Shown: positions 1 to 61,694 of the stretch, piece after piece
Layout: each line of letters starts with the position of its first letter
How positions within the stretch are numbered: position 1 is the stretch's first letter
Source of the DNA: an uncultured Saprospiraceae bacterium
GTDB lineage: Bacteria; Bacteroidota; Bacteroidia; Chitinophagales; Saprospiraceae
Assembly: GCA_937921555.1 (NCBI GenBank)
Contig: CAKZUV010000055.1
Location: 1-61,694 of the forward strand
Direction of reading: 5' to 3'
Length of the DNA stretch: 61,694 nt
Notes under the pieces: model-generated
Told to the model about the DNA's origin: nothing
The model's input: only the letters and a program-made list of their open reading frames with translations
The model's database searches: none
Translations under genes and position numbers: made by a program

Positions 1-1638
1 GATGTAACCTTGACTTTCGTAGAAACGGAATCAGGTGAATTATGTGACGAAGGATTTTCTCGTAAGCGAGTATGGACGGCCACGGATGGTTGTGGAAATA
101 CGGCTACGGTAGAAACGGCTATCTGGGTCAACAAAGACAATACACCACCTGTATTTACTTTTGTACCTCCAACCGATCAGATGATTAGCTGTGAAGACTT
201 CCCGCCAACTTTCGGTAACGTAACGGTAGAAGATGATTGCAGTGGCGTAACGGTTACCTTTGTGGATGACTTTGTTTTTGGTGACGAAAATAGTTGTGAC
301 AACGGCGAGAGTTTTGATTACCGTCGAACGTGGACGGCTACGGATGGTTGTGGAAACGAATCCACAGCAGAGCAGAAGTTCTGGGTGATGCCTGGTCCTG
401 CGGCGGCTACGATTAGCGGAACGCTGATGACTGAGGAACTCGAAATGACGGATAATGTAATGATGAGTTTAGAAAATTCAAATGCCATAAACGTAAGCGA
501 AATGTCTACGGATGGTAACTTTACGTTTGATGTTGCTTTGAATCAGAACTATACGCTGACACCGGAGAGAGATGATAATCCACTGAACGGAATCACTACG
601 TATGATCTGGTATTATTGGGTCGTCATCTGTTAGAAATAGAAACACTGTCCAGCCCTTACAAGCTGATTGCTGCGGATATTAACAACAGCGGAAACGTGA
701 CTTCTCTGGATATGATTGCGTTACGAAGACTGATTTTGAATATCGATGAGTCGATTGTAAACAATACTTCGTGGAGATTTGTGGAATCGAATTATGTATT
801 CCCTGATCCGACGAATCCATTTGCGGCGACGTTCCCTGAAGTATCTAACTTTAATGGAATCACGCAAAGTCAGATTGCTGACTTTATGGCGATCAAAGTA
901 GGAGACCTTAACGGTAGCGCAGTGGCCAATCAATTAGCGGCGGGTGATACCCGAAGCTCAGATGGAGACCTGGTCTTCCAGCTGGACGACGCATCCTTAG
1001 CTGCCGGAGAAGAATACGAAGTAGCTTTCAAAGCACGTGATTTTGCGGCGGTACAAGGTTACCAGTACACGCTGAATCTTAGCGGACTGGAACTGGTAGA
1101 AGTGCAGGCAGGAGCCTTACGTGGTATCACTGCTGATAACTTTGGAATGACAAATCTGGATCGTGGTATACTGACCACGAGCTGGAACACCCAGAACGGT
1201 CTGACGGTATCGGACGACGAAGTACTCTTTACATTGGTTGTAAAAGCTACGGAAGCGGTTAAGCTGAGCCAGGCACTACGGGTAAGTTCTGATGTAACAC
1301 CGGCGGAAGGATACAGCGAACTAAGCGATAAACTGGCAGTCAGTTTACGATTTGGTGAAGGAGCGACTGGTACGGAAGCATTTACACTGTACCAGAACCG
1401 TCCGAATCCATTCGGAGCAGAGACGATGATTAGCTTTGATCTACCAACTGCGATGGAAGCGACGCTGACGATTTACGATGTATCCGGTCGGGTACTGAAG
1501 CAGGTATCGCGAAACTACGCAGCGGGTTACAACGAAGAGTTGATTGAACGCAACGAACTGAATGCTACGGGTGTGCTGTACTACCAGCTGGAGACAGCGA
1601 CGGAGACGGCGACCAGGAAGATGATTCTGGTAAAATAA
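1..1638 (+). CDS. T9SS-sorted surface protein, 5' end outside window (dockerin-like and cohesin-like segments, type-A T9SS C-terminal domain)
   Basis: Frame is open from base 1 (listed start at 10 is an in-frame TTG). DINNSGNVTSLDMIALRRLIL is a dockerin-like motif. C-terminus LYQNRPNPF...GVLYYQLETATETATRKMILVK fits the Por/T9SS sorting-domain pattern. A terminator follows. Confidence 0.8.
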   Translation, partial: DVTLTFVETESGELCDEGFSRKRVWTATDGCGNTATVETAIWVNKDNTPPVFTFVPPTDQMISCEDFPPTFGNVTVEDDCSGVTVTFVDDFVFGDENSCDNGESFDYRRTWTATDGCGNESTAEQKFWVMPGPAAATISGTLMTEELEMTDNVMMSLENSNAINVSEMSTDGNFTFDVALNQNYTLTPERDDNPLNGITTYDLVLLGRHLLEIETLSSPYKLIAADINNSGNVTSLDMIALRRLILNIDESIVNNTSWRFVESNYVFPDPTNPFAATFPEVSNFNGITQSQIADFMAIKVGDLNGSAVANQLAAGDTRSSDGDLVFQLDDASLAAGEEYEVAFKARDFAAVQGYQYTLNLSGLELVEVQAGALRGITADNFGMTNLDRGILTTSWNTQNGLTVSDDEVLFTLVVKATEAVKLSQALRVSSDVTPAEGYSELSDKLAVSLRFGEGATGTEAFTLYQNRPNPFGAETMISFDLPTAMEATLTIYDVSGRVLKQVSRNYAAGYNEELIERNELNATGVLYYQLETATETATRKMILVK

Positions 1639-1682
1639 CCTTTAGTAATTTATTTACCGAAAGGTAAATTATGAAATAACGA

Positions 1683-1719
1683 GTGGCTATCCTGCAAATG
1701 CAGGGTAGCCACTTTTTTT
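1683..1719 (+). terminator. rho-independent terminator after the 1..1638 gene
   Basis: GTGGCTATCCTGCA-AA-TGCAGGGTAGCCAC stem (one G-U pair) followed by TTTTTTT. Confidence 0.8.
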
Positions 1720-1731
1720 AGCGCTTTCATG

Positions 1732-1747
1732 TAAGAGCATGTTTAAA
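1732..1747 (-). repeat. copy of recurrent 16-nt intergenic word (TTTAAACATGCTCTTA on minus strand)
   Basis: Exact 16-mer also present at 4475 and 8867. Confidence 0.7.
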
Positions 1748-1857
1748 TTATAAAATGCTTTTGGCTTATGGCGGATCATGGTGTATTTTTAAAATTAAAA
1801 AATGACTAATATAATATTTACCTATAAGTAGGTATATCATAGGGTACTGAATCCCAT

Positions 1858-1865
1858 TATCTTTG
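1858..1865 (+). promoter_or_regulatory. candidate Bacteroidota -7 promoter box TATCTTTG
   Basis: Matches TAnnTTTG, about 47 nt upstream of the ATG at 1912. Confidence 0.4.
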
Positions 1866-1911
1866 TGAAAGAAAGAAAGGAACCTCCCTCCGGTTTTAGA
1901 AATAAAGACGC

Positions 1912-2598
1912 ATGGATAATAAGACAGTAAATTGTTTTTTGATAGGAGTGGTTTTCATACTACTGAGTTTGAGGATAAACGCACAGGAAGTGGCGGATAT
2001 CAGATATACGGTAGATGAGGAATTGCCAGTGGTTCATTGTATCAACGGACTGGGACTAAATTTCACAGCAGATCATCGCGAGAGGACCATTACTGCCCGG
2101 GAAATTAATCTTGGGAGTACCGATAATATTGGTATAAAAGAATTAAAACTAACGAAGCACCACCCGATTGCGAAGCGTCCCGAAGATGGTGCAACGGATC
2201 AGATAACATTTACGGCGAACGATTCAGGTAAACACAAAATTGATTTATGGGTCGGAGATTTTGGTGGCAACTGGGCGAGAAAGAGTACTTATATAGTAGT
2301 ATCAGATCTTGCGCTGAAGAAGGAACCAGCCACCAGCAATATAAAGGCGATTAATTATCCCAACCCCTTTTCTGAACAGACGAGCATTAATTTTGAGATG
2401 ATTGATTCCGGGAAGGCAAATATCGCTTTTCTGGATAGTAAAGGAAATTTAATTAAAGAAATAAAATCCGTTTATCCGAAAGGAGAACAAATTGTAGAAA
2501 TAAATAAAAATGATCTGCCGGGGCCAGGTATCTATTATTACCAAATTACGACGGAGCAAGGCAGCATCATCAAGAATATGATCATGGTGAATTATTAG
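1912..2598 (+). CDS. T9SS C-terminal-domain secreted protein
   Basis: N-terminal hydrophobic signal (VNCFLIGVVFILLSLRINAQE). C-terminal INYPNPFSEQTSINFEM...GIYYYQITTEQGSIIKNMIMVNY fits the sorting-domain pattern. Confidence 0.8.
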   Translation: MDNKTVNCFLIGVVFILLSLRINAQEVADIRYTVDEELPVVHCINGLGLNFTADHRERTITAREINLGSTDNIGIKELKLTKHHPIAKRPEDGATDQITFTANDSGKHKIDLWVGDFGGNWARKSTYIVVSDLALKKEPATSNIKAINYPNPFSEQTSINFEMIDSGKANIAFLDSKGNLIKEIKSVYPKGEQIVEINKNDLPGPGIYYYQITTEQGSIIKNMIMVNY

Positions 2599-2635
2599 GA
2601 GAGGAAAGAAATTATAATCCCAGATTATGTATAGT

Positions 2636-2659
2636 GAAGGTAGCCGCCCGGCTACCTTC
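2636..2659. terminator. bidirectional hairpin between convergent genes
   Basis: GAAGGTAGCC-GCCC-GGCTACCTTC, a perfect 10-bp stem between the stop at 2598 (+) and the stop at 2670 (-). Confidence 0.7.
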
Positions 2660-2669
2660 CTCTCTATTT

Positions 2670-3350
2670 TTAGCCGTTTGTAAAAATAACTCTCAGCCCA
2701 AACATCAACGGCCGCCCCTTCGACTCACTGACAGTGGTTCTTTCGTTCAGCTTGATATCCAAATCATTATAGTCAATACTGGTAAGCGGAATTTTCACAA
2801 AAGGGCGGAGCGACAATCTAATCTGATTCGATCTTGGTGTATTAAAACCCAGGTAAAAAGTAGCACTGTAGTTATTTTCTTTCATAAAAAGCGTTTTATT
2901 ATCCTGCTGATTTATGTTGGCTTTTATACTGTTAATATTAAAATCAACAGAACCGCCGTATGAAAACCAGTCAAACTGATTATCAATTCCAAAAGAAAAA
3001 GTCTGAAATCTGCCCAGTAGCTTGACAGAATTAGTCACACCGTCTTCTTCGGAAAGAATCGCTTCCTCATCGTCAAAACGATACACCCAAGTAGCTTCTA
3101 TACCCAGAAAATCCAATTCGTAACGTAGTCCGAAAAGCAATCCATTACTTAACCCAAATCTGTCAAATTGACTGAGGGCACCGGGATTGGAAGCATTATA
3201 ATTTTCGAGAATTTTATTGGCGGTGTTTGCGGCAGTAAAACTCAAATCGTACCCACTATTGATCCTTAGTTGAGCATTCAGCTGATAGCCATAAAATAAA
3301 AAAAGACAAGAAAATAATATTAATCTGCGGACAGAAGAAGTAAAGTTCAT
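2670..3350 (-). CDS. putative outer-membrane beta-barrel protein
   Basis: Signal peptide ending YGYQLNAQ. Alternating aromatic/hydrophobic strand pattern throughout. No family recognised. Confidence 0.6.
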   Translation of the reverse strand: MNFTSSVRRLILFSCLFLFYGYQLNAQLRINSGYDLSFTAANTANKILENYNASNPGALSQFDRFGLSNGLLFGLRYELDFLGIEATWVYRFDDEEAILSEEDGVTNSVKLLGRFQTFSFGIDNQFDWFSYGGSVDFNINSIKANINQQDNKTLFMKENNYSATFYLGFNTPRSNQIRLSLRPFVKIPLTSIDYNDLDIKLNERTTVSESKGRPLMFGLRVIFTNG

Positions 3351-3476
3351 GGTATTTGTTTGAGTAAAAAATTATTTCTACAAATAAAATTACGAAATAT
3401 CTGCCTAATAAAGAGGAATTAGTATATGATGATTTAAAAAATGTTTTATTTATTTGTAATTAGAAACATATTGTTT

Positions 3477-3484
3477 TATATTTG
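3477..3484 (+). promoter_or_regulatory. candidate -7 promoter box TATATTTG
   Basis: Matches TAnnTTTG, about 63 nt upstream of the ATG at 3547. Confidence 0.4.
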
Positions 3485-3546
3485 TAGCCAATCGAAATAT
3501 CATATACTGAAACACTATTCTTTTTTGAATAAAAAACATCGTTATC

Positions 3547-4326
3547 ATGGAAAAGACTTTATGGAAAAGTCACTGGTGGGCCTATGCTCAGACCAATTGG
3601 TTGAAAATTGTAGTCTTTGGAATTTTGTGTTTCATCTTTCTGAAAAAAGACCTCACTTTTCAACTAAATCTGAATGCTCCTTCAGAAGTGGAGGAGTCCG
3701 TTGAGAAAAATCAACCGGATTTGAAATCGAGGAAAAGTAAATCAACCCAAAAGTTAACCGACAAGAAAACAATCTCTTCATCTGTCACGGCCAATAAATC
3801 TGGTTTTATGGATAAGGTGGCCTTTCAGGAAACGCAAGTAAAAAGCGAGAAGGCACCTATTACTGATTTTCAGCCGGTCGGAGAAATTGACGAGTGGACC
3901 ATCAAAAGTTATATTGAACGATTCAGTCACGTGGCCATTACCGAACAGGAGCGGTTCCAGATTCCGGCATCCATTATACTGGCCAACGGTATCTTTCATA
4001 GTTTTGCCGGACAGGGGGAAATTACAACAAAGGGAAAAAATCACTTTGGTATCAAATGTACTTCCGGCTGGACCGGCGCTTCAATCAAGCAGGGTGGTCA
4101 GTGTTACCGTAAATATTCGAGTGCCTGGGAAAGTTTCCGGGATCATAGTCATTATTTGAATCAGGGAAAATTTAAAAGCTTGAAGAAATTTGAAATTACA
4201 GACTATAAATCCTGGGCAAAAGGACTGGAACGCCTGCAATACGGTGAACAACTTAAAATGTCTTATCAGTTGATTCAATTAATTGAGCAACACAAACTTT
4301 ATCAATTTGACCTGGCGGGCATTTAA
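3547..4326 (+). CDS. membrane-anchored glucosaminidase-domain (FlgJ-like) peptidoglycan hydrolase
   Basis: N-terminal TM helix. C-terminal half carries ASIILANGIFHSFAGQG...GKNHFGIKC...YRKYSSAWESFRDHSHYL, the glucosaminidase-domain pattern. Confidence 0.75.
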   Translation: MEKTLWKSHWWAYAQTNWLKIVVFGILCFIFLKKDLTFQLNLNAPSEVEESVEKNQPDLKSRKSKSTQKLTDKKTISSSVTANKSGFMDKVAFQETQVKSEKAPITDFQPVGEIDEWTIKSYIERFSHVAITEQERFQIPASIILANGIFHSFAGQGEITTKGKNHFGIKCTSGWTGASIKQGGQCYRKYSSAWESFRDHSHYLNQGKFKSLKKFEITDYKSWAKGLERLQYGEQLKMSYQLIQLIEQHKLYQFDLAGI

Positions 4327-4433
4327 GATTTTTCAAACAAGACCTGAAAAGGTGTATTAATCGTAATTTATTTAACATTCCTAAAAGGGTGTCTGCGCGA
4401 AAAGTTTCCTTTGGGAATGGAAGTTTAAACAAG

Positions 4434-4449
4434 TTCTAAAATGACACAA
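4434..4449 (+). repeat. variant copy of the 16-nt intergenic word (TTTAAACAAGTTCTAA)
   Basis: Differs at 2-3 positions from the other copies. Lies 26 nt upstream of the copy at 4475. Confidence 0.6.
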
Positions 4450-4474
4450 GTGGTCGTACACTCCCATTTAGAAA

Positions 4475-4490
4475 TTTAAACATGCTCTTA
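4475..4490 (+). repeat. copy of the 16-nt intergenic word (TTTAAACATGCTCTTA)
   Basis: Exact 16-mer. Its last three bases are the stop codon (minus strand) of the 4488..5057 gene. Confidence 0.7.
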
Positions 4491-5057
4491 TTCCATGCCA
4501 GGATATTTTCTTTTGTAGTAATAAACGCCTGCTCCGTACACCCAACCTTCCCCACCACGCGTGGTTTTTACTTTTATCCAGGGTTCGTCCGCTACGGTAT
4601 TTCCTAAGGAGATCTGCTCGGTAAATGGTGTGATTTCATTCATAAAGTAAACCTCCTCGAATAAAACAAGTTTGTTAAGAATAGCACTGTCCAGGCTGGG
4701 CCCCCTGCGGATATTAAGACCGTCAATGGTTACAAACAGGCGGGTGGCAGGATCTGCAGTCGCTACCGGCGGTGAGATCGCAGTTGGCTGTACCGGCACC
4801 GTCGTTACCGGTACTGGGACTGTCACTTCGGTAACCGCACTGGCTGGTATCAGAATACTATCCGGTTCCGGACTGGTCACGGGCGCGACTTCACTTTCAG
4901 TCTCATCTGCGGCTGGCGTATCCGCAGCGTTGGTGCTGGCATATTCTAACCGTTTTTCGTTACAACGTGGAATAGCAAACAGGATGAAACTGATAAAAAA
5001 TACAATGATGATCGTAATTTCAAGGCCGGGGAGTATAGATTTTTTTTTCTTAGCCAT
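4488..5057 (-). CDS. membrane-anchored SH3-domain protein
   Basis: N-terminal TM anchor, Pro/Thr/Val-rich linker, C-terminal bacterial SH3-like segment LNIRRGPSLDSAILNKLVLFEEVYF...WIKVKTTRGGEGWVYG. Confidence 0.7.
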   Translation of the reverse strand: MAKKKKSILPGLEITIIIVFFISFILFAIPRCNEKRLEYASTNAADTPAADETESEVAPVTSPEPDSILIPASAVTEVTVPVPVTTVPVQPTAISPPVATADPATRLFVTIDGLNIRRGPSLDSAILNKLVLFEEVYFMNEITPFTEQISLGNTVADEPWIKVKTTRGGEGWVYGAGVYYYKRKYPGME

Positions 5058-5244
5058 AGTATTAAATAATTATTTTAAATTTAATTTGTTCACATATTCG
5101 GGTAGTACTAAAACTTCTTCACTACCTTGCAAATATAAGCGCTTGTCCAAAATTTCTGAATAGTCACTGACTGATTGGACATTTACATAAACGCTGAGTG
5201 AGCACCAATGAATCTCTTTATTATAAGAATTGAACGCGCAAAAT

Positions 5245-6345
5245 ATGAACCAAAATTTAACTTATCAAATCGCCCTCACAAAAATACCCATGGTAGGACT
5301 TTGGACGGCTCGTTTGCTCATCGAAGCCTGTGGAAGTGCCGAAGCAGTTTTTAGTGAAAATAAAAAAACTTTGACAAAGATTCCCAGAATTTCGCCGGCG
5401 ATCGCAAAAAATATCCTGGAAGCTGACCCCGAATCATTGAGCGCTCCCGATCTTTCTTTTATTAATGAACATAATATCACGCCGCTCTTTTTTACAGACC
5501 CTGACTATCCTTCCCGGCTAAAACCGTTTTCGGACAGTCCGATGATTTTGTACTACAAAGGTAAGGCAAATTTGAACGCAGATCGCATTGTTGCCATCGT
5601 GGGTACGAGAACTCCGACCGATCAAGGGAAAATTTGCTGCCACGAGATTGTGGAAGGTCTGGCAAAATACAACGTTTTGGTCATCAGTGGTCTCGCCTAC
5701 GGAATTGATGTGACAGCCCATCAGAAATGCTTATCTTTACAGGTGCCAACAGTTGGCGTGTTAGGACATGGAATGAGCCAGATTTATCCGGCTGCTCACA
5801 AACCCATCGCTGCAAGGATGCTGGAACAGGGAGGAATCCTGACCGAGTTCGGCCCGGATAAAGGCCCGGAAAGAGAACATTTTCCAATGCGTAACCGAAT
5901 CGTTGCCGGAATGTCTGATGCCGTTATCGTCGTAGAAACAGCCCGGAAAGGAGGGTCTATGATTACCGCAGAACTGGCCAATGGCTACAACAAAGATGTA
6001 TTTGCCGTGCCGGGCAGATTGAATGATCGCTTTAGCAAAGGATGTAATCACCTCATAAAAGCACACAAAGCTCAACTGCTGGAATCCGCTGATGATATTG
6101 CTTACATCATGCGATGGACCGAACAGGATCCACCAAAAGAGCAACAAACCGCTTTATTTCCGGAACTGAATGAAAACGAAAGGAATTTAATTAACCTGAT
6201 CGGAGAAAACGAACAGATAAGTATTGATCAACTGGCGTATCAGGCGAAGTTAAATAGTAGCGAAATGGCTACTTTGATCCTGCAACTGGAATTTAAAGGA
6301 CTTATTAAAACACTTCCCGGAAAAAGATTTATTCTGGTTGAATAA
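5245..6345 (+). CDS. dprA: DNA-processing protein DprA (Smf)
   Basis: DprA core IVAIVGTRTPTDQG...ISGLAYGIDVTAHQ...VGVLGHGMSQIYP. First ATG is at 5245 (listed start 5230 is TTG). Confidence 0.9.
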   Translation: MNQNLTYQIALTKIPMVGLWTARLLIEACGSAEAVFSENKKTLTKIPRISPAIAKNILEADPESLSAPDLSFINEHNITPLFFTDPDYPSRLKPFSDSPMILYYKGKANLNADRIVAIVGTRTPTDQGKICCHEIVEGLAKYNVLVISGLAYGIDVTAHQKCLSLQVPTVGVLGHGMSQIYPAAHKPIAARMLEQGGILTEFGPDKGPEREHFPMRNRIVAGMSDAVIVVETARKGGSMITAELANGYNKDVFAVPGRLNDRFSKGCNHLIKAHKAQLLESADDIAYIMRWTEQDPPKEQQTALFPELNENERNLINLIGENEQISIDQLAYQAKLNSSEMATLILQLEFKGLIKTLPGKRFILVE

Positions 6346-6427
6346 ACATTGATGGGTAAGGTTTTAAAACTATATTTATAATAACAGACTGCGAAGTTGT
6401 AAAAACAACTTCTATATACCATTTTAC

Positions 6428-7558
6428 ATGAGAGTATTATTGTTGATTTTAATAATCCCGGTGATCCTGCTTAACTGCGGATCTTCCCGTCCCGCGGTCG
6501 ACGAAGGTGCGGGACCGATTCACGCTATGCCAAATGACAATCAGGAAAAGGCCGCAAAAAATATCATCTTAATGATTGGAGATGGAATGGGGTTAACACA
6601 AATTACCGCCGGTATTTATGACAATAATAATTTTTTAAATTTTGAAAAATTTCCGGTTACCGGATTAATGAAGACCCATTCTTACGATAATCTGGTGACT
6701 GATTCGGCCGCCGGAGGCACCGCAATGGCTTGCGGTGTAAAAACGTATAATAATGGGGTAGGCGTCAACAAGGATGGAATTGCTGTTAAATCAATTCTGG
6801 AAGAAGCCGAAGAGAAAGGAATGGGGACGGGAATCGTAGTGACTTCTGCGGTGGTTAATGCCACACCTGCTACTTTTATGGCGCATCAGAAATTAAGGGC
6901 ATTTGTCGAACCGATCGCCGAAGAGATTGCTAATTCCGGGGTAGACTTTTTAGTGGGAGGCGGAAAGAAATATTTCGACCGGCGGGATTCGGACGAACGC
7001 AACCTCATCGAAGAGATGAAGGCAAAAGGATATCAGATAGAAAACTTTATTCAGCATAAAACAATTGAGGAAGTCCGTACTGATTCCGTAAAAAAGTTTG
7101 TTTACTTTACAGCGGATGATGATCCGCTGACAAAAATTACCGGACGGAATTATCTTCCCTACGCCAGTCAGATGGGAGCCAATTTTTTAAAATCCAGAAG
7201 TGAGAATGGATTTTTTATGATGATTGAAGGTTCTCAGATTGACCTGGGAGGGCACGCCACCAACTTCAAATACGTGATGTCCGAACTCAGGGATTTTGAC
7301 GAAGCAATTAAAAACGTTCTTGAATTTGCCGAAGCCGACGGAGAAACCCTGGTCATTGTAACTGCCGACCACGAAACCGGAGGTCTGACCATTCAGGAGG
7401 GCTCAAAACTTAAAAAGATTAAAGCTGATTTTGCCTACGGCCGCCACAGCGGAACGATGGTTCCCGTTTTTGCCTACGGACCTGGATCAGAAAAATTTAC
7501 CGGTATTTTTGATAACACAGAGTTATACCGGAAAATGAAGGCGGCGCTCGCATTGTAA
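6428..7558 (+). CDS. alkaline phosphatase (PhoA family)
   Basis: Signal peptide. GDGMG, TDSAAGGTAMACGVKTYNNGVGV (active-site Ser region), DLGGHA and ADHETGG metal-ligand motifs. Confidence 0.9.
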   Translation: MRVLLLILIIPVILLNCGSSRPAVDEGAGPIHAMPNDNQEKAAKNIILMIGDGMGLTQITAGIYDNNNFLNFEKFPVTGLMKTHSYDNLVTDSAAGGTAMACGVKTYNNGVGVNKDGIAVKSILEEAEEKGMGTGIVVTSAVVNATPATFMAHQKLRAFVEPIAEEIANSGVDFLVGGGKKYFDRRDSDERNLIEEMKAKGYQIENFIQHKTIEEVRTDSVKKFVYFTADDDPLTKITGRNYLPYASQMGANFLKSRSENGFFMMIEGSQIDLGGHATNFKYVMSELRDFDEAIKNVLEFAEADGETLVIVTADHETGGLTIQEGSKLKKIKADFAYGRHSGTMVPVFAYGPGSEKFTGIFDNTELYRKMKAALAL

Positions 7559-7721
7559 AAAATAACACAACGAGCATAAAATCAGATGTTTCAGATAATA
7601 AAAAAAAACTACTGTATTCAAAACAGAAAAAATATTCCTTTTATAAAGTAGATCGAACACCGTAGCCATAAGTAAATTAGTCCCCGGTGTAATCATCTAT
7701 AACAATATACAAACACCAACT

Positions 7722-8762
7722 ATGAAATATAACCAACTCGGCACGACCGATCTTAAAGTCTCTGAAATCTGTCTGGGAACCATGACTTTTGGAGAACAAA
7801 ATTCTGAAAAAGAAGGACACGAACAACTGGACTATGCAATGAACAACGGTGTTAATTTTATTGATACCGCAGAAATGTATTCCGTTCCGGGTCGTAAAGA
7901 AACGGTTCACAGTACCGAAAAAATAATTGGTACCTGGCTGGCAAATCGCAAAGACCGGGAAAAAATCATCCTTGCTACCAAGATTACCGGACCTTCCAGT
8001 GGCATCACCTGGATTCGTCAGCCACTCGACTTTTCTCCGGCTTCGATCACAACGGCACTCGAAGGCAGCCTAAAAAGGTTACAAACCGATTATATTGATT
8101 TATACCAGTTGCACTGGCCCGAGCGCAGAACCAATTTTTTTGGGAAACGCGGTTATGTCCATGACGAAAATGATCCGTGGGTGGATAATATTTACGAAGT
8201 ACTCAATGCCCTCAGCGAACACATCAAGACGGGTAAAATCCGGCACATTGGTATCTCCAACGAAACGCCTTACGGAATGATGCGCTACCTGGAAGAGTCC
8301 GCCAAAAATGGATTGCCCCGCGTCGTTAGTATCCAAAATCCTTATAGCTTACTCAACCGTACTTTTGAAGTTGGACTGGCTGAAATGGCGATCAAGCAAA
8401 AGGTAGGTCTGTTAGCTTATTCACCGCTTGCTTTTGGGTTATTGTCCGGAAAATATCATCAGAAAAAAGATCAGGCGAGAGATCGTCTCAATCGATTTAA
8501 ACAATATGATCGTTATAAAGGAAAGCAATGTTTAGATGCTACCGCCAGGTATCTGGAGATCGCTCAAGCCAACAACATGACCCTGACTGAGATGGCGCTT
8601 GCTTACGTCAATAGTCGTCCGTTTCTTACCAGCACGATTATTGGTGCCACGACTATGAAACAACTAAAAGAAAATATCGGTAGTGCCAATTTTGAGATAA
8701 CAAAAGAAATTGAAAAGGCCATCGAAGCGGTGCAAAATGATATTCCTAATCCGGCGCCGTAA
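7722..8762 (+). CDS. tas: NADP(H)-dependent aldo-keto reductase, Tas-like
   Basis: Similar to E. coli Tas along the whole length by eye (LGTMTFGEQNSE, LQTDYIDLYQLHWPER, IQNPYSLLNRTFEVGLAE, IIGATTMKQLKENI). Confidence 0.9.
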   Translation: MKYNQLGTTDLKVSEICLGTMTFGEQNSEKEGHEQLDYAMNNGVNFIDTAEMYSVPGRKETVHSTEKIIGTWLANRKDREKIILATKITGPSSGITWIRQPLDFSPASITTALEGSLKRLQTDYIDLYQLHWPERRTNFFGKRGYVHDENDPWVDNIYEVLNALSEHIKTGKIRHIGISNETPYGMMRYLEESAKNGLPRVVSIQNPYSLLNRTFEVGLAEMAIKQKVGLLAYSPLAFGLLSGKYHQKKDQARDRLNRFKQYDRYKGKQCLDATARYLEIAQANNMTLTEMALAYVNSRPFLTSTIIGATTMKQLKENIGSANFEITKEIEKAIEAVQNDIPNPAP

Positions 8763-8789
8763 AGTTTTGAAACTATCTCTACGTGAAAA

Positions 8790-8826
8790 GCAGCTAACCA
8801 CACATAGAATGATTAGCTGCTTTTTT
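8790..8826 (+). terminator. rho-independent terminator after the aldo-keto reductase gene
   Basis: GCAGCTAA...TTAGCTGC stem followed by TTTTTT. Confidence 0.7.
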
Positions 8827-8866
8827 CTGTTTCTGGAAAACCTCCATAGAATCAATCAGGATTAGA

Positions 8867-8882
8867 TCTTTAAACATGCTCT
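8867..8882 (+). repeat. copy of the 16-nt intergenic word (TTTAAACATGCTCTTA)
   Basis: Exact 16-mer between the terminator at 8826 and the lipA stop at 8946. Confidence 0.7.
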
Positions 8883-8945
8883 TAGAGGGGAGGTGCTTAC
8901 AAACCGTTACCGGAGGGATCAAGTTATTTGGCGTAAAACATGGTT

Positions 8946-9824
8946 TTACAGATGCCGCTCCGAATGGTAAGAAGATCTTACCAGCGGACCACTCTCCACG
9001 TATTCCAGTCCTTTCTCTAAACCAACCTCTTTGTACATTTCAAAAACATCAGGATGAATATATTCCACCACGTCGAGATGCATTTTGGTCGGTTGTAAAT
9101 ATTGTCCAATCGTCAGCACATCACAACCATGCGCTACCAGATCATCCATGATTTCAAAAACCTCTTCTTTTGTTTCGCCGAGTCCGACCATGATGCCGGA
9201 TTTGGTTCTTTTCCCAAAATCCTTGGTTCGCTGAATCTGTTCCAGACTCCGGTCATATTTTGCCTGGGGCCGAACTTTGCGGTAAAGACTTTTCACCGTT
9301 TCCATGTTATGGGAGACGACTTCCTGTCCGCCACTGATCATTCTTTCCAGCGCATCCCAGGTTGCACGCACGTCGGGAATCAACGTCTCGATGGTTGTCG
9401 CAGGACTCGCTTCTTTGGTTTGCACCACGGTCTGGTACCAGATTTCGGCACCCCGGTCCTTGCGTTCGTCCCGGTTGACGGAAGTAATTACGGCGTGTTT
9501 GACCTGCATCAGCTTGATCGCTTCGGCCACCCGTCGTGGTTCATCTTCGTCGTATTCTCCAGGGCGGCCCGTTTTCACGGCACAAAAAGAACAAGAACGG
9601 GTACAGGTATTTCCCAGTATCATAAACGTCGCCGTACCGGCGCCCCAGCATTCGCCCATGTTGGGACAATTACCACTTTGGCAGATCGTATTTAAGTTAT
9701 ACTGATCCACCAAATTTCTTACTTTTTTGTAAGACTCGCCGATAGGAAGTTTCACCCGGAGCCAGTTTGGCTTACGACGTACGGGTTGTTTTTCTGATTG
9801 ATCAATGATGGGTAAATCCAGCAT
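8946..9824 (-). CDS. lipA: lipoyl synthase
   Basis: Cysteine clusters [12 protein letters not shown] and [10 protein letters not shown] (radical SAM). Confidence 0.95.
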
Positions 9825-9859
9825 GTTGATAATTCTATTTTAAAGACTGGTGGCTGGAA

Positions 9860-10660
9860 TTACCAGCGTTTGCCCAGTTGAATGTTTAAATAAAGGTTCA
9901 AGAAAAAAGGACGGTTTTCGGCATTCACAATATCATTATTTTCTACCAGAACCGGCATCTTTTTTACAAAAACATCCAGCATAAATCCTGCTTCGATGGC
10001 TTTAACAAATTCGTCGAAGGCTCCCCAGTCCAGGTGTACGCCCGCTTTGGCGTGAAAGCCCGGTACAAAAGACACTTCTTTGAGTCCACGGGAAAATCCG
10101 GCGGAACCAAATATATTTCGTTCGTCCAGAAAAAAGCTGGCATTCTCATCTGAATACTTTTCGGTGCTGATAAAATCCCGTCCATTTTCTGATCTGAAAA
10201 ATTCCAGATAGTAAGGTTTTAGAATCCCGAGGGTAGGGCCGAAAGAATAGGTATATCCGGCGGAAAGTCCCCGGTCTTTCGCTTTTTGGGTTAGATATTT
10301 CTTTTCGCCGATGGCAGCTCTGAGTGCAAATAGGTTGTTACGTTTTCCAAAAACAAAAGAACGGGAAGAACGTCCGTTGAGTTGTGACTGGTAATCAAAA
10401 CTCTGTCGGTTTTCTTTAGTATGTTTTAATTCACCAATTTCAAACTGATAAAATCTTGTTCGGTAATAGGTCTTTATCCGTCCAATATTTACTCCCAGCG
10501 CAAAACCATGCGTATGCAGACGAATGTCGAACGTAAATTCTTTGTCATAGATGATTCCAATGGGCGTATTGTCAATCCTTTTGGGTTGAAAAGTGCCCTG
10601 AGCATCTGCACCAGAGACAAGAAAGATCAGAAAGAGCGTATAAGCAAGATATTTTTTCAT
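9860..10660 (-). CDS. putative outer-membrane protein (unknown family)
   Basis: First ATG (10660) gives signal peptide MKKYLAYTLFLIFLVSGADAQ. The longer listed ORF starts at a TTG. Ends ...NIQLGKRW with a terminal aromatic residue, as in beta-barrel OMPs. Confidence 0.6.
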   Translation of the reverse strand: MKKYLAYTLFLIFLVSGADAQGTFQPKRIDNTPIGIIYDKEFTFDIRLHTHGFALGVNIGRIKTYYRTRFYQFEIGELKHTKENRQSFDYQSQLNGRSSRSFVFGKRNNLFALRAAIGEKKYLTQKAKDRGLSAGYTYSFGPTLGILKPYYLEFFRSENGRDFISTEKYSDENASFFLDERNIFGSAGFSRGLKEVSFVPGFHAKAGVHLDWGAFDEFVKAIEAGFMLDVFVKKMPVLVENNDIVNAENRPFFLNLYLNIQLGKRW

Positions 10661-10928
10661 AAAATCGCTCAGATTAGAAAATGAATTATTCGGTGTACCG
10701 ACCACTGTTTTACCATTACTAAACACCAAATAGCGGACCTATAGTTTTTAAAGATACGGATAAAATATAAAAAATGGAGTGAAAAGACATTTTAAACAAC
10801 TCCGATATGAGCCATTGAGAGATTTTGAGAGATTTTGAATTGCAGACCGGTCACGAATGTTTGTTTTTTCAACATTCCTAAAGTTAAAATACAGATTTCG
10901 GGATCAATCAGAAAAAGTAGTTTCCTCT

Positions 10929-11414
10929 CTAACCGACCATTTCGGTGGCAAAGTCAAGAAAGAGTTTTTCCACATTTTCACCAGTTTTGGCACTGGTAAA
11001 CAAATCTATGGGTAAAGGAAGTTCTTCCACAAGTGCGTTGAGTTCCGCTTCGGTAGCCAAATCTTTTTTATTGCCAACAATTTTTATGGTCGTCAACTTG
11101 TTGATACTCTTGAGATATTCGAGATCCTGCGCCAGATTACCGTAAGTCGATGGGCGGGAAACATCAAAGACGTAAATGATACCACTCGTGCCTAAAAAGT
11201 AAGAAGTAGGTACTTTATTCTGAGCTACTTCTCCGGCGATATCCCAAATCATCATGGATAAATCACCTTTTTCGGTACTGACTGATTTTTTACCCACTTT
11301 AACGCCGATAGTTGTCAGGTATTTATCTTCAAATTTGTTATTAATAAATCTTTCGAACAAAGAAGTTTTTCCTACCCCGAAGCTACCCGTTAAAATTACT
11401 TTTTTGCTTAACAT
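10929..11414 (-). CDS. Ras/Rab-like small GTPase
   Basis: All five G boxes are present: GSFGVGKT (G1), YLTTIGV (G2), WDIAGE (G3), GNKKD (G4), SAK (G5). Length is 161 aa. Confidence 0.85.
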   Translation of the reverse strand: MLSKKVILTGSFGVGKTSLFERFINNKFEDKYLTTIGVKVGKKSVSTEKGDLSMMIWDIAGEVAQNKVPTSYFLGTSGIIYVFDVSRPSTYGNLAQDLEYLKSINKLTTIKIVGNKKDLATEAELNALVEELPLPIDLFTSAKTGENVEKLFLDFATEMVG

Positions 11415-11435
11415 GTTTATTGGCTTGTTTGTCGT

Positions 11436-12278
11436 TTATTGCTGGATATTAAAATGGCCAAAATGCGTGGACAGTGCAGCAGATATTCGATCTGTCAGCG
11501 TTGAATCAACATTTGTGGTGTCAAAGGGGATATTTTCCCCGGCAAATGTAATTAATTTATTAGATAAATTATCTTTTTCAGAAGCTGATATTGATCCGGT
11601 CATCGCGACGGCAAAATAGTAGGAAGGTAAATTGTGAAGAAAAATTTTGTAGTTTTCGTATTGAATCATTTCCAGATCCTCTTTTCCACGGTTGAAAGCA
11701 TCCTCTGCGAAGGATTTAATGGCCGTCAGCATACCCGCAATCACATCCTGATCGGGGTTTTTTTCTTTAGCAAAACTGCCTAATAACAATCCTGAGTCTC
11801 TTTGTACGAGATAGATTTCGTGAATTTCCGGATTGTCGAGCTGACTTAAAACAATATCGCTATCGGACGGTCCAAAAAAACGATTAAAAATATTTTTTGG
11901 GGAAAAGCGGTTCTGTACGGTTTTTATCTGACTGTCAATTCCTTCTTTGAGGATCTGAAACTGGGCGGTTATAAACTTTTTAATAATGGTATTAAGCTTC
12001 GGAAAAATCATGTTAACGATTTCATCCTGCGACTCAGAAAGTTTTTTAGAAACAATCTCTTCGATAATCAAACCGTATTCTTCCCGGAAATTTTCCTTTA
12101 AAAAGGCAAGGTGCTGTCGGATAATGGGGGAGACCTTTTCAGATAACTGCGCTTCGTCTTCCAGTATTTCCCGAATAGCAGCGAGGGCTTCCCGGTCTTC
12201 AGATAGCAGAATCTGCCGCAACTGTTCCATCAGTTGTGCTTCTTCTTGGGACGACGGGGAAGAGGCAGGGCGATTCAT
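11436..12278 (-). CDS. helical protein with C-terminal Roadblock/LC7 (MglB)-like segment (tentative)
   Basis: First ATG is at 12278 (listed start 12299 is TTG). The C-terminal part IHEIYLVQRDSGLLLGSFAKEKNPDQDVIAGMLTAIKSF...YKIFLHNLPSYYFAVAMTG has the beta-alpha-beta-beta pattern of Roadblock domains. It lies 22 nt upstream of the GTPase gene. Confidence 0.7.
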   Translation of the reverse strand: MNRPASSPSSQEEAQLMEQLRQILLSEDREALAAIREILEDEAQLSEKVSPIIRQHLAFLKENFREEYGLIIEEIVSKKLSESQDEIVNMIFPKLNTIIKKFITAQFQILKEGIDSQIKTVQNRFSPKNIFNRFFGPSDSDIVLSQLDNPEIHEIYLVQRDSGLLLGSFAKEKNPDQDVIAGMLTAIKSFAEDAFNRGKEDLEMIQYENYKIFLHNLPSYYFAVAMTGSISASEKDNLSNKLITFAGENIPFDTTNVDSTLTDRISAALSTHFGHFNIQQ

Positions 12279-12288
12279 AAGGTTTTTA

Positions 12289-12654
12289 TTATTCACCAAT
12301 CAGTTTCTGACTCAATTCAGCCATCATTTTACCGAGTTTTTTCTTATCCTCGTTGGTAACCTTGTCAATTTTGGTGTTGAGATTTTCAATGCTGGAAGCG
12401 ATCAGATTTTCCAGCCGGTCCATCCGGTCGGAAAAATCACGGTTGGATTGCGCTTCCCGATCTGAGATATTGGCGCTCAGATAATCAATTCTCTGGTGGA
12501 AAATCTCTTCCAGCTGATTCAGCCGTTCGTCCAGCTGATTAAATCGCTGCTCGTATTCTGAGATTTGATGTCCCATAAGAATATCCCGGATAATAGAAAT
12601 TTCGCCGCTTTGCTGGCTTTGATTTGTGTCTGACAGGTGGTTCTTTTTAGACAT
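12289..12654 (-). CDS. coiled-coil protein, first gene of the GTPase operon
   Basis: Heptad-rich sequence (EQRFNQLDERLNQLEEIFHQRIDYL...). Its stop is 10 nt before the next ATG. Confidence 0.65.
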   Translation of the reverse strand: MSKKNHLSDTNQSQQSGEISIIRDILMGHQISEYEQRFNQLDERLNQLEEIFHQRIDYLSANISDREAQSNRDFSDRMDRLENLIASSIENLNTKIDKVTNEDKKKLGKMMAELSQKLIGE

Positions 12655-12781
12655 AGTTTAAGAAGTCTTTGTTCAAAGGATTAAAAGTAAGAAAAAAATT
12701 TTAGTTTTATACCCAAATAATCGCACGCTTGAAATAATATTTTAATTTTTTTTAATATTAATTACATCTGTTTTTTAGAGA

Positions 12782-12797
12782 TTTAAACATGCTCTAA
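12782..12797 (+). repeat. copy of the 16-nt intergenic word (TTTAAACATGCTCTAA)
   Basis: One mismatch to the exact copies. Lies 27 nt upstream of the upp ATG. Confidence 0.65.
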
Positions 12798-12824
12798 ACA
12801 CATTACTATAAAAGAAAATACCCG

Positions 12825-13475
12825 ATGACGTACAACTTTGCTGACCACCATTCTATCATCAATCAATTCATTGCTGAACTCCGGGACATCGAGATTCAAA
12901 AAGACCGGATGCGTTTTCGTCGCAATATGGAACGAATCGGCGAGATCATGGCCTACGAAATCAGCAAAGGACTTGCCTACGAACAAAAAGAAGTAGAAAC
13001 GCCCATGGGAATTGCCAATTGTATGGTACCTGCTTCTGACGTGGTCGTTGCCTGCATCCTACGGGCTGCCTTACCATTTTATCAGGGTTTTATTAATACG
13101 TTTGATCGGGCAGGAAGTTCCTTTATTTCGGCTTACAGAATGCATCACAAAGACGGGACTTTCGAAATTAAACTAGAATACGTTACCTGCCCCAGTCTCG
13201 ACGGAACCACCCTCATCGTCGTGGACCCGATGCTCGCTACGGGGGCTTCGATGGACGTAGCCATCCGTTCGCTGTCAGAATACGGCACTCCCGAAGCGCT
13301 GCATATCTGTACGGCCATTGCTTCCGACTACGGCTACAATTATATAAAACGACTGTACCCGAAAGCTCATATCTGGATGGGCGCCAAAGACGAAGAGCTG
13401 ACCGCAAAATCTTACATCGTTCCCGGACTTGGAGATGCGGGTGATCTTTGTTTTGGGCCAAAACTGCAGGAATAA
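12825..13475 (+). CDS. upp: uracil phosphoribosyltransferase
   Basis: PRPP-binding loop LIVVDPMLATGASM and C-terminal YIVPGLGDAGD. Confidence 0.95.
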   Translation: MTYNFADHHSIINQFIAELRDIEIQKDRMRFRRNMERIGEIMAYEISKGLAYEQKEVETPMGIANCMVPASDVVVACILRAALPFYQGFINTFDRAGSSFISAYRMHHKDGTFEIKLEYVTCPSLDGTTLIVVDPMLATGASMDVAIRSLSEYGTPEALHICTAIASDYGYNYIKRLYPKAHIWMGAKDEELTAKSYIVPGLGDAGDLCFGPKLQE

Positions 13476-13544
13476 GCCTTATTATTAACTATCTTCACAC
13501 TTCGGTGTATTCGGAGATACCCCAATTAACTTTACCAAACAACT

Positions 13545-15059
13545 ATGGAACAACTCAGTGCCGGCCTTATTTTAGTGATCGTTGTCGGTTATTTTTTATT
13601 ATTGTTAGGAATATCTTTTTTTACGGGTAAATCTGCCAGTAATCAGGACTTTTTTATTGCGGGACGTCAGTCTCCGTGGTATTTGGTGGCTTTCGGGATG
13701 ATTGGTGCTTCTTTGTCGGGGGTAACCTTTATTTCTATTCCGGGGTGGGTCGCTGAAAGTCAGTTTTCATATATGCAAATGGTATTGGGATACCTGATCG
13801 GTTATACCGTGATTGCGACTGTACTGATGCCCATGTATTATCGCCTGCAGCTGACTTCTATTTATACCTATTTGGAACAAAGATTCGGTCCGGCTTCCTA
13901 CAAAACAGGTGCCTCTTTTTTTATCTTATCCAGGGTAATTGGTGCCTCTTTTCGACTCTATCTGGTTGCGATTGTGTTACAACGTTTTGTGATGGATACT
14001 TATGGGATTCCGTTCTGGATTACCGTATTGCTGACTATTCTGCTGATCTGGATCTATACTTTCAGAGGTGGTATAAAAACGATCGTATGGACGGATACCC
14101 TGCAAACATTTTGTATGCTGGCGGCGGTCATCCTTACGGTGATTGTGATTTCCAACCGGTTAGAATATTCATTTCCGGATTTATTGGATAGTGTTCGCAG
14201 TTCTTCTTATGCACAAATTTTCTTCTTTGAAGGAGGTTGGTCTGACTCAAAAAATTTCTTTAAACAACTATTGGCCGGCGCTTCGATTGCCATCGTAATG
14301 ACGGGGCTCGATCAGGATATGATGCAAAAGAATCTTAGCTGCCGAAATATCGGGGATGCTCAAAAAAATATGTTCTGGTTTTCCATCGTCCTGGTTTTTG
14401 CCAATTTACTTTTTCTTACCCTGGGCGCCCTGCTTTATATTTATGCTACTGAAGTTGGCATTCCGATTCCGGAAAAAATGGTAGATGGTGTCATCAAAGC
14501 AGACGGTGATCTTCTATACCCTACACTTGCCATACGTCATCTCGGACCAACCGTTGGCGTAGTGTTCATATTAGGTTTGATCGCAGCGGCTTATTCGAGT
14601 GCGGATTCCGCTCTGACGGCATTGACGACCTCTTTTTGTGTGGATATTCTGGGATTTGAAACAGATGAGATGACCGGAGAATCTGTCAAAGAAGCACAAC
14701 AACGCAAACGATTTTTAGTCCACGTAGGATTTTCAGTACTGCTCTTTTTTGTAATTCTTATTTTTTATCTGCTAAATAATGATGCCGTTATCAAACAGAT
14801 ATTTACCGTGGCCGGCTACACGTATGGTCCGTTACTAGGGCTTTATTCCTTCGGATTTTTTATTGATCGAAATGTGACCGATCGGTTGACGCCCGCGATT
14901 TGTATCGCTTCCCCGATGCTTACTTTTTTTATAAATTTATATTCGGAGCAATTATTTTTTGGTTATAAATTTGGGTTTGAATTACTGATTATTAACGGTC
15001 TGATTACCTTCATTGGCTTGTTTATATTTTCGGAAAGACAAAATCAGGTGGAAGAATAG
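13545..15059 (+). CDS. sodium:solute symporter family transporter
   Basis: About 13 hydrophobic helices. SSF-type N-terminus (DFFIAGRQSPWYLVAFGMIGASLSGVTFISIPG). Confidence 0.85.
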   Translation: MEQLSAGLILVIVVGYFLLLLGISFFTGKSASNQDFFIAGRQSPWYLVAFGMIGASLSGVTFISIPGWVAESQFSYMQMVLGYLIGYTVIATVLMPMYYRLQLTSIYTYLEQRFGPASYKTGASFFILSRVIGASFRLYLVAIVLQRFVMDTYGIPFWITVLLTILLIWIYTFRGGIKTIVWTDTLQTFCMLAAVILTVIVISNRLEYSFPDLLDSVRSSSYAQIFFFEGGWSDSKNFFKQLLAGASIAIVMTGLDQDMMQKNLSCRNIGDAQKNMFWFSIVLVFANLLFLTLGALLYIYATEVGIPIPEKMVDGVIKADGDLLYPTLAIRHLGPTVGVVFILGLIAAAYSSADSALTALTTSFCVDILGFETDEMTGESVKEAQQRKRFLVHVGFSVLLFFVILIFYLLNNDAVIKQIFTVAGYTYGPLLGLYSFGFFIDRNVTDRLTPAICIASPMLTFFINLYSEQLFFGYKFGFELLIINGLITFIGLFIFSERQNQVEE

Positions 15060-15099
15060 CGAGAAATCAGAATTGTTTAAATGACTGAATTAGTGTATA

Positions 15100-15378
15100 T
15101 TGTGTATCACTAATATTTTAGAATTAAATCTTAATAAATTGATTTACGAAAATCTAATTGATAGAATAACAATTGATCCTGAAGTTTGTCACGGTAAACC
15201 TTGTATTAGAGGATTGAGATATCCTGTTGAAACTATTTTAGAATTATTAGCTTCGGGAATGACAAACGAAGAAATTTTGGAGGATTATGAGGATTTGGAA
15301 CTTGCTGATCTTCAGGCTTCTATTCTGTTTGCAGCTAAATTAACGAAAGTTAAAAATATCAGTAAACTAGTTGCATGA
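15100..15378 (+). CDS. DUF433-domain protein (antitoxin-like)
   Basis: ITIDPEVCHGKPCIRGLRYPVETILELLASGMTNEEILEDY is the DUF433 signature. Start is uncertain (TTG at 15100 or TTG at 15139). Its stop overlaps the next ATG in ATGA. Confidence 0.8.
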   Translation: MCITNILELNLNKLIYENLIDRITIDPEVCHGKPCIRGLRYPVETILELLASGMTNEEILEDYEDLELADLQASILFAAKLTKVKNISKLVA

Positions 15379-15489
15379 GGTTTATTATAGATGCTCATTT
15401 ACCTAAAAAACTTAGATAAGATATTAGAAGAGATTTCACATAATTTCGTAGTAGAGATAACCAATAAATCGCTAATCACAATTTTATAA
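15375..15489 (+). pseudogene. decayed DUF5615-type (PIN-like) toxin partner of DUF433
   Basis: ATG at 15375 encodes MRFIIDAHLPKKLR then a stop, which is the typical DUF5615 N-terminus. A second frame gives ...ISHNFVVEITNKSLITIL then a stop at 15487-15489. The roughly 90 codons expected between the two pieces are missing. Confidence 0.5.
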
Positions 15490-15563
15490 AAAAGATAGGC
15501 TGTTTACAAAATGATTAAAGGCTGCAAGAAATAGACTCCAAAAAAGTTAGCCCTCTTTCTCAT

Positions 15564-15615
15564 GAAAATCGCCAAAACTCCCTCTAAGGTCGGGGGGGAA
15601 TTTTGGCGATTTTTT
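15564..15615. terminator. hairpin downstream of the large adhesin gene
   Basis: AAAATCGCCAAAA / TTTTGGCGATTTT 13-bp stem around a 23-nt loop, with T-runs on both strands, 18 nt from the stop at 15633. Confidence 0.6.
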
Positions 15616-15632
15616 ACTTTTTAGACAAGCTC

Positions 15633-18600
15633 TTAATACAACAACGTAATATCTCCCCGGTACAACAACACCTGTCCATCCACAAACTGCACCTGCATGA
15701 TGTATACGTACACGCCTGGATTCATTCGTTTTCCATTCAGCGTACCGTCCCATCCGCTCTGATCCAGTGGATCCGGCAGGTACGGCGTTGCAGCCGAATT
15801 ATCGGTGGAGAAAAGTACTTCGCCCCAACGGTCAAATACCCGCATGAAATTTATATTTTCCACGCCTGGTCCGATGAACGGTTTGAAAGTATCATTATTA
15901 CCATCTCCATTGGGAGAAAAAGCATTTGGAATATATACATTACGGTTTTTATCAATTTCTACCAAAATATCATCGGAACCACTACAACCATTTTCGTCAA
16001 AAATAGTCAATGAATACATTTGTGTTTCTAACGGCGCAACGGTGACGTCCAGACAAAAGGCACTGTCCATACAAACCAAATCCGTCAGCGGCTGCCAGAC
16101 AATCGAATCAACGGGCAGAATAGAACCAATAAACGGATTAATTTCCTGACTCTCTCCCAGTTGAATTTCTACATCGTCACCCAGATCAACCACAATTTCA
16201 GCAGGTTGATTAATGACAATATCCTCTTCCGCCCGGCAACCTGCCCGGTCAAAAACGGTAATCAGGGCTGATTGTCCACCTAACACCGGGATCGCCGCCT
16301 GAATGGGGCGCTTCGGTCCGTTATTTACCGAAAATTCGTAGAGCGGACCATTGCCACCAAAAGCAGTATCAATCGTTACCACGGTCTGAAACCCAAAACA
16401 CTGTGGCTCTACGATATCGGCAATATCAAATTCAATCGGATCGGGTTCTTCCAGCGTAACCAATACGTTGTCGGTACAACCTTTTGGATCGGTAGCGGTG
16501 ATCGAATAACTACCTGCTCTCAGATTGATGCCTACCGAACTGGTAGAAACATTATCCGTCCACTGATAATCGATAATACCTGCATTTCCTCCTGTCGGGA
16601 ACACCACAATAACGCCACTGCTGTCCGCAGGACAAATCACTTGCTGTAGTTGCGCGGAATCCACCATGACCTCAAAAAGATCAGGTTCACCAACGGTTAT
16701 ATTTTTGGGTTCTTCACAGAAATTAGCATCCGTAATGGTGACATCGTATTGCCCTGCGGCTAAACCGGAATTGACCGGTCCCGTTGTTCCGTCTCCCCAT
16801 AAATAGGTATAACCCGGAGTACCACCGGACGCTGCGATGGTAATCATTCCGTCACTATCACCCAGACAACTGGCATTCTCAATATCAATGTTTTCCAGCG
16901 GCAGGGTAATTTCACTCGGCGAGTCGATAAAAACGGAATCAACGATAGCACAAGTATTATCGTTGATGGAAATTACATTCCAGCCCCGGCAAAGTTGGGT
17001 AGCTCTGCTATCTACGGTATTCATATCATTTTCACCACTGGCCCACTGGTAATTATAAACAGCGGCCGTGGAAGTTCCACCAAAAGCCGTTGCAAGCGCT
17101 TCTCCATTACAATCACCGTTGAAACAATCAACGCCCATTTCTTCTGAGAAGACTACTCCAATCGGAGTTGGACAATCTAAAAAGATGGCCCGTTCAATTG
17201 TATCACATCCGTTGGCGCCCGTGATCGTTACAAAGTAAGTGGAATCACAGGGTAAGGCAAAACGGGGATTGACACTACTGCCATCATCCCAGGTAATAGA
17301 GTAGGGCATTGTAGCACCAGAAATCATTAACTGAATTTGACCATCGGAATCTCCCGGACAGGTAGGTCGGGTCACGACTTCCGTCAAAGCAATCTCATCC
17401 GGGGTAGTGAGCGTCACGGTATTTGTCGCCGTACATCCATCGTCGGCCGTTACGGTAACAATATATTCTCCGGGGCCAAGATTGCTGATGGTCGCTCCGC
17501 TTTGGCCCGTATTCCAGGCGTAGTTCTGAACAGGAGCATTTCCGGGCGTTACATTGACGGTTATCTCTCCCGTCATATCGTTGGGACATTCTACTGGCGT
17601 GACATCGAAGTTGTCAATGGTAGGCTCGTTAGGTGCCAGAATTTCAAAGCAACGGGCATCCGGACACATATTTACGTCGTTGATGGTCACACAATAAATA
17701 CCGGGTGATAAATTATCAAGGCTGGCCGTCGTACTCGCAGCGGGATCATTCCACAAGAAAGTATAAGGGCCTGTTCCTCCGGCACCACCGACGGTAATAC
17801 TTCCGTCCATTCCACCACCGATACAACTGACGTTTCTTAAAGAAAGTGAATCTACCGATACGGCACTGACAATCAGAGAAGTAGAAAATGGCCCCGCCTG
17901 ACAACCATTGGCGTCAATGACGATCGCAGAATAATTTCCTACCGCCAGATTGTCGATAATATCAGAAGACATAACGCCCGTATTCATCACACCATTACTC
18001 CAGCTGACCTCATAAGGAGGAACACCGCCAGCAATATTCAGGGTAACACTTCCGTCCATATTGGTAGCACAAGTCGGATTCATAGCGACTGGCTGTGCGC
18101 CAAAATTGGTAGCGGTCTGCTGGATGGTGATGGTCGTAGTGGTCACCAGCATATCATCATCTTCCACGGTAATTGTATAATCACCCGGAGGGAGCATCGT
18201 AATACTTTCTAAATCACCTTCACCGAGGATACTGCCGGCACCGTTGTTGGTGGGCATTCCTACTTGCTCGTAGGTATAATTATAAGGTGCCATTCCACCA
18301 ATTACAGAAAAGTTAAAACCTCCTTCGGCCATGGCCGGACTGGCGGGCGATGCACAAATAGTAGATACATCAATCATTAACGTACCATCCGAAACGATGA
18401 CAGAACCATTTTCAAAAATATATCCGACCCTGGAGTCTTGTATATTAGGATCCCCGGTAATTTCTACGTTATTATCCTCAAAGATGAGCGGAGAATTGGA
18501 ACCTAATGGTCCAATGATATCAAAACATATTTCAAAGGCGGTCTCCCCGTCCGGAATGGATAAGGTGCTAAAAGTTGGTTCAAACCAATTAAGATTTAAA

Positions 18601-19736
18601 GAGTCTGTAATCATTGATGGGGGAGGCAGTAAGAATTCACCTGAATTGATAGCACCACTCTGAATACCATTGAAAGTCATAATGGTATTATCCCAGCTGA
18701 TCGTTAACTGAATACTGCCAATATTATTAAAATCCTGAACTGTGACGGGCATACAAAAAAGAGACCCAGGAGCAGCAATGGAGTCGCCCACTGACAAAGT
18801 TACTGGTTGACAACTTCCCATATCAACGGGAAAGCTACTGGTGCATCCGTTTGGATCTGTTATCTCAATGGTATACTGACCTGGGAAGGGTACATCGAAA
18901 GTGAAGGATTCGTCGTGTGTCGTATTGGTATCATTGGCAGATTGTCCTCTGACCGAAGGATCACTGGTCAGGAATATATCAATGACATAATTGAGTGTAC
19001 CAATGATTTCAGGCAATCCACCCGTCACGGTTGCCGTTCCTGTACATCCGTTTCCACCCGCATTATTATCCAGTCCGGTTAATTGAATTTCATTCAGAAA
19101 AACAATGGAAAATGCCTCATTGACATTAGCGTTGACACAAGGTCCGGCCAGACCTCCTACACCGTCTGTTTCCCATCCGGGAGAACCCGGAATAAAGTCA
19201 TCTACCGTTATGGGGGCAAAAATCATTTCAATCGGATCTCCACCATTAAAGAAATTCTGAAAGCCGCCTTCGTTGGGTAAAAAGCCATCACCACCAGCGG
19301 TGAAGTCGTCGGAAGGAGCTACCCAAATACTATTAACTGGTGGTGGTGGATCATTAAGCCGGCAGAGTTCCAGTAATTGTATGGTATTTAAATCCGGACC
19401 AGTTACGGTAGGCTGACATCCATATAAACTATAAGCGATACCTGGAGCTGTCATCGGTTGTGGATCACCTCCAAGGTCGAAATCACCCGCGTGATTAAAA
19501 AAGATGGTATCCCCAAAACAGAGGTACATGATGTCATTGGATTGAGACCCGAGTCCCAGAGACTGAGTAAAGGTTCCCGCAGAAGGCATTTGTCCAGGGG
19601 CACAAGCCAGCGCACTGTTCAGGGTGCCGGGAGTGTGGCTGATCGGACCATCTACTCGCGGACTTTGGGGAGTTTGACCATTTGCCATCAAAGCAAAAGA
19701 TAAGCATACAAGTAAGGTGATTACACGTTGAGTCAT
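15633..19736 (-). CDS. SprB-repeat adhesin with cohesin-like module and gliding-motility-type (type-B T9SS) C-terminal domain
   Basis: Signal peptide MTQRVITLLVCLSFALMANGQ. At least six repeats of C-x-x-x-x-DG-x-I...GG..PY.Y.W (for example CLGDSDGMITIAASGGTPGYTYLWGDG). C-terminus NVYIPNAFSPNGDGNNDTFKPF...RVFDRWGEVLF...GVYVYIMQV. Confidence 0.9.
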   Translation of the reverse strand: MTQRVITLLVCLSFALMANGQTPQSPRVDGPISHTPGTLNSALACAPGQMPSAGTFTQSLGLGSQSNDIMYLCFGDTIFFNHAGDFDLGGDPQPMTAPGIAYSLYGCQPTVTGPDLNTIQLLELCRLNDPPPPVNSIWVAPSDDFTAGGDGFLPNEGGFQNFFNGGDPIEMIFAPITVDDFIPGSPGWETDGVGGLAGPCVNANVNEAFSIVFLNEIQLTGLDNNAGGNGCTGTATVTGGLPEIIGTLNYVIDIFLTSDPSVRGQSANDTNTTHDESFTFDVPFPGQYTIEITDPNGCTSSFPVDMGSCQPVTLSVGDSIAAPGSLFCMPVTVQDFNNIGSIQLTISWDNTIMTFNGIQSGAINSGEFLLPPPSMITDSLNLNWFEPTFSTLSIPDGETAFEICFDIIGPLGSNSPLIFEDNNVEITGDPNIQDSRVGYIFENGSVIVSDGTLMIDVSTICASPASPAMAEGGFNFSVIGGMAPYNYTYEQVGMPTNNGAGSILGEGDLESITMLPPGDYTITVEDDDMLVTTTTITIQQTATNFGAQPVAMNPTCATNMDGSVTLNIAGGVPPYEVSWSNGVMNTGVMSSDIIDNLAVGNYSAIVIDANGCQAGPFSTSLIVSAVSVDSLSLRNVSCIGGGMDGSITVGGAGGTGPYTFLWNDPAASTTASLDNLSPGIYCVTINDVNMCPDARCFEILAPNEPTIDNFDVTPVECPNDMTGEITVNVTPGNAPVQNYAWNTGQSGATISNLGPGEYIVTVTADDGCTATNTVTLTTPDEIALTEVVTRPTCPGDSDGQIQLMISGATMPYSITWDDGSSVNPRFALPCDSTYFVTITGANGCDTIERAIFLDCPTPIGVVFSEEMGVDCFNGDCNGEALATAFGGTSTAAVYNYQWASGENDMNTVDSRATQLCRGWNVISINDNTCAIVDSVFIDSPSEITLPLENIDIENASCLGDSDGMITIAASGGTPGYTYLWGDGTTGPVNSGLAAGQYDVTITDANFCEEPKNITVGEPDLFEVMVDSAQLQQVICPADSSGVIVVFPTGGNAGIIDYQWTDNVSTSSVGINLRAGSYSITATDPKGCTDNVLVTLEEPDPIEFDIADIVEPQCFGFQTVVTIDTAFGGNGPLYEFSVNNGPKRPIQAAIPVLGGQSALITVFDRAGCRAEEDIVINQPAEIVVDLGDDVEIQLGESQEINPFIGSILPVDSIVWQPLTDLVCMDSAFCLDVTVAPLETQMYSLTIFDENGCSGSDDILVEIDKNRNVYIPNAFSPNGDGNNDTFKPFIGPGVENINFMRVFDRWGEVLFSTDNSAATPYLPDPLDQSGWDGTLNGKRMNPGVYVYIMQVQFVDGQVLLYRGDITLLY

Positions 19737-19807
19737 ATTCGTTGTAATTTGATTGAGGTATTGTATTCAAAAAAATGAATCAAATACACATAAGTTTAAT
19801 GCGGGTG

Positions 19808-19815
19808 CAAAAATA
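19808..19815 (-). promoter_or_regulatory. candidate -7 promoter box (TATTTTTG on minus strand)
   Basis: Plus strand reads CAAAAATA, about 72 nt upstream of the ATG at 19736. Confidence 0.35.
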
Positions 19816-20032
19816 CAATAAGGGCACTGAAATATTATATTTCAATCCCATAATTAACGCGGGTTACTTGTGTTTTCTTGGTTAGCAATTTGATTTGAAT
19901 TTAATCAAAGCTAAAGTGTAGGAAAGGAGTATTTAAATCAGTTCCAGGAATACACGTAACAAAGACGCAAAAACCATGCAGTTTAGTGCGTAAAATTACC
20001 TGAATTTTACCATTATTCATGGAATATGGCTT

Positions 20033-21280
20033 TTATACGAGTTCTTTGGCTGATAATTGACCATTTATTACTATACGATCCACAATCTCTTCGGTAAAAC
20101 CATACGGAATATAAGCAACGGAGGGCATCGGTTTGGTGATGAACAGATTTGCGATCTTGCCTTTAGTGATGCTGCCATAGTCTTTTTCGAGTTCCATCGC
20201 GGCGGCGCCGTTCAGGGTGGCGGCATTAATGGCTTCGTCGGGGAGCATTTTCATTTTAATACAGGCCAGCGCGACGACAAAGGCCATCTTTCCGGATGGA
20301 CTGGTTCCCGGATTAAAGTCACTGGCCAGCGTGACGGGAAGACCTGCGTCAATCAATTGCCGGGCGGGTGGATAATGGTCTGATAGAAAAAATGGAGCCG
20401 ATGGCAGCAGGGTCGGAATAACATTAGCGTTAATCAGCGCGGAAATTTCTGCTTCATTGACTACTTCCAGGTGATCTACCGACAGTGCTTTATGAGCAAT
20501 GGCGGCTTCGATTCCTCCCATCGAGTTAAACTGATTGGTATGAATTTTTGCCCTTAGTTCGTATTTGTTGCCTGCTTCCATCATCCGTTCCGCCTCGGCT
20601 ACTGAGAAAAAGCCTTTTTCACAAAAAATATCGACATAATCGGCCAATTCTTCTTCCACAATCACCGGAAGTAATTCATTAATCAATAAATCCATATAAC
20701 CTTTACGGTCTTCTTTAAATTCGGCGGGTAAAGCATGTGCTCCTAGAAAACTAGCTTTGACCGGGATCGGGCTGACAGCCTTTAATCTTTTGATCACCCG
20801 CAGCATTTTCAACTCTCCCGCTGCACTCAATCCGTAACCACTTTTAATTTCAATGGCGCCGGTTCCGCTGGCAATAAGCTGTTTTAGCCGTTGGTGGGCT
20901 GCCTGGAATAATTCTGCTTCGGGCATCGCGCGTAACCGCCGGGCAGAGTTGAGAATACCACCACCACTGGCGGCTATCTCGGCGTAACTCATACCGGAAA
21001 TCCGCTGGACAAACTCTTGTTCCCGGTAGGCCGCAAAGACCAGATGGGTATGGGAATCACACCAGGAAGGAAAAACGTAACGGCCCGTCGCATCGATCAC
21101 CTGACCCCGGACATCCGGACAGTTTTCCATCGTGCCATAGTCCAGAATTCTGTCGTTTTGACAATGAATCCAGGCGTTTTCTAATATGGGTAGTGTCTGA
21201 AAATTATTACCTTTCAGGATGGAGATATTCGGCTCCCGTATCTGGACCAGTGTGGTATTTTTAATCAAAAGTTCTGTCAT
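20033..21280 (-). CDS. hutI: imidazolonepropionase
   Basis: CDSHTHLVFAAYREQEFVQRISGMSYAEIAASGGGI and the rest of the amidohydrolase pattern. Confidence 0.9.
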   Translation of the reverse strand: MTELLIKNTTLVQIREPNISILKGNNFQTLPILENAWIHCQNDRILDYGTMENCPDVRGQVIDATGRYVFPSWCDSHTHLVFAAYREQEFVQRISGMSYAEIAASGGGILNSARRLRAMPEAELFQAAHQRLKQLIASGTGAIEIKSGYGLSAAGELKMLRVIKRLKAVSPIPVKASFLGAHALPAEFKEDRKGYMDLLINELLPVIVEEELADYVDIFCEKGFFSVAEAERMMEAGNKYELRAKIHTNQFNSMGGIEAAIAHKALSVDHLEVVNEAEISALINANVIPTLLPSAPFFLSDHYPPARQLIDAGLPVTLASDFNPGTSPSGKMAFVVALACIKMKMLPDEAINAATLNGAAAMELEKDYGSITKGKIANLFITKPMPSVAYIPYGFTEEIVDRIVINGQLSAKELV

Positions 21281-21386
21281 ACGGCAAAGGTAGTGAAAAC
21301 AGATCTATTTGATTTCTGAAAAAAAATATTCCCATCCTGATCGAGTCAGCATGGGAATATTTTACCGTTTTTTGGTTTGTTTTGAT

Positions 21387-22397
21387 TTACAGTGTAGCCA
21401 GATCTTTTATCATTCCTCCACTGCCGGTGGCAATCACTACTTCTTTAAAAGCACTTGCCGTAGTACGATCATTAAAATGGCCAACGAGCACTTTATAAAC
21501 GGTCTTTGTTTCCAGCTTACTGATTTGTACCAGAATATCTTCGTCGAATGATTTTTCTAATTTTTCTACCTCGCGCAGCACATTTCCATAATCCGCAAAA
21601 ACACCCACCTGAACGGAGAATCCATCTCTGGCCTGACGGCTGACCGTAAATTTAAACAAACCTTCGTCGCTCATCACTTCGGGAGCAGCGGGCTTAACTG
21701 CGGGACGGCTTACCTTGTTGGGAGCCACCGGTTTTACTTCGGGAACCGAATAGCTGGAAGGCTTTCTTACCGGAGACAAAGCTGGTCTGGTAGCGATCTC
21801 TTTTTTCTCTTTAACGGGTTTATTTACGGTAGCCGATGGAGCGGAGTCCACTTTATCATTTTTTATTTTTGGTGTTGAAGTAATCGCAGGACGGGTCGGA
21901 CGGTAGTTGATCGCAGGATCAGCCGCAGCCGGTTTAGTAGCGGCGATATTGGAAAGACCCGGTTTGATTCGGTTATTCGGTTGATTGTGTTCTTCCAGAA
22001 TTCTTAGTAATCCACTGGGAGCGTGTGATCCGGTATATTGTTCCAGCAATACTCCTTTTGAGTTAAAAATTAAGATAGAAGGAAGTTTTTTAATACCATA
22101 GATTTGTTTCTGCGCAAATCCGTCAAAATCATCAATATCAATTTTTACCGCCACGTAATTTTCTTTCATATAATCGATCACCCGCTGATCGGAAAAAGTG
22201 GTTTCTTCCATCCACTGACAGGGCATACACCATTTGGCGGTAAAATCTACCAGATATAGTTTACCTTCCTTGGCTGCTAGTTGTTTGGCAGCCGTCAGAT
22301 TAGTATGAAATCGTAATCCTTTGGTGGTTAAGGTGGTACCCATTATGATGGGAAAACAGCACAGGAGAAGGCTGTATTTTAAAATCAACCGGTTCAT
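21387..22397 (-). CDS. thioredoxin-fold protein with C-terminal SPOR domain
   Basis: Signal peptide, WCMPCQ redox motif, Pro/Lys-rich linker, SPOR-like C-terminus FSVQVGVFADYGN...YKVLVGHFNDRTTASAF. Confidence 0.8.
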   Translation of the reverse strand: MNRLILKYSLLLCCFPIIMGTTLTTKGLRFHTNLTAAKQLAAKEGKLYLVDFTAKWCMPCQWMEETTFSDQRVIDYMKENYVAVKIDIDDFDGFAQKQIYGIKKLPSILIFNSKGVLLEQYTGSHAPSGLLRILEEHNQPNNRIKPGLSNIAATKPAAADPAINYRPTRPAITSTPKIKNDKVDSAPSATVNKPVKEKKEIATRPALSPVRKPSSYSVPEVKPVAPNKVSRPAVKPAAPEVMSDEGLFKFTVSRQARDGFSVQVGVFADYGNVLREVEKLEKSFDEDILVQISKLETKTVYKVLVGHFNDRTTASAFKEVVIATGSGGMIKDLATL

Positions 22398-22789
22398 AGT
22401 TTGTAATTTTATGGGTGGTAAAATTGGGGAAGTCAGGCGGAAATTATCCTCCTTTTTTAGAATACATTAAAATTATGCAAATATGATGCCAGCGTAAAAA
22501 TGATTTCCCCGTTGAAAAGACCGCTCGTTTTATGAATTGGCTAAGCAGCAAAAAATAAGTGCTGATTGGAATTGTTCGTCGGAGGGAGAAAACTTTTATA
22601 CGGGGGAGTCCACCTCTAAGGTCATTTATTCCCGCTCCTTTGGGGTATAACTGCACTATTTTTTCTAACTTGCGACTCCTTTGAAAATCAAAGCCGTTTA
22701 AAGACTACGTAAAAACCATAGGTGCTTTAAACGTTTATTTATTCAATAGGCTTGTTCCACCGGATCAAGTCTCTATTCAAAATGAGGAA

Positions 22790-23779
22790 ATGTCAACAAT
22801 TTCAGCAGCAATTACGGGGGTTCACGGGTATGTTCCCGACTATATTCTCACCAACAAAGAGCTAGAATCCATAGTAGACACCAACGACGAGTGGATCAGT
22901 AGCCGTACGGGGATCAAAGAACGCCGGATTTTGAAGGGAGAAGGATTAGCAGCTTCGGATATGGGGTACGAAATGGTAAAGGGACTACTGGAGAAAACCA
23001 ACACCAAACCCGAAGAGATTGACTTAGTGATCTGTGCGACCATTACGGGTGATATGATTTTTCCGGATACGGCCAATACCATTTGTGATAAAGCGGGCAT
23101 CAAAAACGCTTTCGGCTTTGATATAAATGCTGCTTGCAGCGGGTTTTTGTTTGCCCTGACTACGGGTGAACAATTCATCAAAGCAGGTACTTATAAAAAG
23201 GTAATTGTAATTGGAATGGACGTTATGTCTTCCATTCTTGATTATACGGACCGGACAACTTGTGTCATCTTCGGAGACGGAGGAGGAGCGGTTTTGCTGG
23301 AGCCAAATCACGAAGGATTCGGGATGCAGGATGCCTTGCTGAGAGGAGATGGTGCCGGACGTCATCATTTACACATGAAAGCGGGTGGTTCTCTAAAACC
23401 GCCAAGTCTGGAGACTGTAACCGCTAAAGAGCATTATGTTTACCAGGAAGGACGTCCCGTTTTTAAATCAGCAGTACGGGGAATGATTGGTACCACCGAA
23501 GATATTATGAAACGAAATAATCTGACAGCGGATGATATCAGTTGGGTGATTCCGCATCAGGCCAATATCCGGATCATATCTTCCGTAGCAGAAGGCCTTA
23601 AATTTCCGATGGAAAAAGTAGTGGTCAATATTCACAAATACGGGAATACCACCTCCGGCACCTTACCGTTGTGTCTCTGGGAGTGGGAAGATAAATTTAA
23701 AAAAGGAGATAAAATACTTTTAACTGCATTTGGCGGCGGATTTACCTGGGGAACCACCTATTTGACCTGGGCTTATTAA
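22790..23779 (+). CDS. fabH: 3-oxoacyl-ACP synthase III
   Basis: INAACSGFLFAL active-site Cys, PHQANIRI, GNTTSGTLPL. Confidence 0.95.
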   Translation: MSTISAAITGVHGYVPDYILTNKELESIVDTNDEWISSRTGIKERRILKGEGLAASDMGYEMVKGLLEKTNTKPEEIDLVICATITGDMIFPDTANTICDKAGIKNAFGFDINAACSGFLFALTTGEQFIKAGTYKKVIVIGMDVMSSILDYTDRTTCVIFGDGGGAVLLEPNHEGFGMQDALLRGDGAGRHHLHMKAGGSLKPPSLETVTAKEHYVYQEGRPVFKSAVRGMIGTTEDIMKRNNLTADDISWVIPHQANIRIISSVAEGLKFPMEKVVVNIHKYGNTTSGTLPLCLWEWEDKFKKGDKILLTAFGGGFTWGTTYLTWAY

Positions 23780-23798
23780 TTTATTTGTCCCGATAAAT

Positions 23799-23814
23799 TT
23801 TAAACAAGCTCTAA
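23799..23814 (+). repeat. copy of the 16-nt intergenic word (TTTAAACAAGCTCTAA)
   Basis: Identical to the copy at 36701. Lies 20 nt after the fabH stop. Confidence 0.65.
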
Positions 23815-23923
23815 GTAGTTTTTTAGATGTATAAAATTTTGACAAAGAGTGATTAAATAGCTGATCTGTTCAGTGAAAAATTATTTAATAGAAATAGTAC
23901 CGAATTTTTCATTCTAAAAAATG

Positions 23924-23931
23924 TAAATTTG
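23924..23931 (+). promoter_or_regulatory. candidate -7 promoter box TAAATTTG for efp-accB-accC
   Basis: Matches TAnnTTTG, 28 nt upstream of the efp ATG. Confidence 0.45.
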
Positions 23932-23959
23932 TAATTATTTACCAAAATTAAATCTGACA

Positions 23960-24526
23960 ATGGCAAATACTTCAGAAATCCGTAACGGATTGTGTATCGA
24001 TTTTAATAATGATATTTATTCCGTAGTAGAATTTCAACACGTAAAACCCGGTAAAGGACCTGCTTTTGTTCGTACTAAACTTAAAAGTCTGACTTCAGGT
24101 AAAGTGATAGATAACACCTGGCCTTCCAGTCATAAAATTGACATCGTTCGGGTAGAACGCAGAAAATTTCAGTTTCTATACAACGATGATATGGGATACC
24201 ATTTCATGAACAATGAAACCTATGAGCAAACAAGAATCCCCGAAGTTTTGCTCGAAAATCCATTGTTGATAAAAGAAGGTTCCAGCGTGGAGATACTTTT
24301 TCACGCGGATAAAGAAATTCCACTCACCGTGGACATGCCTCAGTACATTAATCTGAAAGTTACCTACACCGAACCCGGTGTAAAAGGTGATACTGCCACT
24401 AATACCCTCAAACCCGCCAAGATGGAAACCGGAGCTGAAATCCGGGTACCTCTTTTCGTGAACGAAGGGGATATGATCAAAATTGATACCCGCAGCGCGA
24501 GCTACGTAGAACGTGTAAAACAATAA
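23960..24526 (+). CDS. efp: elongation factor P
   Basis: EFQHVKPGKGPAFVRTKLK and full-length EF-P pattern. Confidence 0.97.
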   Translation: MANTSEIRNGLCIDFNNDIYSVVEFQHVKPGKGPAFVRTKLKSLTSGKVIDNTWPSSHKIDIVRVERRKFQFLYNDDMGYHFMNNETYEQTRIPEVLLENPLLIKEGSSVEILFHADKEIPLTVDMPQYINLKVTYTEPGVKGDTATNTLKPAKMETGAEIRVPLFVNEGDMIKIDTRSASYVERVKQ

Positions 24527-24553
24527 CTTCAACCCAGAAAGCAAAATATTACT

Positions 24554-25093
24554 ATGACTTTTAAAGAAATACAAGAGTTAATTAAGTTGATCAATAAATC
24601 CAACTTAACAGAATTCAAAATGAAAGACGGAGATTTTAATCTGTCTATCAGAACCAAAAAATATGGTAAAAACCGCATGCCGCAGATCATGCAAACACCG
24701 CAGCAAATTGTTCCGGTTTCTGCTCCTATGGCACAAATGCAGCAAGTACCCATGACTCCGCCTCCGGCTCCTGCCCCCTCCGCCAGCGCAGATGCGGGTA
24801 ATGATGCCAGCAATGCTCAGGAAAATACCAGCGAAAGCGCAGAAGGCAACTACGTAGAAGTACGGTCTCCGATCGTAGGAACATTCTACCGCTCCGCTTC
24901 TCCCGATAAACCCCAATACGTCAAACCCGGTGATACCATCGAAGTTGGAACGGTAGTGTGTATCGTAGAGGCCATGAAATTGTTTAATGAGATTGAATCA
25001 GAAGTAAGTGGAAAAATTGTAAAAGTGATGTTGGAGGATGCTTCTCCCGTTCAGTACGATCAGGTACTGTTCTTAGTTGACCCAAAAGGGTAA
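24554..25093 (+). CDS. accB: acetyl-CoA carboxylase biotin carboxyl carrier protein
   Basis: Pro/Ala-rich linker and biotinylation motif EAMKLFNEIE. Confidence 0.95.
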   Translation: MTFKEIQELIKLINKSNLTEFKMKDGDFNLSIRTKKYGKNRMPQIMQTPQQIVPVSAPMAQMQQVPMTPPPAPAPSASADAGNDASNAQENTSESAEGNYVEVRSPIVGTFYRSASPDKPQYVKPGDTIEVGTVVCIVEAMKLFNEIESEVSGKIVKVMLEDASPVQYDQVLFLVDPKG

Positions 25094-25143
25094 TAGCTGT
25101 GTTTTTAATACAGTTTTATTGTTCACCAACTCATTAAAAAACC

Positions 25144-26493
25144 ATGTTTAAAAAAATACTGATTGCCAACCGGGGAGAAATCGCACTGCGTATTATCCGT
25201 ACCTGCCGCGAAATGGGCATTAAAACCGTCGCAATTTACTCTACCGCCGATCGGGAAAGTTTACACGTTCGTTTTGCGGACGAAGCGGTCTGCATCGGAC
25301 CTCCGTCTTCAACCCTTTCCTATCTCAATATTCCACAAATTATGGCGACGGCCGAAATTACCAACGCCGATGCAATCCATCCTGGTTATGGATTTTTGGC
25401 GGAAAACGCTGATTTCGCCGAGGTTTGTACCGAATATGGTATTAAATTTATTGGACCCAGTCCGGATCAAATTCGGAAGATGGGGGATAAGATCACCGCT
25501 AAGGATACCATGATCAAAGCGGGCGTTCCCGTAGTACCTGGTTCTGACGGACTGATCAAAGATCTGAAGCAGGGAATTAAAACGGCGAAAGATACCGGAT
25601 TTCCGGTCATTCTCAAAGCGACCGCGGGTGGTGGTGGAAAAGGAATGCGGATTGTATGGAAAGAAGAAGAATTTGAAGAGGCCTGGGAAAAAGCGCGGCA
25701 GGAAGCAAAAGCCTCCTTCGCCAATGATGGAATTTACGTAGAAAAATTTATCGAAGAGCCCCGGCACATCGAAATACAAATAGCGGGCGATCAGCAGGGC
25801 AATGTTTGTCATTTATCGGAAAGAGATTGCTCGATTCAGCGTCGTCACCAGAAACTGGTGGAAGAATCTCCTTCTCCTTTTATGACCACTGCACTCCGTA
25901 AAAAAATGGGCGCGGCCGCTATCAAAGCGGGTAAAGCGATCAATTACGAAGGAGTGGGAACGGTAGAATTTTTGGTGGACAAACACCGTAATTTCTACTT
26001 TATGGAAATGAATACCCGAATCCAGGTGGAGCACACAGTGACAGAGGAAGTAATCGATCACGATCTGATAAAAGAACAAATTAAAATTGCCGCTGGAGAA
26101 CCTATTTCCGGGAAAAATTATATTCCTCAGATGCACGCCATCGAGTGCCGGATCAACGCGGAAGATCCTTTCAACGATTTTCGCCCGAGTCCGGGAAAAA
26201 TTACTTCTTTTCACAGTTCAAAAGGTCACGGAGTACGGGTAGATACGCACGTTTACGCGGGATATTCGGTACCACCGTATTATGATTCAATGATTGCGAA
26301 GCTAATCTGTCGTGCCCAAACCCGGGAAGAATGTATCACAAAGATGGCGCGTGCGCTCGACGAATTTATCGTGGAAGGAATCAAAACAACGGTACCTTTC
26401 CATCAGCAACTGATGCGCAACGAGGATTTTAAGAGTGGTAATTTTCATACTGGATTCCTGCAGACTTTTGATATGGAAAAGCCCGAAAAATAA
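25144..26493 (+). CDS. accC: acetyl-CoA carboxylase biotin carboxylase subunit
   Basis: [47 protein letters not shown]. Confidence 0.97.
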
Positions 26494-26700
26494 TTCAGGC
26501 GCTTGAAAAAATAAAAGGCCTGGTAGACTTGATTTAGGAATGGCAAATAAATAAGTGCAGATTCTAGGCGAACTATTTTTGCCTCAATCAAAGAAGCAAA
26601 ATGGGAGTTATGCTGTGTATAATGACCATTTTGTTGATGCAGAGTGAGGCAAAAAGAGGAAGTATAGAATCGTATTTTATTTATTTAACATTCCTTAAAC

Positions 26701-28524
26701 ATGAGGCAGCTAAAAAAACTTACTCGTTATTTAGTACCGTACCGTAAGTTATTATTTGCCAATATCTTGTCTAATATCTTAATGGCATTTTTTACGGTGA
26801 TCAGCATTCCTGCGATCATTCCTTTTTTGCATATCCTGATTGGAACGGCTCCCGAGGTGACCGAAACGCCTCCTTTTGGCTGGAGTATTCCGAATCTGGT
26901 CGGTTGGGTAAAATACAGTTTTGCCAGTATGGTTGCCGAACAGGGGAGACCGACCACGCTCAAATACGTCTGCTTTTTTATCATCTTTATTTTCTTTTTT
27001 AAAAATTTATTCCATTACCTGGCGGCGGCATTTATGGCTCCGATCCGTAATGGCATTGTGCGGGATATCCGGCAACAGTTGTACGCCAAATTTCTCGACC
27101 TGCCGCTCAGCTATTATTCCGATGAACGAAAAGGAGATTTACTATCGCGACTGACCGTGGATGTCCAGGAAGTAGAAATCAGTATTCTCAGTATGATGGT
27201 AACCATTGTCAGAGATCCGCTGATCATGGCAGGCAGCCTGGCAGTGATGATTTATTTTAGTCCAGGTTTAATGTTATTTGTTTTTGGATTGTTAATATTT
27301 ACGGTGCTGGTCATTGGCGGCATCGGAAAGCGACTGAAAAAAGACTCGGTGGTTGTTCAGGAAAATATGGGGACGATGATCGCCAACGTGGAAGAATCCT
27401 TATCGGGAATAAAAGTTATTAAAGGCTTCGCTGCCGAAAAATTCCGGAATGGACATTTTGACAAGATTAATAATAGCTATCGTGATGCCATGAACCGGTT
27501 GCTGTGGAGAAAGAATCTGGCCAGTCCTTTATCTGAATTTCTGGGAATTGTGGTAGTTGCTGCGTTATTGTGGTTCGGCGCACAACAGGTCTTTGCCAAT
27601 GATCTTTCGGCCCCCACTTTTTTTGCATTCCTCTACGCATTTTTTAATATTATCGCTCCGGCAAAATCTTTCTCTTCTGCCTATTTCAACGTTCAGAAAG
27701 GACTGGCGGCGGCGACCCGGATTGACCAGATACTGGAAATTGTTCCGACCATTACTAAATCGAAAGAGACCCAACCTTTCTCCGCATTTAAAACGTCTAT
27801 CCGGTACGAAAGCGTTGGTTTTAGTTATTCCAAAGCAGAAGGGAATGTTCTGGAGAATATAAATCTCGAAATTCCAAAAGGAAAAGTAATGGCCCTCGTT
27901 GGTGCATCCGGAAGTGGGAAAAGTACCTTTGTCGATTTGCTGGCCCGTTTTTACGATCCGACGGCTGGCCGGATTTTAGTGGATGACCGGGATATCCGTA
28001 CGCTGGATTTGTCAGACCTGAGAAATCAACTGGGAATTGTGTCGCAGGAACCCATTTTATTTCACGATACCATTTACAATAATATTCTTTTTGGTACCAA
28101 AGTCAAAAACCGGGAAGCGGTAATCGAGGCTGCCAAAATTGCCAATGCACATGATTTTATTATGGCGACCGAACGCGGTTACGATTCGGTAATCGGGGAC
28201 CGGGGAAACAAACTGAGTGGAGGGCAAAAACAGCGATTGACCATTGCCAGAGCGATTTTGAAAAATCCCGCCATTCTGATTCTGGACGAGGCCACCTCTG
28301 CGCTGGATGCTGAGTCCGAACAACTGGTACAGGACGCACTGAATAAATTGATGGAAAACCGGACAGCTATCGTGATCGCACATCGGCTTGCAACGGTACA
28401 GATGGCAGATGAAATCCTGGTACTGGAGGCTGGTCAAATCGTCGAGCGGGGCAATCACCAGCAATTGATGGAACAGGAAGGAACCTATCACAGTCTGGTA
28501 CATCTGCAAAATTTAGAAGGCTAA
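26701..28524 (+). CDS. ABC transporter permease/ATP-binding protein (MsbA-like exporter)
   Basis: Six N-terminal TM helices, Walker A GASGSGKST, signature LSGGQKQR, Walker B ILILDEATSALD. Confidence 0.9.
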   Translation: MRQLKKLTRYLVPYRKLLFANILSNILMAFFTVISIPAIIPFLHILIGTAPEVTETPPFGWSIPNLVGWVKYSFASMVAEQGRPTTLKYVCFFIIFIFFFKNLFHYLAAAFMAPIRNGIVRDIRQQLYAKFLDLPLSYYSDERKGDLLSRLTVDVQEVEISILSMMVTIVRDPLIMAGSLAVMIYFSPGLMLFVFGLLIFTVLVIGGIGKRLKKDSVVVQENMGTMIANVEESLSGIKVIKGFAAEKFRNGHFDKINNSYRDAMNRLLWRKNLASPLSEFLGIVVVAALLWFGAQQVFANDLSAPTFFAFLYAFFNIIAPAKSFSSAYFNVQKGLAAATRIDQILEIVPTITKSKETQPFSAFKTSIRYESVGFSYSKAEGNVLENINLEIPKGKVMALVGASGSGKSTFVDLLARFYDPTAGRILVDDRDIRTLDLSDLRNQLGIVSQEPILFHDTIYNNILFGTKVKNREAVIEAAKIANAHDFIMATERGYDSVIGDRGNKLSGGQKQRLTIARAILKNPAILILDEATSALDAESEQLVQDALNKLMENRTAIVIAHRLATVQMADEILVLEAGQIVERGNHQQLMEQEGTYHSLVHLQNLEG

Positions 28525-28709
28525 CCCCGTGGAATCCAGTCTCGTAATAAAGATCGGTTGAGTTAATACTGGATTCTCTTCAATTGAAAAGTCTTTTTCC
28601 GCAAGATTGGGAGCAACTTGTCTAAATTAGACACGTCTTTTAAGAACATTTAACGATCTCTTCGCCTTTTAATTAGTAATTTAGCTACTCTAAGTTTAAA
28701 TAATTGAAT

Positions 28710-29849
28710 ATGAAAAAAACGCTACTCTTTATATTTATTTTATTCGGTTTCCAGTTGATGGGACAGATTACGGTGACGAGTGCCAGTTTTCCGACGGCTG
28801 GAGATACCCTTCGGACAGCGTTAGATGGTGCACCGGAAGGAATTTCTATTACGGCGCCGGGTGGAGATCAGGTCTGGGATTTCAGTAGTTTGCAGGGGGT
28901 AACAACCGAAGTCTTGGTTCGTCCCGCCTCCGAAGGAGTGAATGCAGATTTATTTCCGAATGCCAATCTTTATCTCCCGGTGGGAGAAGATGAAATGGGA
29001 GGAGAAACGTATATTACTACCAATGCGGATGCTTATCAATTGAGCGGATACGTAGGACCAGATCCTGCTAATTTAGGCGTCAATGTACGGGTGCCATTCT
29101 CTCCACCGATCATAGAGCGCAGATCGCCCATGAATTTCTTTGATGTTAATAATACAACGTATGCCATTCTGGTGGCATTTCCCACGGATTCTTTACCGGG
29201 CGAAATTACGAACGACTTGCCGATTGTACCGGATTCTGTCCGGTTGCGGGTAGCTTCTGTCCGGACAGATGTAGTGGATGGATGGGGTACCCTGACTATT
29301 CCCGGTGGAACCTACGAGGTGTTGCGTGAAAAGAGAACGGAGATCCGGGAGACGGTGGTGGAAGCCAGAGTAGGCATCGGACCTTTCGCCACTTGGGTAG
29401 ATGTTACCGAATTTTTGGGGAGTGATTTTTTGGGGCCAGATACACTGACCACCTATATTTTTGTTAACGATCAGGAAAAGGAAAATATCGCAGAAGTAAC
29501 CGTCACCAACGATGCGGCTGAAACCCCCATTGCAGTTACCTATAAGTCAAACAACGTAATTACGAATGTCAGTTATGTGAATACTGGAAGAGCAGATATT
29601 TTTGCGTATCCCAATCCGGCGATTAATAATGTACGGATCAATTTTCTGAATATAACACCGGGTAATTATACTTTTAGAATATTTAATATCTTAGGAAAAG
29701 AGGTGGTGAATAAAAATTATCAGATCAACGGCAACCGGACCGTTGGTATCAATATCGATACGTTACAGAAAGGAACTTATTTATACAACCTGATGGATGC
29801 CAGAGGAAAAGTATTGAAAACAAAAAGACTGATGGTGATCAGACCCTAG
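28710..29849 (+). CDS. T9SS C-terminal-domain secreted protein
   Basis: First ATG is at 28710 (listed start is TTG). Signal peptide MKKTLLFIFILFGFQLMGQ. C-terminus IFAYPNPAINNVRINF...GTYLYNLMDARGKVLKTKRLMVIRP. Confidence 0.8.
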   Translation: MKKTLLFIFILFGFQLMGQITVTSASFPTAGDTLRTALDGAPEGISITAPGGDQVWDFSSLQGVTTEVLVRPASEGVNADLFPNANLYLPVGEDEMGGETYITTNADAYQLSGYVGPDPANLGVNVRVPFSPPIIERRSPMNFFDVNNTTYAILVAFPTDSLPGEITNDLPIVPDSVRLRVASVRTDVVDGWGTLTIPGGTYEVLREKRTEIRETVVEARVGIGPFATWVDVTEFLGSDFLGPDTLTTYIFVNDQEKENIAEVTVTNDAAETPIAVTYKSNNVITNVSYVNTGRADIFAYPNPAINNVRINFLNITPGNYTFRIFNILGKEVVNKNYQINGNRTVGINIDTLQKGTYLYNLMDARGKVLKTKRLMVIRP

Positions 29850-29966
29850 TGCCTAAATTCCTTACCATTTATGCGGTCTTTTTAAAGTCACACTTTTTTA
29901 CTAGTCGGTCGGGTAGCTATGGCTATCCTTCCTCTTGGTGCATTATTTGATTTTAATTTTCTTGCA

Positions 29967-30602
29967 TTATTCAATACAATAAACGAAAGCAAAGAAGTGA
30001 CTAATACTGCCACCGATGACAAAGAGATGCCAGATCGCATGGTTATAAGGTAGTTTTTCCCAGACAAAAAAGATGGTACCCAGCGAATAAAACAGTCCGC
30101 CGATGACCAACAGCAGGAGTGTGATATTGGGAATGAAAGACCACATAAAAGGCATCGTAAAGACGGCACTCCAGCCCATCATAAAGTAAAGAAACAACGA
30201 TAGTTTTTCGTATTTACCTATCAAAAATAGTTTGTAGAATATTCCGGCTACCACAAAAAGCCAGAGTACAGCCGCGAAAATCCATCCGTAGAAGTGATCC
30301 AGATACAGAAATATCAGCGGAGTATGAGTTCCGGCAATCAGAAAATAAATACAGATGTGGTCAATAATTTTCAGAATCCGCCGGCTGCGTTTCGTTGTTA
30401 CAGAATGATAAATCGTAGAAGAGAGATATACCATCACGAGCGAACAGCAAAAAATACTGATGCCGAAGACCGCCAGGAAACTGGCGTTTTGCAGGAATTG
30501 ATAAATCAGAAATGGTGTTGCTGCCAAAAAAAAGACAAGACCCAGACTGTGCGTCAGGATATTGGCGACGTCCTCACCGGTACGTTTGATTCGTTTATTC
30601 AT
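29967..30602 (-). CDS. hemolysin III / PAQR family membrane protein
   Basis: Seven TM helices, N-terminal EDVANILTHSLG and C-terminal HAIWHLFVIGGSISHFFA motifs. Confidence 0.85.
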   Translation of the reverse strand: MNKRIKRTGEDVANILTHSLGLVFFLAATPFLIYQFLQNASFLAVFGISIFCCSLVMVYLSSTIYHSVTTKRSRRILKIIDHICIYFLIAGTHTPLIFLYLDHFYGWIFAAVLWLFVVAGIFYKLFLIGKYEKLSLFLYFMMGWSAVFTMPFMWSFIPNITLLLLVIGGLFYSLGTIFFVWEKLPYNHAIWHLFVIGGSISHFFAFVYCIE

Positions 30603-31063
30603 GGGTATGTAAGTTCTTAAAGTTCTTACAGGAAATATAGATAAAAATGGGGAGGATCGCCAGTGGCGTGATAAATAAAGTTTTGTTAAGTTACTTAATC
30701 GCCATTCCTAAATGAAAATAGCCGATCTAAATTAATAAATCGGCTATTCGCTTTAAAATTGGTTTTTTCGGCTGGTGTTCAATTCGGAATGAATTGAAAA
30801 TATGCTTTGATTGGAAAAGGTAAATATTTTACCCAACCCAGGCGTAACCGCCATCTCCTTTTTTTAAATTTAAGTGTTTCATCGTGTGCTATGTTTAAAA
30901 CGTTATTAAGGGGTATTTATATTAAAAATAAAGGTATCTTATTTTAATTTATATATTTCAAGAATAATGCCAAACCGCGATTGAAATTATCAATTAATCC
31001 ATCATATAGTGCTCTTTGGCGACAAAGATATTGTGACACAGTCTGTTGAATAGTATTTAAAAC

Positions 31064-31948
31064 GTGAAGAATATTCTGAATTTACCGAGTCCTTTAATAA
31101 AGCTATCTGCTGATTTTTTAAATAAAAAAGAGGTAGATCTGTGGATAAAGCGGGAAGATTTAATTCATCCATACCTCTCTGGCAATAAATGGCGGAAGCT
31201 GGAATTTAACCTGCAGGAGATGAGCAGGCAGGAAAAAAAAGGGATATTGACCTTTGGTGGCGCTTATTCTAATCATATTTACGCGACGGCTGCCGCTGGA
31301 AAATTATTCAATTTTTCAACTATTGGAATCATCCGGGGAGAGGAGACGCTGCCACTCAATCCAACCTTGTCCTTTGCCCGTCAGGCGGGAATGCGACTGG
31401 AATATCTGGACCGGACAACCTATCGTGACAAAGAAAAATCTACCGAAATTTATCAGACCCGCTATCCTGGTTATTATCTTTTGCCGGAAGGCGGCACCAA
31501 TATTCATGCGATTCCCGGCAGTGCCCGGACCGTGTCGGAAATCAGGGAACAGCTTCCGCAAATTCCTGATTATATCTGCCTGGCTTGTGGTACCGGAGGG
31601 ACATTGGCAGGTATCGTTTCCGGTTTAGACGGAGCGAGTAGGGTGCTGGGGTTTTCTGTATTGAAAGGGAATTTTCACCAACGTGATATTCAGAAACTAT
31701 TATTGGAAGCAAATATCAAAAATCCGCAAAACTGGTCCATTAACACCGACTATCATTTCGGTGGCTACGCCCGTCGTACTTCTGAACTGGATTTATTCAT
31801 TCGTGATTTTAAAAAGAAATATGGGATTCCGCTGGAATGGATTTATACCGGAAAGATGATGTACGGAGTATTTGATTTAATCAAGAAAGACTTTTTCCAG
31901 AAAGGTAGTAAGATCGTAGTGATTCATACCGGAGGGATATTTGAATAA
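31064..31948 (+). CDS. ACC deaminase / D-cysteine desulfhydrase family PLP enzyme
   Basis: GNKWRKLEF (PLP lysine region), GGAYSNH, GTGGTLAG. GTG start. Confidence 0.8.
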   Translation: MKNILNLPSPLIKLSADFLNKKEVDLWIKREDLIHPYLSGNKWRKLEFNLQEMSRQEKKGILTFGGAYSNHIYATAAAGKLFNFSTIGIIRGEETLPLNPTLSFARQAGMRLEYLDRTTYRDKEKSTEIYQTRYPGYYLLPEGGTNIHAIPGSARTVSEIREQLPQIPDYICLACGTGGTLAGIVSGLDGASRVLGFSVLKGNFHQRDIQKLLLEANIKNPQNWSINTDYHFGGYARRTSELDLFIRDFKKKYGIPLEWIYTGKMMYGVFDLIKKDFFQKGSKIVVIHTGGIFE

Positions 31949-32091
31949 ACGGGGGATAAGAATTGATTGGGTGAACTTGGAACTAGTGAGTTAATGTGAT
32001 TATTGAAGTAATAAAGTAATAAAGTAATGAAAAATTAATAATGAATAATGCCCGCGATCGCATAACTCAAAACCCAAAACTCACCTCCCCT

Positions 32092-34020
32092 CTACGGCGT
32101 CATCCGTTTCCCGTCCCGGTACCGTACCGGAAAAGCATCCGGAAATCCCATGGCCTTGGCCTTGTTCATCATTTCCCGGGCCTCCCGTAATGTGAAAAAA
32201 CGAGAAATCAATACCCGCGTCCAGCCACGTTCGGGGAGATATTCGGTATCAATCGTACCGTAAGAACGTACCTTGTCGTAATCTGCGCTTTGCTCGTAAA
32301 AAGTAACGACCACCGTCAATTGAACTTTATAATAAGTACCGGAATACGATTTATTTTTTTCTTTGGAAACAGTAGTAGATTTTGGTGGGGTGACGGGCGT
32401 TGAAAGGCGGGTTGATGGCTGTGAAGTAGTAGCGGTAGATGAGATCGATGTGTTACCAGTACTGGCAGTTGACCTGGTTCCAATTTTAAATTCATTGGAA
32501 TAAATCTTCTGATTGGAGTCGTGGGTATTAAAATTATAAGTTAGCGTTGGGTAGCCCATTTGGGTGACTTCCAAATTGAAATCCCGTTCCGGGAGTACAT
32601 CGAATTTAAAATCTTCCGTTTCAAAAAATTTGGAAATCAGCAATCTTCTCTGACCGTTGGTGGTAACTTCGTACAATGCCGCTTTGTATTTTTTATCTCG
32701 GCCGGGCTTGGTTTTTACTTTTCCTTTTACGATCATCCCGCTGCCAAATTTATTAATGGTATAAATGTCTGCGTCGTTTTTTCCTTCTTTTCCACTAAAA
32801 CTACGGGTTGAAACCAGGAACACATTTTCCTTTCGATCCTGATAGATATATCCAAAGTCATCGGCGGGAGAATTAACGGGTTGCCTTAAATTTTCTGGTT
32901 TCTTCCAGTTGACCGTCTCTCCGTTACTGCGAAAAATATCAAAGCCCCCCATTGTCGGATGGCCATTCGAGCTGAAGAATAAAGACCTTTGCTGTGGATC
33001 ATAAAAAGGAGTGATTTCATCTCCGATGGTATTAATTTCTGTTCCCGCATTTCTAGGGAAACTAAAATCAAATTCATCACTATCGATCCGACGGGTGGTG
33101 TACCAGATATCCATCCCGCCAAATCCATCAGGCCGGTCAGAAGCAAAATAGAGGATTTCGTTATTTCCGTTTTCCACGATGTGAGGATACATTGCTGTGG
33201 TTCCATCCATTCTGATATATTCCCGTAATCGCGCCGGAGCCGACCAGCTATTGTCTTTTTTTCGGGTAACAAAAATATCACATCCGGATCGCTTTCCACT
33301 CCAATCATTCTCTTTACAAACTGTAAAATAAAACCGTTTGCCATCCGTGCTGAATGATCCCTGACTGAGCGCACCGGCCGTCGCAACTGGCAATTTAGGC
33401 TCAATAGCTACCGACCATTCACCACCCTCCAGACGAGAACGTAAGATGTTTGTTTTATTGCTTCGGGGAGAAGTAAAGTAAAGAATGCCAGATGAAAAAG
33501 GAATCGGTGCGAAGTCGTGGCCGGGAGAATTTACGGCGCTACCCAGTCGGGAGAGCGTCGGTTGAAGTTCTGGATTTTCCATGCCTTCGGCGAGCAAACA
33601 ACCGGCAATTTCATTATCTACTAATTTTTGAATCAGTGTTTTGTCAAAACCCTTGTAGGTCCGGGCGTAGGTTTTTAAGGCGGCTTTGGCCTCCCGGTAG
33701 CGACCCTGGGATTTGATGGCCCGACCGTATTTCAGTCCTGCCAGTGGGAAAGCTCCGTCCGACTGAATTTTTCCAAAAGCCCGTTCGGCACTGATATAAT
33801 CGCCCGCCAGGAGATAAGCTTCTCCCGCTGCGTTGATGAATTCTTTTTTACTGGATTTGAGCCGGAAGGCAGATTCGTAGGCTTGTCCGGCGGCGGCGTA
33901 TTCCCCGTTTTTTTCCATTTCTTTGGCAGAACGGGAAAGTTGTTTCCAGTTTTGTGCCACCAGACCATTTCCCACAAGGAGCAATATTACAACAATGATA
34001 TTTATCCGGAACCTATTCAT
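32092..34020 (-). CDS. TPR + PD40 (TolB-like) repeat protein with SPOR-like C-terminus
   Basis: First ATG at 34020 gives signal peptide MNRFRINIIVVILLLVGNGLVAQ. PD40-type repeats (LYFASDRPDGFGGMDIWYT, LFFSSNGHPTMGGFDIFRS). C-terminal YYKVQLTVV...TRVLISRFFTLREAREM. Confidence 0.75.
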   Translation of the reverse strand: MNRFRINIIVVILLLVGNGLVAQNWKQLSRSAKEMEKNGEYAAAGQAYESAFRLKSSKKEFINAAGEAYLLAGDYISAERAFGKIQSDGAFPLAGLKYGRAIKSQGRYREAKAALKTYARTYKGFDKTLIQKLVDNEIAGCLLAEGMENPELQPTLSRLGSAVNSPGHDFAPIPFSSGILYFTSPRSNKTNILRSRLEGGEWSVAIEPKLPVATAGALSQGSFSTDGKRFYFTVCKENDWSGKRSGCDIFVTRKKDNSWSAPARLREYIRMDGTTAMYPHIVENGNNEILYFASDRPDGFGGMDIWYTTRRIDSDEFDFSFPRNAGTEINTIGDEITPFYDPQQRSLFFSSNGHPTMGGFDIFRSNGETVNWKKPENLRQPVNSPADDFGYIYQDRKENVFLVSTRSFSGKEGKNDADIYTINKFGSGMIVKGKVKTKPGRDKKYKAALYEVTTNGQRRLLISKFFETEDFKFDVLPERDFNLEVTQMGYPTLTYNFNTHDSNQKIYSNEFKIGTRSTASTGNTSISSTATTSQPSTRLSTPVTPPKSTTVSKEKNKSYSGTYYKVQLTVVVTFYEQSADYDKVRSYGTIDTEYLPERGWTRVLISRFFTLREAREMMNKAKAMGFPDAFPVRYRDGKRMTP

Positions 34021-34191
34021 ACTAACAAATTTAAACACAAAGTTACTTACTTAATCGTAAAAAAAGGTTAAAAGTTGCCGGAGTAATGGTCTTCGGAGAA
34101 GCGGGTAATTGTAAATCATAATTATCAGAGCAGTGGAAAAAGTAGCAACAGGAGCGAATGGTGCAGATCAATCATTTTTTACCTGGTATAT

Positions 34192-34776
34192 TTAGATTTC
34201 CCCGTTCTGGATAAACCGCCCTACCATCTCCACCGCTACCGGATACACCTGATGTTCCAGGCTCAAAACTTTCCGGGCGATATCTTCCGGCTGATCGGTG
34301 GGAGCTAACGGACAACGGGCTTGTAAAATAATATTTCCTTCGTCGTAGTGTTCGTTGACGTAATGTACGGTCGGGCCACTTTCTTTTTCTTTATTGTCAA
34401 AAACAGCCTGGTGTACATGGTGACCGTACATGCCTTTGCCACCGTATTTGGGTAAAAGTGCGGGGTGAATGTTGATAACTCTGTTAGGAAAGGCCTGAAC
34501 CAGATATTCCGGAATCAGCCAAAGAAAACCTGCCAGTACAATCAGATCAATCTGGTATGCATTTAATTTAGCCGTCAGGTCTTTTGTTTCATAAAAACCC
34601 TCCCGGTTGATGAGCAATGTTTCTATTCCATGTTTTTTCGCACGGTCTAAAATGCCCGCACTTTTACGATTGGAAACAATCAGACGTACCGAAAGATAAG
34701 GGTGATCTTTCAGATGGTTAATAATGGCTTCTGCGTTGGAGCCGCCGCCGGAAGCGAAGATGGCAATGTTGAGCAT
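34192..34776 (-). CDS. purN: phosphoribosylglycinamide formyltransferase
   Basis: MLNIAIFASGGGSNAEAII start at the internal ATG 34776, NIHPALLP motif. The 45-codon upstream extension of the listed ORF has no PurN counterpart. Confidence 0.9.
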   Translation of the reverse strand: MLNIAIFASGGGSNAEAIINHLKDHPYLSVRLIVSNRKSAGILDRAKKHGIETLLINREGFYETKDLTAKLNAYQIDLIVLAGFLWLIPEYLVQAFPNRVINIHPALLPKYGGKGMYGHHVHQAVFDNKEKESGPTVHYVNEHYDEGNIILQARCPLAPTDQPEDIARKVLSLEHQVYPVAVEMVGRFIQNGEI

Positions 34777-34914
34777 GGTAGCGGTTGGTTGAATGGTTTC
34801 GTTTTGTGTGAATCTGGTTTTGCTGTGCGTTATTGGTATTTTGCTATTTGCTTTCTTTAATCGCGTCAGCTTGCGCGATAGATGGAAGCAAGAAACAAAA
34901 TGCAGCACCAAAAC

Positions 34915-36534
34915 CTACTCCAGAAACTGCAATGTCGCCAGTTTAAATTTCTTTCCTCTTTCTCCGAATAAGATCATTTCCCGTTTGCCGGTTTGCCGGG
35001 AAACTTTGGGTCTGAAAAGCAGGTTGTCCTGTTCGTTGTTGATGAGGGGCGACATTTCGAGACTACCATCGCGGTTGATCTGCGCCAGGGAGATCAGTGT
35101 CCGTCGGGTACTCCCCGTAAAGCCATAAAGTTTATCGTCACTATTGTCGTAATTACGTGAATCATCATTGAAGATAAAAAACAGTTTGTCACGAACGATG
35201 GACATGGCGTACGAAGAAAAATAACCTCCGTCATTTCGGGTTTCCTGTGCTTTCGGAATACGGGTAGCCCAGTCGATTTCTCCGTTGGGTTTGATATTCG
35301 CTACAATCAAATCGTTGTAATTGTAGTAATAATCAGTTTGATTAATACCGCCACCAAAACGATTTACTCCAAAATTATCAAATTGATTCACGATGTCCAC
35401 GAAGTATTGTTCTCCCACCAAAACAGCTCCGCCATCGTTCCGGAGGATCAAATGATCGAGGGAAAAAGACCGGAGTTCTGCCTGTTTTTTTACTTCACCC
35501 TTTTCCTCTGCTTCTGCTGCTTTTGTTCGTTTGCGGTTGGAAAGATCAGCGGTCAGTAAATCAAAATCAAATTCTTTGGTATTGTTGGCGTATACTTCCT
35601 TGGTGACTGGATCAATCCGGAAAAAGTAAGTACCTCTGGCACTGGCCGTTCCTTTCTGGGAATAAAATCCCGCAAAAACCAGATGGCCGTCATTGGCAAT
35701 TTTAAAAGTCAGATCGGAGATGAAATAGTCTTCCAGTTCCAGTGGATATTCGACAAACTTTTCTCCCGTAGCGGAATAGGCCAGAATGCTGTAGCGATAA
35801 TTGGCTTTTCCTCTTTTAACTTCTTTGGATCCTTTATCGAATACGGTATTGAGCAAATATACGTTGCCGTCGTTGTCCACTTCAAAACTTTCGATGTTGA
35901 CATTTTGGTCCGGATAGGGTAGCGTAATTTCTTTTTCCCAAAGGAGTGTCATATCCTGATCGTACACATAAATGGAAAAAGTTTCCTGTGTTTTCCGGCG
36001 TTCAGGATTTTGATTATAGATCAATAACTTGGAACTGTCTTTAGAAATACTAAAATCGAAATAACCTTCGGCGGCCCGGTTTTTTGTTGGGTTTTCGGCT
36101 ACTTTTTTGAGTTTTCTGGAAGGTGTCAATCTGCGATAATCTACTTCCTGTGCGAAGAGATAATTTATTTTTTTAGCTTCATTATTAAAAGAAGTAAACA
36201 AATACATTTTTCCACCAAAAGGAATAATGCTTTCAAATTCTACTCTTTTTTTATTGTATTTCATGTCCAGTTTGACAGACTTGCGCATTTTCATCTGTGG
36301 GGTATAATGCTCCAGATAAATTTTGCTGGGACCGTCAAAACCCTGTTGTGTGGTCTTTTCCCGCAAGGCATAAATTCCGGTTTCGTTGGACGTGATAATT
36401 TTTGAAAGGTACGTTTTGGAAGGTTCGCTGATTTTCTGTCCCCAGGTCAGGCGGGTTTTCCCGTCGGGCAGTTGGGCGGAGAGCAGCGTAAATATTCCCA
36501 AAATAAAAAGGAGGATTAAAAAAGATATACGCAT
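34915..36534 (-). CDS. secreted hypothetical protein
   Basis: Signal peptide MRISFLILLFILGIFTLLSAQ. Long uninterrupted ORF with no recognisable motifs. Confidence 0.6.
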   Translation of the reverse strand: MRISFLILLFILGIFTLLSAQLPDGKTRLTWGQKISEPSKTYLSKIITSNETGIYALREKTTQQGFDGPSKIYLEHYTPQMKMRKSVKLDMKYNKKRVEFESIIPFGGKMYLFTSFNNEAKKINYLFAQEVDYRRLTPSRKLKKVAENPTKNRAAEGYFDFSISKDSSKLLIYNQNPERRKTQETFSIYVYDQDMTLLWEKEITLPYPDQNVNIESFEVDNDGNVYLLNTVFDKGSKEVKRGKANYRYSILAYSATGEKFVEYPLELEDYFISDLTFKIANDGHLVFAGFYSQKGTASARGTYFFRIDPVTKEVYANNTKEFDFDLLTADLSNRKRTKAAEAEEKGEVKKQAELRSFSLDHLILRNDGGAVLVGEQYFVDIVNQFDNFGVNRFGGGINQTDYYYNYNDLIVANIKPNGEIDWATRIPKAQETRNDGGYFSSYAMSIVRDKLFFIFNDDSRNYDNSDDKLYGFTGSTRRTLISLAQINRDGSLEMSPLINNEQDNLLFRPKVSRQTGKREMILFGERGKKFKLATLQFLE

Positions 36535-36700
36535 GTTTGGGTTGTTAAAAGGTTGAGATTGAGATGTTGAATCGTATCCGCAGATACTTATTTCTGCTCT
36601 TAAAACACTGTTTTTTTACGAATGTTTTCTGACGCGGCACCTACACCAGACCTTTAACAAAAATTAACAATTAATCATTGATGATCATTCTAAAATAAAC

Positions 36701-36716
36701 TTTAAACAAGCTCTAA
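36701..36716 (+). repeat. copy of the 16-nt intergenic word (TTTAAACAAGCTCTAA)
   Basis: Identical to the copy at 23799. Lies between two minus-strand genes. Confidence 0.65.
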
Positions 36717-36837
36717 AGTGTTAAAAGGAAAGTCTGGCAAAAAATCCTAAACTTTCACCTCCTGTCCTGGAGGGAAGGAAGATTTTATGATTTTTTAGCT
36801 TGCTGTTATCAACGGAGTGTATATCGGCACATCAAAA

Positions 36838-37740
36838 TCATCGTCCAATCGACCGGTACTTCGCTGCGTTCGCTGCGTCAATTTTAGTCATCACCTTTTT
36901 TGCGGTACTCTTGCTGGTGCTGTCGGCAATTTTGAAAATTTCAATTATTTCGTTGGATTTAGAATTGGCAAAGACCTGTAAGGACATAGAATTTGGGTAT
37001 GACTTTTCGGCTTTACCGATATCTTCCAGTACGGTAGCCATAACGAGGCGGGCCGTTTCCACGTCTTTATGCATCAGGTCCAGACCACGAATATGGTAAT
37101 CGTACATTCCCTGCCGGTAAGGACGCAATCGCGGATTGAGCATGCTTTCCTGCAACCAGTACCGGTTACGGTTTCCGTCCTGCGAACGCCAGCCACGGAA
37201 GGTTCCCGCTACGTTAGCAGGGATGGTATTGACAATTTCCTGTGCCCGGCGAAAATATTCTTCACCACCGAAAGGAGCAAACGTATCTCCGTCCAGTCCC
37301 AGAATAAAGTAAACGTAATATCCGAGGACCGAACTTAGATTATCCTGGTAGGAATTATTACTGAACTGAATGGGTTGAAACTGCTGATAAGAAAATTGGA
37401 AATCTTTATCATTGTGCGAAAGCAAAACCGTTTCGGAAACACTGCCATAGATCGGACGTGATGCCTGAATTTGAATACTTCCCGAAAATTCGGTAGGAGA
37501 GAGTTCCTCGGTGATATTGATTTGAATGTTACCGTTAATTCTTTCACTTGGTTCGTACACCTGATCTGTCCATTTTCTGGTATTGAGAAATTCCTCAATC
37601 TGCTGTTGCATATCTTCAAAAACAGCCGGATCAACTGTTTGGATTTTAGGTACATTGACCTTTACCTGAAAATTCATTTCCTGTGCCTGAATAAAATTAA
37701 AAGCCAGCAGGCAAATAAAAACGAGTACGCTATTTTTCAT
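36838..37740 (-). CDS. DUF4835-family protein (T9SS-associated, PorD-like)
   Basis: Signal peptide plus FQVKVNVPKIQTVDPAVFEDMQQQIEEFLNTRKWT-type N-terminus. Sits immediately downstream of coaBC, the usual Bacteroidota arrangement as I recall it. Confidence 0.65.
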   Translation of the reverse strand: MKNSVLVFICLLAFNFIQAQEMNFQVKVNVPKIQTVDPAVFEDMQQQIEEFLNTRKWTDQVYEPSERINGNIQINITEELSPTEFSGSIQIQASRPIYGSVSETVLLSHNDKDFQFSYQQFQPIQFSNNSYQDNLSSVLGYYVYFILGLDGDTFAPFGGEEYFRRAQEIVNTIPANVAGTFRGWRSQDGNRNRYWLQESMLNPRLRPYRQGMYDYHIRGLDLMHKDVETARLVMATVLEDIGKAEKSYPNSMSLQVFANSKSNEIIEIFKIADSTSKSTAKKVMTKIDAANAAKYRSIGR

Positions 37741-37742
37741 AA

Positions 37743-38969
37743 TTAAATTATTTTGACCAGTTCGTTGACAATGTCCGTTGCCACGGCAGTTTTTGATTTA
37801 AGGGGATATTCGAGCATCGTTCCGTCCGTGTGGAGGATCGTAATCTTGTTGGTATCGTGCCGAAATCCAGCTCCTTTATCCCTTAACGAATTTAAAACGA
37901 TAAAATTGAAGTTTTTCTTATGAAGTTTACCTTCGGCGTTGGTTTTTTCGTCATTTGTTTCCAGCGCAAAGCCGATGGTAATCTGTTTTTTTGTTTTACT
38001 GGCTCCCAGCGTAGCGGCAATATCCTGGGTTCGTTCCAGCAGAATAGACAAATCTCCTGCTTTCTTTTTGATTTTTTTATCGGATACTTTGGCTGGCCGG
38101 TAGTCCGCCACCGCAGCTGCTAAAATTGCTACGTCTGCTTTTTTAAAAAGATCCACTGCGACCCTGTACATTTCATGCGCAGACTCCACGGAGATGGTCT
38201 GAACGGCAGTATGTGTCGTTTTAAGATTAGAAGGCCCTAAAATCAACTGGACGCTGGCGCCCCGGCCCGCGAGTTCTTCGGCGATGGCGATACCCATTTT
38301 TCCGGACGACCGGTTGCCAATAAATCGGACCGGATCAATCGCTTCGTAGGTAGGTCCGGCGGTAACGATCACGGTTTTGCCCTTGAGGTCCTGTTCCCGG
38401 CTGGTAAAATCACTGATTAGTTGAACGATCTCGGCGGGCTCGGCCATTCTTCCGGCTCCGACCAAACCACTGGCCAGTTCACCGTGTCCCACCGGAATGA
38501 GGTGATTGCCGCCAGCCGTCAATTTTTCCAGATTGCTGCGCGTTGTGAAATGTTCCCACATATCCAGGTCCATAGCAGGCGCAAAAAACACTGGGCAACG
38601 TGCCGAGAGGTAGGCTGCCAGCAACATGTTGTCACAAATACCGTTGGCCATTTTTGCGAGCGTGTTAGCCGTAGCGGGAGCGATGACCATGACGTCGGCC
38701 CAGAGACCGAGTTTGACGTGGTTGTTCCAGCCTTCGGCGCTGTGGACATTGGAAAAAACGGGACGTTGAGAAAGGGTGCTGAGGGTCAGCGGACTGATAA
38801 AGTCGGTGGCGGATGGGGTCATGATGACTTGTACTTCCGCGCCTGCTTTGATAAAAAGCCGGGTGAGCAGTGCCGCTTTGTAAGCTGCGATACTGCCGCT
38901 GATGCCGAGGAGAATTTTTTTACCAGATAAGTTAGAATCCAAAATTTTAGTTTTAGACAAGACCTTCAT
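37743..38969 (-). CDS. coaBC: bifunctional phosphopantothenoylcysteine decarboxylase / phosphopantothenate-cysteine ligase
   Basis: GISGSIAAYKA flavoprotein N-domain, PAMDLDMW, VTAGPTYEAIDPVRFIGNRSSGKMG ligase domain. Confidence 0.95.
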   Translation of the reverse strand: MKVLSKTKILDSNLSGKKILLGISGSIAAYKAALLTRLFIKAGAEVQVIMTPSATDFISPLTLSTLSQRPVFSNVHSAEGWNNHVKLGLWADVMVIAPATANTLAKMANGICDNMLLAAYLSARCPVFFAPAMDLDMWEHFTTRSNLEKLTAGGNHLIPVGHGELASGLVGAGRMAEPAEIVQLISDFTSREQDLKGKTVIVTAGPTYEAIDPVRFIGNRSSGKMGIAIAEELAGRGASVQLILGPSNLKTTHTAVQTISVESAHEMYRVAVDLFKKADVAILAAAVADYRPAKVSDKKIKKKAGDLSILLERTQDIAATLGASKTKKQITIGFALETNDEKTNAEGKLHKKNFNFIVLNSLRDKGAGFRHDTNKITILHTDGTMLEYPLKSKTAVATDIVNELVKII

Positions 38970-39012
38970 TATTAAACTAATGCCTTCGGCACTGAGTTTC
39001 TACATAATATAA

Positions 39013-39074
39013 TCGCCACAAAGTCACAAAGGACACAAAGTTTTTTCTTCGTGTCCCTCGTGACTTTGTGGCGA
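39013..39074. repeat. long REP-like hairpin between rpoZ and coaBC
   Basis: TCGCCACAAAGTCAC-AAA-GGACAC ... GTGTCC-CTC-GTGACTTTGTGGCGA, with 15 + 6 bp paired around a 3-nt internal mismatch. Confidence 0.75.
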
Positions 39075-39150
39075 AACAAAATATTAAAAATACAGAAGAG
39101 GGCTAAATAACCCGCTGGCAGCTAGCCAGAAATATTTCTACTGTAATTAC

Positions 39151-39486
39151 TTAAAATTTCTTTTCTTCCCGGTCGTGGTAGTGTACTTCGCCGTTGGTAA
39201 ATTCGTCGCTGGCGATCAGTACCGGGTTTGGTAATCTTTCGTAGAACTTAGAGATTTCGATCTGTTCTTTATTTTCGTGAATTTCCTCGATGGTATCGGT
39301 ATTCACCGCAAATTCTTCGAGTTTGTTGTGCAACTCGTGTTTCAGATCGACAGAAATCTGTTTGGCTCTTTTAGAGATGATAACGATAGAACGGTAGACA
39401 TTTTTGGTGTCTTTGATCATTTCGTGAATATCTCTCGCACCACAATTTGGCTCCAGGCCCTGAACTCTTGATTTAATGTCCGACAT
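39151..39486 (-). CDS. rpoZ: DNA-directed RNA polymerase subunit omega
   Basis: YRSIVIISKRAKQI core helix, about 110 aa, located between bamD and coaBC. Confidence 0.7.
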   Translation of the reverse strand: MSDIKSRVQGLEPNCGARDIHEMIKDTKNVYRSIVIISKRAKQISVDLKHELHNKLEEFAVNTDTIEEIHENKEQIEISKFYERLPNPVLIASDEFTNGEVHYHDREEKKF

Positions 39487-40291
39487 TAGCGATAATTTTT
39501 AATTGCTTATTGGATTTATTGATAATTCTTTCGACTTCGTCGTTGTAACCACTTCTTGGGTGTTTACGAAGGAAGTTTTCGGTGTATTTCAAAGTATTAT
39601 TGTACCGGTCCGCCTGTTTGGCGAAGATGCTGTTTTCTGCCCAGTTAAAGTTTGATTTTATAATCAAATACCTTACCTCTTCGGCGTGGGGCGAGTCCGG
39701 AAAATCTTTCAGCAAATTCTGGAAAGACTGGGTAGCCGCCTGATACTGTTTCAGATCATAGTACAATGCTGCCTCTTTATACGCTTTATTTTCCAGTTTG
39801 GTTCGCATATTGGTAATCAGCTTATTGGCTTCTTTTACCTTTGGACTGGTCGGATAGGTATTAATGAATAACTGAAATCCGTCAATCGCCTTCTGCGTGT
39901 AAGTCTGGTCCAGCCGGTAAGAAGGACTGAGATTATAATTGGAATAATGTTCCATGTAATCGGCCTCTTCCCGGTACTGACTATTGGGAAATGTATTGGA
40001 AAAATTCTTAAAATAATAAGAAGCCAGGGTATATTTTTGCTGGTAATAGTTGGTATACGCGTAATAAAAATACGCCTTTTCAGCTTCGGGACGTCCCTTG
40101 TAAGCGCCGATTACGAGTTCGAATAAAGTCTGTGCTTTCGCCCAATCTTTATTTTCGTAGTATTCGTTGGCTTTTTTCAGCAATAATTCAGAATCTGTAC
40201 TGGTTCTCAGTTTCTCGTATTCACTCTTACAGGCGCTTCCTGCGATGAGAAAAAGACCAATTAAAAGACCGAAGATCAGTTGTTTATTCAT
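39473..40291 (-). CDS. bamD: outer-membrane protein assembly factor BamD
   Basis: Lipoprotein signal LFLIAGSAC, TPR-like repeats (AYFYYAYTNYYQQKY), synteny with rpoZ. Confidence 0.8.
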   Translation of the reverse strand: MNKQLIFGLLIGLFLIAGSACKSEYEKLRTSTDSELLLKKANEYYENKDWAKAQTLFELVIGAYKGRPEAEKAYFYYAYTNYYQQKYTLASYYFKNFSNTFPNSQYREEADYMEHYSNYNLSPSYRLDQTYTQKAIDGFQLFINTYPTSPKVKEANKLITNMRTKLENKAYKEAALYYDLKQYQAATQSFQNLLKDFPDSPHAEEVRYLIIKSNFNWAENSIFAKQADRYNNTLKYTENFLRKHPRSGYNDEVERIINKSNKQLKIIANVGH

Positions 40292-40652
40292 AGACGGGCA
40301 AAATTACGATTTTTTTATCAATTTTTAGTGAATTATAGGGTAGAAGAGCCTCATTGTTAAACGAAAAAAAGGGTGAAATATTACGAGTGAGTTGTTCTTG
40401 TTTTATCTATTTGGTATCTCTACAAAACATTCTGGAATAAAGTCTAATGTGATCCCGCTGGGATCTGCCTGGGTACATATTTCAAAACCTGAAGAATATT
40501 TCATCAATAAATAAAATAAAAATCGGGTACTTACCAGTTGGCTAGTTAGTATTTTTTGGTGTATCAGCGCCGGATTTACGTTTTTACAAAAATTCTTCCC
40601 TCAACTGGATAGACGGGAAAATACGAAAAGTGGTTGGGTTAAAAACGAACAA

Positions 40653-40670
40653 AGCCGGCAATTGCCGGCT
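40653..40670 (-). terminator. perfect 18-nt palindrome, possible terminator of the 40839..41441 gene
   Basis: AGCCGGCAATTGCCGGCT, followed on the minus strand by TTGTTCGTTTTT. Confidence 0.4.
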
Positions 40671-40838
40671 CTGTGTTGGTTGGAAGTATCTATGCCTCCA
40701 TAGTGTTACGGTAGTTTTCCCAACCATTATTATTAGACTTCTGAAAGGAAGCTCAAAAGCGAGAGAATGAACTACAAATGTAAAGATGTTTTTCACATAA
40801 TCAAAATATTTAATGTTTTATTGTTTTAACAAAACGAA

Positions 40839-41441
40839 TCAACGCAGGACCATTCCCATTAATTCTTTAAATTCATCGGCCTTGTTAAAATTCTGATCCT
40901 GGTAAGTGGTGGCGCTGAAGCGCAGATTATAGACCTGGTCGTTGCGGAATTCCAGTTCGATTTTGATATTTCCGTATCCCTGATTAAATTTTTCGGCTTC
41001 TTTTTTATAAAAATTCAGCGAAGGCTTCATGTAATGCCGCTGTACGGATTCGACCCACTGTGGGCGGTTAAAGGTCCGGACATCGCTGACGTAACTGTTG
41101 TAATTCATCTCCAGTACCTTTTCGCGGAGCAAGTCAAAAAGATGCAGGATTTCCGCTTTCCGGTATTGGGTCTGGTGGAAATGCACCACAAATCCTTTGG
41201 CGGAAGGGGTATTCAGAAAGGCCACCGCGTCGTCCGTCCGGGCGGTGGGAGAGAGATAAGCGGCGTATTGATTATTTAGCCAGTCGAGCATCCGTTTGGC
41301 GGAGAGCGTGGTCTTCCATTGTTCGTAAGCCGCTTTTTCGGCCTCGCTCCGTTCGATGATTTCGTGTACCACGGGCTGTGAGGGCGAACTTTGTTCGGAG
41401 TCTTGAAACAGGGATTTTATTTTTTTCCAGAAGTCGGACAA
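40839..41441 (-). CDS. hypothetical cytoplasmic protein
   Basis: 200-codon ORF with TTG start. No recognisable motifs. Confidence 0.55.
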   Translation of the reverse strand: MSDFWKKIKSLFQDSEQSSPSQPVVHEIIERSEAEKAAYEQWKTTLSAKRMLDWLNNQYAAYLSPTARTDDAVAFLNTPSAKGFVVHFHQTQYRKAEILHLFDLLREKVLEMNYNSYVSDVRTFNRPQWVESVQRHYMKPSLNFYKKEAEKFNQGYGNIKIELEFRNDQVYNLRFSATTYQDQNFNKADEFKELMGMVLR

Positions 41442-41966
41442 GGGTGTAGGGTTTAGTGGTGGTTAGAACGTCTTAATTTTTATAAAATTAGATATAAAAT
41501 TTGTGATAAATTATTAAACAGATGGAGGAGGGATTGGTTTAGAAAGGCTATTTCTAAGTTGTTTGATTCTGATTCATTAGCTTATTAAAATGGACAGTTA
41601 AGAAGCAAAATTATCTTTTGAATAATCATAATTCTCGACGAAGACAATTTTTTTGATGAAATTATGCTGTTTTAAGTATTTAGTAATGGTAAAACAATAA
41701 CTTCCCGATTTATGGCTGGCCCTTTTGATCCAATATTTCGCCTGCCTGCGTGTCCGCAGGACAGGCAGGTTAAAAAGCCTCGCCGATGCTATGGCATCGT
41801 CTTGAGCCAGCCCATCCACAAGCGGTTCATTCGCTTTGCGAATTCATGCCTCATCTTGAACCAAAATTCCCTTGCCAAAATGCGGAACTTATTATTCGAC
41901 CATTACTTAATAGATAAAAAAAAGTATTAAAATAGAATAAAGTTTAGTAGCATAATTTTTATTTAT

Positions 41967-41974
41967 TACATTTG
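41967..41974 (+). promoter_or_regulatory. candidate -7 promoter box TACATTTG upstream of the repeat-containing leader ORF
   Basis: Matches TAnnTTTG, 52 nt upstream of the ATG at 42026. Confidence 0.45.
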
Positions 41975-42025
41975 AATTAAATAACAACATATGTAGTAAT
42001 ATTTTTTCACCTAAAAATTTATTTT

Positions 42026-42082
<57 letters not shown>

Positions 42083-42219
42083 TACCATTATTATTAAATA
42101 GTCAAGAATGCCCAGATTACGATAGCAATGGTTTTCCAGTAGACTTACCTTCTGATCCCAGTTGTCTATTTGATGCCAACAAAATTATCGCCCACCGATA
42201 CGCTCCTACCATCCGTCAC

Positions 42220-45200
42220 ATGGCTGATGCGAGGGGTGATTGGAATGATCGAGGTGTTAAAGGGTATGCGGATTTATTAGTATCTCCTTTTTATGATGGA
42301 GACTATAACACCGGGAATAACTGGAATAACCTAGATGATATTGCTTTAAATTATGTTTTTGGTAGTAATGCTGAAGATGCTTTTGACCCTTACGTTTACT
42401 ATTCCGTAGTCTGGCTGGAAGATTATTGGGTTGTTACTTATGGGTTTTACCACGCTAGAGATTGGGCTCCTGAGCTTATTTTACCTCTTTCTGAAATTGC
42501 TGTTTGTAGGGCCGATTGCCATGAGAATGATTACGAAGCAGCAATATTTGTAGTTAGTAGAGAAAATAGAGAAGTAGTAAGTGCTCACTCTGTCGCACAT
42601 TATGCATTTAAAAAATATCATAATCTTAATGGATTAACTCCAACGGTGTTTATAGATGATCGAACACATGCAGTTGAGTTAAATCTTGGTAATGAATGTA
42701 TTGATTATGGCTTGGAAAGCGGTTTGGTAGGTCCGGGTGCTAGTAGATGTGATGATTGTAAGGATTTCTTTGCTCCAGGAGGTAATGTTGTTTATCAGCC
42801 TATCCCCATTAATTCTGAAGAGGAACCTTCCATCGATGTCGCAGAAATTGGTATAGACAATAATGATCACTTAGTAGGAACTGGACGTTATGAATTGGTA
42901 GATATTTTTGGTACAGACGTTGAGAGTCTTAATAATTACAGATTTGATACGAATATTTTTACTCCTGACGGTAATTTCCATAACGAAGATACGGAGGGTC
43001 CCGAAAGTGGCACTGGGAGTGCGCCTTGGGGTTTGGGAAAGATGTCCTATTTTTCTAAACAGTTGGAATATGTAACTTGCTTTGCGGAGACTGGTAATTT
43101 TGCTTGTTTTCCGTTCAAAATTTGGATAACCGCTTCTCAATCAGTTACCATTAATCCACCCCCCTACCAAGTAAATATTGATTATAACCCTTTTTTCCCT
43201 TGTGATGGAGTTACCTATTCTGAAGCAATGCCTCCTACATATGTGGCTACTCAAGATAATACGGAGTTGGTTGGGAATGGTATATGGGAGGAAATACCAT
43301 TTAATGAAATAAGAATTCAAGCTGGGGCTAAACTAACGATTAAAGATACTCAGATGAACTTTAAGAATGGTGGGCGAATAACTGTTAAGCCAGGAGGTGA
43401 ATTGATCGTTAATAATTCCATACTTGGTTATTGTGGAACGGCAGTTGATGGTCAATGGCAAGGTATTAAAGTGGAAAAGGGCGTAAATGCAGCAACTGTA
43501 ACTATAGAAAATAATAGTGATATTCTTGACGCAGAAGTTGGTGTAGATCTTAACTCAGGAGAAAATCTTCCTCAGTACATCTCTCCCATAGTCGATATTT
43601 CTGGTAGTGCATTTATTGATAATGGCATTGGAATTAGAGCTGTTGATTGTGACGGCGAAGCAACTATCACCACTACTGCATTCTCAGAGGGTATAGGGAT
43701 AGAACTAACTAACAGCCAAAATTTCACCATTGACAATTGTAGTTTCTCTAACCATTCTACCGGTATATCCTCATCTAATTCAGCATTTGAAGTAATCAAC
43801 GAAAGTAGTTTTGAAAATTGCGGTATTGGTGTTATTTCTGTTGGTACCTTTCCGCTCGGTTCTTCTGTGTACATCGGAGATGAAAACGCCGGATCAGGAA
43901 ATATTTTTGACGGGACAGATCGTGGAATATTATTGCTGGGTACGAATAGCCCCGATGGTGCTTTTATTGAAAAAAATGAGTTTAGAAATACCCGTCACGC
44001 CATTGAATTTAACGGAGCAAATAAGTTTACAGTAGCCAATAATAGGTTTATGGGGAATTCACGGGCAGTTACTATGGATAATACTGGAATAGCTGTCAAT
44101 GATTTGAGATGTAACGAATATGTTGGCTGTACTCAAGTAAATAATTTATTCGTGGGTGAAAATATAAGAACTCGTTTCTTGGAAAATCACTCCATTGAAA
44201 GGCTTGGGTGGGGCTATGTAATGCTGGATGCAGCATTACCATTTATGATAGGTGAAAATGGTGAATCTGCTGCTAATTGCTTTGGCGAATCTGCCAATAG
44301 CTTTCTTCCGGACATTGCCAGCAGCCAGCCATTTAATTATTTTTATAGCGAATCCATGGACTGCAAAACAGAGCCTTCTGTTGGTAATAATAATGTAATG
44401 GTGACGGAAGTGCTTGAAGAAGGAGTTTATTGTGAAGAAATTGGCCCATTTAATATTGAAAATCCCGGAAGCGGTAATGGCGGTCAGATTGATCTGCAAA
44501 ATTTTGAAGCGGAATCAGCTTGCAGGCCATGTATTTTGGATAGCATTAATTTATACATCGATAAAGTGGTTGTAAAAGGCGGAGATAATCCACGAACAGT
44601 TGCTTTTGAGTCGGGACCAGCAACGTCCGATCTTCGATCCACCGAACGAACCCTGGATCAATGGATAGATTTTGGTATTTACGTAGGACTGAAATTAAAA
44701 AAGTATGAGTATCTAGAAAATATTCTGAGTCCGATGAAAACCTGGGATTTACAAGCTAAGCATTTTGGTATAAAAATGATGAAAAATGATTTGGCGGGAG
44801 CGCAGACAAAATTAGCCAGCATGTCCGCTAATAATACAAAGCAAGTTTATTTTAAAGAGGTTCAGCTTTTAAACTTAAAATATCTGAGAGGATTTGATAG
44901 AGAGAATGAATTAACTGCGACTGACTTGCAAAGATTGATTGATATTGCTGATTCAAAAACCTCAGTTAGTGGTTACGCAAAAGGATTGTTTTTTCAAATG
45001 ACTGGAACGTACTTGGAAAGTGAGTATCCTGAATTAGAAGAAATGGCAAAAAACATGAAAGAGAGGGCAAAGAAAAAGGAAGCGATTACCTCTAGAATTG
45101 GGGATGAATTTATTCGTGTTTTTCCAAATCCTGCTACGGATCGACTTGAAATTGTTTCGTCGGGAGATAGGCTTATTTCTACATGTGTACTGATTGACTT

Positions 45201-45345
45201 GAATGGAAGCATTATTCTTCAAAAATCAGTAAATAAAAATAGCTTAACTTTAGACTTACAGGACACAGTATCTGGAATGTATTTGGTGAAAATTATTGAT
45301 GAAAATGGTAATATAATCATTGAGAAAGTAATTGTAAATAACTAA
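42220..45345 (+). CDS. T9SS-sorted protein with parallel beta-helix repeats, likely phase-variable (as listed it lacks a signal peptide)
   Basis: C-terminus IRVFPNPATDRLEIV...GMYLVKIIDENGNIIIEKVIVNN. Repeated N-x-x-x-G-I/V beta-helix-like segments in the middle. See the SSR at 42041-42080. Confidence 0.8.
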   Translation: MADARGDWNDRGVKGYADLLVSPFYDGDYNTGNNWNNLDDIALNYVFGSNAEDAFDPYVYYSVVWLEDYWVVTYGFYHARDWAPELILPLSEIAVCRADCHENDYEAAIFVVSRENREVVSAHSVAHYAFKKYHNLNGLTPTVFIDDRTHAVELNLGNECIDYGLESGLVGPGASRCDDCKDFFAPGGNVVYQPIPINSEEEPSIDVAEIGIDNNDHLVGTGRYELVDIFGTDVESLNNYRFDTNIFTPDGNFHNEDTEGPESGTGSAPWGLGKMSYFSKQLEYVTCFAETGNFACFPFKIWITASQSVTINPPPYQVNIDYNPFFPCDGVTYSEAMPPTYVATQDNTELVGNGIWEEIPFNEIRIQAGAKLTIKDTQMNFKNGGRITVKPGGELIVNNSILGYCGTAVDGQWQGIKVEKGVNAATVTIENNSDILDAEVGVDLNSGENLPQYISPIVDISGSAFIDNGIGIRAVDCDGEATITTTAFSEGIGIELTNSQNFTIDNCSFSNHSTGISSSNSAFEVINESSFENCGIGVISVGTFPLGSSVYIGDENAGSGNIFDGTDRGILLLGTNSPDGAFIEKNEFRNTRHAIEFNGANKFTVANNRFMGNSRAVTMDNTGIAVNDLRCNEYVGCTQVNNLFVGENIRTRFLENHSIERLGWGYVMLDAALPFMIGENGESAANCFGESANSFLPDIASSQPFNYFYSESMDCKTEPSVGNNNVMVTEVLEEGVYCEEIGPFNIENPGSGNGGQIDLQNFEAESACRPCILDSINLYIDKVVVKGGDNPRTVAFESGPATSDLRSTERTLDQWIDFGIYVGLKLKKYEYLENILSPMKTWDLQAKHFGIKMMKNDLAGAQTKLASMSANNTKQVYFKEVQLLNLKYLRGFDRENELTATDLQRLIDIADSKTSVSGYAKGLFFQMTGTYLESEYPELEEMAKNMKERAKKKEAITSRIGDEFIRVFPNPATDRLEIVSSGDRLISTCVLIDLNGSIILQKSVNKNSLTLDLQDTVSGMYLVKIIDENGNIIIEKVIVNN

Positions 45346-45404
45346 ATAATTGGAGGGGAGAGGAGATGAACTTTTTCCCTCTGTTTTTTAAAAAATTAAA
45401 GATC

Positions 45405-46880
45405 ATGAAAAAGATATTGTTTCTCTACGCTTTTCTATTTTTTACTAGTGTTATTTTTGCCCAAAACTATGGCCATACACTGCTTACAATCCCTGAACGT
45501 AATCTACTACCTACAGCGATTTATCAGCTTGAAGATCGTTTTATTGTTCCTATGATCTATCCAGATACATTATCTTCCGTAATATCATTTGATCATGAAG
45601 GAGGCAATCAGATGGATTTTCATTATGATGATTTCAAGTTTGCTTCTCATCCTTATGTTCGAGTTGGCGACCAACTTTTTTTCTATGCCAAGGATCGTAA
45701 CATTGATAATGATCTACGTGTTCGGAAGCAAAATACTGATTTTGAGACGCTCTGGGAACGAACTTATCAAGTAAGTAAGGATTATTCTTTTCCAGTTACA
45801 ATGTTAGGTGTTGATAATCATCTTTACATTACCGCAATCAATCAACGAGATGAGCCACATCAGCGGGTAATTAATCTAAAAAAAATTGATACGCTAGGAA
45901 ACGTAGTTTGGTCAAAAAATTATGGAGAGGATTTAAGAAGATCATTAGCATACCAGACTAAAGTGACGATGGATCAGGGAATTTTGATGTCAGCAAAAAG
46001 GCTTACTTACATGGTTGGTGATAATTCCCACAGCCAACTGATCAAAGTAGACACCGCCGGAAATATCATCTGGCATGCGATCGGGATGGAGCGGTTCCCA
46101 AATGGTGCGACCAAGACCTCAGTGACCGAGTTATCCAATGGACAAATTATCCAGGCCTACGCGGTATATAAAAGACAGACTCCCGATTTTATTGCAATGG
46201 GCTGGTACGAAGAACCGATACGAATGGACTGGTACGACGCGGATGGGAACTTTTTATTTTATAAATATATTTTATCACCGAATACAACTTCGGTAGGAAT
46301 TATTGATTTAATAAATGGTAGAGGAGATTATTTTTTCAGTATTGGATCTTCCAGAGATTTAGAATTGGGTAGTCATGGCTTAATTACTAAAATGAACCAT
46401 CAGGGAGATACGATCTGGGCAAAAAAATACCAGTATCCTGGAGTAGATCAATTTAATGAGTTGAATAGTTTCAGAGATATGATTGAATTGGAGAATGGTG
46501 ATCTGGTAACGGTCGGTACTGCCTGGAAGTTGTCGGCAGGTGAATATGCGCCCGTCTGGATCATGCGGGTAAACGAGTACGGTTGCTTTGGTGGAGATAA
46601 CTGTGATGATATTGTGACGTCGGTGGAGTCGATAGATGGAGCGGAAAAATCGCAGATTAGTGTTTATCCCAATCCGGCGAAAGACCGGCTTACCGTGGAA
46701 CTGGCTGATTTAACGGAAGTGCGGATTTATGATATGACGGGTAAACAGCAAATAGCGCAGGTTGGAAATACTGGTAGTCAGCTGGAGCTGGATGTGTCCG
46801 GTTTGGCGAAAGGAACTTATATTTTATCGGCTACGCGGAGAGATGGGAGGGTTTGGACGGAGTTGGTGGTGGTGGAGTGA
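45405..46880 (+). CDS. T9SS C-terminal-domain secreted protein
   Basis: Second ATG (45405) gives signal peptide MKKILFLYAFLFFTSVIFAQ. C-terminus ISVYPNPAKDRLTVEL...GTYILSATRRDGRVWTELVVVE. Confidence 0.8.
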   Translation: MKKILFLYAFLFFTSVIFAQNYGHTLLTIPERNLLPTAIYQLEDRFIVPMIYPDTLSSVISFDHEGGNQMDFHYDDFKFASHPYVRVGDQLFFYAKDRNIDNDLRVRKQNTDFETLWERTYQVSKDYSFPVTMLGVDNHLYITAINQRDEPHQRVINLKKIDTLGNVVWSKNYGEDLRRSLAYQTKVTMDQGILMSAKRLTYMVGDNSHSQLIKVDTAGNIIWHAIGMERFPNGATKTSVTELSNGQIIQAYAVYKRQTPDFIAMGWYEEPIRMDWYDADGNFLFYKYILSPNTTSVGIIDLINGRGDYFFSIGSSRDLELGSHGLITKMNHQGDTIWAKKYQYPGVDQFNELNSFRDMIELENGDLVTVGTAWKLSAGEYAPVWIMRVNEYGCFGGDNCDDIVTSVESIDGAEKSQISVYPNPAKDRLTVELADLTEVRIYDMTGKQQIAQVGNTGSQLELDVSGLAKGTYILSATRRDGRVWTELVVVE

Positions 46881-46970
46881 TTGGTGGATCAGTGGATCAG
46901 TGATTAGTTAATCGGTGGATTAGTTAGTGATTGGTTAATCTGTGACTAAAAACCAACAAACCTAAGACCT

Positions 46971-47288
46971 TTAAGCTACTTCACTTTCAGTGTTTCTGAT
47001 TCGTTGCTGCAGCAAAGAAAATTTTTCCTGATATTTTTGGTAATGCGCCAGATAAGCTTCGAAGTCACGAATTTCCGCTTGCTCCTGGTATTGAGCAATT
47101 AGTCTGCCCAGAAAAAAGCAGCCGATGGCGAGGGCGGCTCCGGTAAAAATATAGCCGATGCCCGCAACAATTTCCGGAAGGTTGGGATTGGATTCTACGA
47201 CGATCAGGGAAACAGCCGCCAAAGACCAGGAGGTGATCAGCGATTTTTGGGCGGTACCGAGTAATAGCAGATGAATGGCGTTTAACAT
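46971..47288 (-). CDS. small membrane protein (N-terminal TM helices, C-terminal helical tail)
   Basis: Hydrophobic helices followed by QYQEQAEIRDFEAYLAHYQKYQEKF. Lies 5 nt downstream of the preceding gene. Confidence 0.5.
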   Translation of the reverse strand: MLNAIHLLLLGTAQKSLITSWSLAAVSLIVVESNPNLPEIVAGIGYIFTGAALAIGCFFLGRLIAQYQEQAEIRDFEAYLAHYQKYQEKFSLLQQRIRNTESEVA

Positions 47289-47293
47289 AAAAT

Positions 47294-47701
47294 TTATTCT
47301 TTGTTCTTTTTATAAGAAGAATATCCCAGTAAAGTAAGCAAGGCAGTGAGTGCCGCAGCACCAATACCAAGAATGCTTTTGTCTCCCGGATTTTTATAGA
47401 TAGCATAACTACAAGTCACCAGAAATCCCAGCACTATTGGAAACGAGAGAAAGTACATATAAGTTCTGAAATTATCTCTCTTCAACCTGTTTTTTTCAAA
47501 CGCTAAAAACATTTCCTGTACTTTTTCCTCAAAGCTCATTGTATTTTCGGAAATACTTTCGATCGGTTTGATGGTTTCGCTTTTAGACTCTATTTTGGGC
47601 GTACGAATGTTTAAAATTTCATTGAGCTTTTGCTGTTTTTGAGATATTTCCTTTTCCAGTTTTTCTATCTCAACTTTCAGCTGTTGTTGGTCGTTTGTCA
47701 T
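47294..47701 (-). CDS. small membrane protein (N-terminal coiled coil, two C-terminal TM helices)
   Basis: QQQLKVEIEKLEKEISQKQQKLNEIL, then YMYFLSFPIVLGFLVTCSYAIY and ILGIGAAALTALLTLLGY. Confidence 0.5.
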   Translation of the reverse strand: MTNDQQQLKVEIEKLEKEISQKQQKLNEILNIRTPKIESKSETIKPIESISENTMSFEEKVQEMFLAFEKNRLKRDNFRTYMYFLSFPIVLGFLVTCSYAIYKNPGDKSILGIGAAALTALLTLLGYSSYKKNKE

Positions 47702-47776
47702 AAATGCTATCCTATTATGGTAAATATAGCTAATAATTTTTGGTTTTAAAAGTGTTGATTGCCTGATTTACATTCC

Positions 47777-48745
47777 TTAACTATACTTCGCCGCCCACAT
47801 TTTCGCAAAATAAGTCAAAATCACATCCGCGCCCGCCCGACGAATACTCAGCAATGCTTCTGGCATCGCCTGATCAAAATCCAGCCAGCCTTTCTGAGCG
47901 GCGGCGACCAGCATCGCACATTCTCCGCTGACGTGGTAGGCGGCGATGGGCAGGTGGGTATTTTCGCGCAGCGAATGAATCACATCCAGATAGTGAATAG
48001 CCGGTTTGACCATCAAAAAATCTGCCCCTTCGGCAATGTCCAGTTTGGCTTCGATCAGGGCTTCCCGTTTATTGGCGGGATCCATCTGGTAAGTTTTCTT
48101 ATCGCCCGCTTTGGGAGCCGAATCCAGCGCATCCCGGAACGGACCGTAAAAGGCACTGGCGTATTTTGCGCAGTACGACATGATGCCTGTATCCACGTAA
48201 CCCGCCTGATCGAGTGCCCGGCGAATAAACCCGATCCGGCCGTCCATCATATCGCTGGGACCGATCAGATCAAATCCAGCCCGTGCTTGTGCTACGGCCA
48301 TTTTACCAAGAATCGGTAAGGTCATATCGTTGATGATCATTCCTTTTTTTACCAGTCCGTCGTGGCCGTCGGAACTGTACGGATCCATGGCCACGTCGCT
48401 GATCAGGCAGCATTCCGGAAAGCGTTTTTTGATTGCTTTGGCGGCCTTGAGGTAGAAGTTTTTCGGATGATAACTGTAGGTTGCTTTTTTATCTTTGAGG
48501 GATTCTTTGACCGCCGGAAAAAGGATGAAATTCCGGAGTCCCAGTTCCATACATGCTTCTATTTCTCCTAGCAATAAATCCAGCGACCAGCGGTAGTTGC
48601 CGGGCAGAGATTTTACTTCTTTTTTGATTTTTTTACCATCGACGAGGAAGAGTGGATAGATGAGATTATCGACGGTCAGACGGGTCTCGCGGACCATGTT
48701 GCGGAGGGCGGGTGTACGACGGTTACGGCGGGGACGTTGGTTCAT
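47777..48745 (-). CDS. hemB: porphobilinogen synthase
   Basis: RPRRNRRTPALRNMVRET N-terminus, VKPAIHYLDV active-site Lys region, YHVSGEYAM-like motif. Confidence 0.95.
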   Translation of the reverse strand: MNQRPRRNRRTPALRNMVRETRLTVDNLIYPLFLVDGKKIKKEVKSLPGNYRWSLDLLLGEIEACMELGLRNFILFPAVKESLKDKKATYSYHPKNFYLKAAKAIKKRFPECCLISDVAMDPYSSDGHDGLVKKGMIINDMTLPILGKMAVAQARAGFDLIGPSDMMDGRIGFIRRALDQAGYVDTGIMSYCAKYASAFYGPFRDALDSAPKAGDKKTYQMDPANKREALIEAKLDIAEGADFLMVKPAIHYLDVIHSLRENTHLPIAAYHVSGECAMLVAAAQKGWLDFDQAMPEALLSIRRAGADVILTYFAKMWAAKYS

Positions 48746-48891
48746 AATTCAGGATGAAATTTTTGGCAAATATACGGTAAAATTGAGTGTGGTTAGCGGT
48801 TAGCCATTAGCCGTTAGCTTTTGACTGTTTGCTGCACTCGACCGTGATCGAATAAGGTTGTCAGCAAAAATTTTTAAAAAAAAAGGTAAGT

Positions 48892-49125
48892 CTATGGATT
48901 TTTCTTTTCCTTCTTTGGTACCGGATCGTGTCCGTGTCCCGCCCAGGGATGACAGCGACCGATTCTTTTTATTCCGAGCCAGATGCCTTTGAAGACGCCC
49001 CATTCGTTGATGGATTCGACCATGTACTGGGAGCAGGTGGGGGTGTAACGACAGTTGTTGCCGAGATGTGGAGAGATCGCCGACTGGTAAAAACGAATGG
49101 GTAGGATGAAGATTTTTTTAAACAT
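48892..49125 (-). CDS. yidD: membrane protein insertion efficiency factor YidD
   Basis: [27 protein letters not shown]...RIGRCHPW starting from the internal ATG at 49125. The upstream extension of the listed ORF is low-complexity. Confidence 0.9.
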
Positions 49126-49237
49126 TTTTTTATTTTTTGCTGCTTGCTCTTTGCTTCTTGCCGCTTGCTTCCCTTTGAACGTAAATACGCGCTTAAGGGA
49201 AGCAAGTAGCAAAGAGCGAGTAGCCAGGAGCATAAAA

Positions 49238-49732
49238 CTAATAACTAAAACTCGCCGTCGCTTTGTCAACCTGAAATAGCAGGTAATCTCTTTTTTTATT
49301 GGGGCCCTGTAAGGTAATAATGTTTTGCTGATCGCCGTATAGTTCCATTAAAACGTTGTTGGTCAGGGTCAGGTTTTTGGTAGGAATACCAGAAAGTGGA
49401 AATTCAAAATAGCACCAGAGGGCCAGTAAGTCTTCGCTGTTTTCTTTGCCGACAAAAGAAAAAGAGAGGGGTTGTTCGTTGGCGGCCACGAGAAAGTGAT
49501 TGGCCAGATAAACGGCGAGGAGCGAATCTCCTTCGGGGACTTCTTTTTCGGTGCCCAGGTGCATGGTCTCGGTAAATCCCGTTTCCTGCTGAATGACTTT
49601 TTCCAGATCATCCAGAAAGATATGCATGCTGACTTGTACGGATTGTTCCGCAGCATTTACTTCTACCTGGGCTTTGGTCAGGTGAATGTCGTGGGCAAAC
49701 AGGAGACTGAATATTTGTAAGAATATAATCAT
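49238..49732 (-). CDS. DUF6702-like protein
   Basis: [34 protein letters not shown] resembles the DUF6702 N-terminal pattern as I recall it. Lies downstream of a HupE/UreJ gene. Confidence 0.55.
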
Positions 49733-49836
49733 TCAATAATTTTTATTAAAAACAGAATCTACAAAGGTAAAACGTTGGTAACTGTTGTTTCGTTGTGGAA
49801 AAAGGGAAGATTTATTAATCGGATACACGGATTTTT

Positions 49837-50409
49837 TTATTCGAGTAAACCGCTCATGATCCAGATGCACAAGATCATTACTACCGTATTGACGAGGATG
49901 ATCCAGTTTCGTTTTTTTAATTTAAAAATATTCAGCACTATAAAATTAGCCAACAAAACAACTCCGACAATCAATAATTGCCCTACTTCTATTCCTAGAT
50001 TAAAGGCTAATAATTGCCAGACGAGCAGGTGTTCTTCGCCGGGCATGAGCGCCGACTTTAAAAAACTGGAAAAACCCATTCCGTGAATTAATCCAAAAAA
50101 CAAAGCAGCAATATATTTTACATTTAATTTGCTAATGTTATTGTTTGTAATTAAATTATAGATGGCCGTCAGTAAAATGGTGACCGGAATTAGCCATTCA
50201 ATCACTTCTTTGGGAAATTGAATAATGTCCAGAACTGCGAGCGCCAGCGTGATTGAATGACCAATGGTAAAAGCGGTTACGAGTACCAGCAATTTTTTCC
50301 ATTCGGATAGCTGATAAACAACGGTTAACGCAATGACAAATAATAGATGATCGTACGCCGCCAAATCCAGCAGGTGCTCAAAGCCGAGTTGTAGGTAGAG
50401 GTTGAACAT
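49837..50409 (-). CDS. HupE/UreJ family membrane protein
   Basis: LGFEHLLDLAAYDHLLFVIALT N-terminus, six TM helices. Confidence 0.75.
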   Translation of the reverse strand: MFNLYLQLGFEHLLDLAAYDHLLFVIALTVVYQLSEWKKLLVLVTAFTIGHSITLALAVLDIIQFPKEVIEWLIPVTILLTAIYNLITNNNISKLNVKYIAALFFGLIHGMGFSSFLKSALMPGEEHLLVWQLLAFNLGIEVGQLLIVGVVLLANFIVLNIFKLKKRNWIILVNTVVMILCIWIMSGLLE

Positions 50410-50529
50410 TTTTTGTTTTTTGTTAAATCGTTGAGTCTACTTTAAAAACTGGAAAAGCGAAAACCAAATTCGGCACATAGTCCTGCTTAAAAAAATACTT
50501 TTTAGAACAAGCTAAACATCCAAACAACC

Positions 50530-51609
50530 TCAACCTTTCCCAAACGCTTTCAACACCCGCAGATGCGAACCCACGGCTGCGCGAAAAGTTGGCTGATCGA
50601 AATAGGGCAGGTTAAATTCTTCGGCTGTTTTTTGCACGATTTTAGAAATGTTTTTATAGTGGACGTGGCAAATATGCGGAAATAAATGGTGTTCGATCTG
50701 ATAATTTAAACCGCCTACAAACCAGGATAAAATTCTATTGTTACGGGCAAAATTAGCCGTCGTCATCAGTTGGTGAATCGCCCAGGTATTTTCCATCGTA
50801 CCGCTCATGACGGGCTTGTGGTGCGTGGGGCCTTCTACGACGTGCGCCAGTTGAAAAACGATGGTCAGAATAAATCCGGAAACCATTTGCATGATCAAAA
50901 ATCCGAGCAATACCTGCCACCAGGCAACGGGTAAAACCAACATCGGTAACAATAGAATGTAGAAAAAGTAAATTGATTTACTAATGATCATGGTAATCAT
51001 TTCCTGACGGGGATGGTGTCCGCTTTTTTCGGTCAGGCCACTGCGGTTATAATGGGCCATTTGTACAAAATCTTTTTTTGTCAGCCAGCTGACGGTCGCC
51101 AGGGTGTATAAAAAAGGTGCGTACCAATGCTGGTATTTATGGTAGGAATTTAATTTTCCGTGAGGGGATAAACGAATAAATGGTTTGTCGTGAATATCCT
51201 CGTCCAGTTCGTAAATATTGGTATACGTATGGTGTAAAACATTGTGCTGAACGTGCCAGGTAAACGAACTGCCACCAATGACATTAAAAGAATAACTGAG
51301 GATTTTATTCCAGAATTTGTTGCCGGAATAAGCGCCGTGCGCCGCATCGTGTGCGACCGAAAAACCAATGCCCGCTTGTCCCAGTCCCATCAACAAACAA
51401 AGTCCTGCCATCGCCCAGGTCGAGAATCCGCCGACCATAATGAGCAGGTACGGACCAAAATAAAGCGTGTACATACAGATGGTTTTGAGGACCATCCGGT
51501 GATCACCATTTTTGGATAAATCATTTTCCTGAAAATAACGATTGACGTTTTTTCGTAGAGTACTGAAAAATTGTGATGTATCGGGTCGGGCAAATTTTAC
51601 GCCTTGCAT
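50530..51609 (-). CDS. membrane fatty-acid desaturase
   Basis: Three histidine boxes: HDAAHG, HNVLHH, QIEHHLFP. Confidence 0.9.
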   Translation of the reverse strand: MQGVKFARPDTSQFFSTLRKNVNRYFQENDLSKNGDHRMVLKTICMYTLYFGPYLLIMVGGFSTWAMAGLCLLMGLGQAGIGFSVAHDAAHGAYSGNKFWNKILSYSFNVIGGSSFTWHVQHNVLHHTYTNIYELDEDIHDKPFIRLSPHGKLNSYHKYQHWYAPFLYTLATVSWLTKKDFVQMAHYNRSGLTEKSGHHPRQEMITMIISKSIYFFYILLLPMLVLPVAWWQVLLGFLIMQMVSGFILTIVFQLAHVVEGPTHHKPVMSGTMENTWAIHQLMTTANFARNNRILSWFVGGLNYQIEHHLFPHICHVHYKNISKIVQKTAEEFNLPYFDQPTFRAAVGSHLRVLKAFGKG

Positions 51610-51863
51610 AGTCAGTTTGTTTTATAGATTGCTATTTGCTATTTTTCTCAAAAATGCTAACTGAAATTCTGGATGCTGGTTTACATTAATAACAAATAAG
51701 AATTTATCAGCAGCTACTATGGTAAAGATAGGGAATTCGTCCTGGAAATCAGTACAAAAAGCGGAAAATGACGCAGAATTCAGAAATGGCTGATACGGAA
51801 GCATTCGGATTGACTGGCGTCTCAAAAGAAGAGGAGCATCCTGAATAGATGGGAGTCACCCGA

Positions 51864-51901
51864 AACAGAAAACCGCCGATCCAGACTTCTGAATCGGCGG
51901 T
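51864..51901 (-). terminator. rho-independent terminator of lolA
   Basis: ACCGCCGAT ... ATCGGCGGT 9-bp stem, followed on the minus strand by TTTTCTGTTT. Confidence 0.75.
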
Positions 51902-51924
51902 AGCTGTTCAAGGGAATATATATT

Positions 51925-52605
51925 TTAATCAACCCGAAGGTCTTCTACGTCCACTCCCGGATAATCTTTGGCGTCGAAGGTGAACGTTTTATCGGTGAAT
52001 TTTTTGTTAGGAGTCAGTTGGTCAATTTTGAGGGTGTACCGGGAACCATCGCGGCTGAATGCTTTGATGCTTTGGAGATCATTCTTTTTGATATCCAAAG
52101 CAATCCGGAATTTAAAATATTCGCTGTCGGTGTCCACTGGTTTGAGTTCAATCCAGCGAACGGCTTTGCCATCTTCTTTGGCCACGGTGATGGGAGCGGC
52201 GACAAATTTTCCATCCTCGTAGAATTTCAGAAAATTCTGAGGTGAAAACAGTTCTTCCGAATCTTCGTCCGGATCCACATTATTGATTTGTACTAACTTG
52301 GAAGAAATCTGGTGGTACCAAAGCAACTTGCCATCGGAGACGATATGTTGATCGTTCATGGTCAGGTTGTAGCGGTCGCCTTGTTGCTGGATGGTTCCTT
52401 TTTGAATTTCCGCATCTTCTTCGGGCAGTTCAATGGTGAGCGTAAAAGCAGCCTCCACGGAATTATAGCCGAGGTATTGATTTTTCATAGCCTCCAGCAC
52501 CTTCGTTGCGCCCGGATCGGAATCTTTGGCGGTGGAGAATTCATTGGTTTGAGCCGTAGCAAAAATGCTGAAAGTCAGGGCCAGCAAAAATATGATCTGT
52601 TTCAT
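51925..52605 (-). CDS. lolA: outer-membrane lipoprotein carrier LolA-like protein
   Basis: Signal peptide, about 225 aa, LolA-type pattern (DRYNLTMNDQHIVSDGKLLWYH..VQINNVD). Same strand and downstream of ftsK. Confidence 0.7.
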   Translation of the reverse strand: MKQIIFLLALTFSIFATAQTNEFSTAKDSDPGATKVLEAMKNQYLGYNSVEAAFTLTIELPEEDAEIQKGTIQQQGDRYNLTMNDQHIVSDGKLLWYHQISSKLVQINNVDPDEDSEELFSPQNFLKFYEDGKFVAAPITVAKEDGKAVRWIELKPVDTDSEYFKFRIALDIKKNDLQSIKAFSRDGSRYTLKIDQLTPNKKFTDKTFTFDAKDYPGVDVEDLRVD

Positions 52606-52806
52606 CTTTTTTCTTTTTTAATTCGTTATTTAGACGCAAATATAACGGGAGAGATTAATGTTGGATTGCCGGGAAGTGTTAAGGAATCATTAAATAAAAA
52701 ATGGTAATATTCAGATATATTATTATTTTTACAACAATTACTGATCTTTATTATTGGTTTGGAACTAATAATTGGATTCCTTCCTTAATAATAGCATTCT
52801 TTACCC

Positions 52807-53217
52807 ATGTCTATCCTTTTAGAAAAATCAGAACAAAACAGACTTGCATTTGGTTATTTAAAGGATAAGGAGGTATTCGCTGCGATTATTCATTGTGGGT
52901 ACTATTCTTGCTTTCAAAAAGTATCTTACATTCTAAAAGAATATTATACCAAAGAATGGGACTTAATCCATTTTCAGTTACAGGAACGTAGAAAAGGGAG
53001 TATGCACAAAGAATGTATCAGAGAATTTGTCAGACAATTTCGAGCTAATTTCGGATCAGAAGATGCCGCAGAATTAGATAATCATTTGAAACAGTTAAAG
53101 GCATTAAGAATAGAAGCCGATTACGATGAAACAGAGGTTACTCCAACTATGGTAGATAAAGCAGAAAAATACATGAACAATTTTCATCTGCTTACAAAAC
53201 AAAACTTTAAAGTATGA
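52807..53217 (+). CDS. HEPN-domain protein, candidate toxin of a TAC-like module
   Basis: AAIIHCGYYSCFQKVSYIL, RRKGSMH (Rx4H), LKALRIEADYDE. These are the pattern and spacing of classical HEPN four-helix domains. Confidence 0.7.
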   Translation: MSILLEKSEQNRLAFGYLKDKEVFAAIIHCGYYSCFQKVSYILKEYYTKEWDLIHFQLQERRKGSMHKECIREFVRQFRANFGSEDAAELDNHLKQLKALRIEADYDETEVTPTMVDKAEKYMNNFHLLTKQNFKV

Positions 53218-53687
53218 CAGTCGAAAAATTTATAAGGCAATCCCTGGATAAGATAAGTAATTTGTACCCTGAATATGAATTGTTGTATCAATATAAAAAT
53301 AATTCAGATACACACTTTATCAAAGTGTTAGCGGATAATATTTTAAAAGATAAAAACTTTTCAGATTTGTATTTTGAAATAATGGATAACTTTGACGATA
53401 CTGGAATTGAATCTGAATTGTGTATCCTTGACAATGATGCTTTGATTGAACTTGATCAACCTGAAACAGTTGTAGGTGCTAAGGCTTTGACAATGAATTA
53501 TGAAAACTTTTTTGAAATTCAAGAAAGTATTGATATTTCTACAGTTAATGAAAATACAGGGCTGCTTAATGGAGTGATGCTTTCACCACAAGATAATTTA
53601 AAAATTACTTTTAGTGGAGATGTATTTAAAGGGTCTCCTTTTATAGATTTAACTAATGACGAAAGAAGTTTTGCCATGGCCGCTTAA
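53214..53687 (+). CDS. acidic protein of unknown family, candidate antitoxin with C-terminal extension
   Basis: ATGA start/stop overlap with the HEPN gene. Asp/Glu-rich. No nucleotidyltransferase (MNT) G-S/DxD motif. Ends ...DERSFAMAA. Confidence 0.6.
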   Translation: MTVEKFIRQSLDKISNLYPEYELLYQYKNNSDTHFIKVLADNILKDKNFSDLYFEIMDNFDDTGIESELCILDNDALIELDQPETVVGAKALTMNYENFFEIQESIDISTVNENTGLLNGVMLSPQDNLKITFSGDVFKGSPFIDLTNDERSFAMAA

Positions 53688-53695
53688 ATTAAATT

Positions 53696-54124
53696 ATGAT
53701 TACAGAATCTGCCAAGTCCGGTGTTCAGCTTAAATTTATTCGACTTATAAATTCTCAATTCGAGTGGAATAATTACCTGGAAGATCCTAATGTAAAGGAT
53801 TTACCAGTTAAGTTGGAAGTAACGTATGATGTGAGAGAAAATTTTCTTGATGTACACGTTAGTATTGAAATTGGAAATGAAATATCGGAAAACGATAGTA
53901 ATGATTTTTATCTGGGAGTAGAAATGGTTGGAATATTTGAAAAAGTTGGAATTCCCAAATTATCAGATGAAGAATTTGCTAAGGTGAATGCTGCTGCCAT
54001 TATTTTTCCATATATTAGACAATATATACGAGCAGTATCATTAGACGCAGGTATAGCTCCAATCATTTTACCAATTGTTAATTTTCACACCTGGTACAAA
54101 AATATACAAAGGGAAAATAGCTAA
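53696..54124 (+). CDS. SecB-like chaperone
   Basis: Aligns by eye with E. coli SecB over its full length: VKLEVTYDV / VKLDLDTAS, GVEMVGIFE / EVQQGGIFS, AAAIIFPYIRQYIRAVSLDAGIAPIILPIVNFHTWY / [36 protein letters not shown]. Confidence 0.8.
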   Translation: MITESAKSGVQLKFIRLINSQFEWNNYLEDPNVKDLPVKLEVTYDVRENFLDVHVSIEIGNEISENDSNDFYLGVEMVGIFEKVGIPKLSDEEFAKVNAAAIIFPYIRQYIRAVSLDAGIAPIILPIVNFHTWYKNIQRENS

Positions 54125-54159
54125 ATTTTACCCTACAAATCCTATTTTTGTCAAAAAAA

Positions 54160-54801
54160 ATGGATTCTACAAATACCGACACCGCATTTTACGATCAGAT
54201 ATTTTCGACCGCTCCGGCGTCTGTCCGGGAGCATTTTCTGCGGCAATTGTTTGCGCGGGACGAATTATTCCGGAGTGCTTTCGAAAATTATCTAAATCCG
54301 GCCCCCGTTAATTATGACCTGCCTGTCCTCATTGATAAACTGAACGAGATTTCCCAACGGGTCAAAGCAGAAATCGAAAGTTTTGAGTGGGTAGTGACCG
54401 ACGACGACCCCGAAGCAGATTATCTGGAAGAGATGACCGAAGTGCTGAATGAAAATTTCTTTCTCAATATCACCCCGATGGTTGAGCAGTATTTTCAAAG
54501 TGGTAATTTGCTCCTCGCACTGCGAAATCTCCGGGTACTGGAACTGAGCCTTGACCTCGACTGGAACAAATCAGCTCCTGCACCGCTGGCCGTCCACGGT
54601 CCCGAACTCAACGAAGATATGGTAACCCACGAATTTAATTATCTGCTGGTGTATTTTCATACCGGTATTTTTTCTGATGTTTTATTGCAAAGCGCAAAGG
54701 AACTGGTCAGCAATTTTATCGCCCATCCGGCGGTGCATTATCCGCAGACCGAAGGGTGGAAAGAAATTTTGCAGATGATTGAGGGGCGGTTGCAGGATTA
54801 A
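54160..54801 (+). CDS. hypothetical protein
   Basis: First ATG is at 54160 (listed start 54148 is TTG). Base composition resembles the surrounding chromosome rather than the preceding three genes. No motifs recognised. Confidence 0.55.
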   Translation: MDSTNTDTAFYDQIFSTAPASVREHFLRQLFARDELFRSAFENYLNPAPVNYDLPVLIDKLNEISQRVKAEIESFEWVVTDDDPEADYLEEMTEVLNENFFLNITPMVEQYFQSGNLLLALRNLRVLELSLDLDWNKSAPAPLAVHGPELNEDMVTHEFNYLLVYFHTGIFSDVLLQSAKELVSNFIAHPAVHYPQTEGWKEILQMIEGRLQD

Positions 54802-55646
54802 GTATATTTCCGTGCAGCATTTCTCACTTGTCCCAGATACGATCTCCCAAATAAATTCAGGTGCACCAATAAATAATACAATTGGTAAATTTCCATCCGA
54901 TCCAAAAATCCTCCGACGAGCGGATAGCTATTCTGATAAGCTTCGTAAAAAACGGGATCAAATCCACCAAACAAATGACTCATCGCCAGGTCCATTTCGC
55001 GGTGGGCGTAGCTGACGGACGGATCGATGAGTACCGGTGTTTGATTTTTTGTAATTAAAAAATTTCCGTTCCACAAATCTCCGTGGGTTAAGGCGGGTGG
55101 TTCTTCGGGACAGATTTGTTCAATCTGTAAAAACAGGTTTTCAAAAATTTTTAAGTCGGTTGTTTCCAATAGTTGCTGATCGGCGGCCATTTTTATTTGC
55201 GGCTGTAGTCGTTCGCTGACGTAGAATTCGGACCAGGTTGTCTGATAATGATTGGATTGTGGGAGGCTTCCGATAAAGTTGGTGTGGTCTAATCCGAAAT
55301 GTTGCTGCGTGGTCTGGTGCAAGCTGGCGAGTTGTCTGCCCAGGTTTTCCCAACCTGATTTTTCGGGTGGTACGGGCGGTAGATATTCCATGATCAAAAA
55401 GGCAGTTCCGTCGTGATGGCCGGCTGCAAAAACGACCGGTATTTTTATCGTCTTAGTTTTTTGTAAAATTTTTAATCCGCTTGCTTCCGTTTCTAAAAAT
55501 CCCGGAGTAGGTGGTTGTGTATGTTGTTTTAAAAAATAAATACCATCATTGGTTTCAATCCGCCAGGCGTCGTTGATATCGCCACCGGAAATGGAGTGGT
55601 GGGAGTGGATGGTTTTGTGTTTCAGAAAGTCGGGAAGCAGGCGCAA
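54798..55646 (-). CDS. fructosamine/ketosamine kinase family protein
   Basis: SGGDINDAWRIETNDGIYFLK and HGDLWNGNF motifs. The listed ORF (to 55799) overlaps the histidine-kinase gene by 110 nt. An in-frame TTG at 55646 gives a normal N-terminal length. Start is uncertain. Confidence 0.8.
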   Translation of the reverse strand: MRLLPDFLKHKTIHSHHSISGGDINDAWRIETNDGIYFLKQHTQPPTPGFLETEASGLKILQKTKTIKIPVVFAAGHHDGTAFLIMEYLPPVPPEKSGWENLGRQLASLHQTTQQHFGLDHTNFIGSLPQSNHYQTTWSEFYVSERLQPQIKMAADQQLLETTDLKIFENLFLQIEQICPEEPPALTHGDLWNGNFLITKNQTPVLIDPSVSYAHREMDLAMSHLFGGFDPVFYEAYQNSYPLVGGFLDRMEIYQLYYLLVHLNLFGRSYLGQVRNAARKYT

Positions 55647-55689
55647 TTTTTTCTGTAAAGATAAAGCTTTTACTAAGCAACAATACTTT

Positions 55690-57816
55690 TTAAAGAAAAA
55701 TGTTGGATATGGTAGAATCAACCGGAAGGTAATTGGTAGCGGAAGCGATCTGCTGCCGGCAGAAATTTTTATGAATACAGAACTCCAAAATTGTTCCATT
55801 GGAATCGCTTTTTGTGATTACTATATCGCCGTCTAATTGCTGTACTACCTTTTTAGAAATAGACAGACCTATTCCTGATCCGGTAAATTTATCCCGGGAA
55901 TGGAGCCTTTTGAACATTTCAAATACCTGATGGTGGTATGCTTGTGAGATCCCAATGCCATTGTCTTCTACCGAAAAATAATAATGCGTGGAATTGTCCC
56001 AGTGTTTAATACGGACTATCGGCGTATCGTTTTTGTTAAATTTAATACTATTTTCAATTAGATTTTTAAAAACGACTACGAGTAATCCTGGAAGCAAAAT
56101 CCCGTCGGTTGTATGGCCAAAATGAGTATGAAGCTGCACTTTGCTGGTCTCCGAATCCAGGTTTAATTCACTGGCAGTGCTCTTCAGGATAGCCGTCAGG
56201 GAAGTCACCTCGCTAGCACCTTTTTTGCCAATACTGAAAAAATCTGTAATACCTTTAAATAAAGTATCCATTTGGGTGGTACTATTTTCAACGTAAGTAA
56301 GAAATTCGCTGGCCTCGTCGGTTTTGTTGTCCCGTAACCGCCTTTTAGCTAAGGTAGAAAAACTCATAATGGAGCGAAGTGGTTCTTTTAGGTCGTGGGA
56401 AGTAATATAAAAAAAACGTTCCAGTTCGGAGTTGGCATTTTCCAGTTTTCGGTTAATGTTTTTTAGATGTTGGGTTCGTTCCTCCACTTTTTTCTCCAGA
56501 TCGATATTAAGCTGGTGCTTAGTTTCCTTTAGCCGGTAAAGCCAGTAAGCCAATAAAACGAGCAGAAAAATACCCGCCAGACAAACCAGCGAAACGATGG
56601 TGCGTTGTGAAATTATTTTGGCATTCAGAATCTGTTCCTGTTTTAGATAGTAATTTTCTTTTTCTTTTAAATTTAACTGATACTTTGCTTCCATATCAGC
56701 AAATGTGCCCAGGTTTTCTTTTTGCAACGCACTGTCCTTTTCCAGAAGGTGGATCTTGAGGTGCTGCAAAGCCATGGAAGGATTATTTTTTAATTCATAC
56801 AGTTCCGAATAAGTACGATGAATAGTAGCTAGTTTTTCTTTGGAAGATGAAGCGGGAAAATGCTCCAGGGCTTTTTGTGCGTAAATCAGTGCCGAATCAG
56901 GATCGCCCAGCTGCTTTTTCAGTGCTGCGTACTTAAGACAAATATTCGTCAACTCCCAGGTATAATTGGAGTTAATAGCCATTTTATAGGCTTTTTCCAG
57001 GTGTAAAGCTGCCTTGTCCAGATTGCTTAACTTAAGGTGAATTTCACCAATTTTTTTATGTCCATATAAAATACTATGCGTGTAGTTCATCTCCGTGACC
57101 ATGACCAGATATTTTTGGTAATAAGCCAGGGCGTCGATATGCTTCCCTTCTAAAAACAGTATATCTGCTAAATTTGTGTAGCCAAAAGCAATGCCCTCGG
57201 TATCATTGATTAACTGGCTGATGGCAAAACTTCTTTCAAAAGATTCTCTGGCTTTATCGTAGTCTTTGATAGAATAATAAATCGCCCCGATGTTGGTATG
57301 AGAAATTGAAACTCCCAAAGAGTCATTTCTTTGCGTTCTTATTTCCAGTGATTTCAAATGAAACTCAATTGCTTTATCATACTCCTGAACATTTCCGTAA
57401 GTAAGACCGATATTGTTGTATAAATTACTCAGATAACGCCGGTCGTCAATCTTAATGGCAAGAGCCGCCGCATCAAAAAAATACTTATTTGCTTTTTCCG
57501 CGTTGTTAATTTCAGAATAAGCACAACCTACATTATTGATGATTTTCATTTTGAGCGTATCATCATCAAACCGTGAATGCATTGTTTCCTCCAGTGCTTT
57601 TTGACTGTAATTCAGATAATCATCGTGACTCTTTTCGTAGGTATTTTTAGCGATTTGTAGTAAGTAACCTGCTCTGGTAGTTGGGTCGGATGTCTTATCC
57701 AGCAGGATCAACAGACTGTCTATCTGACTGGACCTGGCAGGAAAAGAAGTACATATCAAAACCAGGCCGAGAAGCATTACTTGTACACCTATTTTACAAA
57801 AAGTTAGTAATCTCAA
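55690..57816 (-). CDS. TPR-repeat sensor histidine kinase (no adjacent response regulator)
   Basis: N-terminal signal/TM, TPR array, TM helix, H-box FYITSHDLKEPLRSI, N-box NLIENSIKF, G-boxes DNGIGI and GSGIGLSI. Start is TTG at 57816 or ATG at 57777. Confidence 0.85.
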   Translation of the reverse strand: MRLLTFCKIGVQVMLLGLVLICTSFPARSSQIDSLLILLDKTSDPTTRAGYLLQIAKNTYEKSHDDYLNYSQKALEETMHSRFDDDTLKMKIINNVGCAYSEINNAEKANKYFFDAAALAIKIDDRRYLSNLYNNIGLTYGNVQEYDKAIEFHLKSLEIRTQRNDSLGVSISHTNIGAIYYSIKDYDKARESFERSFAISQLINDTEGIAFGYTNLADILFLEGKHIDALAYYQKYLVMVTEMNYTHSILYGHKKIGEIHLKLSNLDKAALHLEKAYKMAINSNYTWELTNICLKYAALKKQLGDPDSALIYAQKALEHFPASSSKEKLATIHRTYSELYELKNNPSMALQHLKIHLLEKDSALQKENLGTFADMEAKYQLNLKEKENYYLKQEQILNAKIISQRTIVSLVCLAGIFLLVLLAYWLYRLKETKHQLNIDLEKKVEERTQHLKNINRKLENANSELERFFYITSHDLKEPLRSIMSFSTLAKRRLRDNKTDEASEFLTYVENSTTQMDTLFKGITDFFSIGKKGASEVTSLTAILKSTASELNLDSETSKVQLHTHFGHTTDGILLPGLLVVVFKNLIENSIKFNKNDTPIVRIKHWDNSTHYYFSVEDNGIGISQAYHHQVFEMFKRLHSRDKFTGSGIGLSISKKVVQQLDGDIVITKSDSNGTILEFCIHKNFCRQQIASATNYLPVDSTISNIFL

Positions 57817-58062
57817 TACTGGTCAGATTTTAATACGGTGAAATAATGAGATTTTAAAAGACCCATTTAAAGAAGGAGATAACTATATATGTGGTATTTT
57901 GCAAACATCAAGCCAGTGATTAATCTGCTCTGCTCCCTCCTGACCTCACAGGGAGAAGAACCGCCGCCTGCGGGTAGACGGTCTGTGAGGGCTAATGTTT
58001 ATTTTATTCCTTTTTTGTTTTTTAGTGATTGGTTTGGGGTGAGGATTTACAGGTTGAGGCGA

Positions 58063-58677
58063 GCGTTGAGCATGGAATGTTACCGTTTGTCCGCTTTCGC
58101 GGTTCTCTTCTTCAACGTACTGTCGTACGTTGCCTTCCTTCGTCAGGTTCAGTCGGTCATCTCCCGAATTTGCGCAGGAGAAAAGCGACCGCAGGGAGCG
58201 TTCGACTAAGTCAAATCCGGGAATAAAAAAAATCTATGAGCGAGTCGAAACAAACGTTGAGATGAGCGTTCAATTTTCCTTCCGAATTTATGAATGAAGA
58301 AAATGACTGAAGGGAATGTCTGAATGAATAAATACGGAATTAAAGAAAATTTAAAAGCGAGTCGATACCAACGTTGAGCGTGGAATTTTACTGTTCGTCC
58401 GCTTTCGCGGTTCCCTTCTTCAACGTACTGCCGTACGTTGCCTTCCTTCGTCAGGTTCAGTCGGTCATCTCCCGAATTTGCGCAGGAGAAAAGCGACCGC
58501 AGGCAGTGTTCGACTAAGTCAAATCCGGGAATAAAAAAAATCTATGAGCGAGTCGAAACAAAAGTTGAGATGAGCGTTAGATTTTCCTTCCATATTTGCG
58601 CAGGAGAAAAGCGACCAGAGGAAGCGTTCGACTAAGTAAATCTGGAATTAAAGAAAATCTATGAGCGAGTCGAAACA
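58063..58677. repeat. complex tandem repeat array (two units of about 220 nt at 309-nt spacing, plus extra copies of an 85-nt submodule)
   Basis: 58063-58283 and 58372-58591 are near-identical. The submodule ATTTGCGCAGGAGAAAAGCGACC...GAGCGAGTCGAAACA occurs at 58168, 58476 and 58594, and a diverged copy lies at about 58285-58368. Confidence 0.9.
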
Positions 58678-58684
58678 TATACAT

Positions 58685-58716
58685 AAAAAAACCCAGTAGA
58701 AGTAAATTCTACCGGG
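58685..58716 (-). terminator. rho-independent terminator of ftsK
   Basis: Minus strand reads CCCGGTAGAA-TTTAC-TTCTACTGGG followed by TTTTTTT, 47 nt after the stop at 58763. Confidence 0.8.
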
Positions 58717-58762
58717 TGTGGTTCCTCGTGATTAACTCACAAGGTTGCCTCCTATTTCCTAA

Positions 58763-61327
58763 TCACATACTCTCCAAGAACCGTTCCAATTCTACTTCAT
58801 CGTACATTAAAACTTCCCGTGGCTTGCTGCCGTCCGCCGGACCAACGATCCCGAAAGACTCCAACTGGTCCATAATTCGGCCCGCCCGGTTGTAGCCCAG
58901 CTTTAATCTTCGTTGAATCATAGACGTGCTACCATGCTGATTCTGAACGACTAAGCGCGCCGCATCCGTAAATTTTGCATCAATATCGTTGACGCTGATT
59001 GACCCTTTTCCACCTTTGCCATCATCATCTCCGTGAAATTCTGGTAAAAAGAATGGTTCGGGGTAACCGGGCTGATCGGCGATAAAATCAATTACTTTTT
59101 CAACTTCCGGTGTGTCCACAAACGCACATTGCAGCCGGATCAGGTCACTACCAAAAGATAAAAGCATATCTCCGCGACCAATCAACTGATCGGCACCCCC
59201 GGCATCGAGGATCGTCCGTGAATCCACTTTGGACGTAACCCGGTAAGCGATCCGCGCGGGGAAATTGGCCTTGATCGTACCCGTAATAATGTTCACCGAA
59301 GGACGCTGCGTCGCAATGACCAGGTGAATTCCGACGGCCCGCGACAACTGTGCCAACCGGCTGATCGGCATCTCAATTTCTTTACCGGCCGTCATGATCA
59401 GATCCGCAAACTCATCAATGACCAACACAATGAATGGCATAAATTTATGTCCATTGTTGGGATTGAGACGGCGGCTGACAAACTTCTCGTTGTATTCCGT
59501 AATATTTCTGGATTTGGCTTTTTTCAACAAAGAATACCGCGTATCCATTTCTATTAACAAAGAATTCAGTGTATGTACTACTTTGGTGGTGTCGGTCACA
59601 ATCGGTTCGTCCAGTCCCGGCAGGTACGCCAGAAAGTGCGTGGCGATTTTACTGTACGGGAACAATTCCACCTTCTTGGGATCGATCATCACAAACTTAA
59701 TCTGCGATGGATGTTTTTTATAAAGTAAAGAAATCAGAATCACATTGATCCCGACCGACTTACCCTGACCGGTTGCACCCGCGATGAGCAGGTGCGGCAT
59801 TTTGGCCAGATCCGCCACGAAGACTTCGTTGGAAATCGTCTTACCAAAAGCAATCGGCAGATCCATTTTAGCCCGCTTGAACTTGTCAGAAATCAGGGTT
59901 TCTTTCAGGGAAACAACCTGCTTTGCTTTATTGGGAACCTCGATCCCGATCGTTCCTTTTCCGGGAATCGGAGCGATGATCCGAATACCGAGTGCGGCGA
60001 GACTCAGGGCGATATCGTCTTCCAGATTTTTGATTTTAGAAATACGAACGCCGGGGGCCGGAACGATTTCGTAAAGCGTAACAGTCGGTCCGATGGTCGC
60101 TTTAATTTTTATAATCTCAATCTTATAATTGAGTAAAGTCTCAATAATCTGGTCTTTGTTTTGTTCCAGTTCGGCGCGGTCAATTTCTACTTTCTGATCC
60201 GCGTAATCGTAGAGCAGGGCCAGTACCGGATGCTCGTAGGAGGACAATTCCAGCGTCGGATCGTACGGTTCACCGTGGTCATTTTCGTGTTGAATGACCA
60301 TGTCCGGTTTGTCGAATGGATTCTTGGCACCTACGTCGAGCGGGACGGGCGCTTCGACTTCCAGGCTGGTTTCTTCGGCAGTAGGTTCGGCAATTTCCAG
60401 TTCCGCATCTCCGGGCGTGAGCGAGTTGGCTTTTTTATTTTTAATCCGTTCGCGCAGTTCCAGGGCGAGTTGCTGGGGTGTTTTTTCGACCGGTTTTTCT
60501 GCTTCCGGGGCGGGAGAATCCTGATTGACTTCCAGTGAAAGACCATCTGATTTAGGTCCTCCGGTGGAAGCTCCCGTATTGAAGTTACGGTTAGAAACAT
60601 CCGACTTGGGACGTAAGCCAACGGTGGAAGACGGGTCGGGTAGTGCGGCCACGGGTGGACGTGCCTTGGCGCGTTTGAGCGCTTTTGGGTTGGTGATATT
60701 TGCTAAAAAATATTTTAAATCTGACCAGAAACCACCGGGTGTCAATTCCGAAAAATTCGGATTAAACGCCCAGACTACGCTGATCAGTACCATAAATAAA
60801 AGGAGGGTAATCGTTCCAATCGTCCCGATAAATGAAATCAGCCAGCTGCTGACGCCTTCCCCGAAAGCACCACCCCAGGGAAAGGAAGAATGCCGGAAAG
60901 TGAATTCAAATAAAACGGAAAGGAAGATCAGCAACAGAAAACTATACCAAAGCGTAAGCCGGTGTTGGGAAAGCGGTTCCTCTTTGATGAGGGCCAATCC
61001 AATCACGCTCATCATAAAAACCAGAATGTAGGAAGGCAGCCCAAATCCCCAGAAGAAAAAGATATTGGAAAAAATAGCACCGAGTCGTCCCAGCCAGTTG
61101 GACATTTCTACGTCGCTTTGTAATAATAAACCCCACGAAAATTGCAGGACCCGATCCTGGTCGGCTTCCCAGGTAAAGAGGTACGAACTAAAAGCGATAA
61201 AGAGGTAGAATGCAAAAAGCAAAAACAGAAACCCCAGGAGTTTGGGTACCCGGGCATCCAACCTGAATTTTTCAAAGTTGAACGATAATTGGCTTAAAAT
61301 GCCTTTGGATTTTTTTTTCGCCGCCAT
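58763..61327 (-). CDS. ftsK: DNA translocase FtsK
   Basis: N-terminal TM helices, Pro-rich linker, Walker A GATGQGKS, Walker B VIDEFADL, C-terminal gamma domain STSMIQRRLKLGYNRAGRIMDQLE. First ATG is at 61327 (listed start is TTG). Confidence 0.95.
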   Translation of the reverse strand: MAAKKKSKGILSQLSFNFEKFRLDARVPKLLGFLFLLFAFYLFIAFSSYLFTWEADQDRVLQFSWGLLLQSDVEMSNWLGRLGAIFSNIFFFWGFGLPSYILVFMMSVIGLALIKEEPLSQHRLTLWYSFLLLIFLSVLFEFTFRHSSFPWGGAFGEGVSSWLISFIGTIGTITLLLFMVLISVVWAFNPNFSELTPGGFWSDLKYFLANITNPKALKRAKARPPVAALPDPSSTVGLRPKSDVSNRNFNTGASTGGPKSDGLSLEVNQDSPAPEAEKPVEKTPQQLALELRERIKNKKANSLTPGDAELEIAEPTAEETSLEVEAPVPLDVGAKNPFDKPDMVIQHENDHGEPYDPTLELSSYEHPVLALLYDYADQKVEIDRAELEQNKDQIIETLLNYKIEIIKIKATIGPTVTLYEIVPAPGVRISKIKNLEDDIALSLAALGIRIIAPIPGKGTIGIEVPNKAKQVVSLKETLISDKFKRAKMDLPIAFGKTISNEVFVADLAKMPHLLIAGATGQGKSVGINVILISLLYKKHPSQIKFVMIDPKKVELFPYSKIATHFLAYLPGLDEPIVTDTTKVVHTLNSLLIEMDTRYSLLKKAKSRNITEYNEKFVSRRLNPNNGHKFMPFIVLVIDEFADLIMTAGKEIEMPISRLAQLSRAVGIHLVIATQRPSVNIITGTIKANFPARIAYRVTSKVDSRTILDAGGADQLIGRGDMLLSFGSDLIRLQCAFVDTPEVEKVIDFIADQPGYPEPFFLPEFHGDDDGKGGKGSISVNDIDAKFTDAARLVVQNQHGSTSMIQRRLKLGYNRAGRIMDQLESFGIVGPADGSKPREVLMYDEVELERFLESM

Positions 61328-61694
61328 GAGCAATTATATTTTCGAATCATCCGGAAGAAACCGAGGAATAATAGATATAAGTTTTTGGCTTAACCTATTC
61401 GTACCCGATTTCTCAACATATCGAGCGTACACGATGGGCATCGGTACGCGTGAGCAGCAGTTCAACTGCAAGCTTTGATAGAGGTCGTCAAATTCAGTGT
61501 TTCATAAAATAACAGCGGAAATCTCTCATGGAAGTGATGGAGGGGAAGTCCAAATGATTGGTTTTCAAGTTGGTTTTCCTGCCTTTATACACTTCTGCTG
61601 ATCCAGATACAAAAGGATCTGTGTAGTTTTCTCAACGGTTACCCTACAAATTTAGGGATATTTCGGGGCATTTACAATGATTTTGGGAAAAGGA

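What the first reader, a model, noticed from the sequence alone, without database searches (positions are those of the whole stretch)
52807..54124. Candidate tripartite toxin-antitoxin-chaperone (TAC) cassette: HEPN protein / unknown acidic protein / SecB-like chaperone
Three tightly packed same-strand genes. Gene 1 (136 aa) reads as a classical HEPN four-helix domain, with AAIIHCGYYSCFQ, an Rx4H motif in RRKGSMH, and LKALRIEADYDE. Gene 2 (157 aa) is acidic, belongs to no family I can recognise and lacks the MNT nucleotidyltransferase motifs that normally partner HEPN toxins. Its start overlaps the stop of gene 1 in ATGA. Gene 3 (142 aa) starts 8 nt later and aligns by eye with E. coli SecB along its whole length, including the FPY.R....NF core. 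Toxin, then antitoxin, then SecB-like chaperone is the gene order of TAC systems such as M. tuberculosis HigB1-HigA1-Rv1957. In those systems the chaperone binds a C-terminal chaperone-addiction extension of the antitoxin. The characterised TAC toxins I know of are HigB, MqsR and HicA types. I do not know of a described system that combines a HEPN toxin, a non-MNT antitoxin and a dedicated SecB. The last 60 or so residues of gene 2, which end in FAMAA (ssrA-like), are a candidate addiction/degron tail. By eye the three genes are clearly more AT-rich than lolA on one side and the 214-aa gene on the other. That is consistent with a horizontally acquired cassette.
Basis: partly seen in the sequence, partly recalled or inferred. 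Interest (0 to 1): 0.85.

Follow-up and report, generated by a model that had tools for sequence, protein, structure and literature searches.

The report
HEPN toxin–antitoxin–SecB chaperone cassette
Three small, tightly packed genes form a likely "toxin–antitoxin–chaperone" module in which the toxin is a HEPN-type RNA-cutting protein, a toxin type I could not find described for this kind of system; the module recurs as a unit in many uncultured bacteria, but nothing about its activity has been tested.

Summary
Three same-strand ORFs (52807-53217, 53214-53687, 53696-54124) with an ATGA overlap and an 8-nt gap lie in an AT-rich islet (GC 0.31 vs 0.42; GC3 0.22-0.27 vs 0.46-0.53).

- **Gene 3** is SecB-like (Pfam 51 bits). 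It scores 56 bits against the PADLOC CmdC model, while E. coli SecB scores 20.
- **Gene 1** is a HEPN domain of the AF0298-like HEPN-T type. The model has pLDDT 92 and its best fold match is 2hsb. A family profile hits PDB HEPN 9xbd at E=1e-6. H67, R101, D105 and Y106 are invariant.
- **Gene 2** has a novel ~85-aa N-domain, a disordered tail of variable length, and an ssrA-like end. 105 of 127 relatives end in AA, mostly [YFL]x[LM]AA.

The triad recurs in 12 sequence-distinct triad types, at least 8 of them in clearly different gene neighbourhoods.

Best reading: a TAC system that works like CmdTAC or HigBAC, with a HEPN RNase toxin and a chaperone-shielded, ClpXP-labile antitoxin. I found no description of a HEPN-toxin TAC, so I class it as a new variant of a known kind. 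All activities are inferred. Interest 0.55.

The parts
52606..52806 (.). Divergent lolA / cassette intergenic region, AT-rich, presumed to hold the cassette promoter. Includes a tandem 17-nt direct repeat (52766-52782 and 52786-52802) just upstream of the g1 ATG.
   Evidence: 82% mean column identity across 4 syntenic loci, with long invariant blocks. That is better conserved than the cassette proteins. Direct repeat. No Rfam match. Promoter and operator roles are inferred only.
52807..53217 (+). Gene 1: 136-aa HEPN-domain protein (HEPN-T clade, AF0298-like), the predicted RNase toxin.
   Evidence: Pfam HEPN E=0.015 for this protein, and 10 of 15 family members hit HEPN with best E=1.7e-4. Family profile against PDB: 9xbd_A HEPN protein, E=1.2e-6. 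AF2 pLDDT 92, pTM 0.86. Foldseek top hits are 2hsb, 2q00, 7bxo_F (HepT), 3o10 and 1wol, all HEPN.
53005..53007 (+). Codon for His67, an invariant histidine at the start of the helix inserted between HEPN helices 2 and 3. Candidate catalytic 'alternative' His.
   Evidence: Invariant in 15 relatives down to 24% identity. It aligns with the His of 9xbd. Its position matches the alternative His described for AF0298-like HEPN-T proteins and AbiV (PMC3710099).
53107..53124 (+). R101-I-E-A-D105-Y106, the topological equivalent of the HEPN Rx4-6H motif with D in place of H. It lies at the end of helix 84-105, before the loop to the last helix.
   Evidence: R101, D105 and Y106 are invariant. The Pfam HEPN and 9xbd alignments place RNRSDY here. 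Helix layout. 'D replaces conserved H' in HEPN-T comes from PMC3710099.
53214..53468 (+). Gene 2, N-terminal ~85-aa domain (predicted alpha-beta-beta-alpha-beta) with no known family. Predicted toxin-binding part of the antitoxin.
   Evidence: 135 representative proteins match at E<=1e-3, nearly all over query residues 1-~90 only. Y25 and H34 are invariant. No Pfam, PDB-sequence, PADLOC, NCBIfam or PHROG hit. AF2 pLDDT is 56-76. Weak Foldseek matches include MntA 6m6w_A at E=0.04.
53469..53669 (+). Gene 2, variable and predicted-disordered linker/tail. Candidate chaperone-addiction (ChAD) region.
   Evidence: pLDDT <50 for residues 76-157. Tail length ranges from 14 to 138 aa (median 63) across the family, with little sequence conservation. 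Seven aromatic residues lie in the window's tail.
53670..53687 (+). Gene 2 C-terminal FAMAA plus stop codon. An ssrA-like candidate ClpXP degron.
   Evidence: 8 of the 9 aligned triad loci end in (F/V/Y)AMAA; L019 ends in LAKAA. 105 of 127 full-length family members end in AA, against a chance expectation of 0.0025, and 65 of those 105 fit [YFLW]x[LMI]AA. CmdA ends in LAA/AA and Mtb HigA1 in VA, and both are experimentally shown ClpXP degrons.
53696..54124 (+). Gene 3: 142-aa SecB-like chaperone of the TAC (CmdC-like) type.
   Evidence: Pfam SecB 51 bits, E=1.8e-13. PADLOC PD-T4-9_C 56 bits, E=8e-16, against 20 bits for E. coli SecB. Below all NCBIfam SecB equivalog cut-offs. In every complete locus fetched it lies directly downstream of g1-g2.

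Best explanation
The three genes form one tripartite toxin-antitoxin-chaperone (TAC) module.

**Components**
- Gene 1 is a HEPN-fold toxin, most likely a metal-independent RNase. Its active site probably uses invariant H67 with invariant R101 (plus D105/Y106), as proposed for AF0298-like HEPN-T proteins.
- Gene 2 is the antitoxin. Its acidic N-terminal ~85-aa domain binds and blocks the toxin. Its long disordered tail is the chaperone-addiction region, and the last residues (FAMAA-COOH) mimic the ssrA tag and direct it to ClpXP.
- Gene 3 is a dedicated SecB-like tetramer that wraps the tail, hides the degron and keeps the antitoxin soluble and stable.

**Trigger**
When the chaperone is titrated away, the antitoxin is degraded and the HEPN RNase is released, arresting translation. 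By analogy with CmdTAC and HigBAC, the titrating agent is most plausibly newly made, unfolded phage structural proteins, and the outcome is abortive infection.

**Shown here**
- Gene order, tight coupling and co-inheritance of the triad.
- The HEPN fold and the set of conserved residues.
- CmdC-like SecB identity.
- A disordered, variable tail with a conserved ssrA-like end.

**Inferred**
- RNase activity and toxicity.
- Which partner neutralises which.
- Chaperone binding and ClpXP dependence.
- The phage trigger.
For: **Architecture**
- ATGA overlap and 8-nt gap.
- The same order and tight spacing in all loci.

**Co-inheritance**
- The triad occurs in 12 sequence-distinct types. At least 8 have clearly different flanking genes: lolA/desaturase; urocanase/ankyrin; MmeI RM; FA hydroxylase; pgk-gap/RNase R; DUF4240/oxidoreductases; lpxC-lpxA-ABC; AsnC/response regulator; protein kinase. 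The remaining contigs are too short to show neighbours.
- The three proteins co-diverge: identity to the window copies is 43-81% for g1, 24-66% for g2 and 27-77% for g3.
- Distant g2 relatives picked blind from an exhaustive search all had a g1 relative upstream (E 1e-15 to 1e-19). All had a SecB-like gene downstream, including one that is truncated by the contig end.

**Toxin**
- HEPN by fold and by profile.
- Invariant H67/R101/D105/Y106, matching the alternative active site described in PMC3710099.
- HEPN defence toxins such as AbiV are experimentally shown RNases.

**Antitoxin**
- Net charge -18.
- Folded N-domain plus disordered tail.
- 105 of 127 relatives end in AA, mostly [YFL]x[LM]AA.
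- CmdA (LAA/AA) and HigA1 (VA) ends are proven ClpXP degrons that the chaperone shields.
- CmdA-type antitoxins are likewise 'widely variable'.
- In the TAC systems surveyed, the toxin gene precedes the antitoxin gene.

**Chaperone**
- CmdC model 56 bits against 20 bits for E. coli SecB.
- All six other family members tested also hit the CmdC model.

**Accessory character**
- GC3 is half that of the flanks, and the cassette diverges faster than neighbouring housekeeping genes.
Against: - No experiment exists for any member.
- The window protein's own Pfam HEPN score is below the gathering threshold (15.9 against 22 bits).
- Foldseek E-values are weak (0.026), although probability is 1.0 and TM is 0.61-0.69.
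- The canonical Rx4-6H histidine is missing, so g1 could be a non-catalytic HEPN.
- The g2 model is low-confidence (pLDDT 49).
- No complex could be modelled, so tail-chaperone docking is untested.
- Neighbourhoods are mostly housekeeping. Only one of the loci abuts a restriction system, and no copy was found on viral contigs or plasmids. The defence role therefore rests on analogy.
- Periodic aromatic repeats like those of the HigA ChAD are significant in only 5 of 88 tails, and not in the window's own tail.
Confidence: 0.7

Rival explanations
1. Same tripartite module, but it is not an anti-phage system. It would act as a stress-responsive or addiction-type TAC, as first proposed for M. tuberculosis HigBA-Rv1957. 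Proteotoxic stress such as heat or unfolded proteins would occupy the chaperone and release the toxin to slow growth, or the cassette would simply persist as a selfish element.
For: - The neighbourhoods are mostly housekeeping genes, not defence islands.
- No copies were found on viral contigs or plasmids.
- The cassette sits at the same locus in at least three diverged Saprospiraceae lineages, consistent with long-term residence.
- TACs were originally described as stress-responsive (PMC3581621).
Against: - All three TACs tested for phage defence (CmdTAC, MqsRAC, HigBAC) protect against phage.
- The cassette proteins diverge faster than neighbouring genes, and the tail is hypervariable, as expected under an arms race.
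- One locus abuts an MmeI restriction enzyme.
Confidence: 0.25
2. The gene 2 N-terminal domain is a degenerate minimal nucleotidyltransferase (MNT). On this reading the cassette descends from a HEPN-MNT (type VII) pair whose antitoxin lost AMPylation activity, now neutralises by binding, and acquired a ChAD tail and a SecB partner.
For: - Foldseek on the g2 model returns the MNT antitoxins 6m6w_A (E=0.04, prob 0.89, 22% identity), 6m6v_A, 7ae2_B, 5yep_A and 7aer_A among its hits.
- HEPN-T proteins normally pair with MNT (PMC3710099).
- The beta-hairpin 'YQYK..SDTHFIKV' sits where MNTs carry GS...DxD. This last point is my inspection only.
Against: - The model is low-confidence (pLDDT 49; N-domain 56-76).
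- TM-scores are low (0.27-0.34), and equally good hits go to Jag/KhpB N-domains, BolA and KH domains.
- None of 39 family members hits any nucleotidyltransferase Pfam family, and the family profile hits no MNT in PDB.
- Only Y25 and H34 are invariant, with no G-S or DxD motif.
Confidence: 0.2
3. Roles are not as assumed. The HEPN protein would be catalytically dead and serve as an RNA-binding or adaptor/regulatory subunit, while the gene 2 N-domain (or the g1-g2 complex) is the effector, kept in check by rapid ClpXP turnover and the chaperone.
For: - The canonical Rx4-6H histidine is replaced by Asp.
- HEPN domains lacking the motif can be non-catalytic (PMC3710099).
- In CmdTAC the toxin alone is not toxic and needs the 'antitoxin' to fold, so simple role assignments can mislead.
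- The g2 N-domain has unknown function and carries an invariant Tyr and His.
Against: - H67, R101, D105, Y106, K7, H29 and Q37 are invariant down to 24% identity. That pattern is typical of an active site rather than a scaffold.
- The H67 + R101 arrangement is the documented alternative HEPN site.
- In all characterised TACs the partner carrying the degron and ChAD is the antitoxin.
- g2 is strongly acidic, as is usual for antitoxins of nucleic-acid-targeting toxins. This last point is general knowledge.
Confidence: 0.1
4. Gene 3 is the organism's general export chaperone SecB, and its two upstream neighbours are unrelated genes that happen to be adjacent.
For: Pfam SecB match above the gathering threshold. 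27% identity to E. coli SecB over 98 residues, including the FPY.R...NF core.
Against: - In every complete locus fetched, g3 follows g1-g2 regardless of the surrounding genes.
- It scores 47 bits or less against NCBIfam SecB equivalogs, whose cut-offs are 103-277 bits.
- It fits the TAC chaperone model far better than E. coli SecB does.
- It has foreign composition.
- It ends where the acidic C-terminal tail of E. coli SecB begins.
- Close g1 relatives, and therefore this triad, were found in only 4 species representatives in a pattern-limited scan. g3 itself was not scanned against the genome collection.
Confidence: 0.03

Closest known systems
CmdTAC (PD-T4-9) of E. coli ECOR22 / O112ab:H26 (Vassallo 2022, 2024; Mets 2024)
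   Same: - Toxin, then antitoxin, then SecB-like chaperone, in one tight operon.
- The chaperone matches the CmdC model: PADLOC PD-T4-9_C, 56 bits.
- The antitoxin has a small folded N-terminus, a long disordered and hypervariable tail, and an ssrA-like ...AA C-terminus. CmdA ends in LAA and is degraded by ClpXP unless shielded by CmdC.
   Different: - The toxin is a HEPN-fold protein, not an ADP-ribosyltransferase. g1 and g2 give no PADLOC hit.
- The antitoxin N-domain is a different, unclassified alpha/beta domain, whereas CmdA has two N-terminal helices.
- The host range is Saprospiraceae (Bacteroidota) and metagenomic relatives, and the cassette is chromosomal rather than prophage-borne.
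- No trigger is known.
M. tuberculosis HigB1-HigA1-Rv1957 and E. coli HigBAC / MqsRAC (classical TAC systems)
   Same: - Gene order.
- A dedicated SecB-like chaperone.
- A C-terminal ChAD extension on the antitoxin, ending in an aliphatic ClpXP degron (Val-Ala in HigA1).
- The modular combination of a TA pair with a chaperone.
   Different: - Classical TAC toxins are RelE/HigB, MqsR or HicA RNases, and their antitoxins are HTH/Xre, MqsA or HicB DNA-binding proteins.
- Here the toxin is HEPN, and the antitoxin has no detectable DNA-binding domain.
AF0298-like HEPN-T proteins (PDB 2hsb; Pfam PF05168; 'UPF0332') and PDB 9xbd
   Same: - Best fold match is 2hsb and best sequence-profile match is 9xbd (E=1.2e-6).
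- Same motif variant: the Arg is kept, Asp replaces the motif His (R-x3-D-Y), and a second conserved His lies in the helix 2-3 insert.
- One relative is labelled 'UPF0332 family' by JGI.
   Different: - Those proteins are typically solitary, or paired or fused with MNT nucleotidyltransferases, or next to R-M operons. None is reported with a SecB chaperone.
- g1 has a distinctive invariant H29-C-x-Y-Y helix-2 signature.
HEPN-MNT (HepT-MntA) type VII toxin-antitoxin systems
   Same: - A HEPN RNase toxin next to a small alpha/beta antitoxin.
- HepT structures are among the fold matches of g1 (7bxo_F, 6m6w_D, 8yuf).
- MntA structures are among the weak matches of g2.
   Different: - g2 has no nucleotidyltransferase motifs and no profile match, so neutralisation by AMPylation is not expected.
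- The gene order is toxin first.
- A third chaperone gene and a degron tail are present.
AbiV (Lactococcus abortive-infection HEPN RNase)
   Same: - A HEPN defence toxin grouped with AF0298-like proteins because it shares the alternative conserved His.
- The R/H pair in a flexible inter-helix segment is needed for rRNA cleavage. That segment resembles g1's basic RRKGSMH loop.
   Different: - AbiV is 201 aa and is neutralised by an RNA (type III), with no protein antitoxin or chaperone.
- I detected no direct sequence match between g1 and AbiV.

Membership tests
Toxin-antitoxin-chaperone (TAC) systems | Three-gene operon in the order toxin, antitoxin, SecB-like chaperone, inherited as a unit | tested here: met
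   Overlap of -4 nt and gap of 8 nt. The same order holds in 12 sequence-distinct triad types.
Toxin-antitoxin-chaperone (TAC) systems | Chaperone belongs to the SecB family and is of the specialised TA type, not the housekeeping type | tested here: met
   Pfam SecB 51 bits. PD-T4-9_C 56 bits against 20 bits for E. coli SecB. Below the NCBIfam SecB cut-offs.
Toxin-antitoxin-chaperone (TAC) systems | Antitoxin carries a C-terminal intrinsically disordered chaperone-addiction (ChAD) extension | tested here: inconclusive
   Residues 76-157 have pLDDT <50, and the tail is variable in length and sequence. This is consistent with a ChAD, but disorder is only predicted and binding to g3 was not modelled.
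Toxin-antitoxin-chaperone (TAC) systems | C-terminal protease degron on the antitoxin (AA/LAA/VA, ClpXP) in the ClpXP-dependent TACs | tested here: met
   FAMAA-COOH in the window. 105 of 127 relatives end in AA, and 65 of those 105 fit [YFLW]x[LMI]AA. Function as a degron was not tested.
Toxin-antitoxin-chaperone (TAC) systems | Toxin is growth-inhibitory, and neutralisation needs both antitoxin and chaperone | not testable with these tools
   Needs expression assays.
HEPN superfamily (HEPN-T, PF05168, AF0298-like) | All-alpha HEPN helical-bundle fold | tested here: met
   AF2 pLDDT 92 with six helices. The top Foldseek PDB hits are HEPN proteins, with 2hsb at TM 0.61/0.65 and 2q00 at 0.68/0.75.
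HEPN superfamily (HEPN-T, PF05168, AF0298-like) | Significant sequence-profile match to HEPN | tested here: met
   The window protein alone is sub-threshold (15.9 against 22 bits). At family level, 10 of 15 members hit PF05168, and the family profile hits the 9xbd HEPN protein at E=1.2e-6.
HEPN superfamily (HEPN-T, PF05168, AF0298-like) | Canonical Rx4-6H motif at the end of helix 3 | tested here: not met
   The motif position reads R101-IEA-D105-Y106, so the His is replaced. This is the documented AF0298-type variant with an alternative conserved His, here H67.
HEPN superfamily (HEPN-T, PF05168, AF0298-like) | Endoribonuclease activity | not testable with these tools
   Needs biochemistry.
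HEPN-MNT type VII TA | Partner is a minimal nucleotidyltransferase with GS...DxD motifs that AMPylates the toxin | tested here: not met
   0 of 39 g2 N-domains hit any nucleotidyltransferase Pfam family. There is no PDB sequence hit, and only Y25 and H34 are invariant. There is a weak Foldseek similarity to MntA.
CmdTAC (PD-T4-9) | CmdT ADP-ribosyltransferase toxin | tested here: not met
   g1 has no PADLOC hit and has a HEPN fold.
Housekeeping SecB | Meets the curated SecB equivalog threshold, is broadly present in the lineage in a conserved context, and has an acidic SecA-binding C-terminal tail | tested here: not met
   NCBIfam scores are 47 bits or less against cut-offs of 103-277. g3 is always linked to g1-g2. 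The protein ends at the point where the E. coli SecB tail begins.

The most novel reading that the evidence does not exclude
The cassette represents an undescribed and fairly widespread TAC family (at least ~130 clusters at 50% identity) that captures an evolutionary switch. On this reading a HEPN-MNT-type pair lost enzymatic (AMPylation) neutralisation. It replaced that with a binding antitoxin whose C-terminus copies the host's whole ssrA tag (G-[EN]-x-x-[YF]-[AS]-[LM]-A-A) and whose hypervariable tail acts as a decoy for unfolded phage proteins. The SecB-like chaperone would then be the actual phage sensor, controlling a HEPN RNase with the non-canonical H67/R101 active site.
Probability: 0.2. 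Interest if true: 0.7.

Novelty: new variant of a known kind. Interest (0 to 1): 0.55.

Why it matters
**What it would add to the TAC field**
- TAC systems are an emerging class of anti-phage immunity in which a chaperone acts as the sensor. Only a handful of toxin types are known for them: HigB, MqsR, HicA/RelE-like RNases and the CmdT ADP-ribosyltransferase.
- A HEPN-toxin TAC with a new antitoxin domain would widen the known modularity of the chaperone-sensor principle.
- It would place TAC systems in Bacteroidota.
- It would provide a compact system (136 + 157 + 142 aa) for studying the poorly understood 'alternative-histidine' HEPN active site.

**The ssrA-like ending**
- The near-universal ssrA-like C-terminus gives a simple, testable rule for how antitoxin lability is encoded.
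- The ending could also serve as a search handle for finding further chaperone-gated antitoxins.

**Annotation value**
- The g1 and g2 families carry no usable annotation in Pfam, NCBIfam, PADLOC or PHROGs.
- Defence- and TA-finding pipelines therefore currently miss the system.

Tried and rejected
**Searches that found nothing or little**
1. Single-sequence searches of g2 against Pfam, NCBIfam, PADLOC and PHROGs found nothing. The weak CTD8/ABC-3C hit (E=0.05) was not reproduced across 39 family members and I dismissed it.
2. A profile of the g2 N-domain against PDB sequences gave only a chance-level match to diaminopimelate decarboxylase.
3. The diverse N-domain alignment (A3) was too variable for pattern-based locus scans. 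A closer subset found only 2 metagenome loci.
4. Viral-contig scans with g1 and g2 profiles, a BFVD fold search of g1, and a plasmid tblastn of g1 found no relatives. I therefore have no evidence that the cassette is carried by phages or plasmids.
5. There are no Rfam families in the locus, no tRNA or tmRNA in the window, and no enrichment of sigma-70-like promoters or terminators over shuffles.
6. I found no paper describing PDB 9xbd/9xbc.

**Hypotheses tested and not supported**
7. I tested whether tails carry periodic repeats like those of the HigA ChAD. Only 5 of 88 do (about 1 expected by chance), and the window's tail does not. I did not use this as a family feature.
8. Defence-island context is not supported, because neighbours are mostly housekeeping genes.

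9. I could not obtain the host's own ssrA tag. The statement that Bacteroidota/Chlorobi tags end in YALAA or YAMAA rests on my memory only.
10. I could not measure residue distances in the model because coordinates were not exposed.


Full report
**1. The observation**

The three ORFs are real and lie exactly where stated: g1 52807-53217 (136 aa), g2 53214-53687 (157 aa), g3 53696-54124 (142 aa), all on the + strand.
- The g1 stop and g2 start share ATGA, and g3 starts 8 nt after the g2 stop.
- Cassette GC is 0.31 against 0.42 for the rest of the window.
- Third-codon-position GC is 0.22-0.27 in the cassette, against 0.46-0.53 in lolA, the desaturase, the 217-aa gene and the fructosamine kinase.
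- g2 has net charge -18.
- Upstream lies lolA on the opposite strand. Downstream, 24-36 nt away, lies a conserved unknown gene with host-like composition.

**2. Gene 3**

- Pfam SecB: 51 bits, E=1.8e-13, against a cut-off of 26.
- PADLOC gives PD-T4-9_C, the chaperone CmdC of the CmdTAC defence system, at 56 bits, E=8e-16.
- As a control I scored E. coli SecB against the same model. It reaches only 20 bits, so the model discriminates TAC-type from housekeeping SecB.
- g3 stays far below every NCBIfam SecB equivalog cut-off: 47 bits or less against 103-277.
- It is 27% identical to E. coli SecB over residues 45-142 and ends where that protein's C-terminal tail starts.
- Six further members of the g3 family also hit the CmdC model.

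**3. Gene 1: HEPN membership**

- Alone it gives a sub-threshold Pfam HEPN hit: E=0.015, 15.9 bits against a cut-off of 22, over residues 70-128.
- Fifteen clusters of relatives exist in the 5.8-billion-protein collection. One is labelled 'UPF0332 family' by JGI.
- An AlphaFold model built on them is confident (pLDDT 92, pTM 0.86) and all-helical.
- Its best PDB fold matches are HEPN proteins: 2hsb (AF_0298), 2q00, the HepT toxin 7bxo_F, sacsin HEPN 3o10, 1wol and 1ufb. Probability is 0.8-1.0 and TM up to 0.69, although E-values are only about 0.03-2.
- I added distant relatives found through gene 2 (section 5) to make alignment A5. Ten of its 15 members hit PF05168 (best E=1.7e-4). The family profile hits the PDB 'HEPN domain-containing protein' 9xbd at E=1.2e-6.
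- HEPN membership is therefore supported at family level.

**4. Gene 1: the active site**

- Down to 24% identity the invariant residues are L4, K7, H29, Y32, Y33, Q37, H67, L97, R101, D105 and Y106.
- R101-IEA-D105-Y106 lies at the end of helix 84-105, before the loop to the last helix. That is where the HEPN Rx4-6H motif belongs, and it aligns with RNRSDY of 9xbd.
- The same survey says that AF0298-like proteins and AbiV keep the Arg but use a second, strongly conserved His. That His comes from the insert between helices 2 and 3 and forms an alternative active site (PMC3710099).
- H67, at the start of the inserted helix 66-82, fits this description. The best fold match is AF0298 itself.
The partner Arg, however, is more likely R101 than R62.
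- AbiV is an experimentally shown metal-independent RNase whose R/H pair lies in a flexible inter-helix segment. The basic loop before H67 may therefore still contribute.

**5. Gene 2**

*Architecture*
- No library recognises it.
- Alignment of nine triads shows a conserved N-terminal ~85 residues. After that comes a linker that varies in both length and sequence (whole proteins range from 121 to 171 aa), then a near-invariant C-terminus: (F/V/Y)AMAA in eight and LAKAA in one.
- The AlphaFold model has a moderately confident alpha-beta-beta-alpha-beta N-domain (pLDDT 56-76). Residues 76-157 are below 50, meaning predicted disordered.

*Wider family*
- An exhaustive HMMER search of 1.84 billion representatives with the g2 profile found 135 proteins at E<=1e-3 and 25 at E<=1e-10. 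Nearly all match only over query residues 1-~90.
- Of 127 full-length-like members, 105 end in Ala-Ala, against a chance expectation of 0.0025. Position -3 is L or M in 80 of these 105, and position -5 is Y, F or L in 79. The commonest endings are YAMAA, YSLAA, FAMAA and YALAA.
- YALAA-COOH is the ClpXP-recognised end of the E. coli ssrA tag (PMC7652416).
- In characterised TACs, CmdA ends in LAA/AA and Mtb HigA1 in VA. Both ends are ClpXP degrons, and the chaperone protects the antitoxin by binding its disordered ChAD.
- CmdA-type antitoxins are also reported to be 'widely variable'.
- The g2 architecture is therefore what a TAC antitoxin should look like.

*Origin of the N-domain*
- This is open. 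Weak Foldseek hits include MntA antitoxins (E=0.04), but also Jag/KhpB, BolA and KH domains.
- No nucleotidyltransferase signal exists at sequence level.

**6. Is the triad a unit?**

*Syntenic loci*
- Context look-ups for g1 relatives gave the same three genes, in the same order and with the same tight spacing.
- They occur in the syntenic lolA locus of at least three diverged Saprospiraceae lineages.

*Unrelated neighbourhoods*
- The triad also sits in these unrelated neighbourhoods:
  - urocanase / ankyrin / glutaminase
  - directly after an MmeI-family restriction-modification enzyme
  - FA hydroxylase
  - pgk-gap / RNase R
  - DUF4240 / oxidoreductases
  - lpxC-lpxA-ABC

*Distant g2 relatives*
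- I then picked four distant g2 relatives from the exhaustive search: P0065, P0085, P0147 and P0043.
- All have a g1-like gene upstream (E 1e-15 to 1e-19 against my g1 HMM) that retains the HCxYY helix, the His and the RxxxDY motif.
- All have a SecB-like gene downstream.

*Count and co-divergence*
- In total I fetched 12 sequence-distinct triad types. At least 8 of them have clearly different flanking genes.
- The three proteins co-diverge: identity to the window copies is 43-81%, 24-66% and 27-77%.
- The cassette proteins diverge faster than the neighbouring housekeeping genes. Between syntenic species g2 is 58-65% identical, against 85% for LolA and 88-91% for the desaturase.
- This excludes the housekeeping-SecB reading. 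It also shows that the family is much larger than the four Saprospiraceae species found by the pattern-limited genome scan.

**7. Mechanism**

Taken together, the anatomy matches a TAC. It has a HEPN RNase toxin, an acidic binding antitoxin with a ChAD-like tail and an ssrA-mimic degron, and a CmdC-like chaperone.

By analogy with CmdTAC and HigBAC, the chaperone shields the tail. Competing unfolded clients, such as phage capsid or tail proteins, would displace it. ClpXP would then remove the antitoxin, and the HEPN toxin would arrest translation.

The defence role is the weakest step.
- Only one locus abuts a restriction system.
- Most neighbours are housekeeping genes.
- No copy was found on viral contigs or plasmids.
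- A stress or addiction role therefore remains a serious alternative.

**8. Comparison with what is known**

- The TAC toxin/antitoxin families in the literature I could search are HigBA, MqsRA, HicAB, MqsA-like and HTH-like antitoxin groups (PMC3581621), CmdTA with its ART toxin and RelE/ParE relatives.
- Searches that combined SecB or TAC terms with HEPN returned no paper describing a HEPN toxin in a TAC.
- HEPN toxins are known with MNT antitoxins (type VII) and in Abi systems, but not with SecB.
- I therefore class this as a new variant of a known kind. The operating principle is known (TAC). The toxin class is new for that principle, and the antitoxin domain is new.
- It is not categorically new, because the modularity of TACs is already recognised.

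**9. Scores**

| Item | Score |
|---|---|
| Confidence that this is a TAC-type module with a HEPN toxin and a chaperone-dependent labile antitoxin | 0.7 |
| Interest | 0.55 |

The finding is solid, can be annotated and is directly testable. Specialists would find it useful and moderately surprising, but not field-changing.

Noticed in passing
window 52626-52695: A ~70-nt block next to the lolA start is nearly invariant across four syntenic loci, and is better conserved than the cassette proteins. It contains CAAATATA, which reads TATATTTG on the minus strand and resembles the Bacteroidota -7 promoter element (TAnnTTTG, from memory) for lolA. There is no Rfam match.
   Followed up: partly
window 52766-52802: A tandem 17-nt direct repeat (TAATAATTGGATTCCTT / TAATAATAGCATTCTTT, 20-nt spacing) lies immediately upstream of the g1 ATG, in a stretch conserved across syntenic loci. 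It is a possible operator, but it sits in AT-rich DNA where such matches can arise by chance.
   Followed up: partly
window 54143-54801: The downstream 213/217-aa gene has no hit in Pfam, NCBIfam or PADLOC. It has host-like GC3 (0.51) and is present only in the syntenic loci, so it is not part of the cassette. TATTTTTG (a TAnnTTTG-like element) sits at 54143-54150, right after the g3 stop and 10 nt before ATG 54160, which suggests the gene has its own promoter.
   Followed up: partly
L011 161-2919: In one metagenomic locus the triad lies directly downstream of an MmeI-family restriction-modification enzyme that is split into two ORFs: MmeI_N/MmeI_hel (255 aa), and Mtase/TRD/C (664 aa).
   Followed up: partly
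L024 550-1230 (protein P0085): The tail of this g2 relative carries near-perfect 32-aa repeats (NWLPPINWGTHLDVGVSPD...), reminiscent of the ~30-residue periodic aromatic motifs of the HigA ChAD. Only 5 of 88 family tails have significant internal repeats.
   Followed up: yes
L028 1488-2830 (Candidatus Thiodictyon syntrophicum plasmid pTs417, NZ_CP020371.1): Another apparently unannotated TAC-like triad. Two overlapping hypothetical genes (191 aa and 97 aa) are followed by a 'protein-export chaperone SecB' that matches the CmdC model (45.7 bits). It lies near a PDDEXK nuclease gene. Neither partner has a meaningful PADLOC hit.
   Followed up: partly
PDB 9xbd / 9xbc (external): These are the closest solved sequence relatives of g1, two recent 'HEPN domain-containing protein' entries. 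They differ by Y-to-F in the RNRSDY motif that aligns with g1's RIEADY, which suggests the depositors regard that Tyr as functional. I found no paper in the held library.
   Followed up: partly
window 52807-53217 and 53696-54124: g1 and g3 hit PHROG families of unknown function: phrog_5176 at E=1.3e-5 and phrog_21664 at E=4.7e-9. Some phages therefore encode related HEPN-like and SecB-like proteins, although no viral-contig relative of the triad itself was found.
   Followed up: no
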